The notes: generated by a model not told the origin, from the sequence alone. Shown: positions 1-64,000, counted from the first letter of the stretch. The stretch: DNA of 64,000 bases from Oscillospiraceae bacterium (GCA_020025715.1 JAHHRQ010000003.1:105-64104), one strand, 5' to 3'. Translations and numbers: made by a program.

Positions 1-703
1 TGCCGAAGTGAAGTTCCTTCATACCCTCAACCTCGTCACATATATCCTTGAGTGCACATACTGAGCAGTCTGTGGGCAGACCTTCAAGAATGTGAGTAAG
101 AGTACCGGTAACATCGTTGGACTTTTTCGCAAGGTCTTTCATAGCCTTGAAATCAAAGCCGGACTTGGTGATGAAGATAACTCTGGCGTTGAGCACACTG
201 GAGTTCTTTTTATACTCTCTTATGTAGCTTGCGCCAATGGATTTAAAGCTAATACCCTTTTTCAGAGCCTTCTTGCTGACACGAACCTGCTCCCTGTAAT
301 TCTCAGGAGACATACGCACCATGTAACCTTCCGGGTACACATGATACTTAGCAAACTCAATGTCTTTAAGAGTTCTGTAAACGGCCTCGTCATCATCGCT
401 TAAAAGCCCTACACGGAGAAGTACTATGCGTGCGAAATCCACATCGCCCTTTATCTCTTTAAGGTCGGGACCGTAAAGCAGTATCTCGTCCTTATCCACC
501 AGCTCGTGGTTGGAAGTAAAGAGAACATAGTTAGCAGAGCCTTTGCCCTGGGCGCCAAGCTCGTAAGCGGCGTCCTTCTGCAAGACCAGTTCGCTGGAAC
601 CGATGTCAGTCCAGCAGTCCTTTTCGGAATAATCCCACCTTTTTGCGCTGCCATTTTCCAGCAGAGCCTCGGTATCCTTGATCAGGGAATTGTACAGTTC
701 CAT
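1..703 (-). CDS. Acetyl-CoA synthase (AcsB/CdhC) domain-like protein, partial; 3' end lies beyond the window edge
   Basis: Absent from the supplied track because it runs off the window. ATG at 703-701, open to base 1 (234 codons, checked by hand). Translation: MELYNSLIKD...AYELGAQGKGSANYVLFTSNHELVDKDEILLYGPDLKEIKGDVDFARIVLL...DIEFAKYHVYPEGYMVRMS...VRVSKKALKKGISFKSIG...ARVIFITKS...DCSVCALKDICDEV. By eye this lines up with the Moorella AcsB stretch ..VEMGG..FELV..IEVIGPDI..LGILV..DFE..INYGEG..LRVSKDAVAKGFRFKNYG..VQVTIFT..SCVLCQSF that leads into the A-cluster Cys motif. Recognised from memory, no search done. Confidence 0.55.
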   Translation of the reverse strand, partial: MELYNSLIKDTEALLENGSAKRWDYSEKDCWTDIGSSELVLQKDAAYELGAQGKGSANYVLFTSNHELVDKDEILLYGPDLKEIKGDVDFARIVLLRVGLLSDDDEAVYRTLKDIEFAKYHVYPEGYMVRMSPENYREQVRVSKKALKKGISFKSIGASYIREYKKNSSVLNARVIFITKSGFDFKAMKDLAKKSNDVTGTLTHILEGLPTDCSVCALKDICDEVEGMKELHFG

Positions 704-706
704 AAA

Positions 707-865
707 TCAGAATACCAGGTCGACTTTCTTACGGTCGAATATTTCGTTCATTCTCATGTATACCCATGACAGAAGTTTCTGATCCAAGTTCCAGAAATAA
801 ACTACGAACAGAAGTCCTGTGACCGCAAGGAGGACTTTTAAAAGTTTCTTAAAGAATTTGCACAT
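707..865 (-). CDS. Hypothetical small membrane protein (52 aa)
   Basis: ATG 865-863, TGA 709-707. MCKFFKKLLKVLLAVTGLLFVVYFWNLDQKLLSWVYMRMNEIFDRKKVDLVF has one hydrophobic helix after a KK cluster. AAGGAG lies 13 nt upstream and an in-frame TAA two codons upstream fixes the start. Below the size cut-off of the supplied track. Same reading frame as the downstream ACS-like ORF. Confidence 0.4.
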   Translation of the reverse strand: MCKFFKKLLKVLLAVTGLLFVVYFWNLDQKLLSWVYMRMNEIFDRKKVDLVF

Positions 866-916
866 ATTTCTTTATATGCTCCTTTCCTGAAGATGGAGTT
901 AATTATAAGCTAAAAA

Positions 917-1711
917 TTATTTCTTAGCAAGACCCTTCTGGCGTGCATACTCAGCAGCGCCCAGAGCACCCATAAGCTGAGGGTCGGTCTTAAGGTCGAC
1001 AACTTTCAGCTTCAGGACATGCTCGATAGCTTCCTTCAGACCGTCATTCTTTGCGCAGCCGCCGGTCAGGGTGATGGAGTCGGTAGCACCGGCCTTCTTA
1101 GCCATAACGAAGCAGCGCTTTGCAACTGCCATTTCGATACCGGCTGCGATCTCGTCGATGGGCTTGCCTTCGCCGACGAGGGTGATAACCTCAGACTCTG
1201 CGAAAACAGTGCACTGAGCGGTTATAGGAATAACGTTCTTTGCCTTCAGAGAGAGCTTGGAGAACTCAGGAAGAGTAACTTCAAATGCACGGGCCATAGC
1301 CTCGAAGAAACGGCCGGTACCGGCAGCGCACTTATCGTTCATAGCGAAGTTCTTAACAGTACCGTCGGTATCAATGCTGATACCCTTAACGTCCTGTCCG
1401 CCGATATCGATAATAGCCTTAACGTCGGGGTTGGTAACATGAACGCCCATTGCGTGGCAGGAGATTTCGGAGATATTTTCATCAGCGAAAGGAACCTTGT
1501 TACGTCCGTAACCGGTACCGATGAGGTATTCCAGGTCCTTGGAGGTCTTGAGGCCCACCTTGTCCAGAACTTCCTGCATTGCAGCCTCTGCGGACTGCTG
1601 AGCATTCATCTTGCTTCTGATGGTGGTATCAGCCATAATTTTGCCGTTTTCATCAATAATTATTGCCTTGGTGTAGGTAGAACCAACGTCACATCCGCCG
1701 AAGTATTTCAT
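917..1711 (-). CDS. HgdC/BcrAD_BadFG-type ATP-dependent activase (archerase) of radical dehydratase/reductase systems
   Basis: 264 aa. ASKHA phosphate-1 motif GCDVGSTYTKAIII, then DIGGQD. Both cluster-bridging Cys contexts are present (NDKCAAGTGRF and ITAQCTVFAESE), plus LTGGCAKN. GGGAGG SD sits 9 nt upstream. Confidence 0.9.
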   Translation of the reverse strand: MKYFGGCDVGSTYTKAIIIDENGKIMADTTIRSKMNAQQSAEAAMQEVLDKVGLKTSKDLEYLIGTGYGRNKVPFADENISEISCHAMGVHVTNPDVKAIIDIGGQDVKGISIDTDGTVKNFAMNDKCAAGTGRFFEAMARAFEVTLPEFSKLSLKAKNVIPITAQCTVFAESEVITLVGEGKPIDEIAAGIEMAVAKRCFVMAKKAGATDSITLTGGCAKNDGLKEAIEHVLKLKVVDLKTDPQLMGALGAAEYARQKGLAKK

Positions 1712-1842
1712 ATATATATCCTCCCAAATATGTATTTTTTAATCAGGGCGGAGACAGCCGCCCCTTAACTTCATTTTACCGTGGTCTGAGGGGTCTTTCA
1801 TTGGCCCCGGAGGCCATCAAACTTTCAGCTCAGGCTGAAAAT

Positions 1843-3630
1843 TTACATGCAGATATCGTCCTCGAAGTCGACCAGAGAAGCGTCGATAGGCTCAGCCTGC
1901 TTGACAGTACGCATATACTGGCTGACCTTGTCGCGCATGGAGCGGCGGGAGACGGTACGGGGGTCCATAAGGTCGTGCTCAACCCAGATCATGTCTATGC
2001 CGCGCTCACGGCCCTGTTCGTCCAGAATACCCTGAACGGTAGCCATGTTCTTACATGCGACGTTCTGATACATGATGACGAGAGGAGCATTCCAAGCTTC
2101 GCACTGAGCCCACAGCTCATCGACAACGTTCTGGTAACCGCCGTTGGTATGACGACGCATAACCATACGCTCATACAGTCTTGCAAGGTCTCTGAGAGCC
2201 TCTTCCTTATCCTCAGTCTCAAGCATCTTGGTGAAGTTGAGGGACTCCATTTCGACCAGGACATCAATGCCCCAGCAGTTAGCAGCCCAGTTGGAGAAGT
2301 TAGCATAGTAGTGAGCAGGGCAGGACCAAACGATGGCTCTGTACTTCATCTTGCCGGGATAGGGTTCTTCCTTCTTGTCGTAGGCCTTGAGCAGAACCTT
2401 GTTCATCTTGCGCATGGCCTTGAGAGTACGGGGATCGGCGCCGCCGTCCATCTCATAGTTCCACTTACGGAAGAGTTCATATACAGGTCCTATAAACTGA
2501 GGATGAGCGGTCTTGTTGATTTCCCACTTCTGCAGCTCATAGGTGGTTTCTTCGTTGAAGCGCTTAATCTGATTGAAGTATGCATCCCAGTTCCACTTTG
2601 CACCGGTCTGATCCTCAATGAACTTTATGCAGGCTCTGATATCCTCTGCGCCCATCTGAACGGTCTCCTCGTCGTAGTAACGCACGGGGAAACAGAGGTG
2701 GAACACAGGCATATCGGGGAATCTGCGCTTGAAGTAAGAGGAAGCCATGGTGGAACCGTCACAGGGCATGGAGCTTGAAAGGAAGCAGCTTCCCATGTGA
2801 GGCAGTGCGTCGATAACAAGAGCGCCGCACTCGGAAGAAGGAACAGGGCAGGTATCGGAGGGGAGGCCGTAGCTTTCAACAGCGTCGATGTAAGGAACGC
2901 AGGTGAGCTGGTCGATTTCAGATACCAGGAACACAGGCAGAAGCTGGTGAGGAATACCCAGCAGATCGGGGAAACCACCCATAATCTGACCCATGGTCAT
3001 TTCATCGAAGAGAACAGTCTTGCGGCTCAGCTCGCGGCAGTTACCGTTCTTTTCATCGCACTTGGAGAGGAACACAAGGTTCTCTGCAACGTAGCGGAAT
3101 ATTTCGTATGTAGCCATGTGGGACAGGCGGAGGTTTGAGCCTCTCAGACCCATCATGCACTTATCTGCAAAACCGTGGCAGCAGAAGTAGGAAACATACC
3201 AGCGGTAGTAGAACAGGCCGTTAAGGGCGGGGATAAGGTCTTTAGAGAAGGTAAGAAGAAGCATGCCCCAGATATGAGCCCATTCCTTGAAATCGTAAAG
3301 GGTATCCTTTACGCCGCGCCATTCACGACGGACGGTAGCCATATCGCCTTTTCTGTAAAGGCGGCCGAGGTGCTTTTCACCGTTTACGATAACGTCAGCC
3401 TTTTCAGCGGCGGACATATCCTTAAACTCAATGAACTCTTCCTTGACGCGGTTGAGGTCATCCTTCATCTTGAATTTCTGGACACCCCAGAAGTGTTTCA
3501 TATCCACTTCCTTGATCATGTCCTTGGCTATGCCGAAAATTTCCTTCATATTTTCGGCCTGAGCCTTCCAGTTTATTTCATCCTTATACTTGAAGAAAGA
3601 AGGATTAGGGTACTTGGGAGTTCTAGCCAT
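1843..3630 (-). CDS. 2-hydroxyacyl-CoA dehydratase / BcrBC / double-cubane-protein family subunit (large, 595 aa)
   Basis: The Cys-rich C-terminal ~420 aa has the general layout of HgdA/HgdB/BcrC proteins (..SDTCPVPSSECG.., ..SSSMPCDGST.., ..IVWSCPAHYY..). About 170 extra N-terminal residues have no recognisable motif. The ATG overlaps the upstream stop (TAATG at 3628-3632), indicating translational coupling. Confidence 0.75.
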   Translation of the reverse strand: MARTPKYPNPSFFKYKDEINWKAQAENMKEIFGIAKDMIKEVDMKHFWGVQKFKMKDDLNRVKEEFIEFKDMSAAEKADVIVNGEKHLGRLYRKGDMATVRREWRGVKDTLYDFKEWAHIWGMLLLTFSKDLIPALNGLFYYRWYVSYFCCHGFADKCMMGLRGSNLRLSHMATYEIFRYVAENLVFLSKCDEKNGNCRELSRKTVLFDEMTMGQIMGGFPDLLGIPHQLLPVFLVSEIDQLTCVPYIDAVESYGLPSDTCPVPSSECGALVIDALPHMGSCFLSSSMPCDGSTMASSYFKRRFPDMPVFHLCFPVRYYDEETVQMGAEDIRACIKFIEDQTGAKWNWDAYFNQIKRFNEETTYELQKWEINKTAHPQFIGPVYELFRKWNYEMDGGADPRTLKAMRKMNKVLLKAYDKKEEPYPGKMKYRAIVWSCPAHYYANFSNWAANCWGIDVLVEMESLNFTKMLETEDKEEALRDLARLYERMVMRRHTNGGYQNVVDELWAQCEAWNAPLVIMYQNVACKNMATVQGILDEQGRERGIDMIWVEHDLMDPRTVSRRSMRDKVSQYMRTVKQAEPIDASLVDFEDDICM

Positions 3631-4826
3631 TATTTATTTCCCTCCTCTTTGTGAATGCGTTTGATTTCAAGAGACTCAACAAATGCCTGAACACGTGTAC
3701 GGAGCTGACCGGAGTTACCGTTGTTGTAAAGTCTGTCTATGGACAGGACGGGCCAGCCATAGTCATCGGCTACAACGTGGCTTGCCAGAGCTCTCTCGAA
3801 GCCCCAGTAGTCACAGTATTTCATCTGCTCGTAGATTATACCGTCGGCCTTGTATTCCTTTGCGAGTCTGTCGGAGGTCTCACGGCGCTGGAGAACCTTC
3901 TCGTCGGATATGTATCTGGGGCACTCGGAAACTTCCATATAGTGCAGGCAAATCTGACGCAGGGCATCCTCATCGTCACGGAGTTCTATGATCTCACGAC
4001 CGGGAGTGGAGCCGTAGCAGTATCTGTCGGATACAACCAGAGCGCCGCAGCTTTCAATAAGCTCAGTCAGCTGAGGATCGTCGATTTCGGAACCGATAAC
4101 TGCAACACGTGCGCGGAAAGCAGGCTTCTTATCGGGCTTTCTCTGTTTGAGCTCTTCCAGAGTCTCACGCAGATAAGGAAGAATGAGAGCCTTGGGGCAT
4201 ACGTAAGTGCAAAGGTCGATTACGTGGAACTCATAGCCGGTAATTACAGGGTTATCAGCCTTACGCATTTCCATCATTTCGTTGATGATGCGGCAGACCT
4301 CATTGTGCTCCTCAACAGCCTTGCGGATAGCTGCATCGGAGGTGTCCACACCGTAAGCCTCTGTCATTCTGTCAAGCACGCGCAGGCGCATCTGCTTAAC
4401 ATAGGAGTCGAGAGTATAATCGGTGATTTTGTAGGGCATGTCGGTGTGAGTGACAAAGAAGTTGGGTTTGTCATTCACCTTAAGGATTTCGAAATGCTCC
4501 ATGGAACGGTTCATCATGGAACATGCGTCAACACCTATAAGGGCATCCAAGAACTTGTAGCCGCCTTCAATGGCACGCTCCAGAAGGGATCTGGAGAACT
4601 CACAGGAGTAGTTGGACATGTAGTAGGTGGCTATGTCTATGGAACCTGTTTTCGGTGCGCGCAGACGTACTGAGAAGCAATTATCGACGTTGAGCAGTAC
4701 CTCAGGAATGTGGAAACAGGTATATCCCATTGCCAGTTGTCCATCAGCCTGTGCCTGTTTAACCAGCTCATTGTCAGCGTTCTCAAGCAGTTTTTCGAAG
4801 TAGATCAGATGCTTAAGATCTTTCAA
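3630..4826 (-). CDS. 2-hydroxyacyl-CoA dehydratase / BcrBC family subunit (small, 398 aa)
   Basis: Typical family layout: GYTCFHIPEV near the N-terminus, VDACSMMN, RVAVIGSEIDD, DRYCYGS, MKYCDYWG. The start is TTG (4826-4824) with AGAGGTG 6 nt upstream. Confidence 0.75.
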   Translation of the reverse strand: MKDLKHLIYFEKLLENADNELVKQAQADGQLAMGYTCFHIPEVLLNVDNCFSVRLRAPKTGSIDIATYYMSNYSCEFSRSLLERAIEGGYKFLDALIGVDACSMMNRSMEHFEILKVNDKPNFFVTHTDMPYKITDYTLDSYVKQMRLRVLDRMTEAYGVDTSDAAIRKAVEEHNEVCRIINEMMEMRKADNPVITGYEFHVIDLCTYVCPKALILPYLRETLEELKQRKPDKKPAFRARVAVIGSEIDDPQLTELIESCGALVVSDRYCYGSTPGREIIELRDDEDALRQICLHYMEVSECPRYISDEKVLQRRETSDRLAKEYKADGIIYEQMKYCDYWGFERALASHVVADDYGWPVLSIDRLYNNGNSGQLRTRVQAFVESLEIKRIHKEEGNK

Positions 4827-4843
4827 ATGTTACACCTCTTCTT

Positions 4844-5608
4844 TTAAAGTATTTCTATTCTCTGGAGTGCTTCCGTCACTCCCTTGAGCATTGCAGAATC
4901 TGCGGGCAGCTCCATAACGCTCTTGCCTTTAATTTCATTAGCGGCAAAAGTATTGTCCGCAGGGATAAAAGAGAGTATGTCCACACCGGGTATAGACATA
5001 AGGTCTTTCAGTTCCGGATTGGTCATCCGGTTTACAATCGCGCCGATCTTATCGTAAGAGATAAGCTCATCGGCCACATTTTTAATGGTTGATACAACCT
5101 GACAGCCCTTCTTGCTCTGGTCCGTAATGAGCAGAAGGTGAGTAACCTTTTCCATAACGCGGCGCTGAATCTGTTCAATGCCGGCCTCGCCGTCAATAAC
5201 GACGTAATCAAAGCTGTTAGCCAGAAGACTTATAACTTCCTTAAGATAGGAATTAACCTTGCAGTAGCAGCCGGAGCTTTCAGGACGGCCGATTGCCAGA
5301 AATGCAAAACCGGGCATTTCCACAAGGGCGTCAAAAATTCTGAACCGTGCCTCACTGAGAAGTTCAAGTGCTTCCTTGGTCTCGCCGTTTTCAACGCTGT
5401 CCACAATACTCATTCGAATATCGTCCAGCGTCAGATTAACATCTACGCCAAGAGCAACCGAAAGGCCAACCGCCGGGTCTGCGTCTATTGCAAGAATTTT
5501 TTTATCCGGATATTTCTCCACAAGCAGTCTCACGATAGTAGCGGAAATTGAAGTTTTACCGACTCCGCCTTTACCTGCAACCGTGATTATTTTGGCCATG
5601 TTCTCCAT
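4844..5608 (-). CDS. CooC/AcsF-type P-loop ATPase (nickel-insertion accessory protein family)
   Basis: 254 aa. Deviant Walker A GKGGVGKTS and DADP. The C-x-C metal-binding motif GCYCKV sits at the position characteristic of CooC rather than MinD/ParA. Walker B-like VVIDGEAG. G-rich SD lies 6 nt before ATG 5608. Confidence 0.75.
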   Translation of the reverse strand: MENMAKIITVAGKGGVGKTSISATIVRLLVEKYPDKKILAIDADPAVGLSVALGVDVNLTLDDIRMSIVDSVENGETKEALELLSEARFRIFDALVEMPGFAFLAIGRPESSGCYCKVNSYLKEVISLLANSFDYVVIDGEAGIEQIQRRVMEKVTHLLLITDQSKKGCQVVSTIKNVADELISYDKIGAIVNRMTNPELKDLMSIPGVDILSFIPADNTFAANEIKGKSVMELPADSAMLKGVTEALQRIEIL

Positions 5609-5666
5609 GTGCGTCCCCCCTAAAGTTTATTTCGCGTACACATATTGTCTATGCTTTGTCGAAGTT

Positions 5667-5695
5667 ATTTTATCACGAAGCTATAAAATATGCAA
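5667..5695 (-). promoter_or_regulatory. Candidate sigma-A promoter of the cooC-like operon
   Basis: Minus strand TTGCAT (5695-5690), 17 nt, TAAAAT (5672-5667), about 55 nt upstream of ATG 5608. The -35 is weak. Confidence 0.35.
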
Positions 5696-5923
5696 GATAA
5701 ACACTTTGAAAATGTAACCAAACCTGTTTTTAGTACAAATTGTGCAAAAATGTTCATCTTTCGCGCCGTTCCTGTTTAGACAGCTTCCTGTTTTTGTAAA
5801 AAAGTTGTAAAGAAAACGGCTTTTTTCGAGCCTAAATCAGTCAAAATCGTAATTCGGGCTAATCGTGTATATGCAATTTTCTTCTTTCTGTATTGCCGAT
5901 TTTAGGCAAAAATGCAAAATTGA

Positions 5924-5960
5924 ACAAAAAATAACAATCCCGTCTTTTTGGGATTGTTAT
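5924..5960 (-). terminator. Rho-independent terminator after the M20 peptidase gene
   Basis: 11-bp stem ATAACAATCCC / GGGATTGTTAT (5931-5960), followed on the minus strand by TTTTTGTT. Confidence 0.8.
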
Positions 5961-6000
5961 TTAAAGTGTGTTAAATTTTAATCAGTGTTTTCTGCCTTTA

Positions 6001-7443
6001 TCAGCACTGTTTCATCAGTCTTATAAAGAATTCGACACTGCGGTGGAGAACGTCAAGGCGTATTCTCTCGTTGTTTCCGTGAATGGTTGCACGCTCCTCA
6101 GCGGTAAGATCCATAGCGGAGAAACGGTAAACCTTATCGGAAAGATCTCTGTAATGGCGGCTGTCGGAGCACTGAATCATAAGGTAAGGTGCAACAAGGC
6201 AGTTTCCCCATGTTGCGGAAACGGCGTTCTTAACCCGCTTCCAGCCCTCGCAGTCGGTGCGGGAAATGGGGCTGGGCTCCATGTGAGCGCCTACGGTAAT
6301 CTTTATGTCGCTGTCGTTGATTGTATTCTTAATGTATTCCTGAGCAGAGGCAACGGAGTCAGAGGGGTTGAGGCGTATGTTGGAAACCATAGAGGCAGAG
6401 GGAGGAATGACGTTGGGAGCCTTGCTTCCCTGCATCTGGGTGAAGGCAACGGTGGTTCTCATAAGAGCGTTCAGCTCGCCGCCGCTCTTTTTGCACATAG
6501 AGTCCAGAATACCGCCGAAGCACCAGAGGTTTGCAAAAATCATACGGTACATGAAGCTGGAATGTCTGCCCAGAGTGTCAAACATCTCTGCAACAGGCTT
6601 TGTGATATGAGCCTTGAAGGGGTGGTTTTCAACCTTTACGCAGGCTGCGGACATTCTGCCCACGGGAGTGTGGGGTTTGGGAGCGGAAGCATGACCGCCG
6701 CTGGAGGAAATACTGTATTCCAGATTCATCATGCCCTTTTCGGCAATGCCTATAAGAGCACAGGGCTCGTGAACGCCGGGGAACACGTTTTCAACAACTG
6801 CTCCGCCTTCGTCAACAACCATGGAGGGAACGATGCCCTGCTCCTTAAAGTAATTTACTATATTTACAGCACCCATGCCGTTAACTTCTTCTCCGCCGGA
6901 GAAGGCGAAATAAATGTCGTTTTCAGGAGTGAAGCCCTGTTTAATCAGGTTTTCGGCTGCGGAAAGTATACCGTTAAAGGTGGCCTTTGTATCCAGAGCA
7001 CCTCTGCCCCAGAGTACGCCGTTTTCGATTATGCCCTCAAAGGGAGGCTTCTCCCAGTTTTCTTCTTCAACGGGCACAACATCGTAGTGAGCCATTAAAA
7101 CAGCGGGATCGCCGTCATTTTTGCCTTTCCAGTGGAAGAGCAGTGCTCTGTTATCCATTCTCTGAAGAGGGCAGGTTTCGATTACATGGGGATAAAGAAC
7201 AGGCAGCTTGCCTATGAGCTTTTCAAACTCTGCGTCATCCTCAAGTGCGGGGTCCTCATTGGAAACAGTTTTGCAGCGGATAAGCTCTCTCAGGGCATTT
7301 TCCGCAGCGTCACGGTCAAAATCCACATCTCCAAAGCTCTGCTTTTCCTCTTCCAGAGGCTTGAAGTTCAAGGTTCTGACTATTATTACCGCAAGCAGAA
7401 TTGCGATAACGGCCAGAATCACGTATAACACGACCATTTTCAT
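6001..7443 (-). CDS. M20-family metallopeptidase (carboxypeptidase-S/PM20D1-like) with N-terminal membrane anchor
   Basis: 480 aa. TM helix VVLYVILAVIAILLAVIIV. M20 signatures LMAHYDVVP, WGRGALDTK, FSGGEEVNG, MVVDEGG. Confidence 0.85.
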   Translation of the reverse strand: MKMVVLYVILAVIAILLAVIIVRTLNFKPLEEEKQSFGDVDFDRDAAENALRELIRCKTVSNEDPALEDDAEFEKLIGKLPVLYPHVIETCPLQRMDNRALLFHWKGKNDGDPAVLMAHYDVVPVEEENWEKPPFEGIIENGVLWGRGALDTKATFNGILSAAENLIKQGFTPENDIYFAFSGGEEVNGMGAVNIVNYFKEQGIVPSMVVDEGGAVVENVFPGVHEPCALIGIAEKGMMNLEYSISSSGGHASAPKPHTPVGRMSAACVKVENHPFKAHITKPVAEMFDTLGRHSSFMYRMIFANLWCFGGILDSMCKKSGGELNALMRTTVAFTQMQGSKAPNVIPPSASMVSNIRLNPSDSVASAQEYIKNTINDSDIKITVGAHMEPSPISRTDCEGWKRVKNAVSATWGNCLVAPYLMIQCSDSRHYRDLSDKVYRFSAMDLTAEERATIHGNNERIRLDVLHRSVEFFIRLMKQC

Positions 7444-7651
7444 CTTCTCCTTTTACTGCAAGTTTTCTTAAATAATTCCGAACCGTCCGGAGCAGAAACA
7501 CCGTTTCCGGTGCCTAACTGCCTGTGGTACAGGGCTCGGGACAGCGGAAATGCTGTATACAATATGATTTTTCACCTGCTGAATAAGCCTAAGCTCCCTT
7601 TAAGTGACAAGAGCCGCATTTCTGCGGCTCTCTTTTCATATTGTGCTTACA

Positions 7652-7680
7652 AGTATACGCTTTAAATAGTTGCTTGTAAA
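7652..7680 (-). promoter_or_regulatory. Candidate sigma-A promoter upstream of the M20 peptidase gene
   Basis: Minus strand TTTACA (7680-7675), 17 nt, TATACT (7657-7652). Implies a ~200-nt leader. Confidence 0.5.
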
Positions 7681-7706
7681 GAATATCTTAAAATATCCGA
7701 TGCACC

Positions 7707-8825
7707 TCAAAGCTCGATTACTCCCACGCCGCCGTCCTTATCTTCCGCCTCCTGGATAAGGCGCAGAAGCTCTCTGTCGGTGTAGATATTGAGAGGTTCA
7801 ATGTTTAAAAGCTCTGCCTCACGCTCCATAAGCTTTATAAGAATATCGTAGTAGCTGTCCTTTTCCGCATCCAGCTTTCTGGCTATTCTGGGCAGCACCT
7901 TTTCGCACAGGGTTCTGAGGCTTTCATCCCCATCCTCGTCGTAAAGCCGGTCAACCAGCATGGTAAGGGCTTCCTTTTCGCTCATGGTTTTTTCTATGCA
8001 GTACCGTCTGCCGGAAAGTCCGTAAAGCACACGCATAGTGTCATAATAGCCTATGCTCATATCACGGCGGGCCTGCTGAGCGTCAAAATTCAAAACGCCG
8101 CCCAAATCAAACTCTGTATCAACCATAGTGAGGTTTACATCATCCGGCATTTTAAAGCGCCGCTCTCTGCCGTGACCGGGAATTCTGATTGCAATAATAT
8201 CCTTGTAGCCTCTGGAAACAAGGGCATGGAGAGGCAGAGTGTCCATAAGGCCGCCGTCGGCATACAGCTTGCCCCCCAGCTTTTCCAGTCTGAATGTGGG
8301 GTGATAGGCGGAGGCAAGGAGCATATCGCAGATTTTCTCTGCGGGAAGGTCGTTTATTTTAATTTCAAGGGGTTTAAGCTCGCTTAAGGAAACGGTTGTA
8401 ACATAAAGCTCCACGGGGCTTTCCTTTATCGCCTTTTCGTCCACCATTTCCTTTATCCACTGGCGGAGCGGTGCAACGTCAAGACCCCGGTTTTTAATAA
8501 GCCCCAGAGCCTGAGGGAGAAGCTCGTCAATGTCGGAGAATTCCACATCCCCGTTTAAAACCTTTTTAAGGTCCTTTTCCTCCTCTGAGGAGAGCTGTAT
8601 GACCTGAGTGAGCCGTATATCCTTCCATACCTTAACTGCTCTCTCAATATCTCCCATTACCATAAGGGCGCCGTTGAGTGCTCCGACAGAGGTGCCGGAT
8701 ACCGCATTAAACTTTATCCCGCACTCCTTGAGAGCAATCCATGCGCCGATTTCGTATCCGCCTTTTGCACCACCGCCTTCCAGAGCTATGGCATAAGTTT
8801 TGTCAGTATCAAGCTGTAATTTCAT
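7707..8825 (-). CDS. Patatin-like phospholipase
   Basis: GGGAKGGYEIG oxyanion motif, GTSVGAL (G-x-S-x-G) and YADGG catalytic Asp motif. Start moved from GTG 8831 to ATG 8825, which has AAGGGGAG 7 nt upstream. Confidence 0.85.
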   Translation of the reverse strand: MKLQLDTDKTYAIALEGGGAKGGYEIGAWIALKECGIKFNAVSGTSVGALNGALMVMGDIERAVKVWKDIRLTQVIQLSSEEEKDLKKVLNGDVEFSDIDELLPQALGLIKNRGLDVAPLRQWIKEMVDEKAIKESPVELYVTTVSLSELKPLEIKINDLPAEKICDMLLASAYHPTFRLEKLGGKLYADGGLMDTLPLHALVSRGYKDIIAIRIPGHGRERRFKMPDDVNLTMVDTEFDLGGVLNFDAQQARRDMSIGYYDTMRVLYGLSGRRYCIEKTMSEKEALTMLVDRLYDEDGDESLRTLCEKVLPRIARKLDAEKDSYYDILIKLMEREAELLNIEPLNIYTDRELLRLIQEAEDKDGGVGVIEL

Positions 8826-8844
8826 AAACACTCCCCTTTTTACT

Positions 8845-8898
8845 TATAAAAAAGGCCGGAGTTAACCAGACCGGTATAAATCTGGCCTGTTCTCCGGC
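8845..8898 (-). terminator. Rho-independent terminator after the transketolase genes
   Basis: Long imperfect hairpin with outer stem GCCGGAG (8855-8861) / CTCCGGC (8892-8898) and inner CCAGA/TCTGG. Followed on the minus strand by CTTTTTTAT. Confidence 0.7.
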
Positions 8899-8911
8899 TT
8901 TTTAATCTTTT

Positions 8912-9859
8912 TTACTTTTTAAGGCTTACTGCCTTCTCTGCCATTTCGGCAATCTTTTCGCAGGTGAGGCCGTAGTGCTGCAAAACTTCCTCAGCCTTGC
9001 CGCTTCTGCCGAACTCATCCATAACGCCGTGGCGCAGAACGGGAACGGGGCACTTTTCACTGCACAGTCCGCAGACAGCTTCACCCAGGCCGCCGATAAC
9101 GGAGTGCTCCTCAGAGGTAACAATGCAGCCGGTTTCTCTTGCTGCTTTGAGGACTATCTCCTCATCCAGAGGCTTAATGGTGTGCATGTCGATTACTCTG
9201 GCGGAAATGCCCTTTCCTTCCAGAATTTCTGCTGCCTTTACAGCTCTTCCGACCATAAGGCCGGTGGCTATAATAGTAACATCCTTACCGTCTTTAAGGC
9301 ATACGCCCTTGCCTATCTCAAAATCGTAATCCTTAACCTCGTCAGTGAAAATCTCACTGTCGGAGCGCTGAAGGCGCATATATGCAGGGCCGTCGTAGTT
9401 TAACAGAGCCTCAACAGCCTTCTTCATTTCGTAACCGTCGCAGGGGCAGAGAACAGTCATGCCGGGAATGGCGCGCATAAGAGCGAAGTCCTCAACGCAC
9501 TGGTGGGTTGCGCCGTCCTCACCGACGGAAACACCGCCGTGAGAGCCGATGACTTTAACATTAAGGCCGGGGTATGCAACGGAGTTTCTCACCTGCTCAT
9601 ATGCTCTGCCGGCGGTAAACATTGCAAAGCTGTTGCAGAAGGGCTTTAAGCCGGTGGTAGCCATACCGGCGGCAATGCCGGTCATGTTGCACTCGGCAAT
9701 ACCGCAGTCGAAAAATCTCTCAGGGAAAGCCTTTGCAAAGGAATTGGTCTTGGTGGCACCGGACAGGTCTGCATCCAGTACAACAAGCTCGGGATATTTG
9801 GGAGCAAGCTCCACTAAAGCTTCACCGTAAGCGGTGCGGGTTGCAATTTTTCCTGCCAT
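8912..9859 (-). CDS. Transketolase, C-terminal (pyrimidine-binding) subunit of a split enzyme
   Basis: 315 aa. FFDCGIAECNMTGIAAG and GSHGGVSVGEDGATHQ. Lies directly downstream of the N-terminal subunit gene with a 1-nt gap. Confidence 0.9.
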   Translation of the reverse strand: MAGKIATRTAYGEALVELAPKYPELVVLDADLSGATKTNSFAKAFPERFFDCGIAECNMTGIAAGMATTGLKPFCNSFAMFTAGRAYEQVRNSVAYPGLNVKVIGSHGGVSVGEDGATHQCVEDFALMRAIPGMTVLCPCDGYEMKKAVEALLNYDGPAYMRLQRSDSEIFTDEVKDYDFEIGKGVCLKDGKDVTIIATGLMVGRAVKAAEILEGKGISARVIDMHTIKPLDEEIVLKAARETGCIVTSEEHSVIGGLGEAVCGLCSEKCPVPVLRHGVMDEFGRSGKAEEVLQHYGLTCEKIAEMAEKAVSLKK

Positions 9860-9860
9860 A

Positions 9861-10706
9861 TTACTCTGCCTCCAGTTCTTTTATCTGAGCGTTAAGCTCA
9901 TTCACGGCAATCTCATACTGCTCGTCATTGGGAGCCTTGCCGTGCCAGCCGGCCTGATCTTCCATGTAGGAAACACCCTTGCCCTTGGTAGTGGCAGCAA
10001 TAATAACAGTGGGCTGTCCCTTTACCTCGCGGGCCTCTCTGAGTGCCTCGCGGATTGCGGAATAATCGTGGCCGTCTATCTTTATAACGTGCCAGTTGAA
10101 TGCTCTGAACTTGTCATCCAGAGGCTCGGAAGGCATAACGTCACTGGTTTTACCGTCTATCTGAAGACCGTTAACATCGACGAAAGCACAGAGGTTATCA
10201 AGCTGCCACTTAGCAGCAGCCATTGCAGCCTCCCAGATCTGGCCCTCGTCTATCTCACCGTCACCGCAGAGAGCGTAGGTGCGGTAGCTTTTGCCTCTGA
10301 GCTTTGCGGAAACTGCCATTCCAACAGCAGCGCTCAGACCCTGACCCAGAGAACCGGTGGACATGTCAACGCCCTTTACATTCACCATATCGGGGTGGCC
10401 TGACAGGTGGGACTTAATGGAGCGAAGAAGTTTCAGGTCTTCCTGAGGGAAAAAGCCTCTCAGGGCAAGCATAGCATAAAGTGCAGGAGCGCAGTGGCCC
10501 TTTGAGAGCACAAATCTGTCTCTGTCCTCCCAGCGGGGGTCCTCAGGTTTTATATTCATCTCATCAAAATATAAAACGCTCATAATGTCCATGCAGCTCA
10601 GGGAGCCGCCCGGATGTCCGGATTTTGCCTCATGTATGGCATCTACCGCCAGAAGCCGCCCCTTGGCAGCCATGAGCCGAAGCTCTCTCTCGGATAATTT
10701 TTCCAT
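9861..10706 (-). CDS. Transketolase, N-terminal (TPP-binding) subunit of a split enzyme
   Basis: SGHPGGSLS, GSLGQGLSAAVGMA, CGDGEIDEGQIWEA. Start moved to ATG 10706 (AAGGA 8 nt upstream); the ATG at 10733 has no SD. Confidence 0.88.
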   Translation of the reverse strand: MEKLSERELRLMAAKGRLLAVDAIHEAKSGHPGGSLSCMDIMSVLYFDEMNIKPEDPRWEDRDRFVLSKGHCAPALYAMLALRGFFPQEDLKLLRSIKSHLSGHPDMVNVKGVDMSTGSLGQGLSAAVGMAVSAKLRGKSYRTYALCGDGEIDEGQIWEAAMAAAKWQLDNLCAFVDVNGLQIDGKTSDVMPSEPLDDKFRAFNWHVIKIDGHDYSAIREALREAREVKGQPTVIIAATTKGKGVSYMEDQAGWHGKAPNDEQYEIAVNELNAQIKELEAE

Positions 10707-10854
10707 CTCGTCATTCCTTTCATTTATGCTCATAGGGCGAAAGCCTATTTATCAGCATGGTTTATTTTCCCACGCAAGGCCGCCCTTTGTCAAGTCAAAC
10801 TCTGTATAAATAGTATATTTACCGGAGTTTGGCTAAAAAAATCATTGATTTAGA

Positions 10855-10881
10855 TAAAAAAGCAGAGGTTTTCGCCTCTGC
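10855..10881 (-). terminator. Rho-independent terminator after moaB
   Basis: GCAGAGG (10862-10868) / CCTCTGC (10875-10881), followed on the minus strand by TTTTTTATC. Confidence 0.75.
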
Positions 10882-10891
10882 CTGCTTATTT

Positions 10892-11395
10892 TTAGGTTGC
10901 AGCGCAGTTTGCCGAGCCTTCGGAAGAGAGCATATCCATGCCGTGTTTTAAAGGTTCAATAACTGCCGCCAGATTTTCTGTTGCTGCTTTTCTGCTGCCG
11001 GGAAGATTTATTATAAGGCTGCCGCCCCGAATACCCGCCGCGCTTCTTGAAAGGCAGCCTCTGGGAGTAATCTTCATGCTCTCCGCTCTCATAGCTTCCG
11101 GTATGCCTCTGGTTTCCCGCTCAATTACCGCAAGGGTTGCCTCGGGGGTAATGTCTCTGCGGGCAAAGCCGGTTCCCCCGGTAGTCAGCACCATGGAGAT
11201 TTTAAGCTCATCGCAGCACTTTATAAGCTCTGCCTTTATAAGCTCCATTTCGTCGGGCACGGTGGCTCTGTAAACTACATCCCAGCCCTCGTTCTCTGCC
11301 ATTTCCGCTATGGCGGGGCCGCTGGTGTCCTCCCGCTCACCGCTTGAGCACTTGTCGCTTACAGTTATTACCGCCGCTGTATATTTTTCGCTCAC
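10892..11395 (-). CDS. moaB: Molybdenum cofactor biosynthesis protein B / MogA family
   Basis: AAVITVSDK...SGP..., LTTGGTGFARRD, PGS. Start set to GTG 11395, which has GGAGG 7 nt upstream and follows the moaC stop directly. The longer ORF to 11494 would overlap moaC by about 100 nt. Confidence 0.85.
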   Translation of the reverse strand: MSEKYTAAVITVSDKCSSGEREDTSGPAIAEMAENEGWDVVYRATVPDEMELIKAELIKCCDELKISMVLTTGGTGFARRDITPEATLAVIERETRGIPEAMRAESMKITPRGCLSRSAAGIRGGSLIINLPGSRKAATENLAAVIEPLKHGMDMLSSEGSANCAAT

Positions 11396-11397
11396 TC

Positions 11398-11883
11398 TTA
11401 TTCCTCCTTCCTTAAGTAGTCTCCGTGAACACCGCCTGTCTTGCTCACAAGGCGTATATCCGTTATAACCATATCCTTCTGCACAGCCTTGCACATGTCG
11501 TATACCGTCAGCGCCGCCGTTGAAACCGCGGTGAGAGCCTCCATTTCAACGCCTGTTCTGCCGTCGCAGCTGACTTCTGCATAAATTTCAACTGACTGTC
11601 TTTCCTCACACAGGGAAAGTTCCAGATTAACTCCGTCTATAATTACCGGGTGGCACATGGGGATTAAATCCGGCACCCGCTTTGCACCCATAACTCCCGC
11701 AATCTGGGCAACAGTCAGTACATCCCCTTTTTTCATGCCGCCGCTTTTTATAAGATTAAAGGTATTTTCATTAACCAGCACTCTTGCCCCTGCTCTTGCA
11801 GTGCGGACGCTTACAGGCTTTTCCCCTACGTCCACCATTTTGGCTCTGCCCTGATTATTGAAATGAGTAAAATCTGCCATCAT
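11398..11883 (-). CDS. moaC: Cyclic pyranopterin monophosphate synthase MoaC
   Basis: 161 aa. MVDVGEKP..., PMCHP, EALTAVSTAALTVYDMCKA. Confidence 0.92.
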   Translation of the reverse strand: MMADFTHFNNQGRAKMVDVGEKPVSVRTARAGARVLVNENTFNLIKSGGMKKGDVLTVAQIAGVMGAKRVPDLIPMCHPVIIDGVNLELSLCEERQSVEIYAEVSCDGRTGVEMEALTAVSTAALTVYDMCKAVQKDMVITDIRLVSKTGGVHGDYLRKEE

Positions 11884-12837
11884 TCAGCCTCCAATCTGGT
11901 TCATGTTCCGGCCTGCCTTGCTGCGGTTATTGCAGTCCAGTGCGCCGTGCCATTCGGGTTTAGCATGTATAGCTCTTATCATCTGCCCTCTCATGCCTTC
12001 CTCATCAAGCCCCTTTATGGAAATCTCATCCGAGGAGTGGAGGCAGGGCTTCAGCTTTCCGTCGGCTGTAAGCCTTATACGGTTGCACTCCGCGCAGAAA
12101 TGAGCGCTTACAGGGCTTATAAGGCCTATATTGCCCATGGCTCCGGGGAGTCTGTAAAGCCGCGCCACGCTGCCGTCACAGGGAACCTTCTCAGCCTCAG
12201 GCAGTTCCTCCAGAACCCGCTCGTTTGAAATAAAGGCCTCAGGGCCGAAATCTCCGCTGTCGTACATAGGCATAAGCTCTATAAAGCGTATATCCACAGG
12301 ATAGCGCATGGTAAGCTCAGCCAAGGAGCGGATTTCATCATCATTAAATCCGCCGATTAAAACCGTGTTTATTTTAATTTTCTTAAATCCGGCAAGAAGA
12401 GCCGCTCTCAGCCCCTCTTCCGCCTGAGAAAGTGTTCCCCGCCGGGTCATGTAGGCGTATTTTTCGGCATTTAAAGTATCAAGGCTTATATTAACCCTCT
12501 TTACTCCCGCCTCTTTAAGAGGCTGTGCAAGCTTCGGGAGCTTAATGCCGTTTGTAGTAATACACACCTCTTCAATTCCGGGCACCGAGGCTGCATTACG
12601 GCATATTTCCACTATATTTTTGTTAACCAGCGGCTCCCCGCCGGTTATTCTGATTTTTCTTATTCCCAAAGAGGCCGCCGCACGCACAGCGCAGGCCATT
12701 TCCTCCACAGTAAGCATAAGCTCAGGGGCTTTTTTGCATATTCCGTTTTCAGGCATGCAATATCGGCAGCGCAGATCACAGAGCTCCGTCACCGACATTC
12801 GCATGTATGTGATTTCTCGTCCGTAATTGTCAGTCAT
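11884..12837 (-). CDS. moaA: GTP 3',8-cyclase MoaA (radical SAM)
   Basis: 317 aa. CDLRCRYCMP (CX3CX2C). The second cluster region is CAECNRIRLTADGKLKPCL. Ends in GG. Confidence 0.92.
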   Translation of the reverse strand: MTDNYGREITYMRMSVTELCDLRCRYCMPENGICKKAPELMLTVEEMACAVRAAASLGIRKIRITGGEPLVNKNIVEICRNAASVPGIEEVCITTNGIKLPKLAQPLKEAGVKRVNISLDTLNAEKYAYMTRRGTLSQAEEGLRAALLAGFKKIKINTVLIGGFNDDEIRSLAELTMRYPVDIRFIELMPMYDSGDFGPEAFISNERVLEELPEAEKVPCDGSVARLYRLPGAMGNIGLISPVSAHFCAECNRIRLTADGKLKPCLHSSDEISIKGLDEEGMRGQMIRAIHAKPEWHGALDCNNRSKAGRNMNQIGG

Positions 12838-12867
12838 GTTCCCTAACTCCTGAATATATGATACTTA

Positions 12868-12896
12868 ATTATAAGCCCCAAGTTATTTTTTATCAA
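12868..12896 (-). promoter_or_regulatory. Candidate sigma-A promoter of moaA-moaC-moaB
   Basis: Minus strand TTGATA (12896-12891), 17 nt, TATAAT (12873-12868). The leader is about 30 nt with AGGAG. Confidence 0.6.
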
Positions 12897-12905
12897 TCCC
12901 GGCAC

Positions 12906-12933
12906 TTGAATTTTCTTTTCTATATTGTATAAT
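12906..12933 (+). promoter_or_regulatory. Candidate sigma-A promoter of the ACT/UPF0210 pair
   Basis: TTGAAT (12906-12911), 16 nt, TATAAT (12928-12933). Back-to-back with the moaA promoter. Confidence 0.5.
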
Positions 12934-12964
12934 AAAACCATTCCACAGAAATAAGGAGAGAGAT

Positions 12965-13234
12965 ATGAAAGCAATAGTCAGCGTATTTGCTAAAGACGCA
13001 AAGGGCATCACCGCCCACGTTACCGCTCTTTTGGCAGAGCAGAATATAAATATACTGGACATCAGCCAGACCCTCATGCAGGAATACTTTGCAATGATCA
13101 TGCTCGTAGACCTGACCGACTGCAAAATGACTTTCGAGGAACTGAGCACCCACTTACAGGAAAAGGGTGCTGAGAAGGCTCTGGATATTCACATCCAGCG
13201 TCAGGATATTTTTGAAGCAATGCACAGGATTTGA
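12965..13234 (+). CDS. ACT-domain protein, UPF0237 family
   Basis: 89 aa. The pattern MKAIVSVFAKDAKGITAHVTALLAEQNINILDISQT is typical of the small ACT protein that precedes UPF0210 genes. AAGGAGAG SD. Confidence 0.85.
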   Translation: MKAIVSVFAKDAKGITAHVTALLAEQNINILDISQTLMQEYFAMIMLVDLTDCKMTFEELSTHLQEKGAEKALDIHIQRQDIFEAMHRI

Positions 13235-13243
13235 GGTTAAGGC

Positions 13244-14599
13244 ATGAGTTATCTTTTAAACAGTAATGAAATTCTGCAGACTATTCAGATGATAGACCAG
13301 CAGCATCTGGACGTCCGTACCGTTACAATGGGTATAAATCTGCTGGACTGTGCAAACAACGATATAAACGTTTGCTGCAATAACATTTACGACAAGATAT
13401 GCCGTAAAGCTGAACATCTGGTTGAGACCGCATGTAATATTGAGAGGGAATTCGGTATTCCCATAGTAAACAAGCGTGTTTCCGTCACCCCTATTTCTCT
13501 TGTAGCCGCAAGCTGCAAAACCGACGACTACACTCCCCTTGCCCTGACTCTTGACAAGGCTGCAAAGGAAGTGGGCATTAACTTTATAGGCGGCTTCTCC
13601 GCTCTCTGCCACAAGGGCTTTACAGAGAGCGACGTTAAGCTTATAAACTCCATTCCCCGTGCTCTTACCGAAACCGACATTGTATGCTCCAGCATTAACG
13701 TTGCATCTACAAGAGCAGGAATTAACATGGACGCCGTTGCTCTTATGGGTAAAATAATAAGACAGACTGCGGACATTGACCCCATGGGCTGTGCAAAGCT
13801 GGTTGTATTCTCCAACGCCGTTGAGGATAACCCCTTTATGGCAGGTGCTTTCCACGGCGTAGGCGAACCGGAGTGCGTTATAAACGTTGGTGTTTCCGGC
13901 CCCGGCGTTGTGGCTCACGCTCTTAAAGAGTGCAAGGGCAAGCCCTTTGACGATGTGGCAGAGACTATCAAAAAGACTGCCTTCAAGATTACCCGTATGG
14001 GTGAGCTGGTGGCACAGGAGGCATCCAAGCGTCTGGGCGTACCTTTCGGTGTGGTTGACCTGTCTCTGGCTCCCACTCCCGCAGTGGGCGACAGCGTGGC
14101 AGAAATTCTGGAAATCATGGGTCTTGAAAAATGCGGAACTCACGGCACCACCGCAGCTCTGGCCCTCTTAAATGACGCTGTTAAAAAGGGCGGCGTTATG
14201 GCATCCAGCCACGTGGGCGGCCTTTCCGGCGCTTTCATTCCTGTTTCCGAGGATGCAGGTATGATTTCCGCTGTTGAAAGCGGCTCTCTGTGCATTGAAA
14301 AGCTGGAGGCTATGACCTGTGTATGCTCCGTCGGTCTTGACATGATTGCCGTTCCCGGCGACACCAAGGCCGAGACCATTTCCGCAATCATTGCAGACGA
14401 GGCTGCAATAGGCATGGTAAACAACAAGACCACCGCCGTCCGCCTTATCCCCGCCAAGGGCAAGAAGGTTGGCGACAAAATAGACTTCGGCGGTCTTTTA
14501 GGCTCTGCCCCTGTTATTTCTCTCCATGAGGAATCTCCGGCTGAGTTTGTAGCAAGAGGCGGCAGAATTCCCGCACCTCTCCACAGCCTTAAAAACTGA
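13244..14599 (+). CDS. UPF0210 (DUF711) family protein
   Basis: 451 aa. Begins 9 nt after the ACT gene. Length and the conserved pairing with UPF0237 match the family as I remember it. Confidence 0.8.
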
Positions 14600-14613
14600 T
14601 AAATATAAAAACA

Positions 14614-14637
14614 GCCGCAGAACGAAAGTTCTGCGGC
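14614..14637. terminator. Bidirectional terminator between UPF0210 gene and DUF3810 gene
   Basis: GCCGCAGAAC-GAAA-GTTCTGCGGC, flanked by AAAAA on the left and ATTTTTTATTTT on the right. The flanking genes are convergent. Confidence 0.85.
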
Positions 14638-14642
14638 ATTTT

Positions 14643-15779
14643 TTATTTTACGGCTTCAAGAGCTTCATCGTAATAGTAATTTACAAGCAGGTCCACACAT
14701 GCACCATAGCTTTTCATACCAAGTTTCTGGTCATAGCTCTGCAAAAAGCCCTCATACACCGTATTCATAGTGCTCTGTGCAGGGCCTTCAAACTGCTTCC
14801 AGTAAGCCCGATTTTCGGCAAAATCCAAAAGAACATAGTCATTAAGACTGCTGTAAATTTCTTTCCACGCTTCGTGGTCTGCTTTATACAGGGCATTTCC
14901 CAGATGGGTATAAGCAAGAAGAGCGGCGGAATATACGAAATCTTCCTGCCCGTATTCAAGACTTGAAAGGACAGCGGCAAAGTTTGCCTCCTGCTCCTTG
15001 GCAATGCCTCTCTGGTGAGCAAGCTCATGGGCGACTGTGGAGGGGAAAAGGTTCTGGGGAAAATCAACATTCACATTGGCCTCGCCTGTAAAGGGGAAGA
15101 AAAAGCCTGTAAAATCCGTATAGCTTAGGATTTTGGAAAACTTAAAGCCCTTAGCTCTCAGCACCTTACCCTCAAGACATGGAAATTCATCCTCTATATT
15201 TTCGTAAAGCTCCGGAGACATTCGCATTATCTCTTCTCTGTCAGGTCTGTAAAAGCCTTTCTCGTCACGCTCTACCTTTTGGGAGTATTCATTTGCCATA
15301 TCGGCAAAATACTGCGTAACCGTTTTCAGCTGCTCCACGCTTATCTTTTCATTCTTTAATCCGCTTCTGCTTATAAAATCATCAGCGTAATAGTAAGTCC
15401 CCCAGAAAACGGAAAAGAGGGCATAAACTAAAAGTGCGAACGATAACAATGGCAGAATTGTTTTATAAAGCAGTTTAAGCCTTTCCTTTTGGCAGATTAA
15501 ACGGACAATGCTGTATATAAGGTATGCAATAACCCCAATACCGGCAGAGATTATAAGCACTTCCGCAACGGAAAAATGCACTCCGTTTAATATTCCCGCC
15601 ACTGTCTGATGATAGGGGCGCACAAAGTTTTCCGAAATCTTCACCATAAGCACCTTATTGTGGCGCAGAGCCAAGTGAAGCAGAATTATAAATGCGCTTA
15701 ATAAGCCCACTGTATGAGCAAACGGGCACAGCTTATAGAAGTTTTTCAATTTTGTTTTCATGTTCTGTAATTTTTCCAT
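14643..15779 (-). CDS. DUF3810-family membrane protein (putative zinc metalloprotease, HExxH)
   Basis: 378 aa. Three N-terminal TM helices. The VAHELAHQRG (HExxH) motif is followed by EANF. Confidence 0.75.
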   Translation of the reverse strand: MEKLQNMKTKLKNFYKLCPFAHTVGLLSAFIILLHLALRHNKVLMVKISENFVRPYHQTVAGILNGVHFSVAEVLIISAGIGVIAYLIYSIVRLICQKERLKLLYKTILPLLSFALLVYALFSVFWGTYYYADDFISRSGLKNEKISVEQLKTVTQYFADMANEYSQKVERDEKGFYRPDREEIMRMSPELYENIEDEFPCLEGKVLRAKGFKFSKILSYTDFTGFFFPFTGEANVNVDFPQNLFPSTVAHELAHQRGIAKEQEANFAAVLSSLEYGQEDFVYSAALLAYTHLGNALYKADHEAWKEIYSSLNDYVLLDFAENRAYWKQFEGPAQSTMNTVYEGFLQSYDQKLGMKSYGACVDLLVNYYYDEALEAVK

Positions 15780-15817
15780 AGGGCTATAATACTACTTTTC
15801 AAGCCTTTAAGCCACAG

Positions 15818-15858
15818 GAAAAAGCAAAAAACCACTGTCAGATTTAGACAGTGGTTTT
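15818..15858 (-). terminator. Rho-independent terminator after rplT
   Basis: AAAACCACTGTC / GACAGTGGTTTT (15828-15858), followed on the minus strand by TTGCTTTTTCC. Confidence 0.8.
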
Positions 15859-15883
15859 ATAAACAATTTATAAGCAAATTGAA

Positions 15884-16237
15884 TTACTTTGCGTTCTTTG
15901 CCATCTCGCAGAGAGCGGTGAAAGCAGCGGGATCATGAATAGCCATCTCGGAGAGCATCTTGCGGTTCATGTCTACGCCGGAAAGCTTCAGGCCGTGCAT
16001 GAAGGTGGAGTAGTTCATACCGTTCATCTTGCAGCCTGCGCTGATACGAGTAATCCAGAGCTGTCTGAAGTCTCTCTTCTTCTGCTTACGGCCAATGTAA
16101 GCATAGCGACCGGACTTCATCAGCTGCTGATTTGCCATTTTATAGTGACGGGACTTGTTGCCCCAGTAGCCCTTTGCAAGACCCAGAACTTTGTTTCTGT
16201 GCTTGCGGGTCATCATTGCGCCTTTAACTCTTGCCAT
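15884..16237 (-). CDS. rplT: 50S ribosomal protein L20
   Basis: 117 aa. [18 protein letters not shown]..., typical L20. Confidence 0.97.
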
Positions 16238-16265
16238 TTTTTATCCTCCTATATACCGTCAGCCC

Positions 16266-16463
16266 TTATTTGTAAGGGATCATTTTCTTAACTGTTGCGG
16301 CGTTGGTAACGTCAGCATAAGCCTCGGAACGCAGACGACGGCAACGTTTGGTATCCTTCTTGGTGAGGATGTGGCTCTTGAATGCGTGTGCGCGTTTTAC
16401 CTTGCCGGTCTTGGTGAGATTGAATCTCTTTTTAGCACCGCTATGGGTTTTCAGTTTGGGCAT
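16266..16463 (-). CDS. rpmI: 50S ribosomal protein L35
   Basis: 65 aa. [14 protein letters not shown]. Confidence 0.97.
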
Positions 16464-16524
16464 GATAATTTCTCCTTCCGTAACTGGGTTAAATGCAGGT
16501 ATACCCTGCTTTTAAACTTGGTGA

Positions 16525-17100
16525 TTATTCCTCAGTAGGCTCTGAGGTTTTAGGGGTCTTGGGTTTTGCCGGTTTTTTGGGCGGGGTTGCAGGCTTGGGA
16601 GAGAGGAACATAGACATGTTTCTGCCTTCAAGCTTGGGTGCCTTGTCCATAGTGGCTATCTCCGCGCATTTGGCGGCGAAGTCTTTCAAAAGCACAGCAC
16701 CGATGTCGGTGTGGGCCATTTCTCTGCCTCTGAAGCGGACGGAAACCTTAACTCTGTCACCGTCGTTCAAGAACTTCTGAGCGTTTTTGAGCTTGGTGTT
16801 AAAGTCATTGTCACCGATACCGGGAGACATACGAATTTCTTTGATCTCTATGACCCGCTGCTTTTTCTTTGCTTCCTTTTCCTTCTTTGTCTGCTCGAAG
16901 CGGTACTTTCCGTAATCCATAATCTTGCAGACGGGGGGTGTGGAGCCTGGAGCAATTTTAACCAGATCCAAATCCTTTTCAGCGGCGATTTCCAGCGCCT
17001 CGCGGGCAGACATAATACCCAGCTGTTCTCCCTGGTCGCCGATCAGGCGGATTTCCTTATCATTGATCTCTTCGTTGATTTGATGATTAGCGCTTGCGAT
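16525..17100 (-). CDS. infC: Translation initiation factor IF-3 (non-AUG start)
   Basis: INEEINDKEIRLIGDQGEQLGIMS... aligns with IF-3 N-termini. GGAGG lies 8 nt upstream of an ATC codon (17100-17098). The canonical in-frame starts further upstream fall inside the leader terminator or lack an SD. There is a Pro/Lys-rich C-terminal tail. Confidence 0.88.
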   Translation of the reverse strand: MASANHQINEEINDKEIRLIGDQGEQLGIMSAREALEIAAEKDLDLVKIAPGSTPPVCKIMDYGKYRFEQTKKEKEAKKKQRVIEIKEIRMSPGIGDNDFNTKLKNAQKFLNDGDRVKVSVRFRGREMAHTDIGAVLLKDFAAKCAEIATMDKAPKLEGRNMSMFLSPKPATPPKKPAKPKTPKTSEPTEE

Positions 17101-17257
17101 ATGAAACACCTCCGGAAAATATAAAAAGCGCGGAAGCTCAGCATCCGCGCGTAAAAACACCTTAATCCCGTTACGGGAGTTGTTTTATTGACCTCGGCTG
17201 ACCTTTTGCCGCCGGGTGAGGACGTGGATACCGTACCTTCTTTATTTTAGCATTGGT
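17101..17257 (-). promoter_or_regulatory. L20-leader-type transcription attenuator of the infC operon
   Basis: A ~150-nt untranslated leader between the promoter and infC. It ends in an intrinsic terminator (GCGCGGA-N9-TCCGCGC, 17150-17128, then TTTTTATATTTT) immediately before the infC SD. This arrangement matches the L20-dependent attenuation described for Bacillus infC-rpmI-rplT. Confidence 0.6.
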
Positions 17258-17286
17258 AATATACCAGATTTACCGCTGCTTGTCAA
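17258..17286 (-). promoter_or_regulatory. Sigma-A promoter of infC-rpmI-rplT
   Basis: Minus strand TTGACA (17286-17281), 17 nt, TATATT (17263-17258), preceded by an AT-rich UP-like tract. Confidence 0.7.
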
Positions 17287-17340
17287 GGCTTTTCTCTAAA
17301 TTATATTGATATTTTAAGAAAAAATTCCTTATTTCTTTTT

Positions 17341-18009
17341 TCAGTAGCCCTCGCCGCTCTCCTGAGCCATTGCAAGCTTAACTATGCGGCTGGTGCCCAG
17401 TCTCTCAGCGCCAAGCTCAATGAAGTCCTCAGCATCCTGAAGGCTGGAAATTCCGCCGGCTGCCTTAACCTTAAGGCTCTCGGGGCTGTTTTCACGCATG
17501 AGTTTAACATCTTCTCTGGTAGCGCCGCCCTTGGAAAAGCCGGTAGAGGTCTTGATGTACTCGGCACCGCACTCGGAAACGATATGGCACATTTTGATTT
17601 TCTCTTCATCGGTAAGCAGGCAGCACTCGATGATAACTTTAAGCAGCTTACCCTCGGTTGCCTTGCGGACAGCCAGAATATCGTTCTTAACGTCATCCCA
17701 GCAGCCGTCTTTAACCATGGAAAGGTTAATAACCATATCTATCTCATCAGCGCCGTTTTTAACAGCGTCAGCTGCTTCAAAAGCCTTTGCGGCAGTGGTC
17801 ATATAGCCGTTGGGAAAGCCGATAACGGTGCAGATAGTGAGCTTATCTCCCACATAGCGCTTTGCGCCTGCCACATGGCAGGGAGGGATGCACACACTGG
17901 CGCACTGGAACTTGATTGCCTGATCGCACAGCTCCTTTATCTCTTGGGAAGTGCAGTCAACTCTCAGCAGGGTATGATCGCATTTTCTAAGAATATCTTT
18001 TATATCCAT
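17341..18009 (-). CDS. deoC: Deoxyribose-phosphate aldolase
   Basis: 222 aa. CDHTLL, VCIPP, Schiff-base Lys context YIKTSTGF, KAAGGI. Confidence 0.9.
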   Translation of the reverse strand: MDIKDILRKCDHTLLRVDCTSQEIKELCDQAIKFQCASVCIPPCHVAGAKRYVGDKLTICTVIGFPNGYMTTAAKAFEAADAVKNGADEIDMVINLSMVKDGCWDDVKNDILAVRKATEGKLLKVIIECCLLTDEEKIKMCHIVSECGAEYIKTSTGFSKGGATREDVKLMRENSPESLKVKAAGGISSLQDAEDFIELGAERLGTSRIVKLAMAQESGEGY

Positions 18010-18118
18010 AGGTATATCTCCTTATTAAAAAGTAATTTTATTATAAGCTTTTTTACGGTTATATTCAAGTGTCCCGTATGAATAGATTTAACTATCTCAA
18101 CGAAAAGGACTGAAAACT

Positions 18119-18739
18119 ATGGACATGACTTCCGAAACAAACTTCGTTAAGCTCTGCGGCGTGATCTCCGGCAGACCCGAATATTCCCACAGCAGCAGAA
18201 ATCAGGATTTTTACTCATTTCCCCTTGAGGTCCGGCGTCTCTCCGGAAACTCGGACACGCTGAACGTAATCATAAGAAAAGAGCAGCTTTGTGAGCTTGA
18301 AGCTCAGGAAAGTGAAAAGCTCTGCGTTGAGGGACAGCTTCGCAGCTTTAATAACCGCCGGGGGCAGGGCGCAAAGCTTATAATCACCGTTTTTGCAAAA
18401 GAGCTTCACTTCTGTGATGATGAATTTGAAAATACAGTCTATCTTCGGGGCACCCTATGCAAGGAGCCTAATCTTCGCTGCACTCCTATGGGACGGGATA
18501 TATGCGATTTAATGCTGGCTGTAAACCGGCGTTACGGCCGTTCGGATTATCTGCCCTGTATATGCTGGGGGCACAATGCACGGCAGGCCGCCCTCTGGGG
18601 CGTAGGCACGGAGCTTTCTCTTGAAGGCAGAATACAGAGCCGGAACTACATAAAGCTCACCGATGACGGTCCGGTGGAAAAGACCGCATTTGAGGTTTCG
18701 ATAACGGAGCTTAACCCGCTCCGGCCTGAGGGAGAGTAG
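18119..18739 (+). CDS. Tandem OB-fold single-stranded-DNA-binding-like protein (no acidic tail)
   Basis: 206 aa. Two SSB-like halves: N.V.L.G pattern, ...CWGHNARQAALWGVGTELSLEGRIQSRNY...TAFEVSITEL. The C-terminus ...RPEGE lacks the DDD(I/L)PF tip. Confidence 0.6.
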   Translation: MDMTSETNFVKLCGVISGRPEYSHSSRNQDFYSFPLEVRRLSGNSDTLNVIIRKEQLCELEAQESEKLCVEGQLRSFNNRRGQGAKLIITVFAKELHFCDDEFENTVYLRGTLCKEPNLRCTPMGRDICDLMLAVNRRYGRSDYLPCICWGHNARQAALWGVGTELSLEGRIQSRNYIKLTDDGPVEKTAFEVSITELNPLRPEGE

Positions 18740-18822
18740 AAAAAAAGTTCTTCATAAACAGCTTTGTCGAAGCTGTTGACGGCACCCGCCTTTTGAGTTA
18801 CCTTAAGCCCGGAGGTGGTTTT

Positions 18823-19365
18823 ATGTGGAAGAAAATTCTCTTGTCGGTGTTTGCCCTCGCTCTTCTTCTGGCTGCAAATCTTAACATCTGCTGGAAAGTG
18901 AGAGTGTCGGGGAAGGATGTGTACGGGGTCTACTCCCCCGCTCAGTTTCGGGAATGTAAGAGGGCGGCCTTTGCCGCAGCGGATGAAATCTGCCGGGGTG
19001 AACCTTATATGCCGGACTTTAAAAGGAGCTTTCGTTTATGCTTTCGCCCGCCTACGGGAAAAGAAAAGCTGCTCACCGACCGGATGATTTTGGCTGTGCC
19101 TGGGATACGGCTTTCAGATGAAGTGTATGTAAACGGGGAACTGATGGGAACGGTTCGCAGCGGAAATGTATTATATGATTATCTCCGCTCTTTCATTAAA
19201 AACCAGATGCCCAACAGAGCTGTATTCGGCAGCATAAAGGGCGAAGTGACCACAGAGCATGTTTACAGCTATGCCGGACGTGAAACCGACTATTCGGACA
19301 TGGTGCTGCTCATATCAGGGGCCGCCCCTGTTTTCTATGTAGACGAAAACGGACAATACGCATAA
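18823..19365 (+). CDS. Hypothetical exported/membrane-anchored protein
   Basis: 180 aa from ATG 18823 (GGAGGTG 5 nt upstream). N-terminal hydrophobic segment ILLSVFALALLLAANL. No recognisable motif. Confidence 0.55.
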   Translation: MWKKILLSVFALALLLAANLNICWKVRVSGKDVYGVYSPAQFRECKRAAFAAADEICRGEPYMPDFKRSFRLCFRPPTGKEKLLTDRMILAVPGIRLSDEVYVNGELMGTVRSGNVLYDYLRSFIKNQMPNRAVFGSIKGEVTTEHVYSYAGRETDYSDMVLLISGAAPVFYVDENGQYA

Positions 19366-19370
19366 AAAAA

Positions 19371-19395
19371 CGGCTTGAGGAAATTCCTCAAGCCG
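19371..19395. terminator. Bidirectional terminator between hypothetical gene and nahK
   Basis: CGGCTTGAGG-AAATT-CCTCAAGCCG, flanked by A7 and T5. The flanking genes are convergent. Confidence 0.85.
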
Positions 19396-19404
19396 TTTTT
19401 ATAA

Positions 19405-20475
19405 TCATTCACATTCCTTAACGATGTCGTGCATCTGCTGCCATTTGCTCTCCATGTCACGCACCAGCTTAAACTGGGTGCGGGCTCTGTCGAGGTTCTG
19501 GCCTTCTCTGTGAACAGCGAAATAGTGGTCACCGTCCAGATAGTCGGTAAGGAAACGAACGCCGCATTCAAGTGTCATAAGCTTTGCACCCATGGGGAGC
19601 ATTTTGCGCTCGTTTGCGGTAAGTCCGGGACATGCCTCAAGGTAGCCCTTAGTGTAGGTTCTGAAAAGCTCCAGATCCATTTGAACCTTGCTCAGATCCT
19701 TCTCATCCTCGGGAGCGGTTGCAGCGCCGAAGCGGATAGAGTCACCGAAGTCATAAAGGCTCAGACCGGGCATGGTGGTATCAAGGTCGATAACGCAGAG
19801 AGGCTTTCTTGTCACCTCGTCCAGCATTACGTTATTGAGCTTTGTGTCGTTATGGGTAACACGGAGAGGCAGCTCGCCCTTTTCCAGCATATCTGTTAAA
19901 ACAGAAGCGTCCTTCTCGTGATCCAGAACAAAGTCAATCTCCTCTTTCACCTCTGCCGCTCTGCCCATAGGGTCTTTGGCAAGAGTCTCCTTAAAGATGC
20001 GGTAGCGGTCGGGGGTGTTGTGGAAGTTGGGAATGGACTCATGGAGAGTTTCTGCGGGAAAATCACGAAGCTGCTGCTGGAAACTGCCGAATGCCACAGC
20101 GCTCTGGTAGAAATCTTCAGGAGTCTCAGGCTTCTGGAGGCACAGGGAGTTTTCAACAAACTCATAAACTCTCCAGTTGGAGCCGTCCTCTTCCAGACGC
20201 TTAAAGTCCTTACCGTCGTTTGTCTGCACTATGGTCATAACGGCTCTGGGGTCGTCAGTAAAACGGCGGATATAGCGGGTAACGGAGGCTATATTTTCCA
20301 TAAGGCCCTCAACATCCTTAAATGTGGGGCTGATTTTCTGGAGAATGTAGCGGTAGCCGGAAATGCACACAACAAGATATGTCTCGTTAATATGTCCGCA
20401 GCCGTATCTCTCACAGTAAACAGGTCTGCCGTTAAGCGGGAAATTACTTAAAACCTTTTCCAGATATTCAGTCAT
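19405..20475 (-). CDS. nahK: N-acetylhexosamine 1-kinase-like (APH-fold sugar kinase)
   Basis: 356 aa. GHINETYLV nucleotide-binding start, catalytic loop THNDTKLNNVML, IDLDT. Lies directly downstream (15 nt) of a GH112 phosphorylase gene, as in the Bifidobacterium lnp cluster. Confidence 0.75.
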   Translation of the reverse strand: MTEYLEKVLSNFPLNGRPVYCERYGCGHINETYLVVCISGYRYILQKISPTFKDVEGLMENIASVTRYIRRFTDDPRAVMTIVQTNDGKDFKRLEEDGSNWRVYEFVENSLCLQKPETPEDFYQSAVAFGSFQQQLRDFPAETLHESIPNFHNTPDRYRIFKETLAKDPMGRAAEVKEEIDFVLDHEKDASVLTDMLEKGELPLRVTHNDTKLNNVMLDEVTRKPLCVIDLDTTMPGLSLYDFGDSIRFGAATAPEDEKDLSKVQMDLELFRTYTKGYLEACPGLTANERKMLPMGAKLMTLECGVRFLTDYLDGDHYFAVHREGQNLDRARTQFKLVRDMESKWQQMHDIVKECE

Positions 20476-20490
20476 CTTATCCTCCCTGAC

Positions 20491-22659
20491 TTATATGCTG
20501 TACCAGCGAATTTCGTTGGCAGCCAGATTAAGCTCAAAGCTGTCCTTATCGGTATAAACTGTGGTGCTCTGAGGCTCGTATGTATTGTTGACAACGCAGT
20601 ACTTGCCGTTTTTAACAAAGGCGTGAACCTCAACGTTGTAGTTGGTGGAGAACCACTTGTTAAGCTCATCCTCGCTGTGGGCGCTCCACAGGATTGCACG
20701 GTAGAGAATTCTGCTGTTGCAGAAGGTGTAGGGCAGACCGGAAATATAAACGCCGCGGCCCTTGCCGTAGTCGTTTACTGCCATCTGAACTTCCTTGTCC
20801 TTCTGTGAAAGAATGGTGGCATTTTCCAGAGCGTAGATGCTCTTCTTGCCCTCCCCGAAATCAACAGGACCGGTGCAGTCGCGGAGAATGAAGTGGTCGG
20901 GTTTTTCTTCCCAGTTGTACTTGTCGTAGTTAAGGGTAAAGCCTGTCTCCTTTTCAACTCCCATAACAGAGCTGAGCTGGAGGTAGTGGCCCTGATACTG
21001 GTGGCCGCTGGGCTCGCCTACGCCGATAAAGCCGCCGCCTCTGCGGACAAAGCCTCTGACGGCTGCGGAAATTGCGGGGTCTTCCCACTCAGCGCCGCCG
21101 GTGTGGGCGGTATCACCGTCACCTACGTTAATGATAACATCAATATCATCCAGCATTGCAGGATTGTTTCTTATATCGTCGAAGCTTATGAAGCGCACGT
21201 CAAAGGGAGCGCCGGAGAGAGCCTCAATAATGCCTGCGTAGGAATAGTTCTGCTTCTGGTACAGTGCATGGTGAACCATGTGGCAGCCCCATGAACGCAT
21301 CTTGCCCCAGCAGTTGAGGACAGCGACAGTCTTTACGCAGTAGGGAGTGGTGCCCTTGATGTTTGAATAAAGCTCTCTGAACTCGTTGCAGACGCTTTCA
21401 ACATAGTCTATAAAATCAGGGAACTGGCAGGCAAGCTTAAGGTAGCCGCCGTAGCCTATTCTGTCAATGGGCTTGCGGAGAATTGCACGTCTTGCAGTAA
21501 CCCAGTTCTGCTTTGCCTCCCAGACAGGGTTTCCGCCCTCGTGGAAGGTATCGGGGAAGAAGTAAGGCAGGAAGCGGCCCTCGGTGTATTTTACGCCGGG
21601 AATGTCGGAGATAAGGCGGAGAGTGCTGCCGTTACCCACAGAGCCGACAACTGCATCAAGGCCGATTTTCTTGAACTCGTCAAGGAAAGGCTCGGTGCCT
21701 ATCCAGTGGTCGCCGAGGAACATCATGGCCTCCTTACCCATTTCGTGGGTAATGTCAACCATTTCCTTTGCAATCTTGGCAACTTCTCTCTGCTGGAACT
21801 TCTGGAAGTCCCTAAACTCCTTGGAGGGAACGCGGTACTGGTTATTGTAGTAGCCCTGGTCGATAATAAATTCAGGACGGAACTTGTAGCCCACTTCCTT
21901 CTCGAACTGCTCCAGAATATAGGGGCTGACGGATGCGGAATAGCCGTACCAGTCAACATACTTTTCTCTCTTAAGCTCATCGAACATAAGAGTAAACTGG
22001 TGGAAGAAGGTGGTGTAGCGGATAACGTTTACATAGGGGTGTTCCTCTATGAACTTTCTCAGCCTCTTCATGGTGAACTCATGGGTCTTAGGCTGACGGA
22101 CATCAAAGGTAATCTGATGCTCAAAGTTTGTCCAGCCGTTGGTAACGGCGTTATACATGTGGACAGGGTCCCAGATAAGGTAGGCAAGGAAGCTTACGGT
22201 GTACTCGTGGTATGCCTCGGGCTGAGGAATAACAACACATCCGGTTTTTTCGTCATAGCTCCACTTGTCTGCATCCAGAGGTTCGCCCTTGCTTCTGTCC
22301 ATGACTTCCCACCAGCGCTTAATGTCGTCGCGGGTATTTACCTGCATAAGCTCGGGGGAAATGCCCTTCATAAGGGGGATTTCCAGTGCAGCGCCCTCAT
22401 CGGCGGTGTAGAAAGCGGTCATAATGTAGCACTGCTGCACCTCTTCGGGGTGTGCCTTTGCCCATTCGTTATCCTTGCGGGTTGTATAGTATGTAGAGTA
22501 TACCTTTGCGCCTACATTGCGCAGCTCCTGAGGGAAGTCGGTGCCGTCGCAGTCGCGGATTGCATCTGCGCCCCAGCGCTTCATAATTTCCAGAGTTTCG
22601 GGAACCACGTCCATATCGGTGGGAATGGTTACTCTGCCTGTACGCATTTCTTCGTTCAT
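20491..22659 (-). CDS. GH112 beta-1,3-galactosyl-N-acetylhexosamine phosphorylase family
   Basis: 722 aa from ATG 22659 (AGGAG 6 nt upstream). The N-terminus ...GRVTIPTDMDVVPETLEIMKRWGADAIRDCDGT matches the GRFTLP...WGADAIRNSDGT start of LnpA as I recall it. Confidence 0.82.
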   Translation of the reverse strand: MNEEMRTGRVTIPTDMDVVPETLEIMKRWGADAIRDCDGTDFPQELRNVGAKVYSTYYTTRKDNEWAKAHPEEVQQCYIMTAFYTADEGAALEIPLMKGISPELMQVNTRDDIKRWWEVMDRSKGEPLDADKWSYDEKTGCVVIPQPEAYHEYTVSFLAYLIWDPVHMYNAVTNGWTNFEHQITFDVRQPKTHEFTMKRLRKFIEEHPYVNVIRYTTFFHQFTLMFDELKREKYVDWYGYSASVSPYILEQFEKEVGYKFRPEFIIDQGYYNNQYRVPSKEFRDFQKFQQREVAKIAKEMVDITHEMGKEAMMFLGDHWIGTEPFLDEFKKIGLDAVVGSVGNGSTLRLISDIPGVKYTEGRFLPYFFPDTFHEGGNPVWEAKQNWVTARRAILRKPIDRIGYGGYLKLACQFPDFIDYVESVCNEFRELYSNIKGTTPYCVKTVAVLNCWGKMRSWGCHMVHHALYQKQNYSYAGIIEALSGAPFDVRFISFDDIRNNPAMLDDIDVIINVGDGDTAHTGGAEWEDPAISAAVRGFVRRGGGFIGVGEPSGHQYQGHYLQLSSVMGVEKETGFTLNYDKYNWEEKPDHFILRDCTGPVDFGEGKKSIYALENATILSQKDKEVQMAVNDYGKGRGVYISGLPYTFCNSRILYRAILWSAHSEDELNKWFSTNYNVEVHAFVKNGKYCVVNNTYEPQSTTVYTDKDSFELNLAANEIRWYSI

Positions 22660-22675
22660 ATTATTCTCCTGTATT

Positions 22676-22873
22676 CTATTTTCTGTCTTCGTAAGGTCTG
22701 TTATAGATATAGAGGCTGAGCAGCAGAAGCAGTACGCCTCCAAGCATTATTCCCAGTCCCTTGAGTTCGCCTGTCATCTTCCATCCGGCAATAACAAACA
22801 CCATGCCCAGAATGAAAGTAAGCGCTATGATAGTAACTCTAAGTGCAACATGTTCTTTCCAGAATTTCTGCAT
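22676..22873 (-). CDS. Hypothetical small two-TM membrane protein
   Basis: 65 aa with two clear hydrophobic helices (VTIIALTFILGMVFVIAGW and GIMLGGVLLLLLSLYIY). Wedged between the permease and phosphorylase genes with 10- and 16-nt gaps. Confidence 0.5.
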   Translation of the reverse strand: MQKFWKEHVALRVTIIALTFILGMVFVIAGWKMTGELKGLGIMLGGVLLLLLSLYIYNRPYEDRK

Positions 22874-22883
22874 AATTCACACC

Positions 22884-23774
22884 TCAGCCTTTCAGTCCGC
22901 CCACAGTCATGCCCTGGGTCAGCTTCTTCTGGACACAGATGTACAGTATTATAGTAGGCAGCATGACCAGAACAAGACCTGCATACAGAGTACCGAATTC
23001 AGCCTTTGACTGCTGAGCCTGCATCAGGTTAAGTAGTCCGACGGGGAGAGTCTTGGTGCCCTTTACGGAGTTCATTAAGGTCATGGATATAATGTATTCG
23101 TTCCAGAATGAGAGGAAGTTAAAAAGGATAATAGTTATAATAGAGGGCTGAGCCATGGGGAAGATGATCTTTCTCATAGCTGTGCCGTAGCTTGCACCGT
23201 CTATGTAAGCCGCCTCCTCGAAATCGTGAGGAAGAGTGGCAAAGTAGCCGGAAAGCAGGTAAATGGTAAAGGGCAGAGCGGTGGAGGCGTAGACTACTGC
23301 AAGAACAAACAGGTTATTGAGCAGGAAGCCGTGGCCGATAACAGTCTTAAGCCACATGTCGCCGTCCTTTAACATAAGGAATATGGGAACTACTATGTAG
23401 TTTACGTTAATGAACAGTCCCGCCATAAAGCAGGTATTTAAAAACTTGCTGCCTCTGAACTTAAAGCGAGAAAGGCAGTAGGATGCGGGAAGAGCGATAA
23501 TCAACAGCAATGCAAGAGCCATTACGGTGACAAGGGCAGAGTTTAACATATATTCGCCCATTCTTGCGCCCTGCCATGCGTTAACGAAGTTCTGCCAGTA
23601 GAAGCTGGCGGGCAGAGACCAGGGGTTTCCGTAGAACTCGGAGTTCTGCTTTACAGATGCCATAAATACCCATGCAACCGGCACGATTATTGTAACTGCC
23701 AGCAGGATAAGCATAAAGTATATAAAGAATTTAAACAGCTTTTCGCCGCCTTTGGATTTATGTGTCTGAGTCAT
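22884..23774 (-). CDS. Carbohydrate ABC transporter permease (MalG-type)
   Basis: About 296 aa and multi-TM. EAA-loop region FEEAAYIDGASYGTAMRKIIFP. Start is ambiguous: ATG 23774 has AAGGAGG about 10 nt upstream, while GTG 23783 has spacing that is too short. Confidence 0.85.
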   Translation of the reverse strand: MTQTHKSKGGEKLFKFFIYFMLILLAVTIIVPVAWVFMASVKQNSEFYGNPWSLPASFYWQNFVNAWQGARMGEYMLNSALVTVMALALLLIIALPASYCLSRFKFRGSKFLNTCFMAGLFINVNYIVVPIFLMLKDGDMWLKTVIGHGFLLNNLFVLAVVYASTALPFTIYLLSGYFATLPHDFEEAAYIDGASYGTAMRKIIFPMAQPSIITIILFNFLSFWNEYIISMTLMNSVKGTKTLPVGLLNLMQAQQSKAEFGTLYAGLVLVMLPTIILYICVQKKLTQGMTVGGLKG

Positions 23775-23790
23775 TTTATGCACACCCTCC

Positions 23791-24666
23791 TTAGAATTCC
23801 AGCGGATCCCGCTTGGTGGCCCGGTTTACAAAGGCAGAAAGCAGGAAGGAGAAGAGGAATATAACCACACCGGCTGCCATTGCATATCCGTAAAGACCGG
23901 AGTCTTTCTGGTTATACATAAAGCTCAAACCTACATCCAACATTCCCTTTGCAACCATGGACTTTACGAACAGGAAGGCCATGTTAATGGTTGAAATGAT
24001 GAAGAAGGTAAGAGTGGTGCGGATATTGGTCCAGATAAGGGGAATGGTGATCTGGAAAAACTGGGTAAATCTTCCGGCACCGTCAAGGCTTGCGCTCTCG
24101 TAAAGGCTGAGGGGCACGCTTGACATTGAGGCCATGTACATAACCATGTAGTAACCTATGGCCTGCCATACCATTGCAATAATAACGCTTACCACAACAA
24201 GAGGCTGATCCTTCCACAGTATCATAACTGTCTTTCCCGAAAGCATAGACAGTATGGAGTTCAGCATACCGTTTTCAGGCTTGTATATAGCGGAGAAGAT
24301 ACCGGCTATAACAACGATTGAAAGGATATTCGGGATGTAGAATATAATACGGAAGAAGTTCTGACCTTTGATTTTTTCCTTTGTGAGGATTGCTGCAAAT
24401 ACCAGAGCAAATGCAAAGGTAATTACTGTTACCACGACTATAAGCAGAATAGTATTCTGCATGGCTGTAATGAACTTGGGGTCGCTGAACAGGATTTTGA
24501 AGTTGTTAAAACCTACAAAAGTCTCCGTGGGAGAATATGCGCCTCTTTCAAAAAGAGACATTCTGAAAACGTTCAATGTGGGAATGATCATAAAAATGGT
24601 GAATAATATGACGGCCGGGGCAACGCACAGTGTTATAAAACGCCCCATTCCTTTTCGTGTTTCCAC
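23791..24666 (-). CDS. Carbohydrate ABC transporter permease (MalF-type)
   Basis: EAA-loop YESASLDGAGRFTQFFQITIP. Start set to GTG 24666 (GAGAGGAG 8 nt upstream). The longer ORF to 24780 would add 38 non-hydrophobic residues and abut the intercistronic hairpin. Confidence 0.82.
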   Translation of the reverse strand: METRKGMGRFITLCVAPAVILFTIFMIIPTLNVFRMSLFERGAYSPTETFVGFNNFKILFSDPKFITAMQNTILLIVVVTVITFAFALVFAAILTKEKIKGQNFFRIIFYIPNILSIVVIAGIFSAIYKPENGMLNSILSMLSGKTVMILWKDQPLVVVSVIIAMVWQAIGYYMVMYMASMSSVPLSLYESASLDGAGRFTQFFQITIPLIWTNIRTTLTFFIISTINMAFLFVKSMVAKGMLDVGLSFMYNQKDSGLYGYAMAAGVVIFLFSFLLSAFVNRATKRDPLEF

Positions 24667-24790
24667 ATTCTCAGCTCCTCTCTGAATTTTAATTTTACCT
24701 GAAGCGACTGCAATATATCGCGGTTCCGTTTTATCTTCGGAGCCGTCATATAATGCAGCCCCTGCCAAGCTTAACATCACATAAGAACAA

Positions 24791-24820
24791 GCGGGATGAG
24801 TAGGAAACTACTCATCCCGC
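24791..24820 (-). terminator. Intercistronic hairpin after the sugar-binding-protein gene (partial terminator/stabiliser)
   Basis: 13-bp perfect stem GCGGGATGAGTAG-GAAA-CTACTCATCCCGC, followed on the minus strand by TTGTTCTTATG. This is the usual device for over-expressing the SBP relative to the permeases. Confidence 0.6.
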
Positions 24821-24848
24821 CTACTGTCGGTTTGGTGGTTTACAGATA

Positions 24849-26228
24849 TTACTGGATGTTTGCCAGCATCTGAGTGCTTGCTTCCTTAATGCCGTTTACC
24901 CATTCCTCAACGGTAACATTACCGCTTACGAGGCCGTTAACGGGATCGAGGAATACTTCGCGAACGCTGCCCAGACCGGCAACTGCCTTATAGGAGGCAA
25001 AGCCGCCCATTGCGGGCTTAACGCCGCTGTCGTAAATAGCAAGGAACTCCTTCTTCTCGGGATCTGCAACGGTGTCAGCAGCGCCGGTGATAGGCTGAAC
25101 TGCGCCGCCCTTTGCGAAGATCTCCTGAGCCTTATCGCTGTACAGGAATGCGATGAACTGCTTTGCAGCGTCAACGTTCTCTGCACCTGCGGGAATCCAG
25201 GACTGCTGGAACCAGCAGAAGCTGTAACGGTCTCCGCCTTCCTTAACTGCGGGGATACCGGTCATGCCCCACTTGAAGCCGTCGGCTCTGGGGGAGTCTG
25301 CCATCTCGCCTGCAATCCAGCTGCCGTTGGGCATGAACAGAGCTTTGTTGTCGAGAATCAGCTGCTGGTTCTGCTTGAAGTCCTGATCGTTAGCCTGTGC
25401 GGGAGTTACGGGGTTGGTGTAAGTAGCAAGCTTTGCAATAATGTCAAAGCAGGTCTGTGCCTCGGGAGTATCCCAGATGCCCTCTTCGTAGTGGGTAGCC
25501 TTGTCGAAGAACTCGGGGCCGCCGACAGCGTACATCAGAGAGTACAGGAATGCGTCAAAGTAACCGGTGGTGGGGTAGGTGAAGAGTGCGATGCCCTCTT
25601 CCTTAGCCTTGTCGCCAAGCTCCCACATCTCATCCCAAGTGGTGGGAACTTCCCATCCCTTTTCCTCAAAGAGGCCGGCGTTGTAGAACAGACCGCAGGG
25701 ATCGTAGAACATAGGAGCAAGATAGGTCTTGCCATCGGAGTAGGGGTTGGTGAGAGAGGTGTCAAGGAAGCCGTCGGAAATCTTCTCGGAAACCTTAACG
25801 TCCTCGCCGGGAACGGTCATCTCCATAACGTCGCTCAGGTCGGTAAGGAGATTGTCCTTAATGAACTGCTCGGTGAGAGCTGCGGGACGACCCACAGGCA
25901 GGTAAACAACGTCGGGGTACTCGCCGCCCTGCATGGAAGGTCCGATAACGTCCTCAAGGTTTTTATCCTCGATAAGCTCGACCTTGTTGCCGGTTGCAGC
26001 CTCGAATGCTGCGGCAATCTCGGCCCACATCTCGGGGTAATTGTCGGTAAATGCAGTGGAAACAGCTGCTACCTGAATGGTAACGCCTTCTGCGGGAGCC
26101 TCAGCAGGTGCCTCAGCGGGAGCCTCGGCTGCATCATTTGCGGGCTGCTCGGGAGCTTTGCTCTCGCCGCAGGCGGCCAGAGCAAATACCATGCTCAGCG
26201 CAAGTAAAAGTGCAAGAAACTTTTTCAT
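24849..26228 (-). CDS. Sugar ABC transporter substrate-binding lipoprotein
   Basis: Lipobox LALSMVFALAAC-GE followed by an Ala/Glu/Pro linker, family-1 SBP length. Start set to ATG 26228 because the GGAGG of the SD lies inside the first codons of the longer ORF. Confidence 0.85.
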   Translation of the reverse strand: MKKFLALLLALSMVFALAACGESKAPEQPANDAAEAPAEAPAEAPAEGVTIQVAAVSTAFTDNYPEMWAEIAAAFEAATGNKVELIEDKNLEDVIGPSMQGGEYPDVVYLPVGRPAALTEQFIKDNLLTDLSDVMEMTVPGEDVKVSEKISDGFLDTSLTNPYSDGKTYLAPMFYDPCGLFYNAGLFEEKGWEVPTTWDEMWELGDKAKEEGIALFTYPTTGYFDAFLYSLMYAVGGPEFFDKATHYEEGIWDTPEAQTCFDIIAKLATYTNPVTPAQANDQDFKQNQQLILDNKALFMPNGSWIAGEMADSPRADGFKWGMTGIPAVKEGGDRYSFCWFQQSWIPAGAENVDAAKQFIAFLYSDKAQEIFAKGGAVQPITGAADTVADPEKKEFLAIYDSGVKPAMGGFASYKAVAGLGSVREVFLDPVNGLVSGNVTVEEWVNGIKEASTQMLANIQ

Positions 26229-26498
26229 TAGTTTTTCCTCCATTTAGATTTTTGTTTAGTTTTGACTTTTGGTTGGTTACTAACTCAACAAACTATATGC
26301 TAAGTATACCTTAAACTGAAAAAACGGCAATCTCAATGTTGCTGTTTTATTTATACATATTGCTTGTGATTTTATTTTTGTAGGTTTAAATAAAATCGAA
26401 TTATTTTTTTGTGCATTTCATACAAGGTATACAAATCCATATGTTACCATAAAAAGGAAAAAGCGCAATAAAACTCAGTTTTTGTGAGTTTATTGTCC

Positions 26499-26527
26499 TT
26501 GTAAATGAAGATAAGACGCTATATAAT
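26499..26527 (+). promoter_or_regulatory. Candidate sigma-A promoter of the AraC-family regulator gene
   Basis: TTGTAA (26499-26504), 17 nt, TATAAT (26522-26527). Confidence 0.45.
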
Positions 26528-26592
26528 CAGTCATGACAAAATAGATTGAATTATCCGTAAAATCTGGCAATAATTATAAAGTGGTGAATACT

Positions 26593-27495
26593 ATGAGTGA
26601 AAACCGTTATGATTTAATATCACAGGCAAGCATTGACGCAAGAGTTTCCGCAAAGCTTCTTTATGTCAGCACGGCCAAATACGGCGGAGACTGGAACAGC
26701 GTTCCCCATACCCACGCCTGTGCAGAAATGTTTTATGTTGTGGGCGGAAAAGGACAGTTCCGTATAGAAGATAAGCTGTACCCTGTTGAAGAAAACGACC
26801 TTATAATAGTTAACCCACATGTTCGTCACACCGAAACAAGTCTTGACGCAAAGCCCCTTGAATATATAGTTCTCGGCGTTGACGGTCTTGAGCTTATGGT
26901 AAATGAGGAGGAAAACAAGCCCTTTGCCATAATAAGCTTCAAATCCTCCGGTTCAGATATTCAGTTCTTTTTAACCAGTATGTTAAGAGAATTGGAAGCA
27001 AAAGCCCCGGGTTACGAAACTATTTGTCAGGATTTGCTGGACATTCTGGTTATCCGCCTTATGCGCGGTTCTGATTTTTCCGCCCGTCTTGTGCCCAGCA
27101 CAGCACAGGTCAGCAAGGAGGGTGCTGCTGTACACCGTTACATTGAAAGCCACTTCAAGGAGAACGTAAGCCTTGATGATCTGGCGGAAGTTGCCCACCT
27201 GAATAAATACCATATGACCCACCTTTTCACCAGAGATTACGGCATATCCCCAATTAAATTCCTGCTCAGTCTCCGGATTAAGGAAAGCTGCTACCTGCTC
27301 CGCACAACTGACCACCCGCTGTCCCAGATTGCCAGAATTACCGGTTTTTCCTCTCCCAGTTATTTCTCCCAGAGTTTCCGCAAGGCCGAGGGTATAAGCC
27401 CCACAGACTACCGGGCAAAATATCAGCTCTCAAAAAAGCAGGATACTGAGAACGAAGAAGAAAAGCAAAGTTCTTTTTCACCGCAGGAAATATAA
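26593..27495 (+). CDS. AraC-family transcriptional regulator (cupin sensor + HTH)
   Basis: N-terminal cupin (HTHACAEMFYVVGGKG), C-terminal AraC HTH (..LDDLAEVAHLNKYHMTHLF.., ..IARITGFSSPSYFSQSFRK..). Divergent from the sugar ABC operon. Confidence 0.85.
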   Translation: MSENRYDLISQASIDARVSAKLLYVSTAKYGGDWNSVPHTHACAEMFYVVGGKGQFRIEDKLYPVEENDLIIVNPHVRHTETSLDAKPLEYIVLGVDGLELMVNEEENKPFAIISFKSSGSDIQFFLTSMLRELEAKAPGYETICQDLLDILVIRLMRGSDFSARLVPSTAQVSKEGAAVHRYIESHFKENVSLDDLAEVAHLNKYHMTHLFTRDYGISPIKFLLSLRIKESCYLLRTTDHPLSQIARITGFSSPSYFSQSFRKAEGISPTDYRAKYQLSKKQDTENEEEKQSSFSPQEI

Positions 27496-27580
27496 AGAAG
27501 CTTTATATCGGCAGCTGGTTAAGTTTTACTGTATTCGCCGCAAGAACTATAAAGTCTCCTATAACAAAGTCAAAATTAAA

Positions 27581-27610
27581 CTCCCCATTGTCCGCAGGAC
27601 AGTGGGGAGT
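27581..27610. terminator. Bidirectional terminator between araC-family gene and DUF523 gene
   Basis: CTCCCCATTGTCC-GCAG-GACAGTGGGGAG (one G-U pair), followed by TATTTTTTATT. The flanking genes are convergent. Confidence 0.8.
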
Positions 27611-27615
27611 ATTTT

Positions 27616-28059
27616 TTATTCACTTATAAGGATATTTACATCGCTTTCACCGAAAATTTCAATGCCGTTTTTCTTTAAAAGCTCCGATGTGACACCGTCA
27701 CCGGCAATAAGAGTGTGGCTGAATGTGCCGTCATAAATTTTTCCGCTGCCGCATGAGGGGCTTTTTTCCTTGAAAAGAGCTTTTTTGCAGCCGTGTCTGC
27801 GGGCAATCAGAAGGGCGTGCTCCGCTCCCCTTTGGTATTCTGCCGTCACATCAACGGAAATTTTGTTTATAACCCTGCTCCCCTGCCGCTCGCTTGGCTC
27901 TCTTGGTATAGGGAGGCCGCCGGAGGTTTCGGGGCAGACGGGAATGAGCCTGTATTTTTTTCTCAGGGCTTTAAGTACATCTTCCGGCAGAGTATTGGTG
28001 CCGCCGTTATATTTGCACATGTTGCCCAGCAGGCAGGCACTTACAAGGAGATTTTCCAT
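27616..28059 (-). CDS. DUF523 family protein (TudS/YbbK-like Cys-rich)
   Basis: 147 aa. LVSACLLGNMCKYNGG, PVCPE, SPSCG. Confidence 0.78.
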   Translation of the reverse strand: MENLLVSACLLGNMCKYNGGTNTLPEDVLKALRKKYRLIPVCPETSGGLPIPREPSERQGSRVINKISVDVTAEYQRGAEHALLIARRHGCKKALFKEKSPSCGSGKIYDGTFSHTLIAGDGVTSELLKKNGIEIFGESDVNILISE

Positions 28060-28060
28060 T

Positions 28061-28627
28061 TTATCGCCTCATATTCAGTCCCAGCACAGCGCCGCACACG
28101 CCGCCGATTATATGGGTAAGCTGAGAAATATTATCCTTCATAAGAATACCGTTTATCATTTCGCCGCCCAGATACAGAACTAGCACCAGCACCAGAGTAA
28201 TGGGGATGCAGCCGTCCTTCATGCCTGAAAGAGAGGACATCACAATCATCATAAATACTATGCCAGAGGCACCCAGAAGAGCAGTTCCGGGGAAGAAAAG
28301 CCACTGGACAAGGCCGGAAACCAGCGCTGTCAGGAAAATTGCCAGAAAAAGATTTCTGGTACCGTACTTTTCTTCAAGTGGAGGCCCTACCACCAGAATC
28401 ATCATCATGTTTCCTATGTAGTGGGCGTAATCTGCATGACCCAGAACGTGAAGCACAAATCTGGGATAAGTAAACGGGTCTGTCAGCGGGGCGCGGTAAA
28501 CGGAAAAGAGGGTCTGCGTTGTCCAGCCGGAGGATGCAAAATCCAGAAACAGTACAACCAGAGACGTAAGTGCAAAGGTCAATATAAGAGGAGAATTATA
28601 CTGAAACTTTATAACTCTCTTCTTCAC
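28061..28627 (-). CDS. Rhomboid-family intramembrane serine protease
   Basis: 188 aa. [11 protein letters not shown] (H-x4-H-x3-N), GASGIVF catalytic Ser motif, THIIGG catalytic His. Confidence 0.78.
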
Positions 28628-29157
28628 AGTTCTTCTCCAAGCTCGGAAAGGGCTTTTTCGTAGTAGCTTTTTGTTCTGTCGTCAAAGCATACCATACGAA
28701 CGCGCTCTATTTCTTTGTGCTCTTTGAGATAATCATAAATTACCGACATTGCAATTACAGAAGCCTTTTCCAGAGGGAAATGATAAACTCCTGTGCTTAT
28801 TGAGGGGAAATCCACAGTTCTGCAGCCGTGCTTTGAAGCAAGGCGCAGGCAGGACTCATAGCAGGAGGCCAGAAGTTCAATTTCCTTTTTCTGACCGCCC
28901 CGCCAAATGGGGCCGGGGGTGTGGATAACGTATTTTGCAGGAAGATTATAGCCCTTGGTAAGCTTTGCGTCGCCGGTTTTGCAGCCGTTAAGCTTGCGGC
29001 ACTCGTTTAAAAGCTCAGGGCCGGCGGCTCTGTGAATTGCACCGTCCACACCGCCGCCCCCTAAAAGGGAGCAGTTGGCGGCGTTTACGATTGCGTCAAC
29101 TTCCTGTTTTGTGATGTCGCCTTTTATTACCTGAATTCTTCCGCTCATGGAATTCAC
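28624..29157 (-). CDS. Macro-domain protein (O-acetyl-ADP-ribose deacetylase / ADP-ribosyl hydrolase type)
   Basis: 177 aa. [35 protein letters not shown]. Confidence 0.87.
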
Positions 29158-29160
29158 TCC

Positions 29161-31500
29161 TTAAAAACTTACAGTAACTCCCTTATCGTCGGCGGAAAGC
29201 ATAATGGTTTTAACCTTTTCTCCCCGGTTTTCGATAAGCTTCTGAGCCACCTGATCCTCAATCTCTTTCTGGATAAGGCGGCGGAGATTTCTGGCTCCGT
29301 AGTTGACGGAATAGCCTTTCTTCACAAGATAATCGGTGAGCTTTTCATCCCAGCTCATCTCAATATCTTTTTCTTTCAGCAGGTCTTTAACCTCTCCCAG
29401 CATAAGGCCGGCGATTGCGCGGAAGTTATCCTCGCTGAGCTGGTTGAAGCAGATTACTTCATCCACTCTGTTTATAAATTCCGGTCTGAGGAATTCGTTG
29501 AGAGCTTTCATTGCTCTCTCGCGGCTCATGTCACTGAGAGAACCGCCGAAGCCTACGCTGCCGGTCTTATTGCCGGAGCCGGCGTTGGTGGTCATAATTA
29601 TAATGGTATTTTCAAAGTTTACGGTTCTGCCCTGAGCGTCGGTAATTCTGCCGTCGTCCAGAATCTGAAGCAGAATGTTCATAACATCGGGGTGAGCCTT
29701 TTCAATCTCATCGAAGAGCACCACGGAATAAGGTCTGCGGCGAATTTTTTCGGTGAGCTGGCCTGCCTCGTCATAGCCCACATATCCCGGAGGTGAACCG
29801 ATAATGCGGGAGACAGAGAACTTCTCCATAAACTCGGACATGTCAAGTCTGATGAGAGACTCGGGAGAATTGAACATATCCTCTGCAAGGCGCTTTACAA
29901 GCTCGGTTTTACCAACGCCTGTGCCGCCTACGAATATAAAGCTTACAGGCTTGCGCTTAACCTTGAGACCTACGCGGCTGCGCTTAATTGCAGCGCACAC
30001 TGCATCAACAGCCTCATCCTGACCCACAATGTGCTTTTTAAGTCTCTGGTCAAGATTTGCAAGTCTCTCCAGCTCATCTTCCTTAATGCTGGAAGCGGGG
30101 ATTTTAGTCCAAAGCTCAATTATTCTTGCAAGGTTATCAACGCTGAGCTCGGGTCTGCCAACAGATTTAAGCTGTTCAAGCTCACTCTGGAGCTGAAGCT
30201 CACGGCTGCGCAGCTCTGCAATTCTGGCGTAGCGCTTATCCATAAGCTCCTGATTGCCCTCTTCCTCCTTGGACATATCCTCAGAGGTGAGCGCGTCCCG
30301 CTCAAAGCGGATGTTTTCAAGGTCACGCTCAACAAGCATACGTCTGTTTATGGTTTCGTCCTTCAGATTAAGGTCGGAGCATGCCTCGTCTATAAGGTCA
30401 ATAGCCTTATCAGGCAGGAAACGGTCGGTAATATAGCGCTCACTCATTAAAACTGCCTGACGGCACATTTCATCGGAAATGGAAACGCCGTGGTAGTCCT
30501 CATAGTAGTGGGAAATGCCTCTTATGATCTTGATGCTGTCCTCAATGGAGGGTTCATTTACGGTAACAGGCTGGAAGCGGCGCTCAAGTGCCGTATCCTT
30601 TTCTATGTGCTTTCTGTACTCAGTAAATGTAGTAGCGCCTATGACCTGAATTTCGCCTCTGGAAAGTGCAGGCTTAAGAATGTTTGCAGCGTTCATGCTG
30701 CCCTCGGCATCACCTGCGCCCACAATGTTGTGAACCTCATCAATAACCAGAATTATATTTCCGTGGCTCTTGATTTCCTCAATAAGTCCCTTCATGCGGC
30801 TCTCAAACTGGCCTCTGAACTGGGTTCCCGCCACAAGAGCGGTAAGGTCAAGGAGAAATACTCTCTTGTCCTGAAGCTTATAGGGAACGTTGCCAATGGC
30901 AATACGCTGTGCAAGACCCTCGGCAATGGCGGTTTTACCGACGCCGGGTTCACCGATAAGACAGGGGTTATTCTTCTGGCGGCGGTTGAGAATCTGGATA
31001 ACACGCTCCAGCTCCTCTTCCCTGCCGATCATGGTGTCAAGCTTTCCCTGCTCTGCTCTCTCGCTGAGATCAATGCAGTAGCTGTCCAGAAATTTTCTCT
31101 TCTTGTTTCTGGGGTTGTCTTTGTTTTCCTGCTTGGGAGCAGAATTTTCTCCGCCTGCAGGTTCAGGTTTGCTCTGATCCTTGGGGCCGCCGAAAAGTCT
31201 GTTGAGGAAGGGGAAGGTGGCGGTTTTGCCGTCGTCCTCTTCATCGCCGTCCATGTCGGGGGCTTCAAGTCCCATAAGCTCTTCTGCGCCGTTGAGAGCG
31301 TTCATCATCTCACCGGAAATGCTGTCCAGATCATCGTCTGAAATTCCCATCTTATCTATAAGATCGTCAACCGGTTTTATATGGAGCTCACGGGCACACT
31401 TCAAGCAGAGTCCTTCATTTTTGGTGACTCCGTTTTCAATTTTTGTGATAAACAAAACTGCTACGTTTTTTCCGCAGCGTGAACACATCTGTGCTTGCAT
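29161..31500 (-). CDS. clpE: ClpE-type Clp/Hsp100 ATPase (N-terminal zinc ribbon, two AAA+ modules)
   Basis: Start ATG 31500 (GGGAGG 5 nt upstream). N-terminal C-x2-C-x22-C-x2-C (CSRCGK...CLKCAR). Walker A motifs GEPGVGKT and GGTGVGKT. A short M-domain. SVGFGG loop at the position of the ClpP-docking tripeptide. Confidence 0.82.
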   Translation of the reverse strand: MQAQMCSRCGKNVAVLFITKIENGVTKNEGLCLKCARELHIKPVDDLIDKMGISDDDLDSISGEMMNALNGAEELMGLEAPDMDGDEEDDGKTATFPFLNRLFGGPKDQSKPEPAGGENSAPKQENKDNPRNKKRKFLDSYCIDLSERAEQGKLDTMIGREEELERVIQILNRRQKNNPCLIGEPGVGKTAIAEGLAQRIAIGNVPYKLQDKRVFLLDLTALVAGTQFRGQFESRMKGLIEEIKSHGNIILVIDEVHNIVGAGDAEGSMNAANILKPALSRGEIQVIGATTFTEYRKHIEKDTALERRFQPVTVNEPSIEDSIKIIRGISHYYEDYHGVSISDEMCRQAVLMSERYITDRFLPDKAIDLIDEACSDLNLKDETINRRMLVERDLENIRFERDALTSEDMSKEEEGNQELMDKRYARIAELRSRELQLQSELEQLKSVGRPELSVDNLARIIELWTKIPASSIKEDELERLANLDQRLKKHIVGQDEAVDAVCAAIKRSRVGLKVKRKPVSFIFVGGTGVGKTELVKRLAEDMFNSPESLIRLDMSEFMEKFSVSRIIGSPPGYVGYDEAGQLTEKIRRRPYSVVLFDEIEKAHPDVMNILLQILDDGRITDAQGRTVNFENTIIIMTTNAGSGNKTGSVGFGGSLSDMSRERAMKALNEFLRPEFINRVDEVICFNQLSEDNFRAIAGLMLGEVKDLLKEKDIEMSWDEKLTDYLVKKGYSVNYGARNLRRLIQKEIEDQVAQKLIENRGEKVKTIMLSADDKGVTVSF

Positions 31501-31574
31501 AAATACCTCCCGGTGTAAATTTGGCCGGGAATTCCCCGGCCGGAAGGACAAACCGTCCTAAAAATATATTAAGT

Positions 31575-32291
31575 TCAGATAAGGCCCTTTGTAACGAAAT
31601 CCAAAGCCATAAAGAACTTTGCAATCCCGGCGCTCTCCAGAGTTTCAGGGCCGATTATGATACCCATGAAGCTCAGAAGCCAGCAGAACAGGGTGCAGTA
31701 TAAATAACCCTTTGCAAAACCCAGAATACCGCCGCCGACATAGTCAAGCATAGGCATCTTGGAGAATTTAAAGCTGAAGTTTCCGATGTTGGTTACAGCT
31801 ACAATCAGTATCAGTATCAGCAGGAACGCAAGAATAAGTCCTCCAACATAGCTTATGATGTCACAGAGCACATTGATAACGGACTCCGTCATATCCTCGC
31901 CGGTTTTTTCCGCATGGGTAACGGATCTTTCGGCAACCCGCTCGGCAAGATCATCGCTGAATCCCAGACTCTTTGCACACTGGAAAGCGTAATCATATCT
32001 GAGAGAACCGTCCTGAGCCAGTATATCCTCCAGAGACAGTTCGCTGTTGCCGTAGCCCATTTCCTCAAGAGCTGCATCTCTGGTTTTCTGGGAATCTATA
32101 TAACCGTCTACAAAAGGTTCGAGTACGGGAATGACCTGATTTGCGTACTTTTCGGAAAGGAGACTTCCGCCGTAGAGAGCTATGATTATAGCCAGAATTC
32201 CCACAATTCCGCTGATAAAGCCTTTCTTGCAGCCTCGCCATATACACATGGCTGCTATCAGTATTAAAATTATATTGATAAAGAGTTTCAT
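31575..32291 (-). CDS. cvpA: CvpA-family membrane protein
   Basis: 238 aa. MKLFINIILILIAAMCIWRGCKKGFISG... is a typical CvpA N-terminus. Four TM helices. Confidence 0.7.
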   Translation of the reverse strand: MKLFINIILILIAAMCIWRGCKKGFISGIVGILAIIIALYGGSLLSEKYANQVIPVLEPFVDGYIDSQKTRDAALEEMGYGNSELSLEDILAQDGSLRYDYAFQCAKSLGFSDDLAERVAERSVTHAEKTGEDMTESVINVLCDIISYVGGLILAFLLILILIVAVTNIGNFSFKFSKMPMLDYVGGGILGFAKGYLYCTLFCWLLSFMGIIIGPETLESAGIAKFFMALDFVTKGLI

Positions 32292-32403
32292 ATACGATCT
32301 CGTCCTTTATATGTATTCTTTACGGTTGCGCCGCAAATCTTTTTCGGGCTTAAAGAATATTGTAGCATATAATTGTGAATAAATATATGCTTTGCATCCT
32401 TTA

Positions 32404-33174
32404 TTATTTTAAAAACATCTGTCCCACAGGCTCATCATACCACACTCTGTTTAGATAAAGCCCCTGCGGCGGCATTGTGGGGCCGGTAAGCCGTCTGTCC
32501 CCGATTTCCAGAAGCTCGGGAATATCCTCCGGCCGGAGCTTTCCGTAGGAGGCATAGACCAGAGTGCCCACTATTGCACGGCACATGTTATAAAGAAAAC
32601 CGTCGGCGCAGATTGAGACAGTAATAATGTCCCCCTCTTTTTCCGCATTGCACCAGTATATTGTGCGTACGGTGGTTTTCGTTTCTGTGCCCAGACTGCG
32701 GACAGCCTTAAAATCATGAGTACCCTCAAAGCTTTTTGCAGCTGCCTTCATCTGCTCCATATCCAGTCTCTGAGGATAGAAGCAAACCCGCTTATCCAGA
32801 AACGGGTCTCTGATGGGGCTGTTTAATATTTTGTAGATATATTCTTTTTTTATGCAGGAGCCTATTGCGTTAAAATCTTCCGGTGCTTCCACCGCCTCCA
32901 CAACTGCAATGTCACCCGGAAGCCGGGTATTAACTGCAAGGGGAAAACGGTCTATTGGAATTCTGCAATCTGTTTTAAAGTTTGCGCAGTAGCGCAGAGC
33001 ATGAACTCCCGCATCGGTTCTGCCGCAGCCGGTGAGCTTCACCTCATGGCCGCAGACTTTTGCAAGAGCTTCTTCCATAGTCTGAGCTACGGTAATTTCG
33101 TTTTTCTGCACCTGCCAGCCGTGATAACGGCTGCCGTCATATTTTAAACGCAGGGCTATATTTCTTGTTGCCAT
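32404..33174 (-). CDS. truA: tRNA pseudouridine(38-40) synthase TruA
   Basis: 256 aa. YDGSRYHGWQ and the GRTDAGVHA catalytic Asp motif. Canonical position after ecfT. Confidence 0.92.
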   Translation of the reverse strand: MATRNIALRLKYDGSRYHGWQVQKNEITVAQTMEEALAKVCGHEVKLTGCGRTDAGVHALRYCANFKTDCRIPIDRFPLAVNTRLPGDIAVVEAVEAPEDFNAIGSCIKKEYIYKILNSPIRDPFLDKRVCFYPQRLDMEQMKAAAKSFEGTHDFKAVRSLGTETKTTVRTIYWCNAEKEGDIITVSICADGFLYNMCRAIVGTLVYASYGKLRPEDIPELLEIGDRRLTGPTMPPQGLYLNRVWYDEPVGQMFLK

Positions 33175-33177
33175 AAA

Positions 33178-33975
33178 TTATAATCCAAATTTCTTTAAAA
33201 CTATAACCACAATAAGGAAAATGATTCCGATTGCAAGGGCAATCCAGTCTTTGCGACCCATTACAAGCTTTTTCATTCTTGTTCTGCCCTCTCCGCCGTG
33301 GTAGCAGCGGCTTTCCATAGCCGTTGCCAGTTCTTCCGCTCTTCTGAAAGCGGATACGAACAGAGGCACCAGTATAGGCAGCATGGCCTTTGCACGATTT
33401 ATGATATTGCCTGTTTCAAAGTCCGCACCTCTTGCTTTCTGAGCGGACATGATTTTGTCTGTCTCCTCAATAAGGGTGGGAATGAAGCGAAGTGCCATGC
33501 TCATCATTATTGTCATCTCGTGCACAGGCACTTTGATTTTTTTAAGCGGATTTAAAAGTATCTCCAGTCCGTCGGTAAGAGACATAGGGCTTGTGGTATA
33601 GGTGAGCAGGAATGTGCCCATAACAAGCAGAGCAATACGAAGTATCATCTTTGCCGCTCTGTCTATGCCTTCCCATGTGATAGGCCAGCCGGGGATAACA
33701 GGCGTACCGGTGGTGTAGAAAATATTGAGAATACCGGTAAGCACTATGATAAAAATCATAGGCTTCATGCCCTTAAACATATTGCGGAATTTGATTTTTG
33801 AAAGGCGCATGGCGGTAATGGTGCATACTGTAACAACGCCGTAGCCAATCCAGCTCTTTGCCTGAAAGAGCATTACGATATAAAGCACCACCAGAATGAT
33901 TTTGGTTCTGGGGTCAAGCTTGTGTATGGGGGTATCTCCGGGGAAGTACTGGCCCAAGGTTATATCTTTCAGCAT
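33178..33975 (-). CDS. ecfT: ECF transporter transmembrane component EcfT
   Basis: 265 aa, multi-TM, with the ..ARG..F.. coupling-helix region (QKARGADFE). Confidence 0.9.
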   Translation of the reverse strand: MLKDITLGQYFPGDTPIHKLDPRTKIILVVLYIVMLFQAKSWIGYGVVTVCTITAMRLSKIKFRNMFKGMKPMIFIIVLTGILNIFYTTGTPVIPGWPITWEGIDRAAKMILRIALLVMGTFLLTYTTSPMSLTDGLEILLNPLKKIKVPVHEMTIMMSMALRFIPTLIEETDKIMSAQKARGADFETGNIINRAKAMLPILVPLFVSAFRRAEELATAMESRCYHGGEGRTRMKKLVMGRKDWIALAIGIIFLIVVIVLKKFGL

Positions 33976-34829
33976 TTTCCGTCCCCCCTGAGTTTCAGAA
34001 CTGCGTCTTTCAGCTGTTCATGGGTGTAAATGGAGCCGGGAATATCAAGGCCTCTTTTTCTCAGCTCCATTGCAATGGCAGTGGGGCGTGGAACGGAAAG
34101 GCCGATTTCAATAAGCTCCTCGGGGCGGGAGAACACTTCCTGGGGTGTACCGTCCATTTTAACGGTGCCGTGGTCAAACACAAGTATTCTCTGTGCAAAT
34201 TCCGCCGCGTCATCCATATTATGGCTGACAACGATAACGGTGGCGCCGGTCATCTCCCGGTAGCGCTTAATATTATCCATTATCTGCCTGCATCCCGCAG
34301 GGTCAAGACCGGCGGTAGGCTCATCCAGAATAAGGACGCCGGGGCGCATGGCGATAACGCCGGCAATGGCAATTCTGCGCTTCTGGCCGCCGGAGAGTTC
34401 AAGGGGAGATTTCTGGAGCAGATCATCGGTGACACCGGTAAAATCCGCCGCCTCTCTAACCCGCTCGTCCACTTCCTTTTCGCTCAGGCCCATGTTCTTG
34501 GGGCCGAAGGCAATATCGGCGTAAACAGTTTCCTCAAAAAGCTGATACTCCGGATACTGGAAAACAAGGCTCACCTGCCATTTGACATCACGTCTTGACT
34601 GCTTGCTCTCGTTTATATCCTTGCCGTCCACATACACCTTGCCTGAGGTAGGCTCCAGCAGCGCATTAAGGTGCTGGATAAAGGTGGACTTACCGGAGCC
34701 GGTGTGGCCTATAAGACCCACAAACTGGCCGTGGGGTATTACAAGGTTTATATTCTCTATTGCTGTTTTTTCAAACGGAGTATCCATGCCGTAAGTATGG
34801 CATAAATTCTCCACTCTGATTTCTGACAT
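33969..34829 (-). CDS. ecfA2: ECF transporter ATPase EcfA2
   Basis: GHTGSGKST, LSGGQKRR, LILDEPTAGLD. Confidence 0.92.
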   Translation of the reverse strand: MSEIRVENLCHTYGMDTPFEKTAIENINLVIPHGQFVGLIGHTGSGKSTFIQHLNALLEPTSGKVYVDGKDINESKQSRRDVKWQVSLVFQYPEYQLFEETVYADIAFGPKNMGLSEKEVDERVREAADFTGVTDDLLQKSPLELSGGQKRRIAIAGVIAMRPGVLILDEPTAGLDPAGCRQIMDNIKRYREMTGATVIVVSHNMDDAAEFAQRILVFDHGTVKMDGTPQEVFSRPEELIEIGLSVPRPTAIAMELRKRGLDIPGSIYTHEQLKDAVLKLRGDGKC

Positions 34830-34840
34830 TCTTTATCCTC

Positions 34841-35680
34841 TTAAATCTTCTTAACTGCTTTTTCAATAGCGTCTGCACAGGATTCCACATCCAGTGCGTC
34901 AAGGGGCAGAGACATTCCCTCTTTATTAAGCTCATACATAAGCTTTGTAGTCTCGGGCACATCAAGGCCCTCGCTCTTCATAAGCTCAACCTGGGAAAAT
35001 ACCTCGCCCGGTTTACCGTCTGCAATAACAAGGCCGTTTGACATTACAACCAGTCTGTCGGCATTGATGCACTCATCCATGTGGTGAGTAATGAGAATAA
35101 CCGTCATGCCGTGCTCACGGCAAAGGCGGGTAATGCTCTCGATTACCTCACGTCTGCCCTGAGGGTCAAGCATGGCAGTAGGCTCATCCAGAACGATAAT
35201 TTCCGGCTCCATTGCCATAACTCCGGCGATTGCAACTCTTTGCTTCTGTCCGCCGGAAAGAAGGTGGGGGGCGTGCATTCTGTATTCATACATTCCCACC
35301 TGCTTTAAGGCTCTGTCAACTCTCTGTCTTATCTCCTCAGTGGGAACACCCAGATTTTCCGGTGCGAAAGCCACATCGTCTTCAACAACGTTTGCAACTA
35401 TCTGGTTGTCCGGGTTCTGAAAAACCATTCCCACAGAGCGTCTTATATCAAGAAGTCTGTCCTCATCGGCACTGTCTATGCCTTTAACAAGAACCTTTCC
35501 CTCGGTAGGGGTAAGGATTGCGTTCATATGCTTTGCAAGGGTGGATTTTCCGGAACCGTTATGGCCCAGCACCGCCACAAAGCTGCCCTTTTCTATATCA
35601 AGGTTTATCCCTTTGAGAGTTTCGGTTTCATCATCGGGATAGGTGTAGTGCACATCTTTAAAGCTAATAACCGAATTCAA
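34841..35680 (-). CDS. ecfA1: ECF transporter ATPase EcfA1
   Basis: GHNGSGKST, LSGGQKQR, IIVLDEPTAMLD. Confidence 0.92.
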   Translation of the reverse strand: MNSVISFKDVHYTYPDDETETLKGINLDIEKGSFVAVLGHNGSGKSTLAKHMNAILTPTEGKVLVKGIDSADEDRLLDIRRSVGMVFQNPDNQIVANVVEDDVAFAPENLGVPTEEIRQRVDRALKQVGMYEYRMHAPHLLSGGQKQRVAIAGVMAMEPEIIVLDEPTAMLDPQGRREVIESITRLCREHGMTVILITHHMDECINADRLVVMSNGLVIADGKPGEVFSQVELMKSEGLDVPETTKLMYELNKEGMSLPLDALDVESCADAIEKAVKKI

Positions 35681-35694
35681 ATCAAATTCCTCTC

Positions 35695-36555
35695 TCAGTG
35701 CTCCCAGCGGCAGGTTGCACCGCAGGGCAGATACAATCCGCTGTCCGTTACGGGCAGAGCCAGCTCCTGACTGTCAGAACGGCCGCCGAATTTTTTAGTA
35801 AATATGCTCTCTGCCACATAGGAAAGGACAGAGGGAGAAAGGCCGGTGGTGTAGGAGTTTATAATCACGAATAAGGGATTATCCGACAGCACATCGGCGC
35901 ACAGAGACACGAAGGGCCACAGGTTCTGCTCCAGCTTCCATATCTCTCCGCCTGGACCTCTGCCGTAGGAGGGCGGGTCCATAATGATGGCGTCATACTT
36001 GTGTCCTCTGCGGATTTCTCTTTCCACAAACTTGGCGCAGTCATCCACTATCCAGCGGATAGGCGCATCGGAAAGGCCGGAAGAAGCGGCGTTTTCCTTG
36101 CCCCAGCTGACCATGCCCTTTGCAGCGTCAACATGGCACACACTGGCGCCTGCCTTTGCACATGCAACGGTAGCACCGCCTGTATATGCAAAAAGGTTCA
36201 GAACGCTTATATGCCGTCCCGCATTTCTTATTTTATCCATAGCCCAGTCCCAGTTGGCGGCCTGTTCGGGGAAAATTCCGGTATGCTTAAAGTTCATGGG
36301 TTTAACATTGAAGGTAAGCTCTCCGTAATGAATCTGCCAGTTCTGAGGCAGTTTTCCCTTGTCCCAGCTTCCGCCGCCGCTTTTGGAACGGCTGTACTCA
36401 GCGTCGCGCCGATACCATAATTTATTTTTTCTGGGAGTATCCCATATTGCCTGAGGGTCCGGACGAACCAGATAATAGTCTCCCCAGCGCTCTAATTTTT
36501 CACCCTTTGAGCAGTCAATAAGCTCAAAATCCTGCCATTTATCTGCAAGCCACAT
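35695..36555 (-). CDS. Class I SAM-dependent methyltransferase (RlmI/RlmK-like rRNA MTase core, no PUA domain)
   Basis: 286 aa. VLNLFAYTGGATVACA (motif I), IIMDPPSYGRG (motif IV). Confidence 0.72.
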   Translation of the reverse strand: MWLADKWQDFELIDCSKGEKLERWGDYYLVRPDPQAIWDTPRKNKLWYRRDAEYSRSKSGGGSWDKGKLPQNWQIHYGELTFNVKPMNFKHTGIFPEQAANWDWAMDKIRNAGRHISVLNLFAYTGGATVACAKAGASVCHVDAAKGMVSWGKENAASSGLSDAPIRWIVDDCAKFVEREIRRGHKYDAIIMDPPSYGRGPGGEIWKLEQNLWPFVSLCADVLSDNPLFVIINSYTTGLSPSVLSYVAESIFTKKFGGRSDSQELALPVTDSGLYLPCGATCRWEH

Positions 36556-36642
36556 AATCTATTCACCAATTTCTTTACATATTGAGACATAATATTTTAA
36601 CATCAAAAGCCCCTCAGGTCAACATAAAACCCATGCTGGAAA

Positions 36643-36688
36643 CAAAAAATCCCCTTGAATTTCCTGCATTTTGTGGAAATTCAAGGGG
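36643..36688 (-). terminator. Rho-independent terminator after the orphan binding-protein gene
   Basis: 14-bp stem CCCCTTGAATTTCC / GGAAATTCAAGGGG (36651-36688), followed on the minus strand by ATTTTTTGTTTCC. Confidence 0.85.
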
Positions 36689-36698
36689 CGTTTCACGC

Positions 36699-37502
36699 TC
36701 AGTGAGCGTTATAGTAATAAATTGCGGTGCTGTCGGTAAGTACGGTGTCACAGCGGCCTGAAAAAAGGTAGCTGAAACACTCGGTTGTACCGCCGGCAAG
36801 TCTTGTTATCTGACCCATGCGGTTTGCCAGCTTTTCATCGGTGCCGAGGGCTTCAAGTGCCTCAGGGGTGGAGGGCATAACCATTTTTTTGTTGGAGAGC
36901 ATAAGTCTGTTCCATATCATGCTTCCGTCTCTGGAGGCTATAACAATATCGTTATGGACATAAGGGCCGTACTGGAGAATTCTGCCCTTATCAATATCCG
37001 TCTGATCGAGGGCAATGCCGCCCCATGCACAGTCGATATTGCCGGAGGACAGCTCAACATACACATCCTCTTTTTCTATGGGCTGAATTTTAAGGTTCCA
37101 GCCAAGGCGCTCACATACCGCCATTGCAAACTCCACATCATGGCCCCAGTATTCCCCGTTTGCCACATAGGCCATAGGGAAAGAGTTTATATCAACGCCT
37201 ATTATAAAGTCTCTGGGCTCGGGCATACCCACTTTTTCCAGAGCCTTTGCATTCTTTTTAAAGGTCACTATCTTTTCACCGAACCATTTGGATGAAAGCT
37301 CAGCCACCTTGCCCTCTGCCGCCAGAGTCTCAATGGCAGCAATGATATAGGTTGCAGTAGGGTCTCCGGTTCTGAAAGCAAGGGAATAATCCTGCTCCAC
37401 CAGAGTCTGCACCACTTTCACCCCGTATGAACCGCCTCCTCCGCAGCCTGCGGCACCAAGACAGATACATACTGCAAGTAATATACACAACACTTTTTTC
37501 AT
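36699..37502 (-). CDS. Orphan amino-acid-type (type II PBP / SBP_bac_3-like) substrate-binding lipoprotein
   Basis: Lipobox LLAVCICLGAAGC-GG. The core FIIGVDINSFPMAY...GHDVEFAMAVCERLGWNLKIQP...SSGNIDCAWGGI is SBP_bac_3-like. No permease or ATPase gene is adjacent. Confidence 0.72.
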   Translation of the reverse strand: MKKVLCILLAVCICLGAAGCGGGGSYGVKVVQTLVEQDYSLAFRTGDPTATYIIAAIETLAAEGKVAELSSKWFGEKIVTFKKNAKALEKVGMPEPRDFIIGVDINSFPMAYVANGEYWGHDVEFAMAVCERLGWNLKIQPIEKEDVYVELSSGNIDCAWGGIALDQTDIDKGRILQYGPYVHNDIVIASRDGSMIWNRLMLSNKKMVMPSTPEALEALGTDEKLANRMGQITRLAGGTTECFSYLFSGRCDTVLTDSTAIYYYNAH

Positions 37503-37529
37503 ACTATCCCACCAGTTTTATATTTTCTC

Positions 37530-38927
37530 TCAATGTCTCGGCGTATACTTTCCCTTTGAGACCTTCTTTTCCGCTTTCTTCTTTGCGGGTACTTTTTCAG
37601 TTTTCGCAGCTTCATGTTTTTTTACGGGTCTGACGGGTTCGGGAGCCTCAAACTGCTGTTCTTCCTCATCCCACGGCTCTCTTTCGTCCCACTGCTCCGC
37701 CTCGTCATTTTGAGCACTCCGCTTATTTTTCTTAGGCTTTTTAACGGCAGACACCACAAGCAGTACAACAGCCGCCGCTGCGATTACGCCGATAACCACA
37801 ACTGCTTTCTTTACGAACGCATCTCTCTTGGCCTCTTTTTCTTTCTGAAGCTCAGCCTGCTTTATGCGCTCCTGTTCTTCCTGAGCCTTACGCTCTTCCT
37901 CTTCCTGCTGCTCTCTTTCTATTCTCTCCTGCTCCTCCTGAGCTTTTTTCTCTTCTTCCAGACGGAGCTGCTCTTTCTCTGCCTTTTCTTTCTCAAAGGC
38001 TTCAAGCTTTGCATCCAGAGACAGGGTGTATTCCTCAAAAATAGGCGCAAAACCGGCGATTACATCGTCGTTAAGACCCATATTCTCGGTCATAACGGTG
38101 AGAATAAAGGGATTGGGAGTATAGATAATTCCGGCAGTATGGCTGAAAGCTTTATTGCTCTTATCAACCAGTGCGCCGTATTTCTGGGCGATTTCATATT
38201 TATCCCCCAGAGTTCTGTTAAAATAGGTATCGGGCTGAGCCTGTTTAAGGCACTCTATAACATGAGGAAAACGCTCATTTTCAAAATAAAGTGTCTCCAT
38301 AACGTCTGTCATAAAGCGGGCGTTAAAGTAGCTGTAATCATAGAAATTATCCACATATTCCTCTTTGGGCATATCTGAATATCTCTGGTACAGCTCGCGG
38401 CACTTTCTGTTTCCCTCCGATGTCTCGTAGGGCACATCGGCTATGTAGTTCATGGTGAGGTGACCGTAGTCGTTGTTTGAATAAACCAGAACCAGCTTTT
38501 CAAGCTCGGAAAGCTTCATGCCTCTTATATCGGAGTCCTGAGTCAGCTTGCCCTCATGCTCCCCCTCTGCCATAATCATAAAAAGGGGCACTTTATACAT
38601 GCTGGCGCTGTAATACCACTTATCCTTATTATAGTACCATGTGTCTCCGGTAGGGGTATAGCAGTAGCCTATGCTGATGTTTTCAGGATTATAGTTTTTG
38701 GAGGCAATATAGTCCTCCAGCTTCTGGCGAAGCTCCTCATCATCTATAATGCTCTCCTGCTCTTCCGGTGCAGGCTCTTCGGCAGGCTTTTCCTGCTTTT
38801 CTTCCTCCACCGTGCTTTCCTCTTCCGCCTTGGCTTCCTCTGCAAAAGCGGTGGTAAGAGGGAGAACCATAAGCATACACAGCAGCAGACATATCGAAGT
38901 TTTAAACAGCTTTGAAACTTGTTTCAC
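37530..38927 (-). CDS. Class-A beta-lactamase-like serine hydrolase with E/K-rich coiled coil and C-terminal membrane anchor
   Basis: 465 aa. Signal peptide, S-x-x-K motif (SASMYKVP), about 60 aa of E/K/Q repeats (KAQEEQERI twice), TM helix VVVIGVIAAAAVVLLVVSAV, then a basic tail. Confidence 0.6.
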   Translation of the reverse strand: MKQVSKLFKTSICLLLCMLMVLPLTTAFAEEAKAEEESTVEEEKQEKPAEEPAPEEQESIIDDEELRQKLEDYIASKNYNPENISIGYCYTPTGDTWYYNKDKWYYSASMYKVPLFMIMAEGEHEGKLTQDSDIRGMKLSELEKLVLVYSNNDYGHLTMNYIADVPYETSEGNRKCRELYQRYSDMPKEEYVDNFYDYSYFNARFMTDVMETLYFENERFPHVIECLKQAQPDTYFNRTLGDKYEIAQKYGALVDKSNKAFSHTAGIIYTPNPFILTVMTENMGLNDDVIAGFAPIFEEYTLSLDAKLEAFEKEKAEKEQLRLEEEKKAQEEQERIEREQQEEEERKAQEEQERIKQAELQKEKEAKRDAFVKKAVVVIGVIAAAAVVLLVVSAVKKPKKNKRSAQNDEAEQWDEREPWDEEEQQFEAPEPVRPVKKHEAAKTEKVPAKKKAEKKVSKGKYTPRH

Positions 38928-39015
38928 ATTATTTCTCCCATATCTATATTTCTTTGTAAGAATACAGAATATTTCAAACTAAATCAAGTGATTTACCGGT
39001 AATTTCTCTTATTTG

Positions 39016-40323
39016 TTATAAAATCTCAATTTCGCCGCCCTGTCTTTTTATAGAGCTGCCGAAGAAGCAGCGGGCAGCCTCTATAAGATATGCAGTATCT
39101 TCTGCGCCGGCAGTCTCGTAAGCTGAGTGCATTGCAAGCTGAGGCAGGCCCACATCAACAGTATCAATGGACACATGAGCGGAGCTTATATTGCCAAGCG
39201 TTGAACCGCCGGGCATGTCCGCTCTGTTGGTGTAGCTCTGCACGGGAACGCCTGCCTTTTTGCAGATTTCGCTGAAAACGGCGGCGGAAACTGCGTCGGT
39301 AGTGTATTTCTGGTTTGCGTTGTGCTTAATAACTACGCCCTTATTCATTGCAGGTCTGTCGTTTCTGTCTGCAAATTCGGGGTGGTTGGGATGAACTGCA
39401 TGGGCGTTATCGGCAGAGACCATAAAGCTCTGGTTTAAAGCACGGAGATAAGCGCTTCTGTCCATAGAGAACTGTTCGCATACGCGGCTTAAAACGTCCT
39501 CAAGGAAGGTGGAGTCTGCGCCCTGCTTTGTGCCGCTGCCTACTTCCTCATTATCGAAAATGCACACAACAGGTGCGCTCTTGCCCTCATCGGCCATTAA
39601 AAAGCCCTGTAAGCAGGAGAATGCGCACTGCAAGTCGTCAAGTCTGGGGGCGGAGATATACTCATTGTTTGCACCCCACTGGGTTCCTCTTGCACGGCAG
39701 TAGGTAAAGAGGTCATAGGAAATTACATTTTCCTTATCTGTGCCTGCGGCCTGAGCAACGGTTTCCTCAAAGCTGTTTTTGCCCTCGGCACTTGAAAACA
39801 GAGGCAGCATGTCAATATTGGCGTTGTAGCTCTTGCCGTCATTTGCGCTTCTGTCCATGTGAATTGCAACATTGGGTATCATAACAAGGTCTCTGTCAAT
39901 GTTAATAAGCTTGGAGCTGAGCTTTCCGTCCTGCTTAACTAAAACTCTGCCTGCAAGGGAGAGGGGTCTGTCAAGCCAGCTGGAGCAGATCATGCCTCCG
40001 TAGCGCTCGCAGTTTAACTGTATATACTCCCCTGCTGACTTAACGGCAGGATTGGACTTAATTTTAAAGCTGGGAGAATCGCCGTGAGCTGCCATTATCA
40101 TAAAGCCTGTGAAAGCATTTTCGGGCACTCTGAAAGCAATGATGGAAGAACCGTTTCTGCGGGCAAAATATTTTCCGCCCCGGCAGAGGTTCCAGCCTTC
40201 GCCCTCAAAAAGCTCGGTATAGCCCTCCGCTTTAAGAATCTCAGCTGCATTTTCGGCAGTATGCCATGCAGTAGGGCTTTTTTCTATAAAATCGAACAAT
40301 TCTTCGTTTATATTTTTATTCAT
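39016..40323 (-). CDS. M18-family aminopeptidase
   Basis: 435 aa from ATG 40323. FIEKSPTAWH, IMAAHGDSPSFK, IFDNEEVGS, MHSAYE. Confidence 0.85.
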   Translation of the reverse strand: MNKNINEELFDFIEKSPTAWHTAENAAEILKAEGYTELFEGEGWNLCRGGKYFARRNGSSIIAFRVPENAFTGFMIMAAHGDSPSFKIKSNPAVKSAGEYIQLNCERYGGMICSSWLDRPLSLAGRVLVKQDGKLSSKLINIDRDLVMIPNVAIHMDRSANDGKSYNANIDMLPLFSSAEGKNSFEETVAQAAGTDKENVISYDLFTYCRARGTQWGANNEYISAPRLDDLQCAFSCLQGFLMADEGKSAPVVCIFDNEEVGSGTKQGADSTFLEDVLSRVCEQFSMDRSAYLRALNQSFMVSADNAHAVHPNHPEFADRNDRPAMNKGVVIKHNANQKYTTDAVSAAVFSEICKKAGVPVQSYTNRADMPGGSTLGNISSAHVSIDTVDVGLPQLAMHSAYETAGAEDTAYLIEAARCFFGSSIKRQGGEIEIL

Positions 40324-40445
40324 AATGTTTAACCTCTTCTTTAAAATCACAATAAATTTATTATAACACAGCTTTTACACGATTGCAAAAGAAGAGACAA
40401 TATAGTATAGTTATACTAATCTAATTTAACCATGGAGGTATAGAT

Positions 40446-42131
40446 ATGAAAGTAAGCGAACTTCCCTACAAGCGCGTAAGTCTGGAAGAGCTGGCCTCTA
40501 CCATGACCGATGTTATCGACAGAATTAAAAACGCAGAAAACGTTGAGCAGATTCTTGCCGCCAGAGAGGACTACTTAAAGCTTTATCTGGAATTTTACAC
40601 CAATTACTCTCTCGCCTATATGCGTTATACCATAAACACTGTGGACGAATTTTATGTGGGTGAAAATGACTATTATGATGAGATAATGCCCGCCGTACAG
40701 AACTACATGGTTCAGTACGCCTCTGCCCTTCTGGATTCTCCCTTCCGCGCAGAGCTGGAAAAGGAGCTGAGCCCTGTGCTCTTTAAATCCATGGAGGCTC
40801 AGAGAAAGTCCATGGCTCCCAACGTAGTTGAGGATATGGTTGAGGAAAACAAGCTTGTCTCCGAATATTCCAAGCTCATGGCAGGCATGGAATTTGAGTT
40901 CAGAGGTGAGAAACTCCCCCGCCCCATGCTGGCAAAATACTACAAGTCCGACGACAGAGAAACCCGCAAGGAGGCTATGGAGGTTCTGGGCAGAACTCTC
41001 ATGGCAAACCGTGAGGCTCTGGACGATATTTACGACAAGCTGGTTCACGTCCGCACCCGCATAGCTCAGAAAATGGGCTACAAGAACTTTGTTGAGCTGG
41101 GCTACTACCGTATGGGCAGACTGTGCTACGACCAGAAGGATGTGGAAAACTTCCGCAAGAACGTAGTTGAGGACATCGTTCCCGTAGTTGCCCGCCTGCG
41201 CACCGAAAACGCAAAGCGCATGGGTATTGACAAGTTCATGTTCTATGATAACGAGGTTCTGGTTCCCGGCGGTGATCCCGTTCCCTGCGACAAGGAGCAT
41301 ATCTTCTCTGCCGCAAGAGAAATGTATCACGCAATGGGTAAGGAGACCGGCGACTTTATCGACATGATGATTGATAACGACGCTTTCGACGTTGACTCCA
41401 GAAAGAACAAGTGGGGCGGCGGCTACTGCACCGAATTCCCCAAATATAAGCAGCCCTTCATCCTCGCAAACTTTAACGGCACCTCCGGTGACGTTGACGT
41501 TGTTACCCACGAGGCAGGCCACGCACTTAACGCCTACCTTATAAGCGACAACCGCTTCGCTCTGGAGCTTCAGTGCGGCGGCATGGAGACTGCCGAAACC
41601 CACTCCATGAGCATGGAATTCTTTGCATGGCCCTACATGGACAAGTTCTTCGGTGAAGACGCTCCCAAGTACCGCTACATGCACGCTCTGGATGCTCTGT
41701 CCTTCATCCCCTACGGCAGCATGGTTGACGAGTTCCAGCACATTGTCTACGAAAATCCCGACATGACCCCCGCCGAGAGAAACAAGGCATGGGCAGAGCT
41801 TGAAAAGAAGTTCAGACCCCACATCAGCTTTGAGGGTATGCCTTATCTGGAAGAGGGCACACGCTGGCAGTACCAGATGCACATTTATGAAAGCCCCTTC
41901 TACTACATTGACTACTGCCTCGCTCAGACTGCAGCATTTAACTTCCTGCTTGCATCTCAGGACAACTACGATGATGCCTTCCGGCGTTATCTCCGCTTCT
42001 CCCGTCAGGGCGGCGAGAAGGTCTGGACCGATCTTCTCGAAGAAGCCGGCTTCAGCTCTCCCTTCACTCCCGGCGCTCTCAAGGAGCTTGCCCAGAGAGT
42101 TGAAGCTCTGCTCAACAAAATCAGAGTCTGA
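40446..42131 (+). CDS. pepF: M3-family oligoendopeptidase F
   Basis: 561 aa. Zinc motif THEAGHAL with a downstream E (ETHS). GGAGG SD. Confidence 0.9.
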   Translation: MKVSELPYKRVSLEELASTMTDVIDRIKNAENVEQILAAREDYLKLYLEFYTNYSLAYMRYTINTVDEFYVGENDYYDEIMPAVQNYMVQYASALLDSPFRAELEKELSPVLFKSMEAQRKSMAPNVVEDMVEENKLVSEYSKLMAGMEFEFRGEKLPRPMLAKYYKSDDRETRKEAMEVLGRTLMANREALDDIYDKLVHVRTRIAQKMGYKNFVELGYYRMGRLCYDQKDVENFRKNVVEDIVPVVARLRTENAKRMGIDKFMFYDNEVLVPGGDPVPCDKEHIFSAAREMYHAMGKETGDFIDMMIDNDAFDVDSRKNKWGGGYCTEFPKYKQPFILANFNGTSGDVDVVTHEAGHALNAYLISDNRFALELQCGGMETAETHSMSMEFFAWPYMDKFFGEDAPKYRYMHALDALSFIPYGSMVDEFQHIVYENPDMTPAERNKAWAELEKKFRPHISFEGMPYLEEGTRWQYQMHIYESPFYYIDYCLAQTAAFNFLLASQDNYDDAFRRYLRFSRQGGEKVWTDLLEEAGFSSPFTPGALKELAQRVEALLNKIRV

Positions 42132-42160
42132 AATTTTAAAACTTAAATCAGCATAAAAAA

Positions 42161-42187
42161 ATGGCATTTCCAAAACGGAAATGCCAT
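42161..42187. terminator. Bidirectional terminator between pepF and the pseudokinase-lectin gene
   Basis: ATGGCATTTCC-AAAAC-GGAAATGCCAT, flanked by A7 and TTTTTATTTTGTTTTT. Confidence 0.88.
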
Positions 42188-42200
42188 TTTTATTTTGTTT

Positions 42201-43865
42201 TTAATCGTTAAACTCGCAGATGTAGCCGATAGTGCCCTTATACCACTTGGGGTAATCTGCAACAGGATCGTTGCGGCTGTCGTTATATGCCCAGCCCTTG
42301 TTGTTCCAGAGCATCAGGTAATCTTCCTTTACTCCGTCGTATTCGTCCACATAAGAGGGTTCGTCTCCCTCGCCCCAAGGTGCGGGATAGTAGTCTATCT
42401 TTTCGCCGTTTTCCCAGACGAGAGTTTCATTTATTCTATGGCAGCCGATCCATACTCTGCCAAGGCCTGCCTCTTCTGCAATGGCAATGACCTTTTTAAG
42501 CTCCTCTTCGTCGCTGATAGTGACAAGGTAGCCGCCCTTTTCAATGCAGAGGTCGCTTGCCTCCTTCCAGCTTACATCAGCCTTAAAGACTTCGTATCTG
42601 GTAGTCTTGGGAGCTTCTGCCTCCGGCTCTGGTTCAGGTTCGGCTGGAGTTTCAGCGCCGTTTTCCGCCTCAGCATCGGGATTTACATCCGGTGCAGGGC
42701 TTTCAGTATCGGGAGTTTCTACGGGTAAACCTCCGATGTTGGGGGTTTCGGAGTTGATAATAGGCAGATTGTCAATTTCGCCGGTGTTCTTGCCCTCATC
42801 CTTCCACTGGAAGTCGTTGAGCATGGCATTTACGATTATAGCTGTTACAACAATAATTGCACAGATAATAAGCACTGCCACAAGAGAACGGTTTCTGCTC
42901 TTTTTGGCCTTGGCGGCAATATTCTTTTCCCGCTCGGCACTTCTGCCGTACTGAACAGCGGGCTTAATGTTCCGGCTCTGATTTAAAACCACCGGCTCCA
43001 GCTCGGGATTTTTATCCTCGGTGAGAATAGGCACAGGCTGTCTCTTAACCTCAGTCCGTTTTTTAGGCATGGGCTGTCTGTTGGGGGCGGGTCTTCTGGG
43101 CTGTCTCTTGACGGGCTCATAAACCTTTACATTTTCCTCAGGCTCCGGCTTTACCGGGGCTTCGGGAGCTTTGGGTACTTCGGGCTGTTCAGGCTCTGCG
43201 GGAGTTTCCTCCACCGCAGGTGCCGGCTCATCCTCAGGCTCATCAACGCCGTTTTCGATAATGTCTACCATTATCCGCTCAATGTCGGACAGGTCGTCAT
43301 CATTTTTATTAAACAGGGCTTCTGCGCTGGGTTCTCCGTTAAGGTAAAGGTTCTTATCGCAGTTATCCAGCATAATTTTCATTTCTTCCAGATTTTTATA
43401 TCTGGCTTCGGGCTTAAAGCTTGTAGCCTTGCTGATTATCTCTCCCAGCCTTCTTCCCGCTGCCTTGGGGGCAGGGAAATTATCTCCGTTCATGCGGCGA
43501 AGCTGAGGATTTTCACATTCGCCCTCATAAGGAAGTCTGCCGTTATTAAAAGCATAATACAGCAGCAGTCCCAGAGAATAAACATCGGAGGCCTGAGATT
43601 TTTTACCGTTCCAATAGAGTTCGGGTGCAAGGAAATCCAGTTCCTGTCCTTCCCATTCCCCGCTCTTTGCCGGGCCGATTGCAACTCTGCCCTCGGCATC
43701 CATGCAAATATTTTCGGGGTAAATTCCTCCCCTGTAAGCTCTGGTACCAACCTCATTCAGCACTCTGGAGCAGAGCTTAGAGCCCAGCTCGCAAAGCTCC
43801 TGCCGGTCCATATTTACTATACTCTTACCCAGAGTTTTTCCAGGCTCAAATTTTATATCTGTCAT
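42201..43865 (-). CDS. Membrane protein: degenerate Ser/Thr-kinase C-lobe (pseudokinase) - Pro/Glu linker - TM - C-type-lectin-like domain
   Basis: 554 aa. YRGGIYPENI replaces HRDLKPENI, and there is no G-loop, VAIK or DFG. APE (LAPELY) and DVYSLG are retained. TM helix LVAVLIICAIIVVTAIIVNAML follows KAKKSRNR. The C-terminus W.EA..LC...GGYL..I.S.EE...VWIGC....W.WENG....W..GDEPS...EDYL....WAYND......GYICEF fits the CTLD pattern. Confidence 0.7.
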   Translation of the reverse strand: MTDIKFEPGKTLGKSIVNMDRQELCELGSKLCSRVLNEVGTRAYRGGIYPENICMDAEGRVAIGPAKSGEWEGQELDFLAPELYWNGKKSQASDVYSLGLLLYYAFNNGRLPYEGECENPQLRRMNGDNFPAPKAAGRRLGEIISKATSFKPEARYKNLEEMKIMLDNCDKNLYLNGEPSAEALFNKNDDDLSDIERIMVDIIENGVDEPEDEPAPAVEETPAEPEQPEVPKAPEAPVKPEPEENVKVYEPVKRQPRRPAPNRQPMPKKRTEVKRQPVPILTEDKNPELEPVVLNQSRNIKPAVQYGRSAEREKNIAAKAKKSRNRSLVAVLIICAIIVVTAIIVNAMLNDFQWKDEGKNTGEIDNLPIINSETPNIGGLPVETPDTESPAPDVNPDAEAENGAETPAEPEPEPEAEAPKTTRYEVFKADVSWKEASDLCIEKGGYLVTISDEEELKKVIAIAEEAGLGRVWIGCHRINETLVWENGEKIDYYPAPWGEGDEPSYVDEYDGVKEDYLMLWNNKGWAYNDSRNDPVADYPKWYKGTIGYICEFND

Positions 43866-43953
43866 CGGATTTCCTCCTCATCCGCAGTCTGTCCATGTAG
43901 GAATTATGTTAACACACCCGACAGACTTCGTCAATGCTGCAATGAAAAAAGCT

Positions 43954-45558
43954 TTATTTTTCCATTTTATCAGCCAAATTGTTAAGCTGGTCGGCGTAGC
44001 CGGACAGCTCCTTGTTTGACCTGCCCTCCAGCTTTCTGCATATACGGAGAATTCTCTCCGCAGCGGCAATAAGACGCTGGAAAACAGCGCTTGCCCTCGG
44101 GCTCTGTCCTTTTGCCTTTTCTATGAGCTTGCCCTTTGTTACCTCAATAAATTCACCGGTAATAAGGTCAAAACTTGTTCCGCTGTACGGAGCATAGGCT
44201 TTGTAGCCTAGCTCGTTATTCAAGGTTGCGGTAAAGCTGTCGGCAGATTCCGGGTCACCGTGGTTTACGAACACCATTTTCGGCTTTTCCTCAAAGCCGG
44301 ACAGCCAGCGGATAAGACCGTCTTTATCAGCGTGGCCGCTGACACCGGGCAGAACGTCTATTGCTGCCCTGACGTTTATATCCTCATTGAACATTTTGAC
44401 TTTATCAATACCGTCTACCAGCAGTCGTCCCAAAGTTCCCTCCGCCTGATAGCCCACAAACAGCACTCTGCACTCAGGCCGCCACAGATTATGCTTTAAG
44501 TGATGGCGTATACGGCCTGCATCGCACATGCCGCTGGCGGAAATTATAACCTTAGGCGTGGGGTCCATGTTTATGGCAACAGAGTCTGCCTGAGTAACGG
44601 AAAGTTCGAGACCGGGGAAGATAAGGGGATTTACGCCGGAGCGCATAACCGCCTGCATTTCCTCATCCAGAAACTCCGTGTCGCACTGTAAAAACACACT
44701 GGTAGCCTCAACTGCAAGAGGACTATCCACATATACCGGGAAATCATCGTGGCCTTTTACAAGTCCTTTTTCCTTGATTTCTCTTATAAAGTACAGCATC
44801 TCCTGAGTACGGCCCACAGCAAAGGAAGGAATTATCAGGTTTCCGCCTGCATCCAGAGTGTCCTGTATGCGCTGAGCCAGAGCCGCAACATAATCGATAC
44901 GCTCCGCATTGTGGAGCCTGTCGCCGTATGTGGATTCAATAACCAGATACTCGGTGTCCTTTACAAACTGGGGGTCACGGAGTATAGGCTGGTGCAGGTT
45001 TCCAACGTCGCCGCTGAATGTAATTTTTCTGGTTTCACCGTTTTCGTGCATCCAGACCTCAATGGCGGCAGAGCCTAAAAGGTGGCCCACATCAGTCATT
45101 CTGATTGAAAACGCCTCGTTGACCTGTATCATTTGGTTATATGAACAGGGTCTCATGCAACTTAAAAGACCTTCCGCATCCTCCAGATCGTAGATAGGTT
45201 CTACCGGCGGCTCGCCCCGGCGTTTGGCCTTGCGGCTTTCCCATTCAGCGTCGGACATCTGGATATGTGCGCTGTCGCGGAGCATTATGTTACACAAAGC
45301 ACAGGTAGCAGAGCTTGCATAAACAACTCCCCGAAAGCCGTTTTTATACAGCAGGGGCAGATTTCCGGAGTGGTCAATATGGGCGTGGGTGAGAAGAACA
45401 AAATCTATCTCTTCCGGATTTACAGCCAGCTTCTGATTAACAAAAATATCCTTGCCCTGCTCCATACCGCAGTCAACAAGACCCTTTTTGCTGCCGGCCT
45501 CAATCAGTGTACAGCTTCCTGTGACTTCATGAGCAGCGCCGTAGAATGTGAGCTTCAT
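43954..45558 (-). CDS. MBL-fold beta-CASP family hydrolase (RNA-metabolising type)
   Basis: 534 aa. LLTHAHIDHSG (H-x-H-x-D-H), followed by beta-CASP and a C-terminal RMMBL-like HGD. Confidence 0.8.
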   Translation of the reverse strand: MKLTFYGAAHEVTGSCTLIEAGSKKGLVDCGMEQGKDIFVNQKLAVNPEEIDFVLLTHAHIDHSGNLPLLYKNGFRGVVYASSATCALCNIMLRDSAHIQMSDAEWESRKAKRRGEPPVEPIYDLEDAEGLLSCMRPCSYNQMIQVNEAFSIRMTDVGHLLGSAAIEVWMHENGETRKITFSGDVGNLHQPILRDPQFVKDTEYLVIESTYGDRLHNAERIDYVAALAQRIQDTLDAGGNLIIPSFAVGRTQEMLYFIREIKEKGLVKGHDDFPVYVDSPLAVEATSVFLQCDTEFLDEEMQAVMRSGVNPLIFPGLELSVTQADSVAINMDPTPKVIISASGMCDAGRIRHHLKHNLWRPECRVLFVGYQAEGTLGRLLVDGIDKVKMFNEDINVRAAIDVLPGVSGHADKDGLIRWLSGFEEKPKMVFVNHGDPESADSFTATLNNELGYKAYAPYSGTSFDLITGEFIEVTKGKLIEKAKGQSPRASAVFQRLIAAAERILRICRKLEGRSNKELSGYADQLNNLADKMEK

Positions 45559-45666
45559 AAAATAAACCCCCTTGTATTATTTCTGTATTAAAGTTATTAT
45601 TATTTTACACCAGACTTTGTGTCTTATCAACAATCCTTAATAAATTTTAATAATTTCGGAGTACAG

Positions 45667-46569
45667 ATGGAACATTATTTTTCATTAAATTCATATTTGA
45701 GACAGCGCTTCGGGCAGAAAATGTATAAGCTTGCACTTGACGGGGGATTCTCCTGCCCCAACCGTGACGGAACGGTTGGCAAAGGTGGCTGCATCTTCTG
45801 TTCCGGCCGTGGCAGCGGTGATTTTTCCGTTCCGGTGGGAAATGATATTTCTGCCGCAATCGTGAAAGCAGTTTCTCTTGTAAAGCATAAAAATTCAGGC
45901 GGCTGGATTGCCTATTTTCAAAATTTCACCGGCACTTACGCCCCTGTTGAGCGGCTGCGAGAGCTTTATACCGCTGCTGTAAATGAGCCTGAAATCTCTG
46001 TTCTCTCAATCGGCACAAGACCTGACTGTCTGGGGGATGATGTGGTGGAGCTTCTGGCTGAGCTTAACAAAATAAAACCTGTCTGGGTTGAGCTTGGGCT
46101 TCAGACAATACACCCCGAAACTGCACAGTATATCCGCCGTGGCTATCCCCTGCCGGTATTTGATGACGCTGTAAAACGGCTTAAAGCTGCGGGGATTGAA
46201 GTCATTGTCCACATGATAATCGGTCTTCCCGGTGAAGATGCGGACATGATATATAAGACGGCAGAATACATAGGAAGTTCCGGCGCAGACGGTGTGAAAT
46301 TCCAGCTGCTCCATATTTTGGAGGGCACCGACCTTGCCAAAGACTATAAAGCGGGGAAATTCAAAGCTCTGGAGCTGGATGAATACATAGAGCTTTTAGA
46401 GGGCTGCATACGGAGAATTCCCCCGAACTTGGTGGTTCACCGGCTTACGGGAGACGGCGCAAAAAAGGATTTAATTGCCCCGCTCTGGAGCGGCAACAAG
46501 AAAATGGTTTTAAACGCCATAAATCAGGCCTTTGACAGAGATATGCTGGTTCAGGGTGAATTATTATAA
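45667..46569 (+). CDS. TIGR01212-family radical SAM protein
   Basis: 300 aa from ATG 45667. KLALDGGFSCPNRDG...GGCIFCS is the hallmark of this family. Confidence 0.85.
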   Translation: MEHYFSLNSYLRQRFGQKMYKLALDGGFSCPNRDGTVGKGGCIFCSGRGSGDFSVPVGNDISAAIVKAVSLVKHKNSGGWIAYFQNFTGTYAPVERLRELYTAAVNEPEISVLSIGTRPDCLGDDVVELLAELNKIKPVWVELGLQTIHPETAQYIRRGYPLPVFDDAVKRLKAAGIEVIVHMIIGLPGEDADMIYKTAEYIGSSGADGVKFQLLHILEGTDLAKDYKAGKFKALELDEYIELLEGCIRRIPPNLVVHRLTGDGAKKDLIAPLWSGNKKMVLNAINQAFDRDMLVQGELL

Positions 46570-46573
46570 AAAA

Positions 46574-46605
46574 ATTACTCTTTCACGAAAATGTGAAAGA
46601 GTAAT
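46574..46605. terminator. Bidirectional terminator between radical-SAM gene and polC
   Basis: ATTACTCTTTCAC-GAAAAT-GTGAAAGAGTAAT, flanked by A-run and T-run. Confidence 0.88.
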
Positions 46606-46609
46606 TTTT

Positions 46610-49600
46610 TTACATATCAAAGAGGCTTATCTGGCTGGAATCAGGCATGTCGCCCAGAGCGCCCAGCTTTTTAAGCTGCTCCAGATGGGTCTGGCCCACC
46701 TTGGGGCAGGCACGGCCGAGCTCCTGAATTGAAATGAACTTCTTGTTCATTTCCTTAACACGGCCTAAATCCTCTGCTGCGGTTTCACCCAGACCTGCAA
46801 TGGAAACGAAAGGCGGTCTTATGCGCCCGTCATCTGTGAGCAGGAACTTTTTAGCGTCCGACTCATAAAGGTCAATGGGTGCAAATTCAAAGCCGCGCAT
46901 ATTGAATTCATACACAGCCTCCATTGTGGTAAGCAGACCTTCTTCGTTTGCAGTAAGGTCATGGCGGCGGTGCATTTCGTTTATCTTTCTGCGAACCGAA
47001 TCGGCGCCGCCTGTCATCATTTCGGCATCAAAGCCGCCCTTCTGGCTGCGGCGGTAGAAATAAGCGCTGTAAAAAGCCAATGGCTTATGTACCTTAAACC
47101 ACGCAATTCTGAAAGCCATCATAACGTAAGCCACTGCGTGAGCTTTCGGGAACAGGTAGGCAATCTTACGGCAGGACTCTATATACCAGTCTGGAACGCC
47201 TAAAGAACGCATCTGCTCTTCCGCGTCGTCAGGGAAGCTGCCTGTCTTTTTAACTTTACCTTTTCGGACAGCCTCCATGGTTTTAAAGGCAAGTGAGGGC
47301 TGCATACCCTTGGATATAAGGTAAAGCATAATGTCGTCTCGACATGCAACAGTCTCTTTAACGGTTGCAATGCCGTTTACGATAAGGTCATGGATGTTTC
47401 CCGCCCACACGTCAGTACCGTGAGAGAAGCCGGACAGTCGAACCAGAGTATCGAAAGCCTTGGGCTGAGTATCAACAAGCATCTGACGGGTAAAGTTTGT
47501 ACCGAATTCAGGCACACCGATAGTTCCGGTCTTGCCTATTATGGGGTCATCCTCAGGCAGGCCTAAAATAGCGGGGCTTGTGAACATTGCCATTGTGTCA
47601 GGGTCGGAGAGGGAAATCTGCTTTGCGTCAACGCCTGTCATATCCTCCATCATGCGTATCATGGTGGGGTCATCATGGCCCAGCTCATCAAGCTTCAAAA
47701 GGTTTGACTCCATGCAGTGATATTCAAAGTGGGTGGTTATAATATCGCTGTCCGGGTCGTCTGCCGGGTGCTGAACGGGACAGAAGTCCGTAACATCCAT
47801 ATCCTGAGGAATAACAACAAGACCGCCGGGGTGCTGGCCGGTGGTGCGCTTAATACCCACAAGACCCTGTGCAAGTCTGTTTTCCTCCGCCTTGGTGGCA
47901 GTAATGTTCCGCTCCTCAAGGTACTTTTTAACATAACCGTAGGCTGTCTTTTCCGCAAGGGTGCCGATAGTGCCGGCGCGGAAAACGTGGTCGGAACCGA
48001 ACAGAACCTCGGTGTATTTATGTGCCTTACCCTGATACTCACCGGAGAAGTTAAGGTCTATATCAGGTGTCTTTTCGTTGCCGGGGAAGCCCAGGAAGGT
48101 TTCAAAAGGAATATCAAAGCCTTCTCTGTTCATCTTCGTGCCGCACTTGGGGCAGTCCTTTTCCGGCATATCAGCGCCGCATCCGTAATCCTTGCCCGAT
48201 TCAAAATCAGAATACTTGCAGTTGGGGCAGACGTAATGGGGCGGCAGGGAGTTAACCTCCGTAATGTCAGACATGTAGGCCACCATGGAGGAGCCGACAC
48301 TTCCTCGGCTGCCCACCAGATAGCCGTGCTCCAGAGAGTTTGTAACAAGCTTCTGAGCACTCATGTAAATAACGTCGTAGTTATGGTCGAGAATGGTGTT
48401 AAGCTCAACATCCACTCGGTCCTGAACTATCTTAGGCGGGTTTTCTCCGTAAATGCGGTGCATCTTGCTGTAAACAAGGTTTTTAAGGTCACGGGCGGAG
48501 TTCTCGATTTTAGGCGGGAACAGGCCCTTGGGCAGAAGCTCAATATCCTCAATCTGGTCGGCAATGGCTCTGGTATTGGTAATAACCACTTCCTTTGCCA
48601 CATCATCGCCCAGATACTTGAATTCTGCCAGCATTTCATCTGTTGTGCGGAAGAATATGGGGCAGCCTCTGTCAGCATCCGAGTAGTTCTTTGCAGCCTG
48701 CAATATCTTTCTGTACTGCTCGTCCTCTGCGTCAAGGAAGTGAACGTCAGAGGCGGCAATGACCGGCTTATTAAGCTCACGGCCCAGATTCAGAATGGTT
48801 TTATTGTATTCCTGCAAAACAGAAACATCGCTGACAACACCGTTATCAACCAGAAATCCGTTATTGCATATAGGCTGAATTTCAAGGTAGTCATAGAAGG
48901 AGGCAATATCCACAAGCTCCTCATGGCTTGCGCCCTTCATAACCGCGCCGTACAGCTCGCCCATTCCGCAGGCAGAACCCACCAGTATGCCTTCTCTGTG
49001 CTGCATCAGCAGGCTCTTGGGAACGGTGGGGGTACGGTGGAAATATTTAAGATAGGACTGGGAAACCATTTCATACAGGTTTTTAAGGCCCACCTTATTT
49101 TTAACAAGGAATATCATGTGGTAGGACTTTGCCACATCGGTTCGTCTCAGGGAGTGGTAGACCGTTTCAATATCGTCAATGGTCTTTGCGCCCTGCTGCT
49201 GGAGCATAGGCAGGAACTTGCCCATTATTCTTGCAACCACTATGGCATCGTCCGTTGCTCTGTGGTGGTTGAATTTAGGAAGCTTCAGGTGGTTTGAAAC
49301 AGTATCAAGCTTAAAGCGCTTAAGATCCGGGCAGAGAGCCTGAGACAGAGCCAGAGTATCAAGGAAGATAGGCAGGAAACGCAGTCCGTTTCGCTTTGCC
49401 GCCGCTGTCATGAAGCCCACGTCAAAGTGAGCGTTATGGGCAATTATAGGTCTGTCACCCACAAACTCCATGAACATCTCCATGGCCTCTTTTTCAGAGG
49501 GTGCGCCCTTAACATCGGAATCCTTTATACCTGTAAGCTCGGTTATATCGGCGGGAATATGGCGCTCCGGGTCAACGAAGGTGTTGAAGGTTTCCTTCAT

Positions 49601-50620
49601 TTCGCTGCCGGAGAAGATGACGGCGCCGATTTCCGTCATTCTGTCGTGTTCGGCGTTAAGGCCGGTGGTTTCAATATCGAAGGCTACAAATTCAGTATCA
49701 AGGGGCAGCTTGCTCTTGCCGATAACGGCGGAGTTACCGTCCATATCGTTTACAAAGTAGCCCTCCATGCCGTAGATAATCTTGACACCGTACTTTTTGC
49801 CCGCTTTCCACATATCGGGGAAAGCCTGACATACACCGTGGTCCGTTACGGCTATTGCAGGCATACCCCAGTAGGCGGCACGCTTTACTATGGCCTCGGG
49901 GTCGGTAAGTGCGTCAAGAGCGGAGAAGCGGGTATGCATATGCAGCTCTACGCGCTTTTCCGGTGCATCATCGGGACGAATGTACTTTTTGCCCTTCATA
50001 ATGTTTCTGGGCTCCAGAACCATATCGTCATCATATTTTGAATATATAATCTCGCCCTGAACAATCAGATGATCTCCGGGAGCAATTTTACTGATTATAG
50101 ACTGATCGTCATCAGAGCGCAGGTACTTTGAAACCTTAATGGAGTTTGTCCTATCGGTAATATCAAAGTTTAAAACCGCGCCGCCCCGCTTTGCAAGGGT
50201 GCGGCTCTGCTCCACAACAACATCGCCCTCAACAGTCACTTTGCCTGATTCAAGGCTGAGAGTGCTCATGGGAACCGGGCGCTGCTTAATGTTTCTTCCG
50301 TAAAGCACGTCCCCTTTGGGAGCGCTGTTGGAGTCTTTATGGTTTGCCCCGCTCATGGCGGAGGTTGAGGCGTATCTGGGTTTAGGGTAATCAGGCACTA
50401 TGCCAACGCCCTTTAAGGCATAGTCCTTTTTCAATCTGTCGCTTAAAGTTGAAATTTCCACCGGTGAGGGCATGGATGCAAAGGAGGCACAAACCGTCAT
50501 GGTCAGATCCCCCTCGTCTATCTGCACGTCCGTTACAGCAGCTTTGCCGAGACCTCCTGCGAAGTTCTCCAAATCCTCACATCCGGGAAACATAGTGAGA
50601 AAAAGGGTGTGGTCGCTCAT
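46610..50620 (-). CDS. polC: DNA polymerase III PolC-type alpha subunit
   Basis: 1336 aa. PHP motif ELHMHTRFSALD, inserted 3'-5' exonuclease FDIETTGL...HNAHFD, a zinc-finger region CPNC...CPKC and the polymerase core. Confidence 0.96.
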   Translation of the reverse strand: MSDHTLFLTMFPGCEDLENFAGGLGKAAVTDVQIDEGDLTMTVCASFASMPSPVEISTLSDRLKKDYALKGVGIVPDYPKPRYASTSAMSGANHKDSNSAPKGDVLYGRNIKQRPVPMSTLSLESGKVTVEGDVVVEQSRTLAKRGGAVLNFDITDRTNSIKVSKYLRSDDDQSIISKIAPGDHLIVQGEIIYSKYDDDMVLEPRNIMKGKKYIRPDDAPEKRVELHMHTRFSALDALTDPEAIVKRAAYWGMPAIAVTDHGVCQAFPDMWKAGKKYGVKIIYGMEGYFVNDMDGNSAVIGKSKLPLDTEFVAFDIETTGLNAEHDRMTEIGAVIFSGSEMKETFNTFVDPERHIPADITELTGIKDSDVKGAPSEKEAMEMFMEFVGDRPIIAHNAHFDVGFMTAAAKRNGLRFLPIFLDTLALSQALCPDLKRFKLDTVSNHLKLPKFNHHRATDDAIVVARIMGKFLPMLQQQGAKTIDDIETVYHSLRRTDVAKSYHMIFLVKNKVGLKNLYEMVSQSYLKYFHRTPTVPKSLLMQHREGILVGSACGMGELYGAVMKGASHEELVDIASFYDYLEIQPICNNGFLVDNGVVSDVSVLQEYNKTILNLGRELNKPVIAASDVHFLDAEDEQYRKILQAAKNYSDADRGCPIFFRTTDEMLAEFKYLGDDVAKEVVITNTRAIADQIEDIELLPKGLFPPKIENSARDLKNLVYSKMHRIYGENPPKIVQDRVDVELNTILDHNYDVIYMSAQKLVTNSLEHGYLVGSRGSVGSSMVAYMSDITEVNSLPPHYVCPNCKYSDFESGKDYGCGADMPEKDCPKCGTKMNREGFDIPFETFLGFPGNEKTPDIDLNFSGEYQGKAHKYTEVLFGSDHVFRAGTIGTLAEKTAYGYVKKYLEERNITATKAEENRLAQGLVGIKRTTGQHPGGLVVIPQDMDVTDFCPVQHPADDPDSDIITTHFEYHCMESNLLKLDELGHDDPTMIRMMEDMTGVDAKQISLSDPDTMAMFTSPAILGLPEDDPIIGKTGTIGVPEFGTNFTRQMLVDTQPKAFDTLVRLSGFSHGTDVWAGNIHDLIVNGIATVKETVACRDDIMLYLISKGMQPSLAFKTMEAVRKGKVKKTGSFPDDAEEQMRSLGVPDWYIESCRKIAYLFPKAHAVAYVMMAFRIAWFKVHKPLAFYSAYFYRRSQKGGFDAEMMTGGADSVRRKINEMHRRHDLTANEEGLLTTMEAVYEFNMRGFEFAPIDLYESDAKKFLLTDDGRIRPPFVSIAGLGETAAEDLGRVKEMNKKFISIQELGRACPKVGQTHLEQLKKLGALGDMPDSSQISLFDM

Positions 50621-51681
50621 TTATTGTCGTCCTTTTCTATCAGGTCCACCAGTGCGTCGCACAGCTGCTCATAGGGATATGTACCGATAACTTCTCCCTT
50701 TTTGAAGAGAAGGCCCTTGTCCTTTCCGCCTGCAACGCCGTAATCGGCTTCTCTTGCTTCGCCCGGGCCGTTTACAACGCAGCCCATAACGGCAACGGTT
50801 ATGTCTCTGGGCATGTCCTTAACCCGCTCCTCAACCTTGTGAGCAAGGCCGATAAGGTCAATTTCGGTTCTGCCGCAGGTGGGGCAGGAAACAAGCTTAA
50901 CGCCGCCCTGTCTTATACCGGCAGCCTTCAAAATGGCGATACCGGCTGAAACCTCTTTAACAGGGTCTGCGGTAAGGGAAACTCTTATAGTGTTGCCTAT
51001 GCCCTCACTTAAAAGAGTTCCGATACCCACAGCGGACTGAATGGTTCCGTTCCACTCGGTACCGGTCTCGGTAACGCCTAAGTGGAGGGGATAGGGAAAT
51101 ACCTCGGATGCCAGTCTGTAAGCTGCAATGGTAAGGGGAACTGAGGAGGATTTAAGGGAAAGGCATATATCCTCAAAGCCGTACTTTTCCAGCAGTGCCA
51201 CATGGTCTCTTGCGCTCTCTACAAGAGCCTCGGGGCAGGGGTGGCCGTATTTTTCAATCAGTCTTTTTTCAAGGCTTCCGGCATTAACGCCTATGCGGAT
51301 AGGAATATGGCGCTTTCTGCACTCGTCGGCTACTGCCTTGACGTTTTCCTCTCCGCCTATATTGCCGGGGTTAATTCTTATTTTATCTATGCCTCTCTGT
51401 GCCACTTCAAGAGCTAAGCGGTAGTCAAAGTGAATATCGGCAACAAGAGGCATATCAACTCTCTCTTTAATTTCGGAAATTGCCTGAGCTGCTCTCATGT
51501 CGGGAATTGCAAGACGAACTATCTCGCATCCTGCCGCACGAAACTGCTTTATCTGGTTCACCGTTGCCTCAACGTCCCATGTCTTGGTGTTGCACATGGA
51601 CTGAACAGTAACGGGAGCGCCGCCACCGATGGCGACGCCTCCCACGTTAATTTTTCTTGTATTATCTCTCTTATTCATCAT
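50617..51681 (-). CDS. ispG: 4-hydroxy-3-methylbut-2-en-1-yl diphosphate synthase IspG
   Basis: 354 aa. GGGAPVTVQSM, CPTCGRT, GCVVNGPGE. Confidence 0.95.
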   Translation of the reverse strand: MMNKRDNTRKINVGGVAIGGGAPVTVQSMCNTKTWDVEATVNQIKQFRAAGCEIVRLAIPDMRAAQAISEIKERVDMPLVADIHFDYRLALEVAQRGIDKIRINPGNIGGEENVKAVADECRKRHIPIRIGVNAGSLEKRLIEKYGHPCPEALVESARDHVALLEKYGFEDICLSLKSSSVPLTIAAYRLASEVFPYPLHLGVTETGTEWNGTIQSAVGIGTLLSEGIGNTIRVSLTADPVKEVSAGIAILKAAGIRQGGVKLVSCPTCGRTEIDLIGLAHKVEERVKDMPRDITVAVMGCVVNGPGEAREADYGVAGGKDKGLLFKKGEVIGTYPYEQLCDALVDLIEKDDNK

Positions 51682-52736
51682 TTCATCACTATCCTCACTA
51701 TGTCGTTAAACATCACAAATGCCATAAGTCCCAAAAGCAGCACCATGCCGCCGGCATGGATATAGCCCTCATATTTGGGGTCAAGCTTTTTTCTTGTAAT
51801 CTTCTCGATTATGAGAGTTATGAACAGTAAAAACACTCTGCCGCCGTCCAGTGCGGGAATAGGCAGCATATTCATAATGGCAAGGTTGACAGCGATGAAG
51901 GCACCGAGATAGAGGATGTTGAATAAAGCATCCTTTGTTGTAGGTGCCTGCTGGCCCGTTTCGGTCATAAGGTTGACTATGCCCACGGGACCTGCCATAT
52001 CCTTAACTCCAACCTGACCGGAAACCAGCTGCTCCAGTCCCATCCAGACCATACGGCCGAATTCCATGGTGGAGTTCCATGAGTGACGCAGAAGATTCCC
52101 GACGGTTGCTTCATCCACGCCGAAAATAAATCCGTACATCTTGTTCTGGTAGCCCTCGTATTCAAGGGGAACCATCTTAAAGTCATCAAGCTTAACTTTC
52201 TTTCCGTCTCTTATAACAACTATGTCATAAGTTCCGTCGCCCTTGGAGAGAAAATCGGAAACATCGTAGAACTGGTAAATTCTGTGACCGTCTATCTTAT
52301 GAATTCTGTCTCCCGCCTGAAAGGCATTTTCGCCTTCATAGGGGCAGTTATCCATAAAGCTTTCCACAACGGGAGCACGAAAGCCCTCGGCAGGAGCAAA
52401 AAGGATAATGACTATAATAAGACCGAGCAGAAAGTTCATAAAAGAACCTGCCACCAGAATTAAAAGCTTTTTCCACGGAGCCTGATTTATAAAGGCTCTG
52501 GGGTCATCGGAAGCCTCATCCTCCCCTTCCATAGCGCAGAAGCCGCCTATGGGAACGGCACGGAGGGAATACTGGGTTTCTCCCTTCTGTCTTTTGAAGA
52601 TGACGGGGCCCATGCCGATGGAGAATTCCTCCACCTTTACTCCGCAGAGCTTAGCCATGCTGAAATGGCCGAACTCATGGATGGCTATGAGAATACCGAA
52701 TAACAAAATTGCCAGTAATACATATAAAACGCTCAT
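51678..52736 (-). CDS. rseP: RIP zinc metalloprotease RseP (M50, one PDZ)
   Basis: HEFGHF, a PDZ region, NMLPIPALDGG. Confidence 0.88.
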   Translation of the reverse strand: MSVLYVLLAILLFGILIAIHEFGHFSMAKLCGVKVEEFSIGMGPVIFKRQKGETQYSLRAVPIGGFCAMEGEDEASDDPRAFINQAPWKKLLILVAGSFMNFLLGLIIVIILFAPAEGFRAPVVESFMDNCPYEGENAFQAGDRIHKIDGHRIYQFYDVSDFLSKGDGTYDIVVIRDGKKVKLDDFKMVPLEYEGYQNKMYGFIFGVDEATVGNLLRHSWNSTMEFGRMVWMGLEQLVSGQVGVKDMAGPVGIVNLMTETGQQAPTTKDALFNILYLGAFIAVNLAIMNMLPIPALDGGRVFLLFITLIIEKITRKKLDPKYEGYIHAGGMVLLLGLMAFVMFNDIVRIVMK

Positions 52737-52782
52737 AAAATTAAATCTCCGTTAGGGTAAAAAGTGCTTAATTTTTCTTATC

Positions 52783-53460
52783 TCAATACTTTAAAGTTTT
52801 GAGAAACGCCTTTCTTTCATCGCTCACCCGCCTGCTCTCCACAGCCTTCTGAATAGCCTTATTGTGTACAAAGGGGCTGAGCTTTTTCTCTGTAAAATAC
52901 GGCAAAACGCTGTCATACTGCTTTGCCAGAGCCGTTGCAAAATACCATGCAGACATCATGTTCACATAGTATTCTTCCGAGCGGACTTTTCCCACAAGCT
53001 CGGGGTATTCCGGCGAAAAATCACCGTCGAGAAAATGCACCATAAGCATACCTATTGCAAAGCGCACAGTATATACCTTATCTGAGCATATCCAAACCCT
53101 GATTTTCTCCGGAAGTTCCGTCTTGTGCTTTTTAAACACCGCCGGTCTCAGCTGGTCGCAGCTTGACCAGTTATCTATATAGGGCAGGTATTTTTCCGTC
53201 TCTTTAATGCACTCATCAAAGTCTTTTATCCGCTCTATCATAAAGCCGTGAACATTATTTTCTTCATAATATTCATGGGGAAGAGAGGACATAAATTCTT
53301 TGCTTTCCGGCTTTTCGTATAAGTCCTTTGCAAGCTTTTTGAGCTGGGGAGTTTTTACGCCTATTATACGGCTCTTATCTATATTAGGCACAAGAGCGCT
53401 GAAAAATTCCTTATATTTTTCATCTTGCAATGAAAAAAGGATTTTTTGCAGTTCTGTCAC
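52783..53460 (-). CDS. DNA alkylation repair protein (AlkD/AlkC-like HEAT-repeat family)
   Basis: 225 aa. GVKTPQLKKLAK, YIDNWSSCDQL, EEYYVNMMSAWYFA, HNKAIQKAVESRRV. The GTG start overlaps the uppS stop (GTGA). Confidence 0.72.
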   Translation of the reverse strand: MTELQKILFSLQDEKYKEFFSALVPNIDKSRIIGVKTPQLKKLAKDLYEKPESKEFMSSLPHEYYEENNVHGFMIERIKDFDECIKETEKYLPYIDNWSSCDQLRPAVFKKHKTELPEKIRVWICSDKVYTVRFAIGMLMVHFLDGDFSPEYPELVGKVRSEEYYVNMMSAWYFATALAKQYDSVLPYFTEKKLSPFVHNKAIQKAVESRRVSDERKAFLKTLKY

Positions 53461-54200
53461 GGGTTTTTAACTCCTCCGAAACGTCTGTCGCGGCTCTTAT
53501 AGACCTCTATTGCCTTATCAAGGTCGGCACTTGTAAAGTCAGGCCACAGGGTATCGGTAAAGTAAAATTCGGAATAGGCGCACTGCCAGAGCAGGAAGTT
53601 TGAAATTCTCTGCTCACCGCCCGGTCTTATAAGCAGGTCGGGGGCGGGAATTCCCGCTGAAAACAGGTAGCTTTCAAACTCATCTTCCGTAAGCTCACCC
53701 TTGGTTTTTCCGGCTGCATAATCCTCTGCATACCGTCTTGCCGCCTGTACGATTTCATCTCTGCCGCCGTAGTTGAGGCAGATATTGGCCTGAAATCCGT
53801 CGTATTCCTTTGAAATTCTATCTGTTTTTTCCACGAGAGCCTGAAGCTCCGGTGCAAGACCGTCCACTTCGCCCAGAACCTTGAGCTTAATGTGGTCCTT
53901 TGCCATAGTGTCGATTGCTTCGTGAAGGTATCTTCCCAGAAGCTTCATAAGAGTACTGACTTCCTCCTGAGGTCTTTTCCAGTTCTCGGTAGAAAAGGCA
54001 TAAACAGTCAGATACTCAACGCCGATGTCACGGCAGTATGTAGCAATTCTGCGGAAATTCTCCGCACCTTCCTTATGTCCCGCTGTACGGGGCAGGCCGC
54101 GCTTCTTCGCCCAGCGGCCGTTGCCATCTAAAATAATGGCAATATGGCGGGGGAGGCCGGTAGGCTCCCCCGCCGCTTTATTTCTTGAAAAAATAGCCAT
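53457..54200 (-). CDS. uppS: Isoprenyl transferase (undecaprenyl-diphosphate synthase)
   Basis: HIAIILDGNGRWA, RTAGH, FSTENWKR, LLIRPGGEQRISNFLLWQ. Confidence 0.93.
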   Translation of the reverse strand: MAIFSRNKAAGEPTGLPRHIAIILDGNGRWAKKRGLPRTAGHKEGAENFRRIATYCRDIGVEYLTVYAFSTENWKRPQEEVSTLMKLLGRYLHEAIDTMAKDHIKLKVLGEVDGLAPELQALVEKTDRISKEYDGFQANICLNYGGRDEIVQAARRYAEDYAAGKTKGELTEDEFESYLFSAGIPAPDLLIRPGGEQRISNFLLWQCAYSEFYFTDTLWPDFTSADLDKAIEVYKSRDRRFGGVKNP

Positions 54201-54751
54201 TATATCTCTGTCAGCTCTTTTTCCTTAGCGTCGGTGATTTTATCAACGGACTTAATATAATCATCGGTCATCTTCTGTATCTCTTTTTCAATATCCTTGT
54301 AGTCGTCCTCGGTAATCTCGGAGTTCTTCTGCTGCTTCTTGAACTTATCAATAGCATCTCTGCGGATATTGCGGATTGCAACCTTGCACTCCTCACCGTA
54401 CTTCTTGGTCTGCTTTACCAGATCCTTACGGCGCTCCTCAGTGAGGGGAGGGAAAATAAGGCGGATTGCTCTGCCGTCGTTCTGGGGATTGATGCCCAGA
54501 TCGGATGCGATAACAGCCTTTTCAATGCCTTTGAGAACAGAGCTGTCCCAGGGCTGGATGAGAAGGGAGCGGGGGTCGGGGGAAGAAACAGTTGCAAGCT
54601 GCTGAACAGGTGTGGGAGAACCGTAGTAATCCACTCTCAGCTGATCCAGGACAGAGGGGTTTGCCCGTCCTGCCCGAATGGTGGAAAGGTGCTCCTCAAG
54701 CGCCTCGCTGCTTTTCTTCATTCTGTCTTCGAATTCTTTGTAATCAGACAT
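54200..54751 (-). CDS. frr: Ribosome recycling factor
   Basis: 183 aa. IRAGRANPSVLD, PPLTEERRKDL. Confidence 0.96.
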   Translation of the reverse strand: MSDYKEFEDRMKKSSEALEEHLSTIRAGRANPSVLDQLRVDYYGSPTPVQQLATVSSPDPRSLLIQPWDSSVLKGIEKAVIASDLGINPQNDGRAIRLIFPPLTEERRKDLVKQTKKYGEECKVAIRNIRRDAIDKFKKQQKNSEITEDDYKDIEKEIQKMTDDYIKSVDKITDAKEKELTEI

Positions 54752-54784
54752 GGTAAATACCTCCGTTAATTTATTGTGTTCCGT

Positions 54785-55495
54785 TTAAATTACTGTTGTA
54801 CCCAGCTTTTCTCCGCTGAGAACCCGCTTCATATTTTCGGGGTCAGCCAGAGCAAAAACTATTACAGGAATATGATTATCCATAGCAAGGCTTGTAGCCG
54901 TAGTGTCCATAACGGCAAGGTGCCTTGAAAGTACCTCGTCATAGCTTATGCTGTCAAACTTAACGGCCTCAGGATTAGTTCTGGGGTCGTCGCTGTATAC
55001 GCCGTCAATATTCTTTGCAAGCAGGATTGCATCTGCATGAATTTCGGCAGCTCTCAGCACAGCGGCAGTATCGGTGGAGAAGAAGGGTGCGCCTGTGCCG
55101 CAGGCAAAGAGGACCACGCTTCCCTTTTCCATATACTCTATGCTCTTTCTTGTGTCATAACGCTCACCAACACCCTGAATGTCAACGGCGGTCATGACTC
55201 TTGCATCTACTCCCTGCTGCTTGAGCACATCTGCCACAGCAAGGCAGTTCATAGCGGTTGCAAGCATACCCATACGGTCTGCGCTGACGCGCTCTACCTT
55301 GCCTGCACCGTCTTTTACGCCGCGCCAGAAGTTACCGCCGCCTATGACGATACCTACCTGAGCGCCCATATTAACACAGTCTCTCACCTTTTCGCAGACG
55401 TGGGAGACAAAATCAAAGTCAAAGCCAGTTTTCTTCTCAGCGGCAAGAGCTTCACCGCTTATTTTAATAAGCACGCGCTTATATATGCTTTCCAT
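54785..55495 (-). CDS. pyrH: UMP kinase
   Basis: 236 aa. RVLIKISGEAL, VIGGGNFWRG, MDTTA. Confidence 0.96.
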   Translation of the reverse strand: MESIYKRVLIKISGEALAAEKKTGFDFDFVSHVCEKVRDCVNMGAQVGIVIGGGNFWRGVKDGAGKVERVSADRMGMLATAMNCLAVADVLKQQGVDARVMTAVDIQGVGERYDTRKSIEYMEKGSVVLFACGTGAPFFSTDTAAVLRAAEIHADAILLAKNIDGVYSDDPRTNPEAVKFDSISYDEVLSRHLAVMDTTATSLAMDNHIPVIVFALADPENMKRVLSGEKLGTTVI

Positions 55496-55557
55496 CTTAA
55501 TCCTCTCCTTAATTTACTTTTTATATGTTCAGATAATTTTACCACAGCTGCGCCGGT

Positions 55558-55604
55558 TTGACAATTCCTAATTGACAAATTGTGCACTTGCCGTGGGGTA
55601 CAAT
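55558..55604 (+). promoter_or_regulatory. Candidate spoIIGA promoter with over-long spacer and two TTGACA(A) boxes
   Basis: TTGACA at 55558-55563 and 55572-55577. TACAAT at 55599-55604 lies 21 nt after the second box and ends 6 nt before ATG 55611. Confidence 0.3.
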
Positions 55605-55610
55605 AGCCCC

Positions 55611-56426
55611 ATGGAAATTATCTACATAGATTCACTGTTTTTTATTAACCTGCTGACCGATTACCTGCTCTGTCTCTGCACCGGCAGGATATGCGGGGTA
55701 AAGCTTAAACGGCTCCGCTATTTTCTTGCAGCGCTGTTGGGGGCACTGTATTCCGTTGCTGTTTTTCTGCCCTCCATGGGCTTTCTCGCCTCCCCTGTTA
55801 TGAAGCTTGCCGCCGGACTTTCAATGGCGCTCATTGCCTTTGCAGGAGAAAAGAACCCCTTTCGCTGTGCTTTTGTTTTTCTTGCAGTTTCGGCGGCTTT
55901 CGGCGGGGCGCTCTGGGCGCTGGGACTTTCCGACAGCATCCACGGCGGATACAGAAGGATCTCCACAAAGCTGCTTTTAAGCTCCTTTACCCTGTGTTAC
56001 AGCCTTGGAATTTTAATCTTCCGGTGCAAGGCCAGAAACATGGCCCGCCGCCGGGTGGAGGTGAAGCTGGGCTTCATGGGAAAGGATGCTGAATTCATGG
56101 CTCTCCTTGACACGGGAAATTCCCTTTCCGACCCCTTAAGCGGGGCGCCGGTAATGGTTGTATCCCCCCATGCCCTTAAAAATATTCTGGGAGAAAATAC
56201 CGGCTGCTTTGAGGAGCTGAGTCCGGTGGAGCTTATTGAATACTCTCAGCAGATACCGGAGCTTAAAGGAAAGCTCCGTCTTATTCCCTACTCCGCCCTT
56301 GGTGTAACCGGAACTCTCCCTGTCTTTCGTCCGGAAAGTCTCACCATAGACGGCAAAGAGGATAAAGAGCTGCTTGCGGCAATATCAAAAAGCGCCTCCG
56401 GCGACGGCTTTGAGGCACTCATTTAA
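55611..56426 (+). CDS. spoIIGA: Sigma-E processing peptidase SpoIIGA
   Basis: Multi-TM N-terminal half, then [11 protein letters not shown], the catalytic Asp motif of the SpoIIGA family. Start is uncertain: ATG 55611 aligns with known N-termini but has no SD, and the TTG at 55572 is the longest ORF. Confidence 0.8.
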
Positions 56427-56446
56427 ATTTAAGGAGGATTATACAT

Positions 56447-57169
56447 ATGCTTTGCAAACCGCAGATAATGTTTTTAAAAAATCAGATAATGGAAATTTTA
56501 GGGCTGGAACCCCCATCGGTTTTTTACATCGGGGGCAGCGACAGCCTGCCCCCACCATTAAAGCGGGAGGAAGAGGAAAAAGCTCTGGAGGCTCTGGCAG
56601 AGGGCAGCGATGATGCCCGGCAGCTTTTAATAGAACACAACCTGCGGCTTGTGGTGTACATTTCAAAGCGCTTTGAAAACACAGGGGTAAACATTGAGGA
56701 CTTGATTTCAATCGGAACTATCGGCCTTATAAAAGCTGTAAACACCTTTAAGCCGGGGCGAAAAATCAAGCTTGCCACCTATGCCTCCCGCTGCATTGAA
56801 AACGAAATCCTCATGTACCTGAGAAAAATTTCCTCCCAGCGCAGCGAGGTAAGCTTTGACGAGCCTTTAAACACCGACTGGGATGGAAATGAGCTGCTTT
56901 TATCCGACATTCTGGGAACGGATGAGGACGAAGTTTCCCGCCCGCTGGAGGACGACGCGGAAAAGCGTATGCTTATGGAATCCATAGACACACTGAACCG
57001 GCGGGAAAAGGAAATTATTCTTATGCGTTTCGGCCTGCCAAGCGGCAGAGAATACACCCAGAAAGAGGTTGCGGATATTATGGGCATATCCCAAAGCTAT
57101 ATAAGCCGCCTTGAAAAGCGGATAATAAGCAGATTGAAAAAGGAAATGCTGCGGCGTATGCAAGTTTAG
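56447..57169 (+). CDS. sigE: RNA polymerase sporulation sigma factor SigE (pro-sigma-E)
   Basis: Near-identical blocks to B. subtilis pro-sigma-E: [93 protein letters not shown]. Confidence 0.93.
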
Positions 57170-57177
57170 AATAGTTC

Positions 57178-57206
57178 TTGTCAAACCAGCCGCTTTCAAC
57201 TATAAT
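57178..57206 (+). promoter_or_regulatory. Candidate sigma-A promoter of sdaAB-sdaAA
   Basis: TTGTCA (57178-57183), 17 nt, TATAAT (57201-57206). AGAGG SD lies 8 nt before ATG 57242. Confidence 0.6.
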
Positions 57207-57241
57207 AATTCTGTTATTCAAAAGAATCAGAGGTTGACTTT

Positions 57242-57916
57242 ATGGACATTTTCGACCTGATCGGCCCCATTATGGTAGGGCCTTCCAGTTCTCATACAGC
57301 AGGCGCGGTTCGTATCGGTCTTGCGGCCAGAAAGCTTCTGGGGGAAACTCCCGCAGAAGCCAATATCTATCTCCACGGCTCCTTTGCCGCTACCGGCAGA
57401 GGCCACGGCACCGACACTGCAATTATAGCCGGTCTCCTTGGCATGGCTCCCAATGACGAAAGAATTCCCGAAAGCTTCGCCATAGCAAAGGAACAGGGGC
57501 TTAAATTCAGCTTCGGAGAAAAAAATCTCCGTAACGCTCACCCTAACTCCGCCCTTATAGAGCTTAAAGGCATAAACGGAAACGAGATTTCCATGGTAGG
57601 TGCCTCAATCGGCGGCGGAAGAATACAGGTACGCAACCTTAACGGCATGTCTCTCTGCTTTTCAGCCGAACAGCCCACTTTGATTGTGCGAAACTCCGAC
57701 CAGCCCGGCAGCGTTGCCGACGTTTCCAGAGCACTTGCCGATCTGGGTATAAACATAGCCACCTTTCAGGTGAGCCGTGACTCCCGAGGCGGTGTGGCTA
57801 TAATGGTAATCGAGTGCGACGACACAGTTAAGCCGGAGACCGTGGAAAAAATCAGGCAGACTCCGGGAATTTTAAGCGCCGCCTTTATAGACTCTAACCG
57901 GGAGGTTGAAAACTGA
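57242..57916 (+). CDS. sdaAB: L-serine dehydratase, iron-sulfur-dependent, beta subunit
   Basis: 224 aa. VGPSSSHTAG with a C-terminal ACT-like domain. Confidence 0.9.
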   Translation: MDIFDLIGPIMVGPSSSHTAGAVRIGLAARKLLGETPAEANIYLHGSFAATGRGHGTDTAIIAGLLGMAPNDERIPESFAIAKEQGLKFSFGEKNLRNAHPNSALIELKGINGNEISMVGASIGGGRIQVRNLNGMSLCFSAEQPTLIVRNSDQPGSVADVSRALADLGINIATFQVSRDSRGGVAIMVIECDDTVKPETVEKIRQTPGILSAAFIDSNREVEN

Positions 57917-58788
57917 TGGCTATTTTTGATTCCGTGGCGGAGCTTATCGCCTACTGTAAAGAAGAATCCGAACCTCTGTGGGAAACGGTCAGACGCACTT
58001 CCGCAAGAGAGAGCGGAATAAGCGAAGAAGAATCATGGCTCAAAATGTCCCTGCGCCTTTCCGCCATGCGTGAAGCTGACAAAGGCTATGAACCCGCTCA
58101 GCGTTCCCGAAGCGGTCTTACAGGCGGGGACGGTGAAAAGATGCGCCGCTACTACGAAAGCGGCCAGTCAATGGGCGGAGAATTTATAGGCCGTATTATT
58201 GCAGGCGCTCTCAGAATGGGCGAATGCAACGCCTGTATGCACTGCATTGTGGCAGCGCCTACCGCAGGCTCCTGCGGCGTTATTCCCGCAGTTTTACTGC
58301 CCTATGCAGAAAAATACAATGTTCCCGACGAGGAACTTATTAAAGCCCTTTATGTAACCGCAGGCTTCGGGGCTGTAATTGCCACCAGAGCCTCCATTTC
58401 CGGCGCTGAGGCCGGATGTCAGGCAGAGGTGGGAAGTGCCGCTGCCATGGCTGCCGCCGCCCTTGTATTTCTCCACGGCGGTGACGAGGAGCAGATGGCA
58501 AACGCCTGCGCCATTGCATTAAAAAACATGATGGGACTTATATGCGACCCTGTTGCAGGTCTTGTAGAAGTGCCATGTGTAAAGCGTAATGTTGCAGGGG
58601 CAATGAACGCCTTTTCTGCCGCCGAGCTTGCCCTTGCGGGAATTACTTCCCGCATCCCCGCAGACGAGGTAATAGACACCATGCAGGTGGTCGGCGAAAT
58701 GATGCCGCCCGCTCTCCGTGAAACAGGTCAGGGCGGAGTTGCCGCCACACCTACGGCGCAGAAATTCAAAGAAGAATTCTTCGGATAA
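57916..58788 (+). CDS. sdaAA: L-serine dehydratase, iron-sulfur-dependent, alpha subunit
   Basis: 290 aa. Cys cluster region CNACMHCIVAAPTAGSCG, GAEAGCQAEVGSA. The start overlaps the sdaAB stop (ATGA-type). Confidence 0.9.
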   Translation: MAIFDSVAELIAYCKEESEPLWETVRRTSARESGISEEESWLKMSLRLSAMREADKGYEPAQRSRSGLTGGDGEKMRRYYESGQSMGGEFIGRIIAGALRMGECNACMHCIVAAPTAGSCGVIPAVLLPYAEKYNVPDEELIKALYVTAGFGAVIATRASISGAEAGCQAEVGSAAAMAAAALVFLHGGDEEQMANACAIALKNMMGLICDPVAGLVEVPCVKRNVAGAMNAFSAAELALAGITSRIPADEVIDTMQVVGEMMPPALRETGQGGVAATPTAQKFKEEFFG

Positions 58789-58798
58789 AAATTTAAAA

Positions 58799-58824
58799 GC
58801 AGTATCGGTTCAGTCCGATACTGC
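58799..58824. terminator. Bidirectional terminator between sdaAA and the MATE gene
   Basis: GCAGTATCGG-TTCAGT-CCGATACTGC, flanked by AAAA and TTTTTT. Confidence 0.88.
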
Positions 58825-58839
58825 TTTTTTATTTAAAGA

Positions 58840-60225
58840 TTATTCACTTACAAGATTTATTACCCATGTTCTCTTCTTAACCAACATATATCCTATAAAG
58901 CACTTAACAAAGTCAAGGCCGTTTACGATTATATACATGGAAAGAATTCCCATGTTCGTAAAATGAGCCAGTATGAACGCCGTGGGTATTGCCACCGTCC
59001 ACACGAAAACGCAGTCAAATATAAAGGTTATTACGGTCTTTCCACCGGAACGGAGAGTAAAATAACATGCGTTTCTGAATGAGAACATAGGAAGAAGCAC
59101 AGCCGTAACTATCATAAGCTCCTCGGCAATCTTCTTTACGTTGTCGGTTGTATTGTACATTCTGGGTATGTAGGGCGACAGCAGAGCCATTACAACACCG
59201 ATTATTGCACATATAAACACTGAAAAGGCGATAAGCTTTCTGTCCTCGTCCACAGCCCGCTCTGTTTCTCCCGCTCCGAGAAGGGCGCCTACCATAATGG
59301 AAACAGTGGTTCCCATAGCGTAGAGGGCGCAGAAGAAGAGTTCTGAAACAGTGGATGCAATGTTAACGGCAGAAACCACCTCAAGGCCGCGCATAGAATA
59401 GCACTGGTTCAAAACCGCCATACCTGATGACCAGAGAATTTCGTTTAACAGCAGAGGCATACCCTTTACAGTCACGTTTTTAACCAATGCTTTCGGGACT
59501 TTAAGGCTTGAATATGCCCCCTCAATGTAATGGCAGCGTTCCTTATGCTTATGAGTCCAGAAAATTACGATAAAGCACTCAACAAATCTTGCCAGCACTG
59601 TTGCAATAGCTGCACCCACAACGCCCATTGCCGGAGCACCGAACTTACCGAAAATCAGGATATAGTTAAATATAAGGTTTACAAATACCGCCACAATACC
59701 TGCCTTCATAGGCAGCATGGTTTCGCCGGTTTCGCGCAGGGTACTTGCATATATCTGAATTACCGCAAAGGGCACAATCTGCCAGAGCATGACTTTCAGA
59801 TAATCAAGACCGTACTGCAAAGTATTTTCAAGGTTAAGATTTTCCCCGCCCTCGTGGAGGAAAAGCTTTATAAGCTCCTCTCCCCAGCCGATAAAGCCGG
59901 CAATGAAAAATATAACCGACGCAAGCGCTATATATAATTTAATACGGAAAGTGTCCTGCACGCCTTTGTCATCACTTTTACCGTAATACTGGACAGTAAA
60001 AATTCCTGCGCCTGCAAGACCGCCGAAGATGCACATATTAAAAACAAAAAGCAGCTGGTTGACTATTGCAACGCCGGACATAGGTTCGGTACCTACCTGA
60101 CCCACCATTACATTATCCAGAAGGCTCACAAAGTTTGTGATAACGTTCTGAACAAGAACAGGCATCATAACGGCAAAAAGTCTTTTATAAAAGGCTCTGT
60201 TTCCAACCAAATTTCTTATTCTCAT
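58840..60225 (-). CDS. MATE-family efflux transporter
   Basis: 461 aa, 12 predicted TM helices. The N-terminal pattern FYKRLFAVMMPVLVQNVITNFVSLLDNVMVGQ is typical. Confidence 0.85.
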   Translation of the reverse strand: MRIRNLVGNRAFYKRLFAVMMPVLVQNVITNFVSLLDNVMVGQVGTEPMSGVAIVNQLLFVFNMCIFGGLAGAGIFTVQYYGKSDDKGVQDTFRIKLYIALASVIFFIAGFIGWGEELIKLFLHEGGENLNLENTLQYGLDYLKVMLWQIVPFAVIQIYASTLRETGETMLPMKAGIVAVFVNLIFNYILIFGKFGAPAMGVVGAAIATVLARFVECFIVIFWTHKHKERCHYIEGAYSSLKVPKALVKNVTVKGMPLLLNEILWSSGMAVLNQCYSMRGLEVVSAVNIASTVSELFFCALYAMGTTVSIMVGALLGAGETERAVDEDRKLIAFSVFICAIIGVVMALLSPYIPRMYNTTDNVKKIAEELMIVTAVLLPMFSFRNACYFTLRSGGKTVITFIFDCVFVWTVAIPTAFILAHFTNMGILSMYIIVNGLDFVKCFIGYMLVKKRTWVINLVSE

Positions 60226-60291
60226 TCTGCACCTCCAAAAAAAGTCCAGAGTATTATAACTATTTTTATGCTGAAAAGCAAGGATAATTTT

Positions 60292-60327
60292 AAAGTCCCA
60301 CGATGTATGTACAAATCGTGGGACTTT
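60292..60327 (-). terminator. Hairpin downstream of the YhgE-like gene (possible terminator, no U-tract)
   Basis: 13-bp stem AAAGTCCCACGAT / ATCGTGGGACTTT with a 10-nt loop. Neither strand has a clean U-run after it. Confidence 0.35.
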
Positions 60328-60354
60328 AGTTTATATATCAGCTTTATTCTTTGA

Positions 60355-62115
60355 TCAATCTTCGGGGCTTTTAAACAGAGCGCTGAATCTGTCTACGAAC
60401 TTTGAAAATCCGCTTTCCTCATTTGTATTGACAGCTTCAAGGTCTGTTTGCTCCGGAATGTCTATGCTACGGGTGGTGAACACGAACTGTACCGCGCTCA
60501 CATTCTCGTTTTTATCGGACAGGAAGCTGTGGGGCTTGAACTTTTCGTCCTCACCGGGATTTATCATGCTGTCCACTTCATCGGGAATGGTGCTGGTGCC
60601 GTCATTGAGCTGGCTGGTGCCGCCGGCAAGAGCCGCAGTACCTCCGGCAAGGGAGGTGCTTGCCTCTGCCAGTGCGTCAACCCCCTGAGTATACTGCACA
60701 AGGCCGTCATGGAACAGCTGATAGTTATCTGCAAGACCTGCAAGCTGCTCAAGCCTAGAGACTATTTCCTGACTTCCGTTTTCTGCCTCGCCGGAATTTA
60801 TTATCTCCTCAAGGGCTGCCGCCGCAGCTCTCAGCTGCTCGGCCTGAAGTCTTATTGCGTCTGATGCAAGGCTCAGGTCATTTGAAATCTGGGTAAGGCT
60901 GCCGCTGTTTGCATCCCAGCCCGCTTTGGCTGAAAGTGCCGCATTTGAATTGTTTATAAGGCTTTGCAGAGCTGCATTGTCGGGATTTGCTTCAACAAGT
61001 GCGTTAATTTCACCCTCGTCAACAGGCACAACACCTGCAAGGGGTGCGCCAACCTGACTTATAATGTTGTCAACGCCGGTTTTCATGCCCTCTACTGTAC
61101 CCGCAGCAGAATCAAGACCGTCTGCGGCGGCGTAAATTGCCTGAGGAACAGTGGAAAGATTGCTCAGGTCAATATCTCCGCCTATCTCCCCCATACTTCC
61201 CGCAACACTGCTTATCATCTTCATGCCTTCAAGTATCTGGGCCGAACCGCTTCTCAGACTTTCAGAGCCGGAGGAGAGCTGATTTAAGCCGGCAGAAAAT
61301 TCGTTCATTCCGGAGCTTAACTGCCATGCGCCGTTATTAAGGCTGGCAACGCCATAGCTGAGCTGATTTAAGCCGTCGGTAAGTTCTTCTATATTCTCAC
61401 CTGAAAGCATGTCCGCCATAGAAAGAGGAACCGCCGCAATGCTCATGCCGCCCATGGAAAAGTTCTCCACATCTGCGGAAACCTTGAAGCCGAATTCTGC
61501 GCCGGGCATGGCCATAAAGTTTAACATTTTGTTTGCACCTGCATTTGCAACCGTTGCGCCTTCGGCCTCTATATTGCGGCACTTTTCTGAATTAAGGCTC
61601 ATGGAAATCTGTGCCAGATAATTTTCAAAGAATGAGGGGTCGGCCTTTTCGTTCTGCTTTACGCCTATCTCAATTTCGAGATGACCGCTCATGCCGCCCA
61701 GCTTCTCGGGGGCAATTTCCTTGCCGTCCATGAAGTAGTGAATATCTATAAGCCACGGAACTTCGACAGAAGCAAGCTCTGCTCTGAAATAGAGCTTTCC
61801 TTTCGGCAGCTGAAGCTTCACCGCGCCGTCGGAGTAATCAAGCTCATCCGTGCCGCTGAGGTTCTGAACCTCCGTAAAATCACCGTAATAATTAAGCTTT
61901 GTGTCCTTTAGAGCATCTATTATTACAACCGGCACAAACTTCTCCGCTTTTCCGTCTGCGCCCAATATGCCGTATATAACCTCTTCGGCCTTATAGTCGT
62001 ATTCTTTTTCCGGCTCTTCGGTTTTCTCCTCTGTCTCTCCCTCTGCAAATGCAGAGACGGAGAAAAGAGAGAACACCATAAGCAGTGAAAGTAAAACGGA
62101 CATCAGTTTCTTCAT
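60355..62115 (-). CDS. Secreted YhgE/Pip-repeat-like protein (no C-terminal membrane domain)
   Basis: 586 aa. Signal peptide ...FSVSAFA-EG. The central Gly/Ser/Leu/Asn/Gln-rich helical repeats (LTDGLNQLSYGVASLNNGAWQLSSGMNEFSAGLNQLSSGSESL...; later ALAGGTSQLNDG) resemble the extracellular region of YhgE/Pip proteins. Confidence 0.55.
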   Translation of the reverse strand: MKKLMSVLLSLLMVFSLFSVSAFAEGETEEKTEEPEKEYDYKAEEVIYGILGADGKAEKFVPVVIIDALKDTKLNYYGDFTEVQNLSGTDELDYSDGAVKLQLPKGKLYFRAELASVEVPWLIDIHYFMDGKEIAPEKLGGMSGHLEIEIGVKQNEKADPSFFENYLAQISMSLNSEKCRNIEAEGATVANAGANKMLNFMAMPGAEFGFKVSADVENFSMGGMSIAAVPLSMADMLSGENIEELTDGLNQLSYGVASLNNGAWQLSSGMNEFSAGLNQLSSGSESLRSGSAQILEGMKMISSVAGSMGEIGGDIDLSNLSTVPQAIYAAADGLDSAAGTVEGMKTGVDNIISQVGAPLAGVVPVDEGEINALVEANPDNAALQSLINNSNAALSAKAGWDANSGSLTQISNDLSLASDAIRLQAEQLRAAAAALEEIINSGEAENGSQEIVSRLEQLAGLADNYQLFHDGLVQYTQGVDALAEASTSLAGGTAALAGGTSQLNDGTSTIPDEVDSMINPGEDEKFKPHSFLSDKNENVSAVQFVFTTRSIDIPEQTDLEAVNTNEESGFSKFVDRFSALFKSPED

Positions 62116-62120
62116 ATATT

Positions 62121-64000
62121 TTATGCCTCCCCTGTTTTGTTCTTTTCTTTCTTCTCCCGCTCTTTAATAAGAAACGGGAATTTAGTAAGCCTTGCCGTAG
62201 CTCCGTCAAACAATATAAGCAGCGCAGGCAATGCAAGAAGCACCATTGCCATGGAAAGCAGCGTTCCTCTGAACAGCAGCATTCCAAGCTCACGCACTAT
62301 CTCCATGGAAGAAGATAAATTCAGGCTTATTCCGGCGGTGGAAAGAATAAGACCGCTGGTTATAATTGAAATTATATTGTCGTTTATGGTTCCCTTTACA
62401 GCGTCTATGCTGTACATGCTCCGTCTGCGCACCACATATCCGTCGGTAAGCAGAATTGCATAGTCAATAGTGGCGCCCAGCTGAACCGTATTTATTACAA
62501 GGTAGCCCAGATATACAAGGGGCGTATCTGTGAAGTAAGGAGTTGAAAGGTTAATCCATATTGCAGACTCGATAACGAAAATGAGTATTACAGGCAATGT
62601 GAGAGAGCGGAAGGAAATCAGCAGTGTAAGGAGAATAAACACAATGGCAAGTCCGTTTACAACAGGTGTATCCCCCTGTACCACATCCTTCATGTCATAA
62701 AGGTTTGCGCTCATGCCGCAGGAATAATTTTCCTCATAGTATTTTGAAGCAACATTTCTTACATCTTCCACAACCTCAAAGGCGTGACCGCCTTCTTCGC
62801 CGGTGTCGGTATTTACGATAATTCTGGAATAGTTATCGGAATAGAAGTTTTTAACTATATCCTTGCTGAGAAATTCAGTAGGTATACTGCTTCCCACAGT
62901 GCTTGCATATGACATTACCGCCGTCACATGTGGCACCTCCTGCAGCTCGCTGCACATCTGAGCCTCACGGCCTATATCACCTTTGGGCACCAGAAGCACA
63001 ATCTGGGTATTCTCTCCGAACTTCTCGTTTATTTTTATTGTGTCCTGACCGTAACGGCTGTCAGGGGCAGGCACTCCGTTGCCGTAGAAGAAGTCCGAAC
63101 GGCTCTGAGCAAGGAAACAGGGCACAACAAGCAGTACCACCATAAGCAGCGCCGGAATTCTTATCTTTACAAACACATTGCCCAGCTTTTTAATTTCCGG
63201 AATTATCCGCTTATGAGTAGTCTTATCCAGAAGCTTAACACAGCAAAGAGTAAGGGCAGGCAGGAACACAATGGCGGAGATGTAGCTCAGCGCAACACCC
63301 TTTACAAGGTTCATGCCAAGATCGCTGCCTATGCCGAAGCGCATGAACACCAGCGCCAGAAATCCCAGAACCGTTGTCGCTGCCGAGGCGGCAATAGATA
63401 CGAAGGATTCTTTTATGGCAAGCTGCATTGCGGTGGCGGCATCCTTTTCCGTCTTTCTGAACCGCTCAAAGCTTCCCAGCAGGAAGATTGCATAGTCAAG
63501 AGAGACCGCCAGCTGCAATATTGGGCTTACAGACTGGGTAACATAGGAAATACTTCCGAATATCACATTGGTTCCCATGTTTATTATTACCGCCACGCCT
63601 ATGGTGCTCAGGAAAAGCAAAGGTGAAATCCATGAATTTGTGGTAAGCAGCAGTATAATAATTATAGCCGGCAGCAGTATTGAAACCGCACCCATAACCT
63701 CAGTCATAATCTGATTCTGGGAGTAAGCAATGTTTGCCGCCATGCCGCTTATGCCGCCGTCCTCACCTATTATCTTATATATGGCGTTGGTGGCCTTAAC
63801 CTCCATATCGGGAGCAATCACCACATCATAAACAGCGGTAGAGTCCTTGTAATACTGGTTAAGCAGGGATTTATCCAGCATTTCCTCCGGAGTTTTTATG
63901 TCTGCTATATCGTCAAGCCACATAACCTCCGTTACGCCCGGAGCTGCGGCAATTTCCTGCTTAATTTCTGCCGCCTCAGTTATGGTAAGGTTCGGCATCA
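62121..64000 (-). CDS. MMPL/RND-superfamily transporter, partial (5' end beyond window edge)
   Basis: The ORF is open to the window edge. The visible 626 codons start inside an extracytoplasmic loop. Two bundles of TM helices follow, with MMPL-like segments (SPILQLAVSLDYAIFLLGSFERFRK; LGATIDYAILLTDGY). Confidence 0.75.
   Translation of the reverse strand, partial: MPNLTITEAAEIKQEIAAAPGVTEVMWLDDIADIKTPEEMLDKSLLNQYYKDSTAVYDVVIAPDMEVKATNAIYKIIGEDGGISGMAANIAYSQNQIMTEVMGAVSILLPAIIIILLLTTNSWISPLLFLSTIGVAVIINMGTNVIFGSISYVTQSVSPILQLAVSLDYAIFLLGSFERFRKTEKDAATAMQLAIKESFVSIAASAATTVLGFLALVFMRFGIGSDLGMNLVKGVALSYISAIVFLPALTLCCVKLLDKTTHKRIIPEIKKLGNVFVKIRIPALLMVVLLVVPCFLAQSRSDFFYGNGVPAPDSRYGQDTIKINEKFGENTQIVLLVPKGDIGREAQMCSELQEVPHVTAVMSYASTVGSSIPTEFLSKDIVKNFYSDNYSRIIVNTDTGEEGGHAFEVVEDVRNVASKYYEENYSCGMSANLYDMKDVVQGDTPVVNGLAIVFILLTLLISFRSLTLPVILIFVIESAIWINLSTPYFTDTPLVYLGYLVINTVQLGATIDYAILLTDGYVVRRRSMYSIDAVKGTINDNIISIITSGLILSTAGISLNLSSSMEIVRELGMLLFRGTLLSMAMVLLALPALLILFDGATARLTKFPFLIKEREKKEKNKTGEA

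Follow-up and report, generated by a model that had tools for sequence, protein, structure and literature searches.

A six-gene operon from an Oscillospiraceae bacterium probably specifies an uncharacterised enzyme from the superfamily of benzoyl-CoA reductases (BCR), 2-hydroxyacyl-CoA dehydratases (HAD) and double-cubane cluster proteins (DCCP), along with a set of conserved support proteins. Our preferred reading is a BCR-like reductase that works at low potential, is driven by ATP and has metal-handling accessories dedicated to it. The operon lies at the left edge of the window, the 64-kb stretch of DNA that was analysed, and comprises the following features in 5' to 3' order.

5929..5962, minus strand: terminator-like hairpin, a 13-bp stem with a T run after it, which ends the upstream M20 peptidase gene
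5624..5651, minus strand: weak sigma-70-like promoter match, TAGACA-16-TAAACT, 5' of a GGGGGG ribosome-binding site and the ATG at 5608
4844..5608, minus strand: CooC-type MinD-family ATPase, 254 aa, with deviant Walker A GKGGVGKT and C114-x-C116
3630..4826, minus strand: HgdS, BzdN/DCCP-like subunit, 398 aa (Pfam HGD-D, 1.6e-88)
1843..3630, minus strand: HgdL, divergent alpha/BzdO/HadB-like subunit, 595 aa (Pfam HGD-D, 1e-34, residues 247-565)
917..1711, minus strand: HgdC-type ATP-dependent activase, 264 aa (BcrAD_BadFG, 4.5e-57), with cluster-bridging C128 and C167
707..865, minus strand: single-pass membrane protein, 52 aa, with the motif VYF(F/W)NLD(M/Q)KL
1..703, minus strand: acetyl-CoA synthase (ACS)-like protein, 242 aa, 234 codons of which are in the window; ACS middle (A2) domain, linker helix and D-C-x2-C-x5-C-DEVEG

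The six minus-strand ORFs run from 5608 to 1 as one unit. Going from 5' to 3', the genes are separated by 17 nt, a 1-nt overlap at 3630, 131 nt, 51 nt and 3 nt, in agreement with the six co-directional ORFs, their coordinates and the spacing range (1-nt overlap to 131 nt) reported in an earlier sequence-only reading of this DNA. The 5' boundary is the strong terminator-like hairpin at 5962-5929, and an AT-rich leader of 320 nt (35% GC) lies between the hairpin and the first gene. The promoter match is a candidate only because sigma-70-like sites were no more common here than in shuffled sequence. Of the one candidate promoter proposed earlier a weak consensus match is left, but the unit does start behind a strong hairpin and an AT-rich leader, and the operon is a transcription unit of its own. 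Sequence past the left window edge was judged from a 99% identical contig, in which the flank consists of yabP-yabQ-divIC-S1 and not of an ordinary acs/cdh operon. An acetyl-CoA hydrolase/transferase-family gene is located four genes past the edge of the window in the same contig. No CODH or ACS gene was found in the 64-kb window or its flanks, confirming the absence of an adjoining CODH noted before, and the lack of corrinoid protein and methyltransferase genes extends to all loci, none of which has such a gene linked to it.

Both HgdS and HgdL proved to be members of the HGD-D family as had been proposed, at 298 and 121 bits, respectively, where 28.4 is the gathering score. Among solved structures HgdS matches BzdN best (8S02_B, E 6.9e-23), and in the alignment C37, C75, C102, C270, C302 and C338 of HgdS lie opposite the BzdN [8Fe-9S] ligands C36, C73, C100, C263, C293 and C327. 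All six cysteines at ligand positions are invariant in 56 orthologues, and on the strength of this alignment HgdS is predicted to bind an [8Fe-9S] double-cubane cluster. HgdS nevertheless missed the NCBIfam equivalog cut-offs for BzdN (87 versus 454 bits) and DCCP (NF040772; 136 versus 350 bits, with HgdL at 36 bits), and the HadC equivalog reached 83 bits versus a cut-off of 700.

A single-sequence search of the PDB with HgdL gave no match. The HgdL family profile matched DCCP, which was the best PDB match, as well as BzdO, MbdO and HadB. In the profile alignment, C261 corresponds to BzdO C95, C290 to Cys4 of DCCP and C526 to BzdO C380. The alignment places these three residues on catalytic or proximal ligand positions, and the triad that binds the open-site catalytic [4Fe-4S] cluster in BzdO, HadB and DCCP is kept; C282, C452 and C510 are three further conserved cysteines. 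An AF2 model of moderate confidence (pLDDT 76.6) had HadB (3O3M_A, TMt 0.81) as its best match and also matched BzdO. At its N-terminus HgdL carries some 200 additional residues that form a helical region. The extra N-terminal residues that had been noticed in the larger subunit are present, but only about 80 of them are specific to Oscillospiraceae, and orthologues of 512-521 aa have the remainder too. Identity between paralogous HgdL types is 29-46%, compared with 75-92% for the activase across families. Since HgdL diverges fast and has several paralogous types, it is probably this subunit that sets the substrate specificity.

The activase scored 221 bits with NCBIfam CoA_E_activ (TIGR00241, cut-off 125), which together with the Pfam match bears out the earlier HgdC/BcrAD-type call. 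Its best solved relative is MbdQ (1.8e-64), followed by HadI (1.3e-59) and HgdC (8.9e-56), and it missed the BzdQ equivalog (184 versus 380 bits). By manual count along the 1HUX alignment, C128 and C167 lie opposite HgdC residues 127 and 166, which we take to be the [4Fe-4S] ligands that bridge the cluster across the HgdC dimer. Both are invariant in 67 orthologues, and the two cluster-bridging cysteine contexts described before can be retained. The 52-aa membrane protein had no family match in Pfam or NCBIfam; a small homologous ORF occupies the gap between the activase and ACS-like genes in Oscillospiraceae and most Lachnospiraceae loci.

The P-loop protein encoded by the first gene has CooC1 (3KJE) as its best solved relative, with a full-length match (E 1.5e-16) in which the C-x-C motif is aligned. 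MinD came next (6e-9) and matched the N-terminus only. C114 and C116 are invariant in 59 orthologues. By its deviant Walker A, its C-x-C motif and its closest relative, the protein belongs with CooC/AcsF and not with MinD/ParA, as initially suggested. No CODH or ACS client for it is encoded in the window or its flanks, its sole linkage being to the truncated ACS-like protein.

The ACS-like ORF, which the sequence-only reading had taken to be cut off at the window edge, loses little there: judged from the 99% identical contig it ends 8 codons further on, as a complete, stand-alone gene. The resemblance to the ACS middle domain was substantiated. The ORF scored 33.6 bits with Pfam CdhC (gathering score 24), the family profile retrieved nothing but ACS chains from the PDB (E 7e-10), and all 23 Foldseek matches of an AlphaFold model were ACS structures (best 1.9e-10). 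The protein missed the NCBIfam ACS equivalogs, with 18-23 bits versus cut-offs of 356-809. The C-x2-C-x5-C spacing was found as described, and the whole D-C-x2-C-x5-C-DEVEG motif is invariant in the family, which is a large one of its own with 614 clusters at 50% identity. C213, C216 and C222 are the only cysteines, and the C-terminus follows 20 residues after the third. The completed protein lacks the Cys-Gly-Cys nickel site that the sequence-only reading had proposed to look for beyond the edge, as well as the fourth cluster cysteine and the third domain. With three cysteines, no Cys-Gly-Cys and no third domain, it cannot hold an A-cluster. A conserved arginine, R130, lies opposite ACS W418, which stacks on the adenine of CoA. 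ACS R429 lies opposite the conserved R141, which is part of a conserved RVSK motif.

A survey of gene neighbourhoods, as envisaged in the sequence-only reading, found the five larger genes together in 84 of the 97 informative loci (those with enough flank), in two phyla and even where gene order was rearranged. The source lineages are Oscillospiraceae, Lachnospiraceae (Butyrivibrio, Pseudobutyrivibrio, Lachnospira eligens and others) and Treponema. Far from being rare, the cassette occurs widely in Clostridia of the gut and rumen. Its host bacteria are best known as carbohydrate fermenters. Some Oscillospiraceae variants have no CooC gene nearby, and some Pseudobutyrivibrio strains keep the CooC, activase, small ORF and ACS-like genes and lack the HGD pair (HgdS and HgdL), so the accessory module may have a role of its own. 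No functional assignment for the cassette and no homologue with a defined substrate emerged from NCBIfam equivalog models, source names or the full-text literature searched, just as the sequence-only reading knew of none. The cassette has no CoA-transferase or acyl-CoA dehydrogenase gene, which upholds the absences claimed before, and no ferredoxin gene; it therefore does not indicate substrate class or electron donor. In none of the lineages was a CoA-transferase or 2-hydroxyacid dehydrogenase gene found inside it.

Homology backs the earlier idea of an ATP-activated low-potential redox enzyme, and of the four results on which that idea had been made to hinge (the ACS match, the affiliation with CooC, the left flank and close homologues with a defined substrate), none came out against it. 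In the mechanism that we propose, a dimer of the activase would be reduced by reduced ferredoxin or flavodoxin, and ATP hydrolysis would push the electron into the double-cubane cluster of HgdS, acting as an electron store. HgdS would then hand electrons to the HgdL cluster, where the bound substrate may be reduced via radical intermediates. Net reduction with stoichiometric ATP consumption is favoured over redox-neutral dehydration because the double-cubane is kept, as in BCR and DCCP and unlike in the dehydratases. The CooC-like ATPase, the small membrane protein and the ACS-like protein could form an accessory set that inserts or holds a metal, possibly nickel, or that matures or docks the enzyme; these roles are speculative and were assigned from gene linkage.

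It is also conceivable, though doubtful, that the cassette is not a catabolic enzyme but a machine for cofactor assembly or activation. By analogy, HgdS and HgdL would serve as a scaffold like NifEN and the activase would act like NifH, and the CooC-like and ACS-like proteins would provide another enzyme with nickel or a cluster fragment, or carry these to it. A candidate for this other enzyme is an IsrA-like FAD/NAD/4Fe-4S oxidoreductase of ~940 aa, whose gene is the next one after the ACS-like gene in 43 of the 73 loci of a Lachnospiraceae-dominated set. HypA is encoded downstream in 27 of these loci and HypB upstream of CooC in 9. A Ni-binding Cys6 cluster site has been proposed for IsrA homologues, and these are associated with HypA and HypB (PMC10134865). 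In addition, one operon carries two metallochaperone-like components, and in the Pseudobutyrivibrio strains without the HGD pair the IsrA-like gene, too, is missing from the syntenic position. This co-loss was, however, seen in a few closely related strains, and none of the IsrA-like, HypA and HypB genes is present in the window or in any Oscillospiraceae, Treponema or Lachnospira eligens locus examined. Elsewhere IsrA homologues occur with HypA and HypB only. HgdL, moreover, keeps a cysteine triad of the catalytic type and has branched into paralogous types in the manner of substrate-specific enzymes.

We regard it as decidedly unlikely that the operon encodes a classical 2-hydroxyacyl-CoA dehydratase of the lactyl-, phenyllactyl-, hydroxyisocaproyl- or hydroxyglutaryl-CoA type with its activator, next to unrelated CooC-like and ACS-like genes. 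The strong HGD-D and activase matches, HadC, HadB and HadI among the solved relatives and the acetyl-CoA hydrolase/transferase-family gene beyond the window edge would fit such an enzyme, as would the single activase gene, which suggests a homodimer like that of dehydratase systems. Yet HgdS keeps all six double-cubane ligands and is BzdN-like, whereas dehydratase beta subunits carry a reduced [4Fe-5S] remnant according to the BzdNO structure paper. The low HadC score and the absence of CoA-transferase and 2-hydroxyacid dehydrogenase genes also speak against it, and linkage of the CooC-like and ACS-like genes in 84/97 loci, rearranged orders included, argues against chance neighbours. Least credible, and very improbable, is a non-canonical carbonyl/CO system. 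Here the ACS-like and CooC-like proteins would assemble a simple Ni-Fe-S site that draws its power from the ATP-driven module and stands in for part of CODH/ACS in those Lachnospiraceae whose Wood-Ljungdahl pathway is incomplete. An ACS middle domain and a CooC homologue do co-occur outside any acs operon. Acetogenic labelling and CO-dehydrogenase activity without canonical CODH/ACS are described for 'Ca. Galacturonibacter soehngenii' in a paper that also lists Pseudobutyrivibrio xylanivorans, Butyrivibrio fibrisolvens and Roseburia as having a partial pathway and no ACS (PMC7000372), and these latter taxa carry the cassette. But the link is purely circumstantial, and the missing third domain, fourth cluster cysteine and Cys-Gly-Cys of the ACS-like protein, its arginine in place of the CoA-stacking tryptophan and the lack of linked corrinoid protein or methyltransferase genes all weigh against it.

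The operon shares features with several known systems. Compared with AcsB/CdhC, the ACS-like protein covers residues 313-496 of Moorella thermoacetica ACS, and its C-x2-C falls at the start of the A-cluster motif; it differs in standing alone at 242 aa without the first or third domain and in its cysteine complement. The CooC-like ATPase shares with CooC1/AcsF (3KJE) the deviant Walker A and the metal-binding C-x-C over a full-length match, but has no CODH or ACS target encoded in its vicinity. The isr operon of Acetobacterium wieringae (putative isoprene reductase IsrA, HypA/HypB) recalls the flanks of many Lachnospiraceae cassettes; as published, it has no HGD, activase, CooC or ACS-like genes, and its characteristic genes are missing from the window and the Oscillospiraceae loci examined. 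With HadBC/HadI (3O3M, 4EHT) and HgdAB/HgdC the operon has in common a single activase gene, an activase with both bridging cysteines and, for the HgdL model, HadB as nearest structure. It differs in the full double-cubane ligand set of HgdS, as opposed to a [4Fe-5S]-type beta cluster, and in having no CoA-transferase or dehydrogenase partners. DCCP and DCCP-R from Carboxydothermus hydrogenoformans (6ENO, 7YYL) have the same fold, the double-cubane ligand pattern and a homodimeric activase-type reductase, and a C-x28/29-C 'TTCDG' motif is common to HgdL and DCCP; neither system has an assigned physiological substrate. DCCP is, however, a homodimer, whereas the operon encodes two very different subunits, and HgdL has no conserved cysteine at the Cys1/Cys2 motif positions, some 20 and 40 residues ahead of C261. 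BzdNOPQ/MbdONPQ (8S02, 9GAI) likewise pair a double-cubane subunit, whose six ligands are conserved in HgdS, with a three-Cys [4Fe-4S] catalytic subunit as a heterodimer, and use an HgdC-family ATPase module, the operon's activase being closest to MbdQ among solved relatives. The operon falls below the BzdN and BzdQ equivalog cut-offs and has no aromatic-degradation context, its HgdL is very divergent with the long N-terminal extension, it has one activase gene where the Bzd type has two distinct ATPase subunits, and it adds the CooC-like, ACS-like and small membrane proteins.

Six co-directional minus-strand ORFs, which the sequence-only reading had taken as one operon, were confirmed between positions 5608 and 1 of the window. 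Their separations range from a 1-nt overlap to 131 nt (in order 17 nt, the 1-nt overlap, 131 nt, 51 nt and 3 nt).

Features of the cassette and its upstream boundary
5962-5929, minus strand: strong terminator-like hairpin with T run at the end of the upstream M20 peptidase gene
5608-4844, minus strand: CooC-like P-loop ATPase, 254 aa
4826-3630, minus strand: HgdS, the smaller HGD-D family subunit, 398 aa
3630-1843, minus strand: HgdL, the larger HGD-D family subunit, 595 aa
1711-917, minus strand: HgdC-type activase, 264 aa
865-707, minus strand: small ORF, 52 aa
703 to past position 1, minus strand: ACS-like ORF, complete at 242 aa

The leader of the cassette comprises 320 nt with 35% GC and is followed by a G-rich ribosome-binding site and the ATG at 5608; a search of Rfam with this leader gave no match. 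A single candidate promoter had been proposed ahead of the operon. Promoter-like hexamers are indeed present there, but they are no more frequent than in shuffled sequence. The best promoter-like match of the region (TTGCTA-17-TATAAT, 10/12) is located at 902-930 on the minus strand, at the end of the activase gene and ahead of the small ORF; as an internal promoter it could drive the small ORF together with the ACS-like gene.

The left flank of the window was read from locus L001, a contig of GCA_003704445.1 with 99% identity in nucleotide sequence. In L001, the ACS-like ORF is complete at 242 aa and ends 8 codons beyond the window edge (...HFGIGDKGAKK*). The idea that it is the start of a full ACS cut by the window edge, continuing leftward with a possible Cys-Gly-Cys motif, was therefore rejected, and formation of an A-cluster is ruled out. 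The gene is followed by a hairpin and then by yabP, yabQ, divIC, an S1-domain gene and an acetyl-CoA hydrolase/transferase-family gene. Neither a Cys-Gly-Cys motif nor an acs/cdh operon was found left of the ACS-like gene in this flank, in keeping with the initial view of the neighborhood. The hydrolase/transferase-family gene (L001 13515-14822, 435 aa), four genes past the ACS-like gene and about 3 kb outside the window on its left side, is the sole CoA-transferase-type gene near the cassette.

The remainder of the 64-kb window consists of housekeeping genes, as called from ORF sizes and N-terminal sequences and not from profile searches, and no paralogues of the cassette genes were found within it. 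The M20 peptidase gene (6001-7443, minus strand) is an intact ORF of 480 aa with a hydrophobic segment at the N-terminus; in the 99% identical contigs L001 and L002 only a 244-aa product is called (4975-5709), and the gene may be disrupted there. Farther upstream, the region 8912-12837 holds split transketolase genes (8912-10733, minus strand) and two minus-strand ORFs (10892-11494 and 11884-12837) identified without a profile check. Beyond the transketolase genes, L001 carries the molybdenum-cofactor genes MoaC and MoaA. None of these upstream genes has an evident link to the cassette.

The resemblance of the last ORF to the middle domain of acetyl-CoA synthase, originally seen by eye, was borne out by profile and structure model alike. 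The protein scores 33.6 bits against Pfam CdhC (gathering score 24), its family profile retrieved ACS chains only from the PDB (E 7e-10), and its AlphaFold model (pLDDT 91.4, falling to 52-78 across the Cys region) matched ACS structures only (23 matches, best 1.9e-10, about 170-180 aligned columns). Profile positions 20-206 align to Moorella ACS residues 313-496, and the alignment stops about 10 residues short of Cys506, which we take to be the first A-cluster cysteine. Within the family, C213, C216 and C222 are invariant and D212 is nearly so, C29 is not conserved, and the C-terminal motif CDEVEG(M/L)(K/R)ELH is conserved. Judged from alignment and model, the protein is an ACS middle domain with a linker helix and three cysteines and nothing further. 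It belongs to a large family of stand-alone proteins, nearly all of 230-250 aa (2834 clusters at 90% identity, 614 at 50%). In ACS, the middle domain provides most acetyl-CoA contacts, including an adenine-stacking Trp (bioRxiv 10.1101/2024.08.05.606187). The equivalent of this residue in the Moorella enzyme, W418, stands opposite a conserved arginine, R130, in the profile alignment, and R429 stands opposite the conserved R141.

The small ORF encodes a membrane protein with no family match in Pfam or NCBIfam. In most Lachnospiraceae loci, the gap that separates the activase gene from the ACS-like gene is filled by a homologue of about 51-56 aa, or more if an upstream start was chosen. It has a single transmembrane helix and carries the motif VYFFNLDMKL...KHYDK; the window version reads VVYFWNLDQKLL. 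As this homologue occupies the same gap, we regard the small ORF as a real sixth gene.

Pfam and NCBIfam assign the CooC-like ATPase only to the broad CbiA/MinD group. Its best solved relative is CooC1 from Carboxydothermus hydrogenoformans (3KJE, E 1.5e-16, full length), with whose C-x-C motif the sequence GCYCKV is aligned, whereas MinD, the next relative, was matched at 6e-9 and at the N-terminus only. A MinD/ParA positioning ATPase was rejected on this basis, and the assignment to the CooC type stands. C114 and C116 are invariant in 59 orthologues. The activase scored 221 bits with TIGR00241 (cut-off 125), and its solved relatives are MbdQ (1.8e-64), HadI (1.3e-59) and HgdC (8.9e-56). By our own count along the HgdC alignment, C128 and C167 lie opposite HgdC residues 127 and 166, which we take to be the cluster-bridging ligands; both bridging-cysteine contexts of an HgdC-type activase had already been recognized in the sequence-only reading.

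The membership of the two remaining proteins in the HGD family was likewise upheld (Pfam HGD-D, 1.6e-88 for HgdS and 1e-34 for HgdL, in the latter for residues 247-565 only). The best solved relatives of HgdS are BzdN (8S02_B, 6.9e-23), HadC and DCCP, the double-cubane cluster protein. In the BzdNO structure, the [8Fe-9S] cluster is ligated by Cys36/73/100/263/293/327 (PMC11971306). HgdS C37/75/102/270/302/338 pair with these residues and all six are invariant in 56 orthologues. HgdS is hence predicted to be a double-cubane subunit.

As a single sequence, HgdL gave no match in the PDB; its family profile does match (DCCP 7.8e-8, BzdO 1e-5, MbdO 3e-5, HadB 1.4e-3). An AlphaFold model built with a 35-sequence alignment (pLDDT 76.6, pTM 0.81) has its nearest structural matches in the catalytic subunits HadB (TMt 0.81), BzdO, DCCP and MbdO, with beta/N-type subunits lower. 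In the profile alignments, the counterparts of C261 are BzdO C95 and the third DCCP-motif cysteine. C290 falls on cysteine four of DCCP (HgdL and DCCP share a TTCDG motif and the spacing C-x28/29-C), and C526 falls on BzdO C380. Because C261, C290 and C526 align on BzdO/DCCP cysteines, HgdL carries the three-cysteine set of the open-site catalytic cluster. Three extra cysteines, C282, C452 and C510, are 93-100% conserved in 61 sequences. Profile-profile comparison of HgdL with HgdS was weak (probability 2%) and serves as a rough guide only. The additional N-terminal residues noticed in the larger subunit do form a region predicted to be helical (residues 1 to about 200), but Oscillospiraceae-specific sequence is limited to roughly the first 80 residues; from about position 89 on, conservation extends to the orthologues of 512-521 aa in other families.

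Conservation of the gene set was surveyed in locus scans of ACS-like relatives with one genome per species. The scans found 466 close relatives, for the most part in Oscillospiraceae of the rumen and gut ('Ca. Limivicinus'), 144 relatives with an EVEGLRELH motif, mostly from Lachnospiraceae, and 18 members of a third subfamily, including Treponema MAGs and the cultured Lachnospira eligens; the divergent member P0241, used as query in a further scan, gave none. Among loci with at least 5.3 kb upstream of the ACS-like gene, the CooC-like, HgdS, HgdL and activase genes were all found beside it in 18/22, 54/62 and 12/13 cases, 84/97 in total. The neighborhood survey suggested in the sequence-only reading thus reveals a widespread and not a rare cassette. 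Cultured carriers include Butyrivibrio fibrisolvens 16/4, Pseudobutyrivibrio ruminis, P. xylanivorans, Laedolimicola intestinihominis and Lachnospira eligens, and besides Oscillospiraceae and Treponema the cassette occurs in MAGs labelled Agathobacter and Roseburia. In two loci, L179 and L180, the order is changed to CooC, ACS-like, activase; HgdS comes next in L180, and L179 stops inside the activase gene. Linkage therefore survives rearrangement.

Median identities to the window proteins in the Lachnospiraceae-dominated set were 78% for the activase, 61% for the CooC-like ATPase, 56% for HgdS, 39% for HgdL and 37% for the ACS-like protein. HGD pairs, that is HgdS with HgdL, fall into several paralogous types, between which HgdL is 29-46% identical, and two types stand in tandem in two Oscillospiraceae MAGs (L062, L066). 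This rapid divergence suggests that HgdL is the specificity subunit. Oscillospiraceae hold at least two further types beyond that of the window, one of them near the Lachnospiraceae type (64-68% identity). An Oscillospiraceae variant (L022, L025, L027, L051) has a divergent HGD pair and no CooC gene nearby; its upstream genes are unrelated housekeeping genes. Four Pseudobutyrivibrio strains (L123, L129, L130, L131) and a Hespellia MAG (L136) kept the CooC, activase, small ORF and ACS-like genes and have neither an HGD pair nor an IsrA-like gene at the syntenic site; HypA remains in L123 and L130. The accessory trio of these strains may work with partners encoded elsewhere.

Less than 5.3 kb of upstream sequence was present at 60/82 Oscillospiraceae loci, and most of these short contigs (within L005-L082) start close to where the activase gene ends, with only 0.1-0.6 kb ahead of the ACS-like gene. 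Between species, activase identity is about 90%. We suspect that this segment, strongly conserved and possibly present in several copies, causes metagenome assemblies to break.

Directly 3' of the ACS-like gene, 43/73 Lachnospiraceae-dominated loci encode an oxidoreductase of about 940 aa (Pyr_redox_2, Fer4_20, Fer4), with HypA downstream in 27 of the 43 and HypB upstream of CooC in 9. It is of the FAD/NAD/4Fe-4S type (examples within L083-L162 are L116 10773-13655 and L083 6272-9484) and resembles, by architecture and neighbors and not by direct sequence comparison, the 'clade 9' family of IsrA, the putative isoprene reductase of Acetobacterium wieringae. HypA is found near 73% of IsrA homologues, and a Ni-binding Cys6 cluster has been proposed (PMC10134865). 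That the cassette is a cofactor-assembly machine serving IsrA-like enzymes appears rather unlikely to us; IsrA-like, HypA and HypB genes are absent from the window, from all Oscillospiraceae loci and from the Treponema and L. eligens loci. At Acetatifactor-type loci (L144 1-2530, L147 1-1607), N-terminal sequences point to putative genes for a four-subunit 2-oxoacid:ferredoxin oxidoreductase divergently upstream.

A full-text literature search for the gene combination, including candidate papers, yielded no description of it, and the papers on CODH gene context that were examined do not mention HGD or activase genes. Two preprints, on SAO/double-cubane proteins and on M. maripaludis CooC2, concern other systems and were set aside. 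Save for the generic activase domain, the cassette proteins reached no NCBIfam equivalog cut-off; as had been presumed, no close homologue with an assigned function emerged from the searched literature or these models. The catalytic core is of an already known kind; what is new is that it comes obligately with a CooC homologue, with the ACS middle domain in isolation and with a tiny membrane protein. Enzymes of the benzoyl-CoA reductase/2-hydroxyacyl-CoA dehydratase/double-cubane superfamily catalyze some of biology's hardest reductions, and we know of no natural substrate for most double-cubane members. Prominent taxa of gut and rumen, such as Lachnospira eligens, Butyrivibrio, Pseudobutyrivibrio, Oscillospiraceae and Treponema, share the cassette in conserved and syntenic form. 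Knowledge of its substrate would extend the metabolism of gut anaerobes by one reaction and reveal the role of a CooC homologue and an isolated ACS middle domain outside CODH/ACS. With cultured carriers at hand, the cassette is directly testable.

The original reading as an ATP-activated low-potential redox enzyme is supported and is refined by the predicted double-cubane nature of HgdS. ATP-coupled low-potential electrons would pass to the HgdS cluster and from there to a substrate bound by the open iron of the cluster in HgdL. Those two branches of the family that carry out net reductions keep the double-cubane cluster, of which dehydratases have a remnant (PMC11971306), and this favors a net reduction. 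An ordinary dehydratase with unrelated neighbors, as set against the linkage in 84/97 loci, strikes us as improbable. A non-canonical carbonyl-handling system is scarcely to be expected. In its favor, 'Ca. Galacturonibacter soehngenii' is reported to combine acetogenic labelling with CO-dehydrogenase activity in spite of lacking CODH/ACS, and Pseudobutyrivibrio, Butyrivibrio and Roseburia are named as partial-pathway organisms (PMC7000372), but their overlap with the cassette carriers is circumstantial.

Roles for the CooC-like ATPase, the small membrane protein and the ACS-like protein were drawn solely from tight linkage. The simplest guess, a speculative one, would be insertion or holding of a metal, possibly Ni, at the three-cysteine site of the ACS-like protein or at the extra HgdL cysteines. 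It is a long shot that the CooC-like and truncated ACS-like proteins build or service a new Ni-Fe-S site working with the ATP-driven double-cubane enzyme. If they did, this would be a new nickel-enzyme class among fermenters that abound in gut and rumen; it could supply the carbonyl-branch activity that is missing in Lachnospiraceae with acetogenic labelling and no CODH/ACS or, alternatively, be a maturation/activation system for IsrA-type reductases of unactivated alkenes.

In its core, the ATP-driven redox enzyme predicted here resembles Bzd-type benzoyl-CoA reductase in combining an ATP-driven activase with two subunits, one for the double-cubane and one for the catalytic [4Fe-4S] cluster. 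Unlike that system, it has a single activase gene, a trait that it shares with the dehydratases and DCCP-R.
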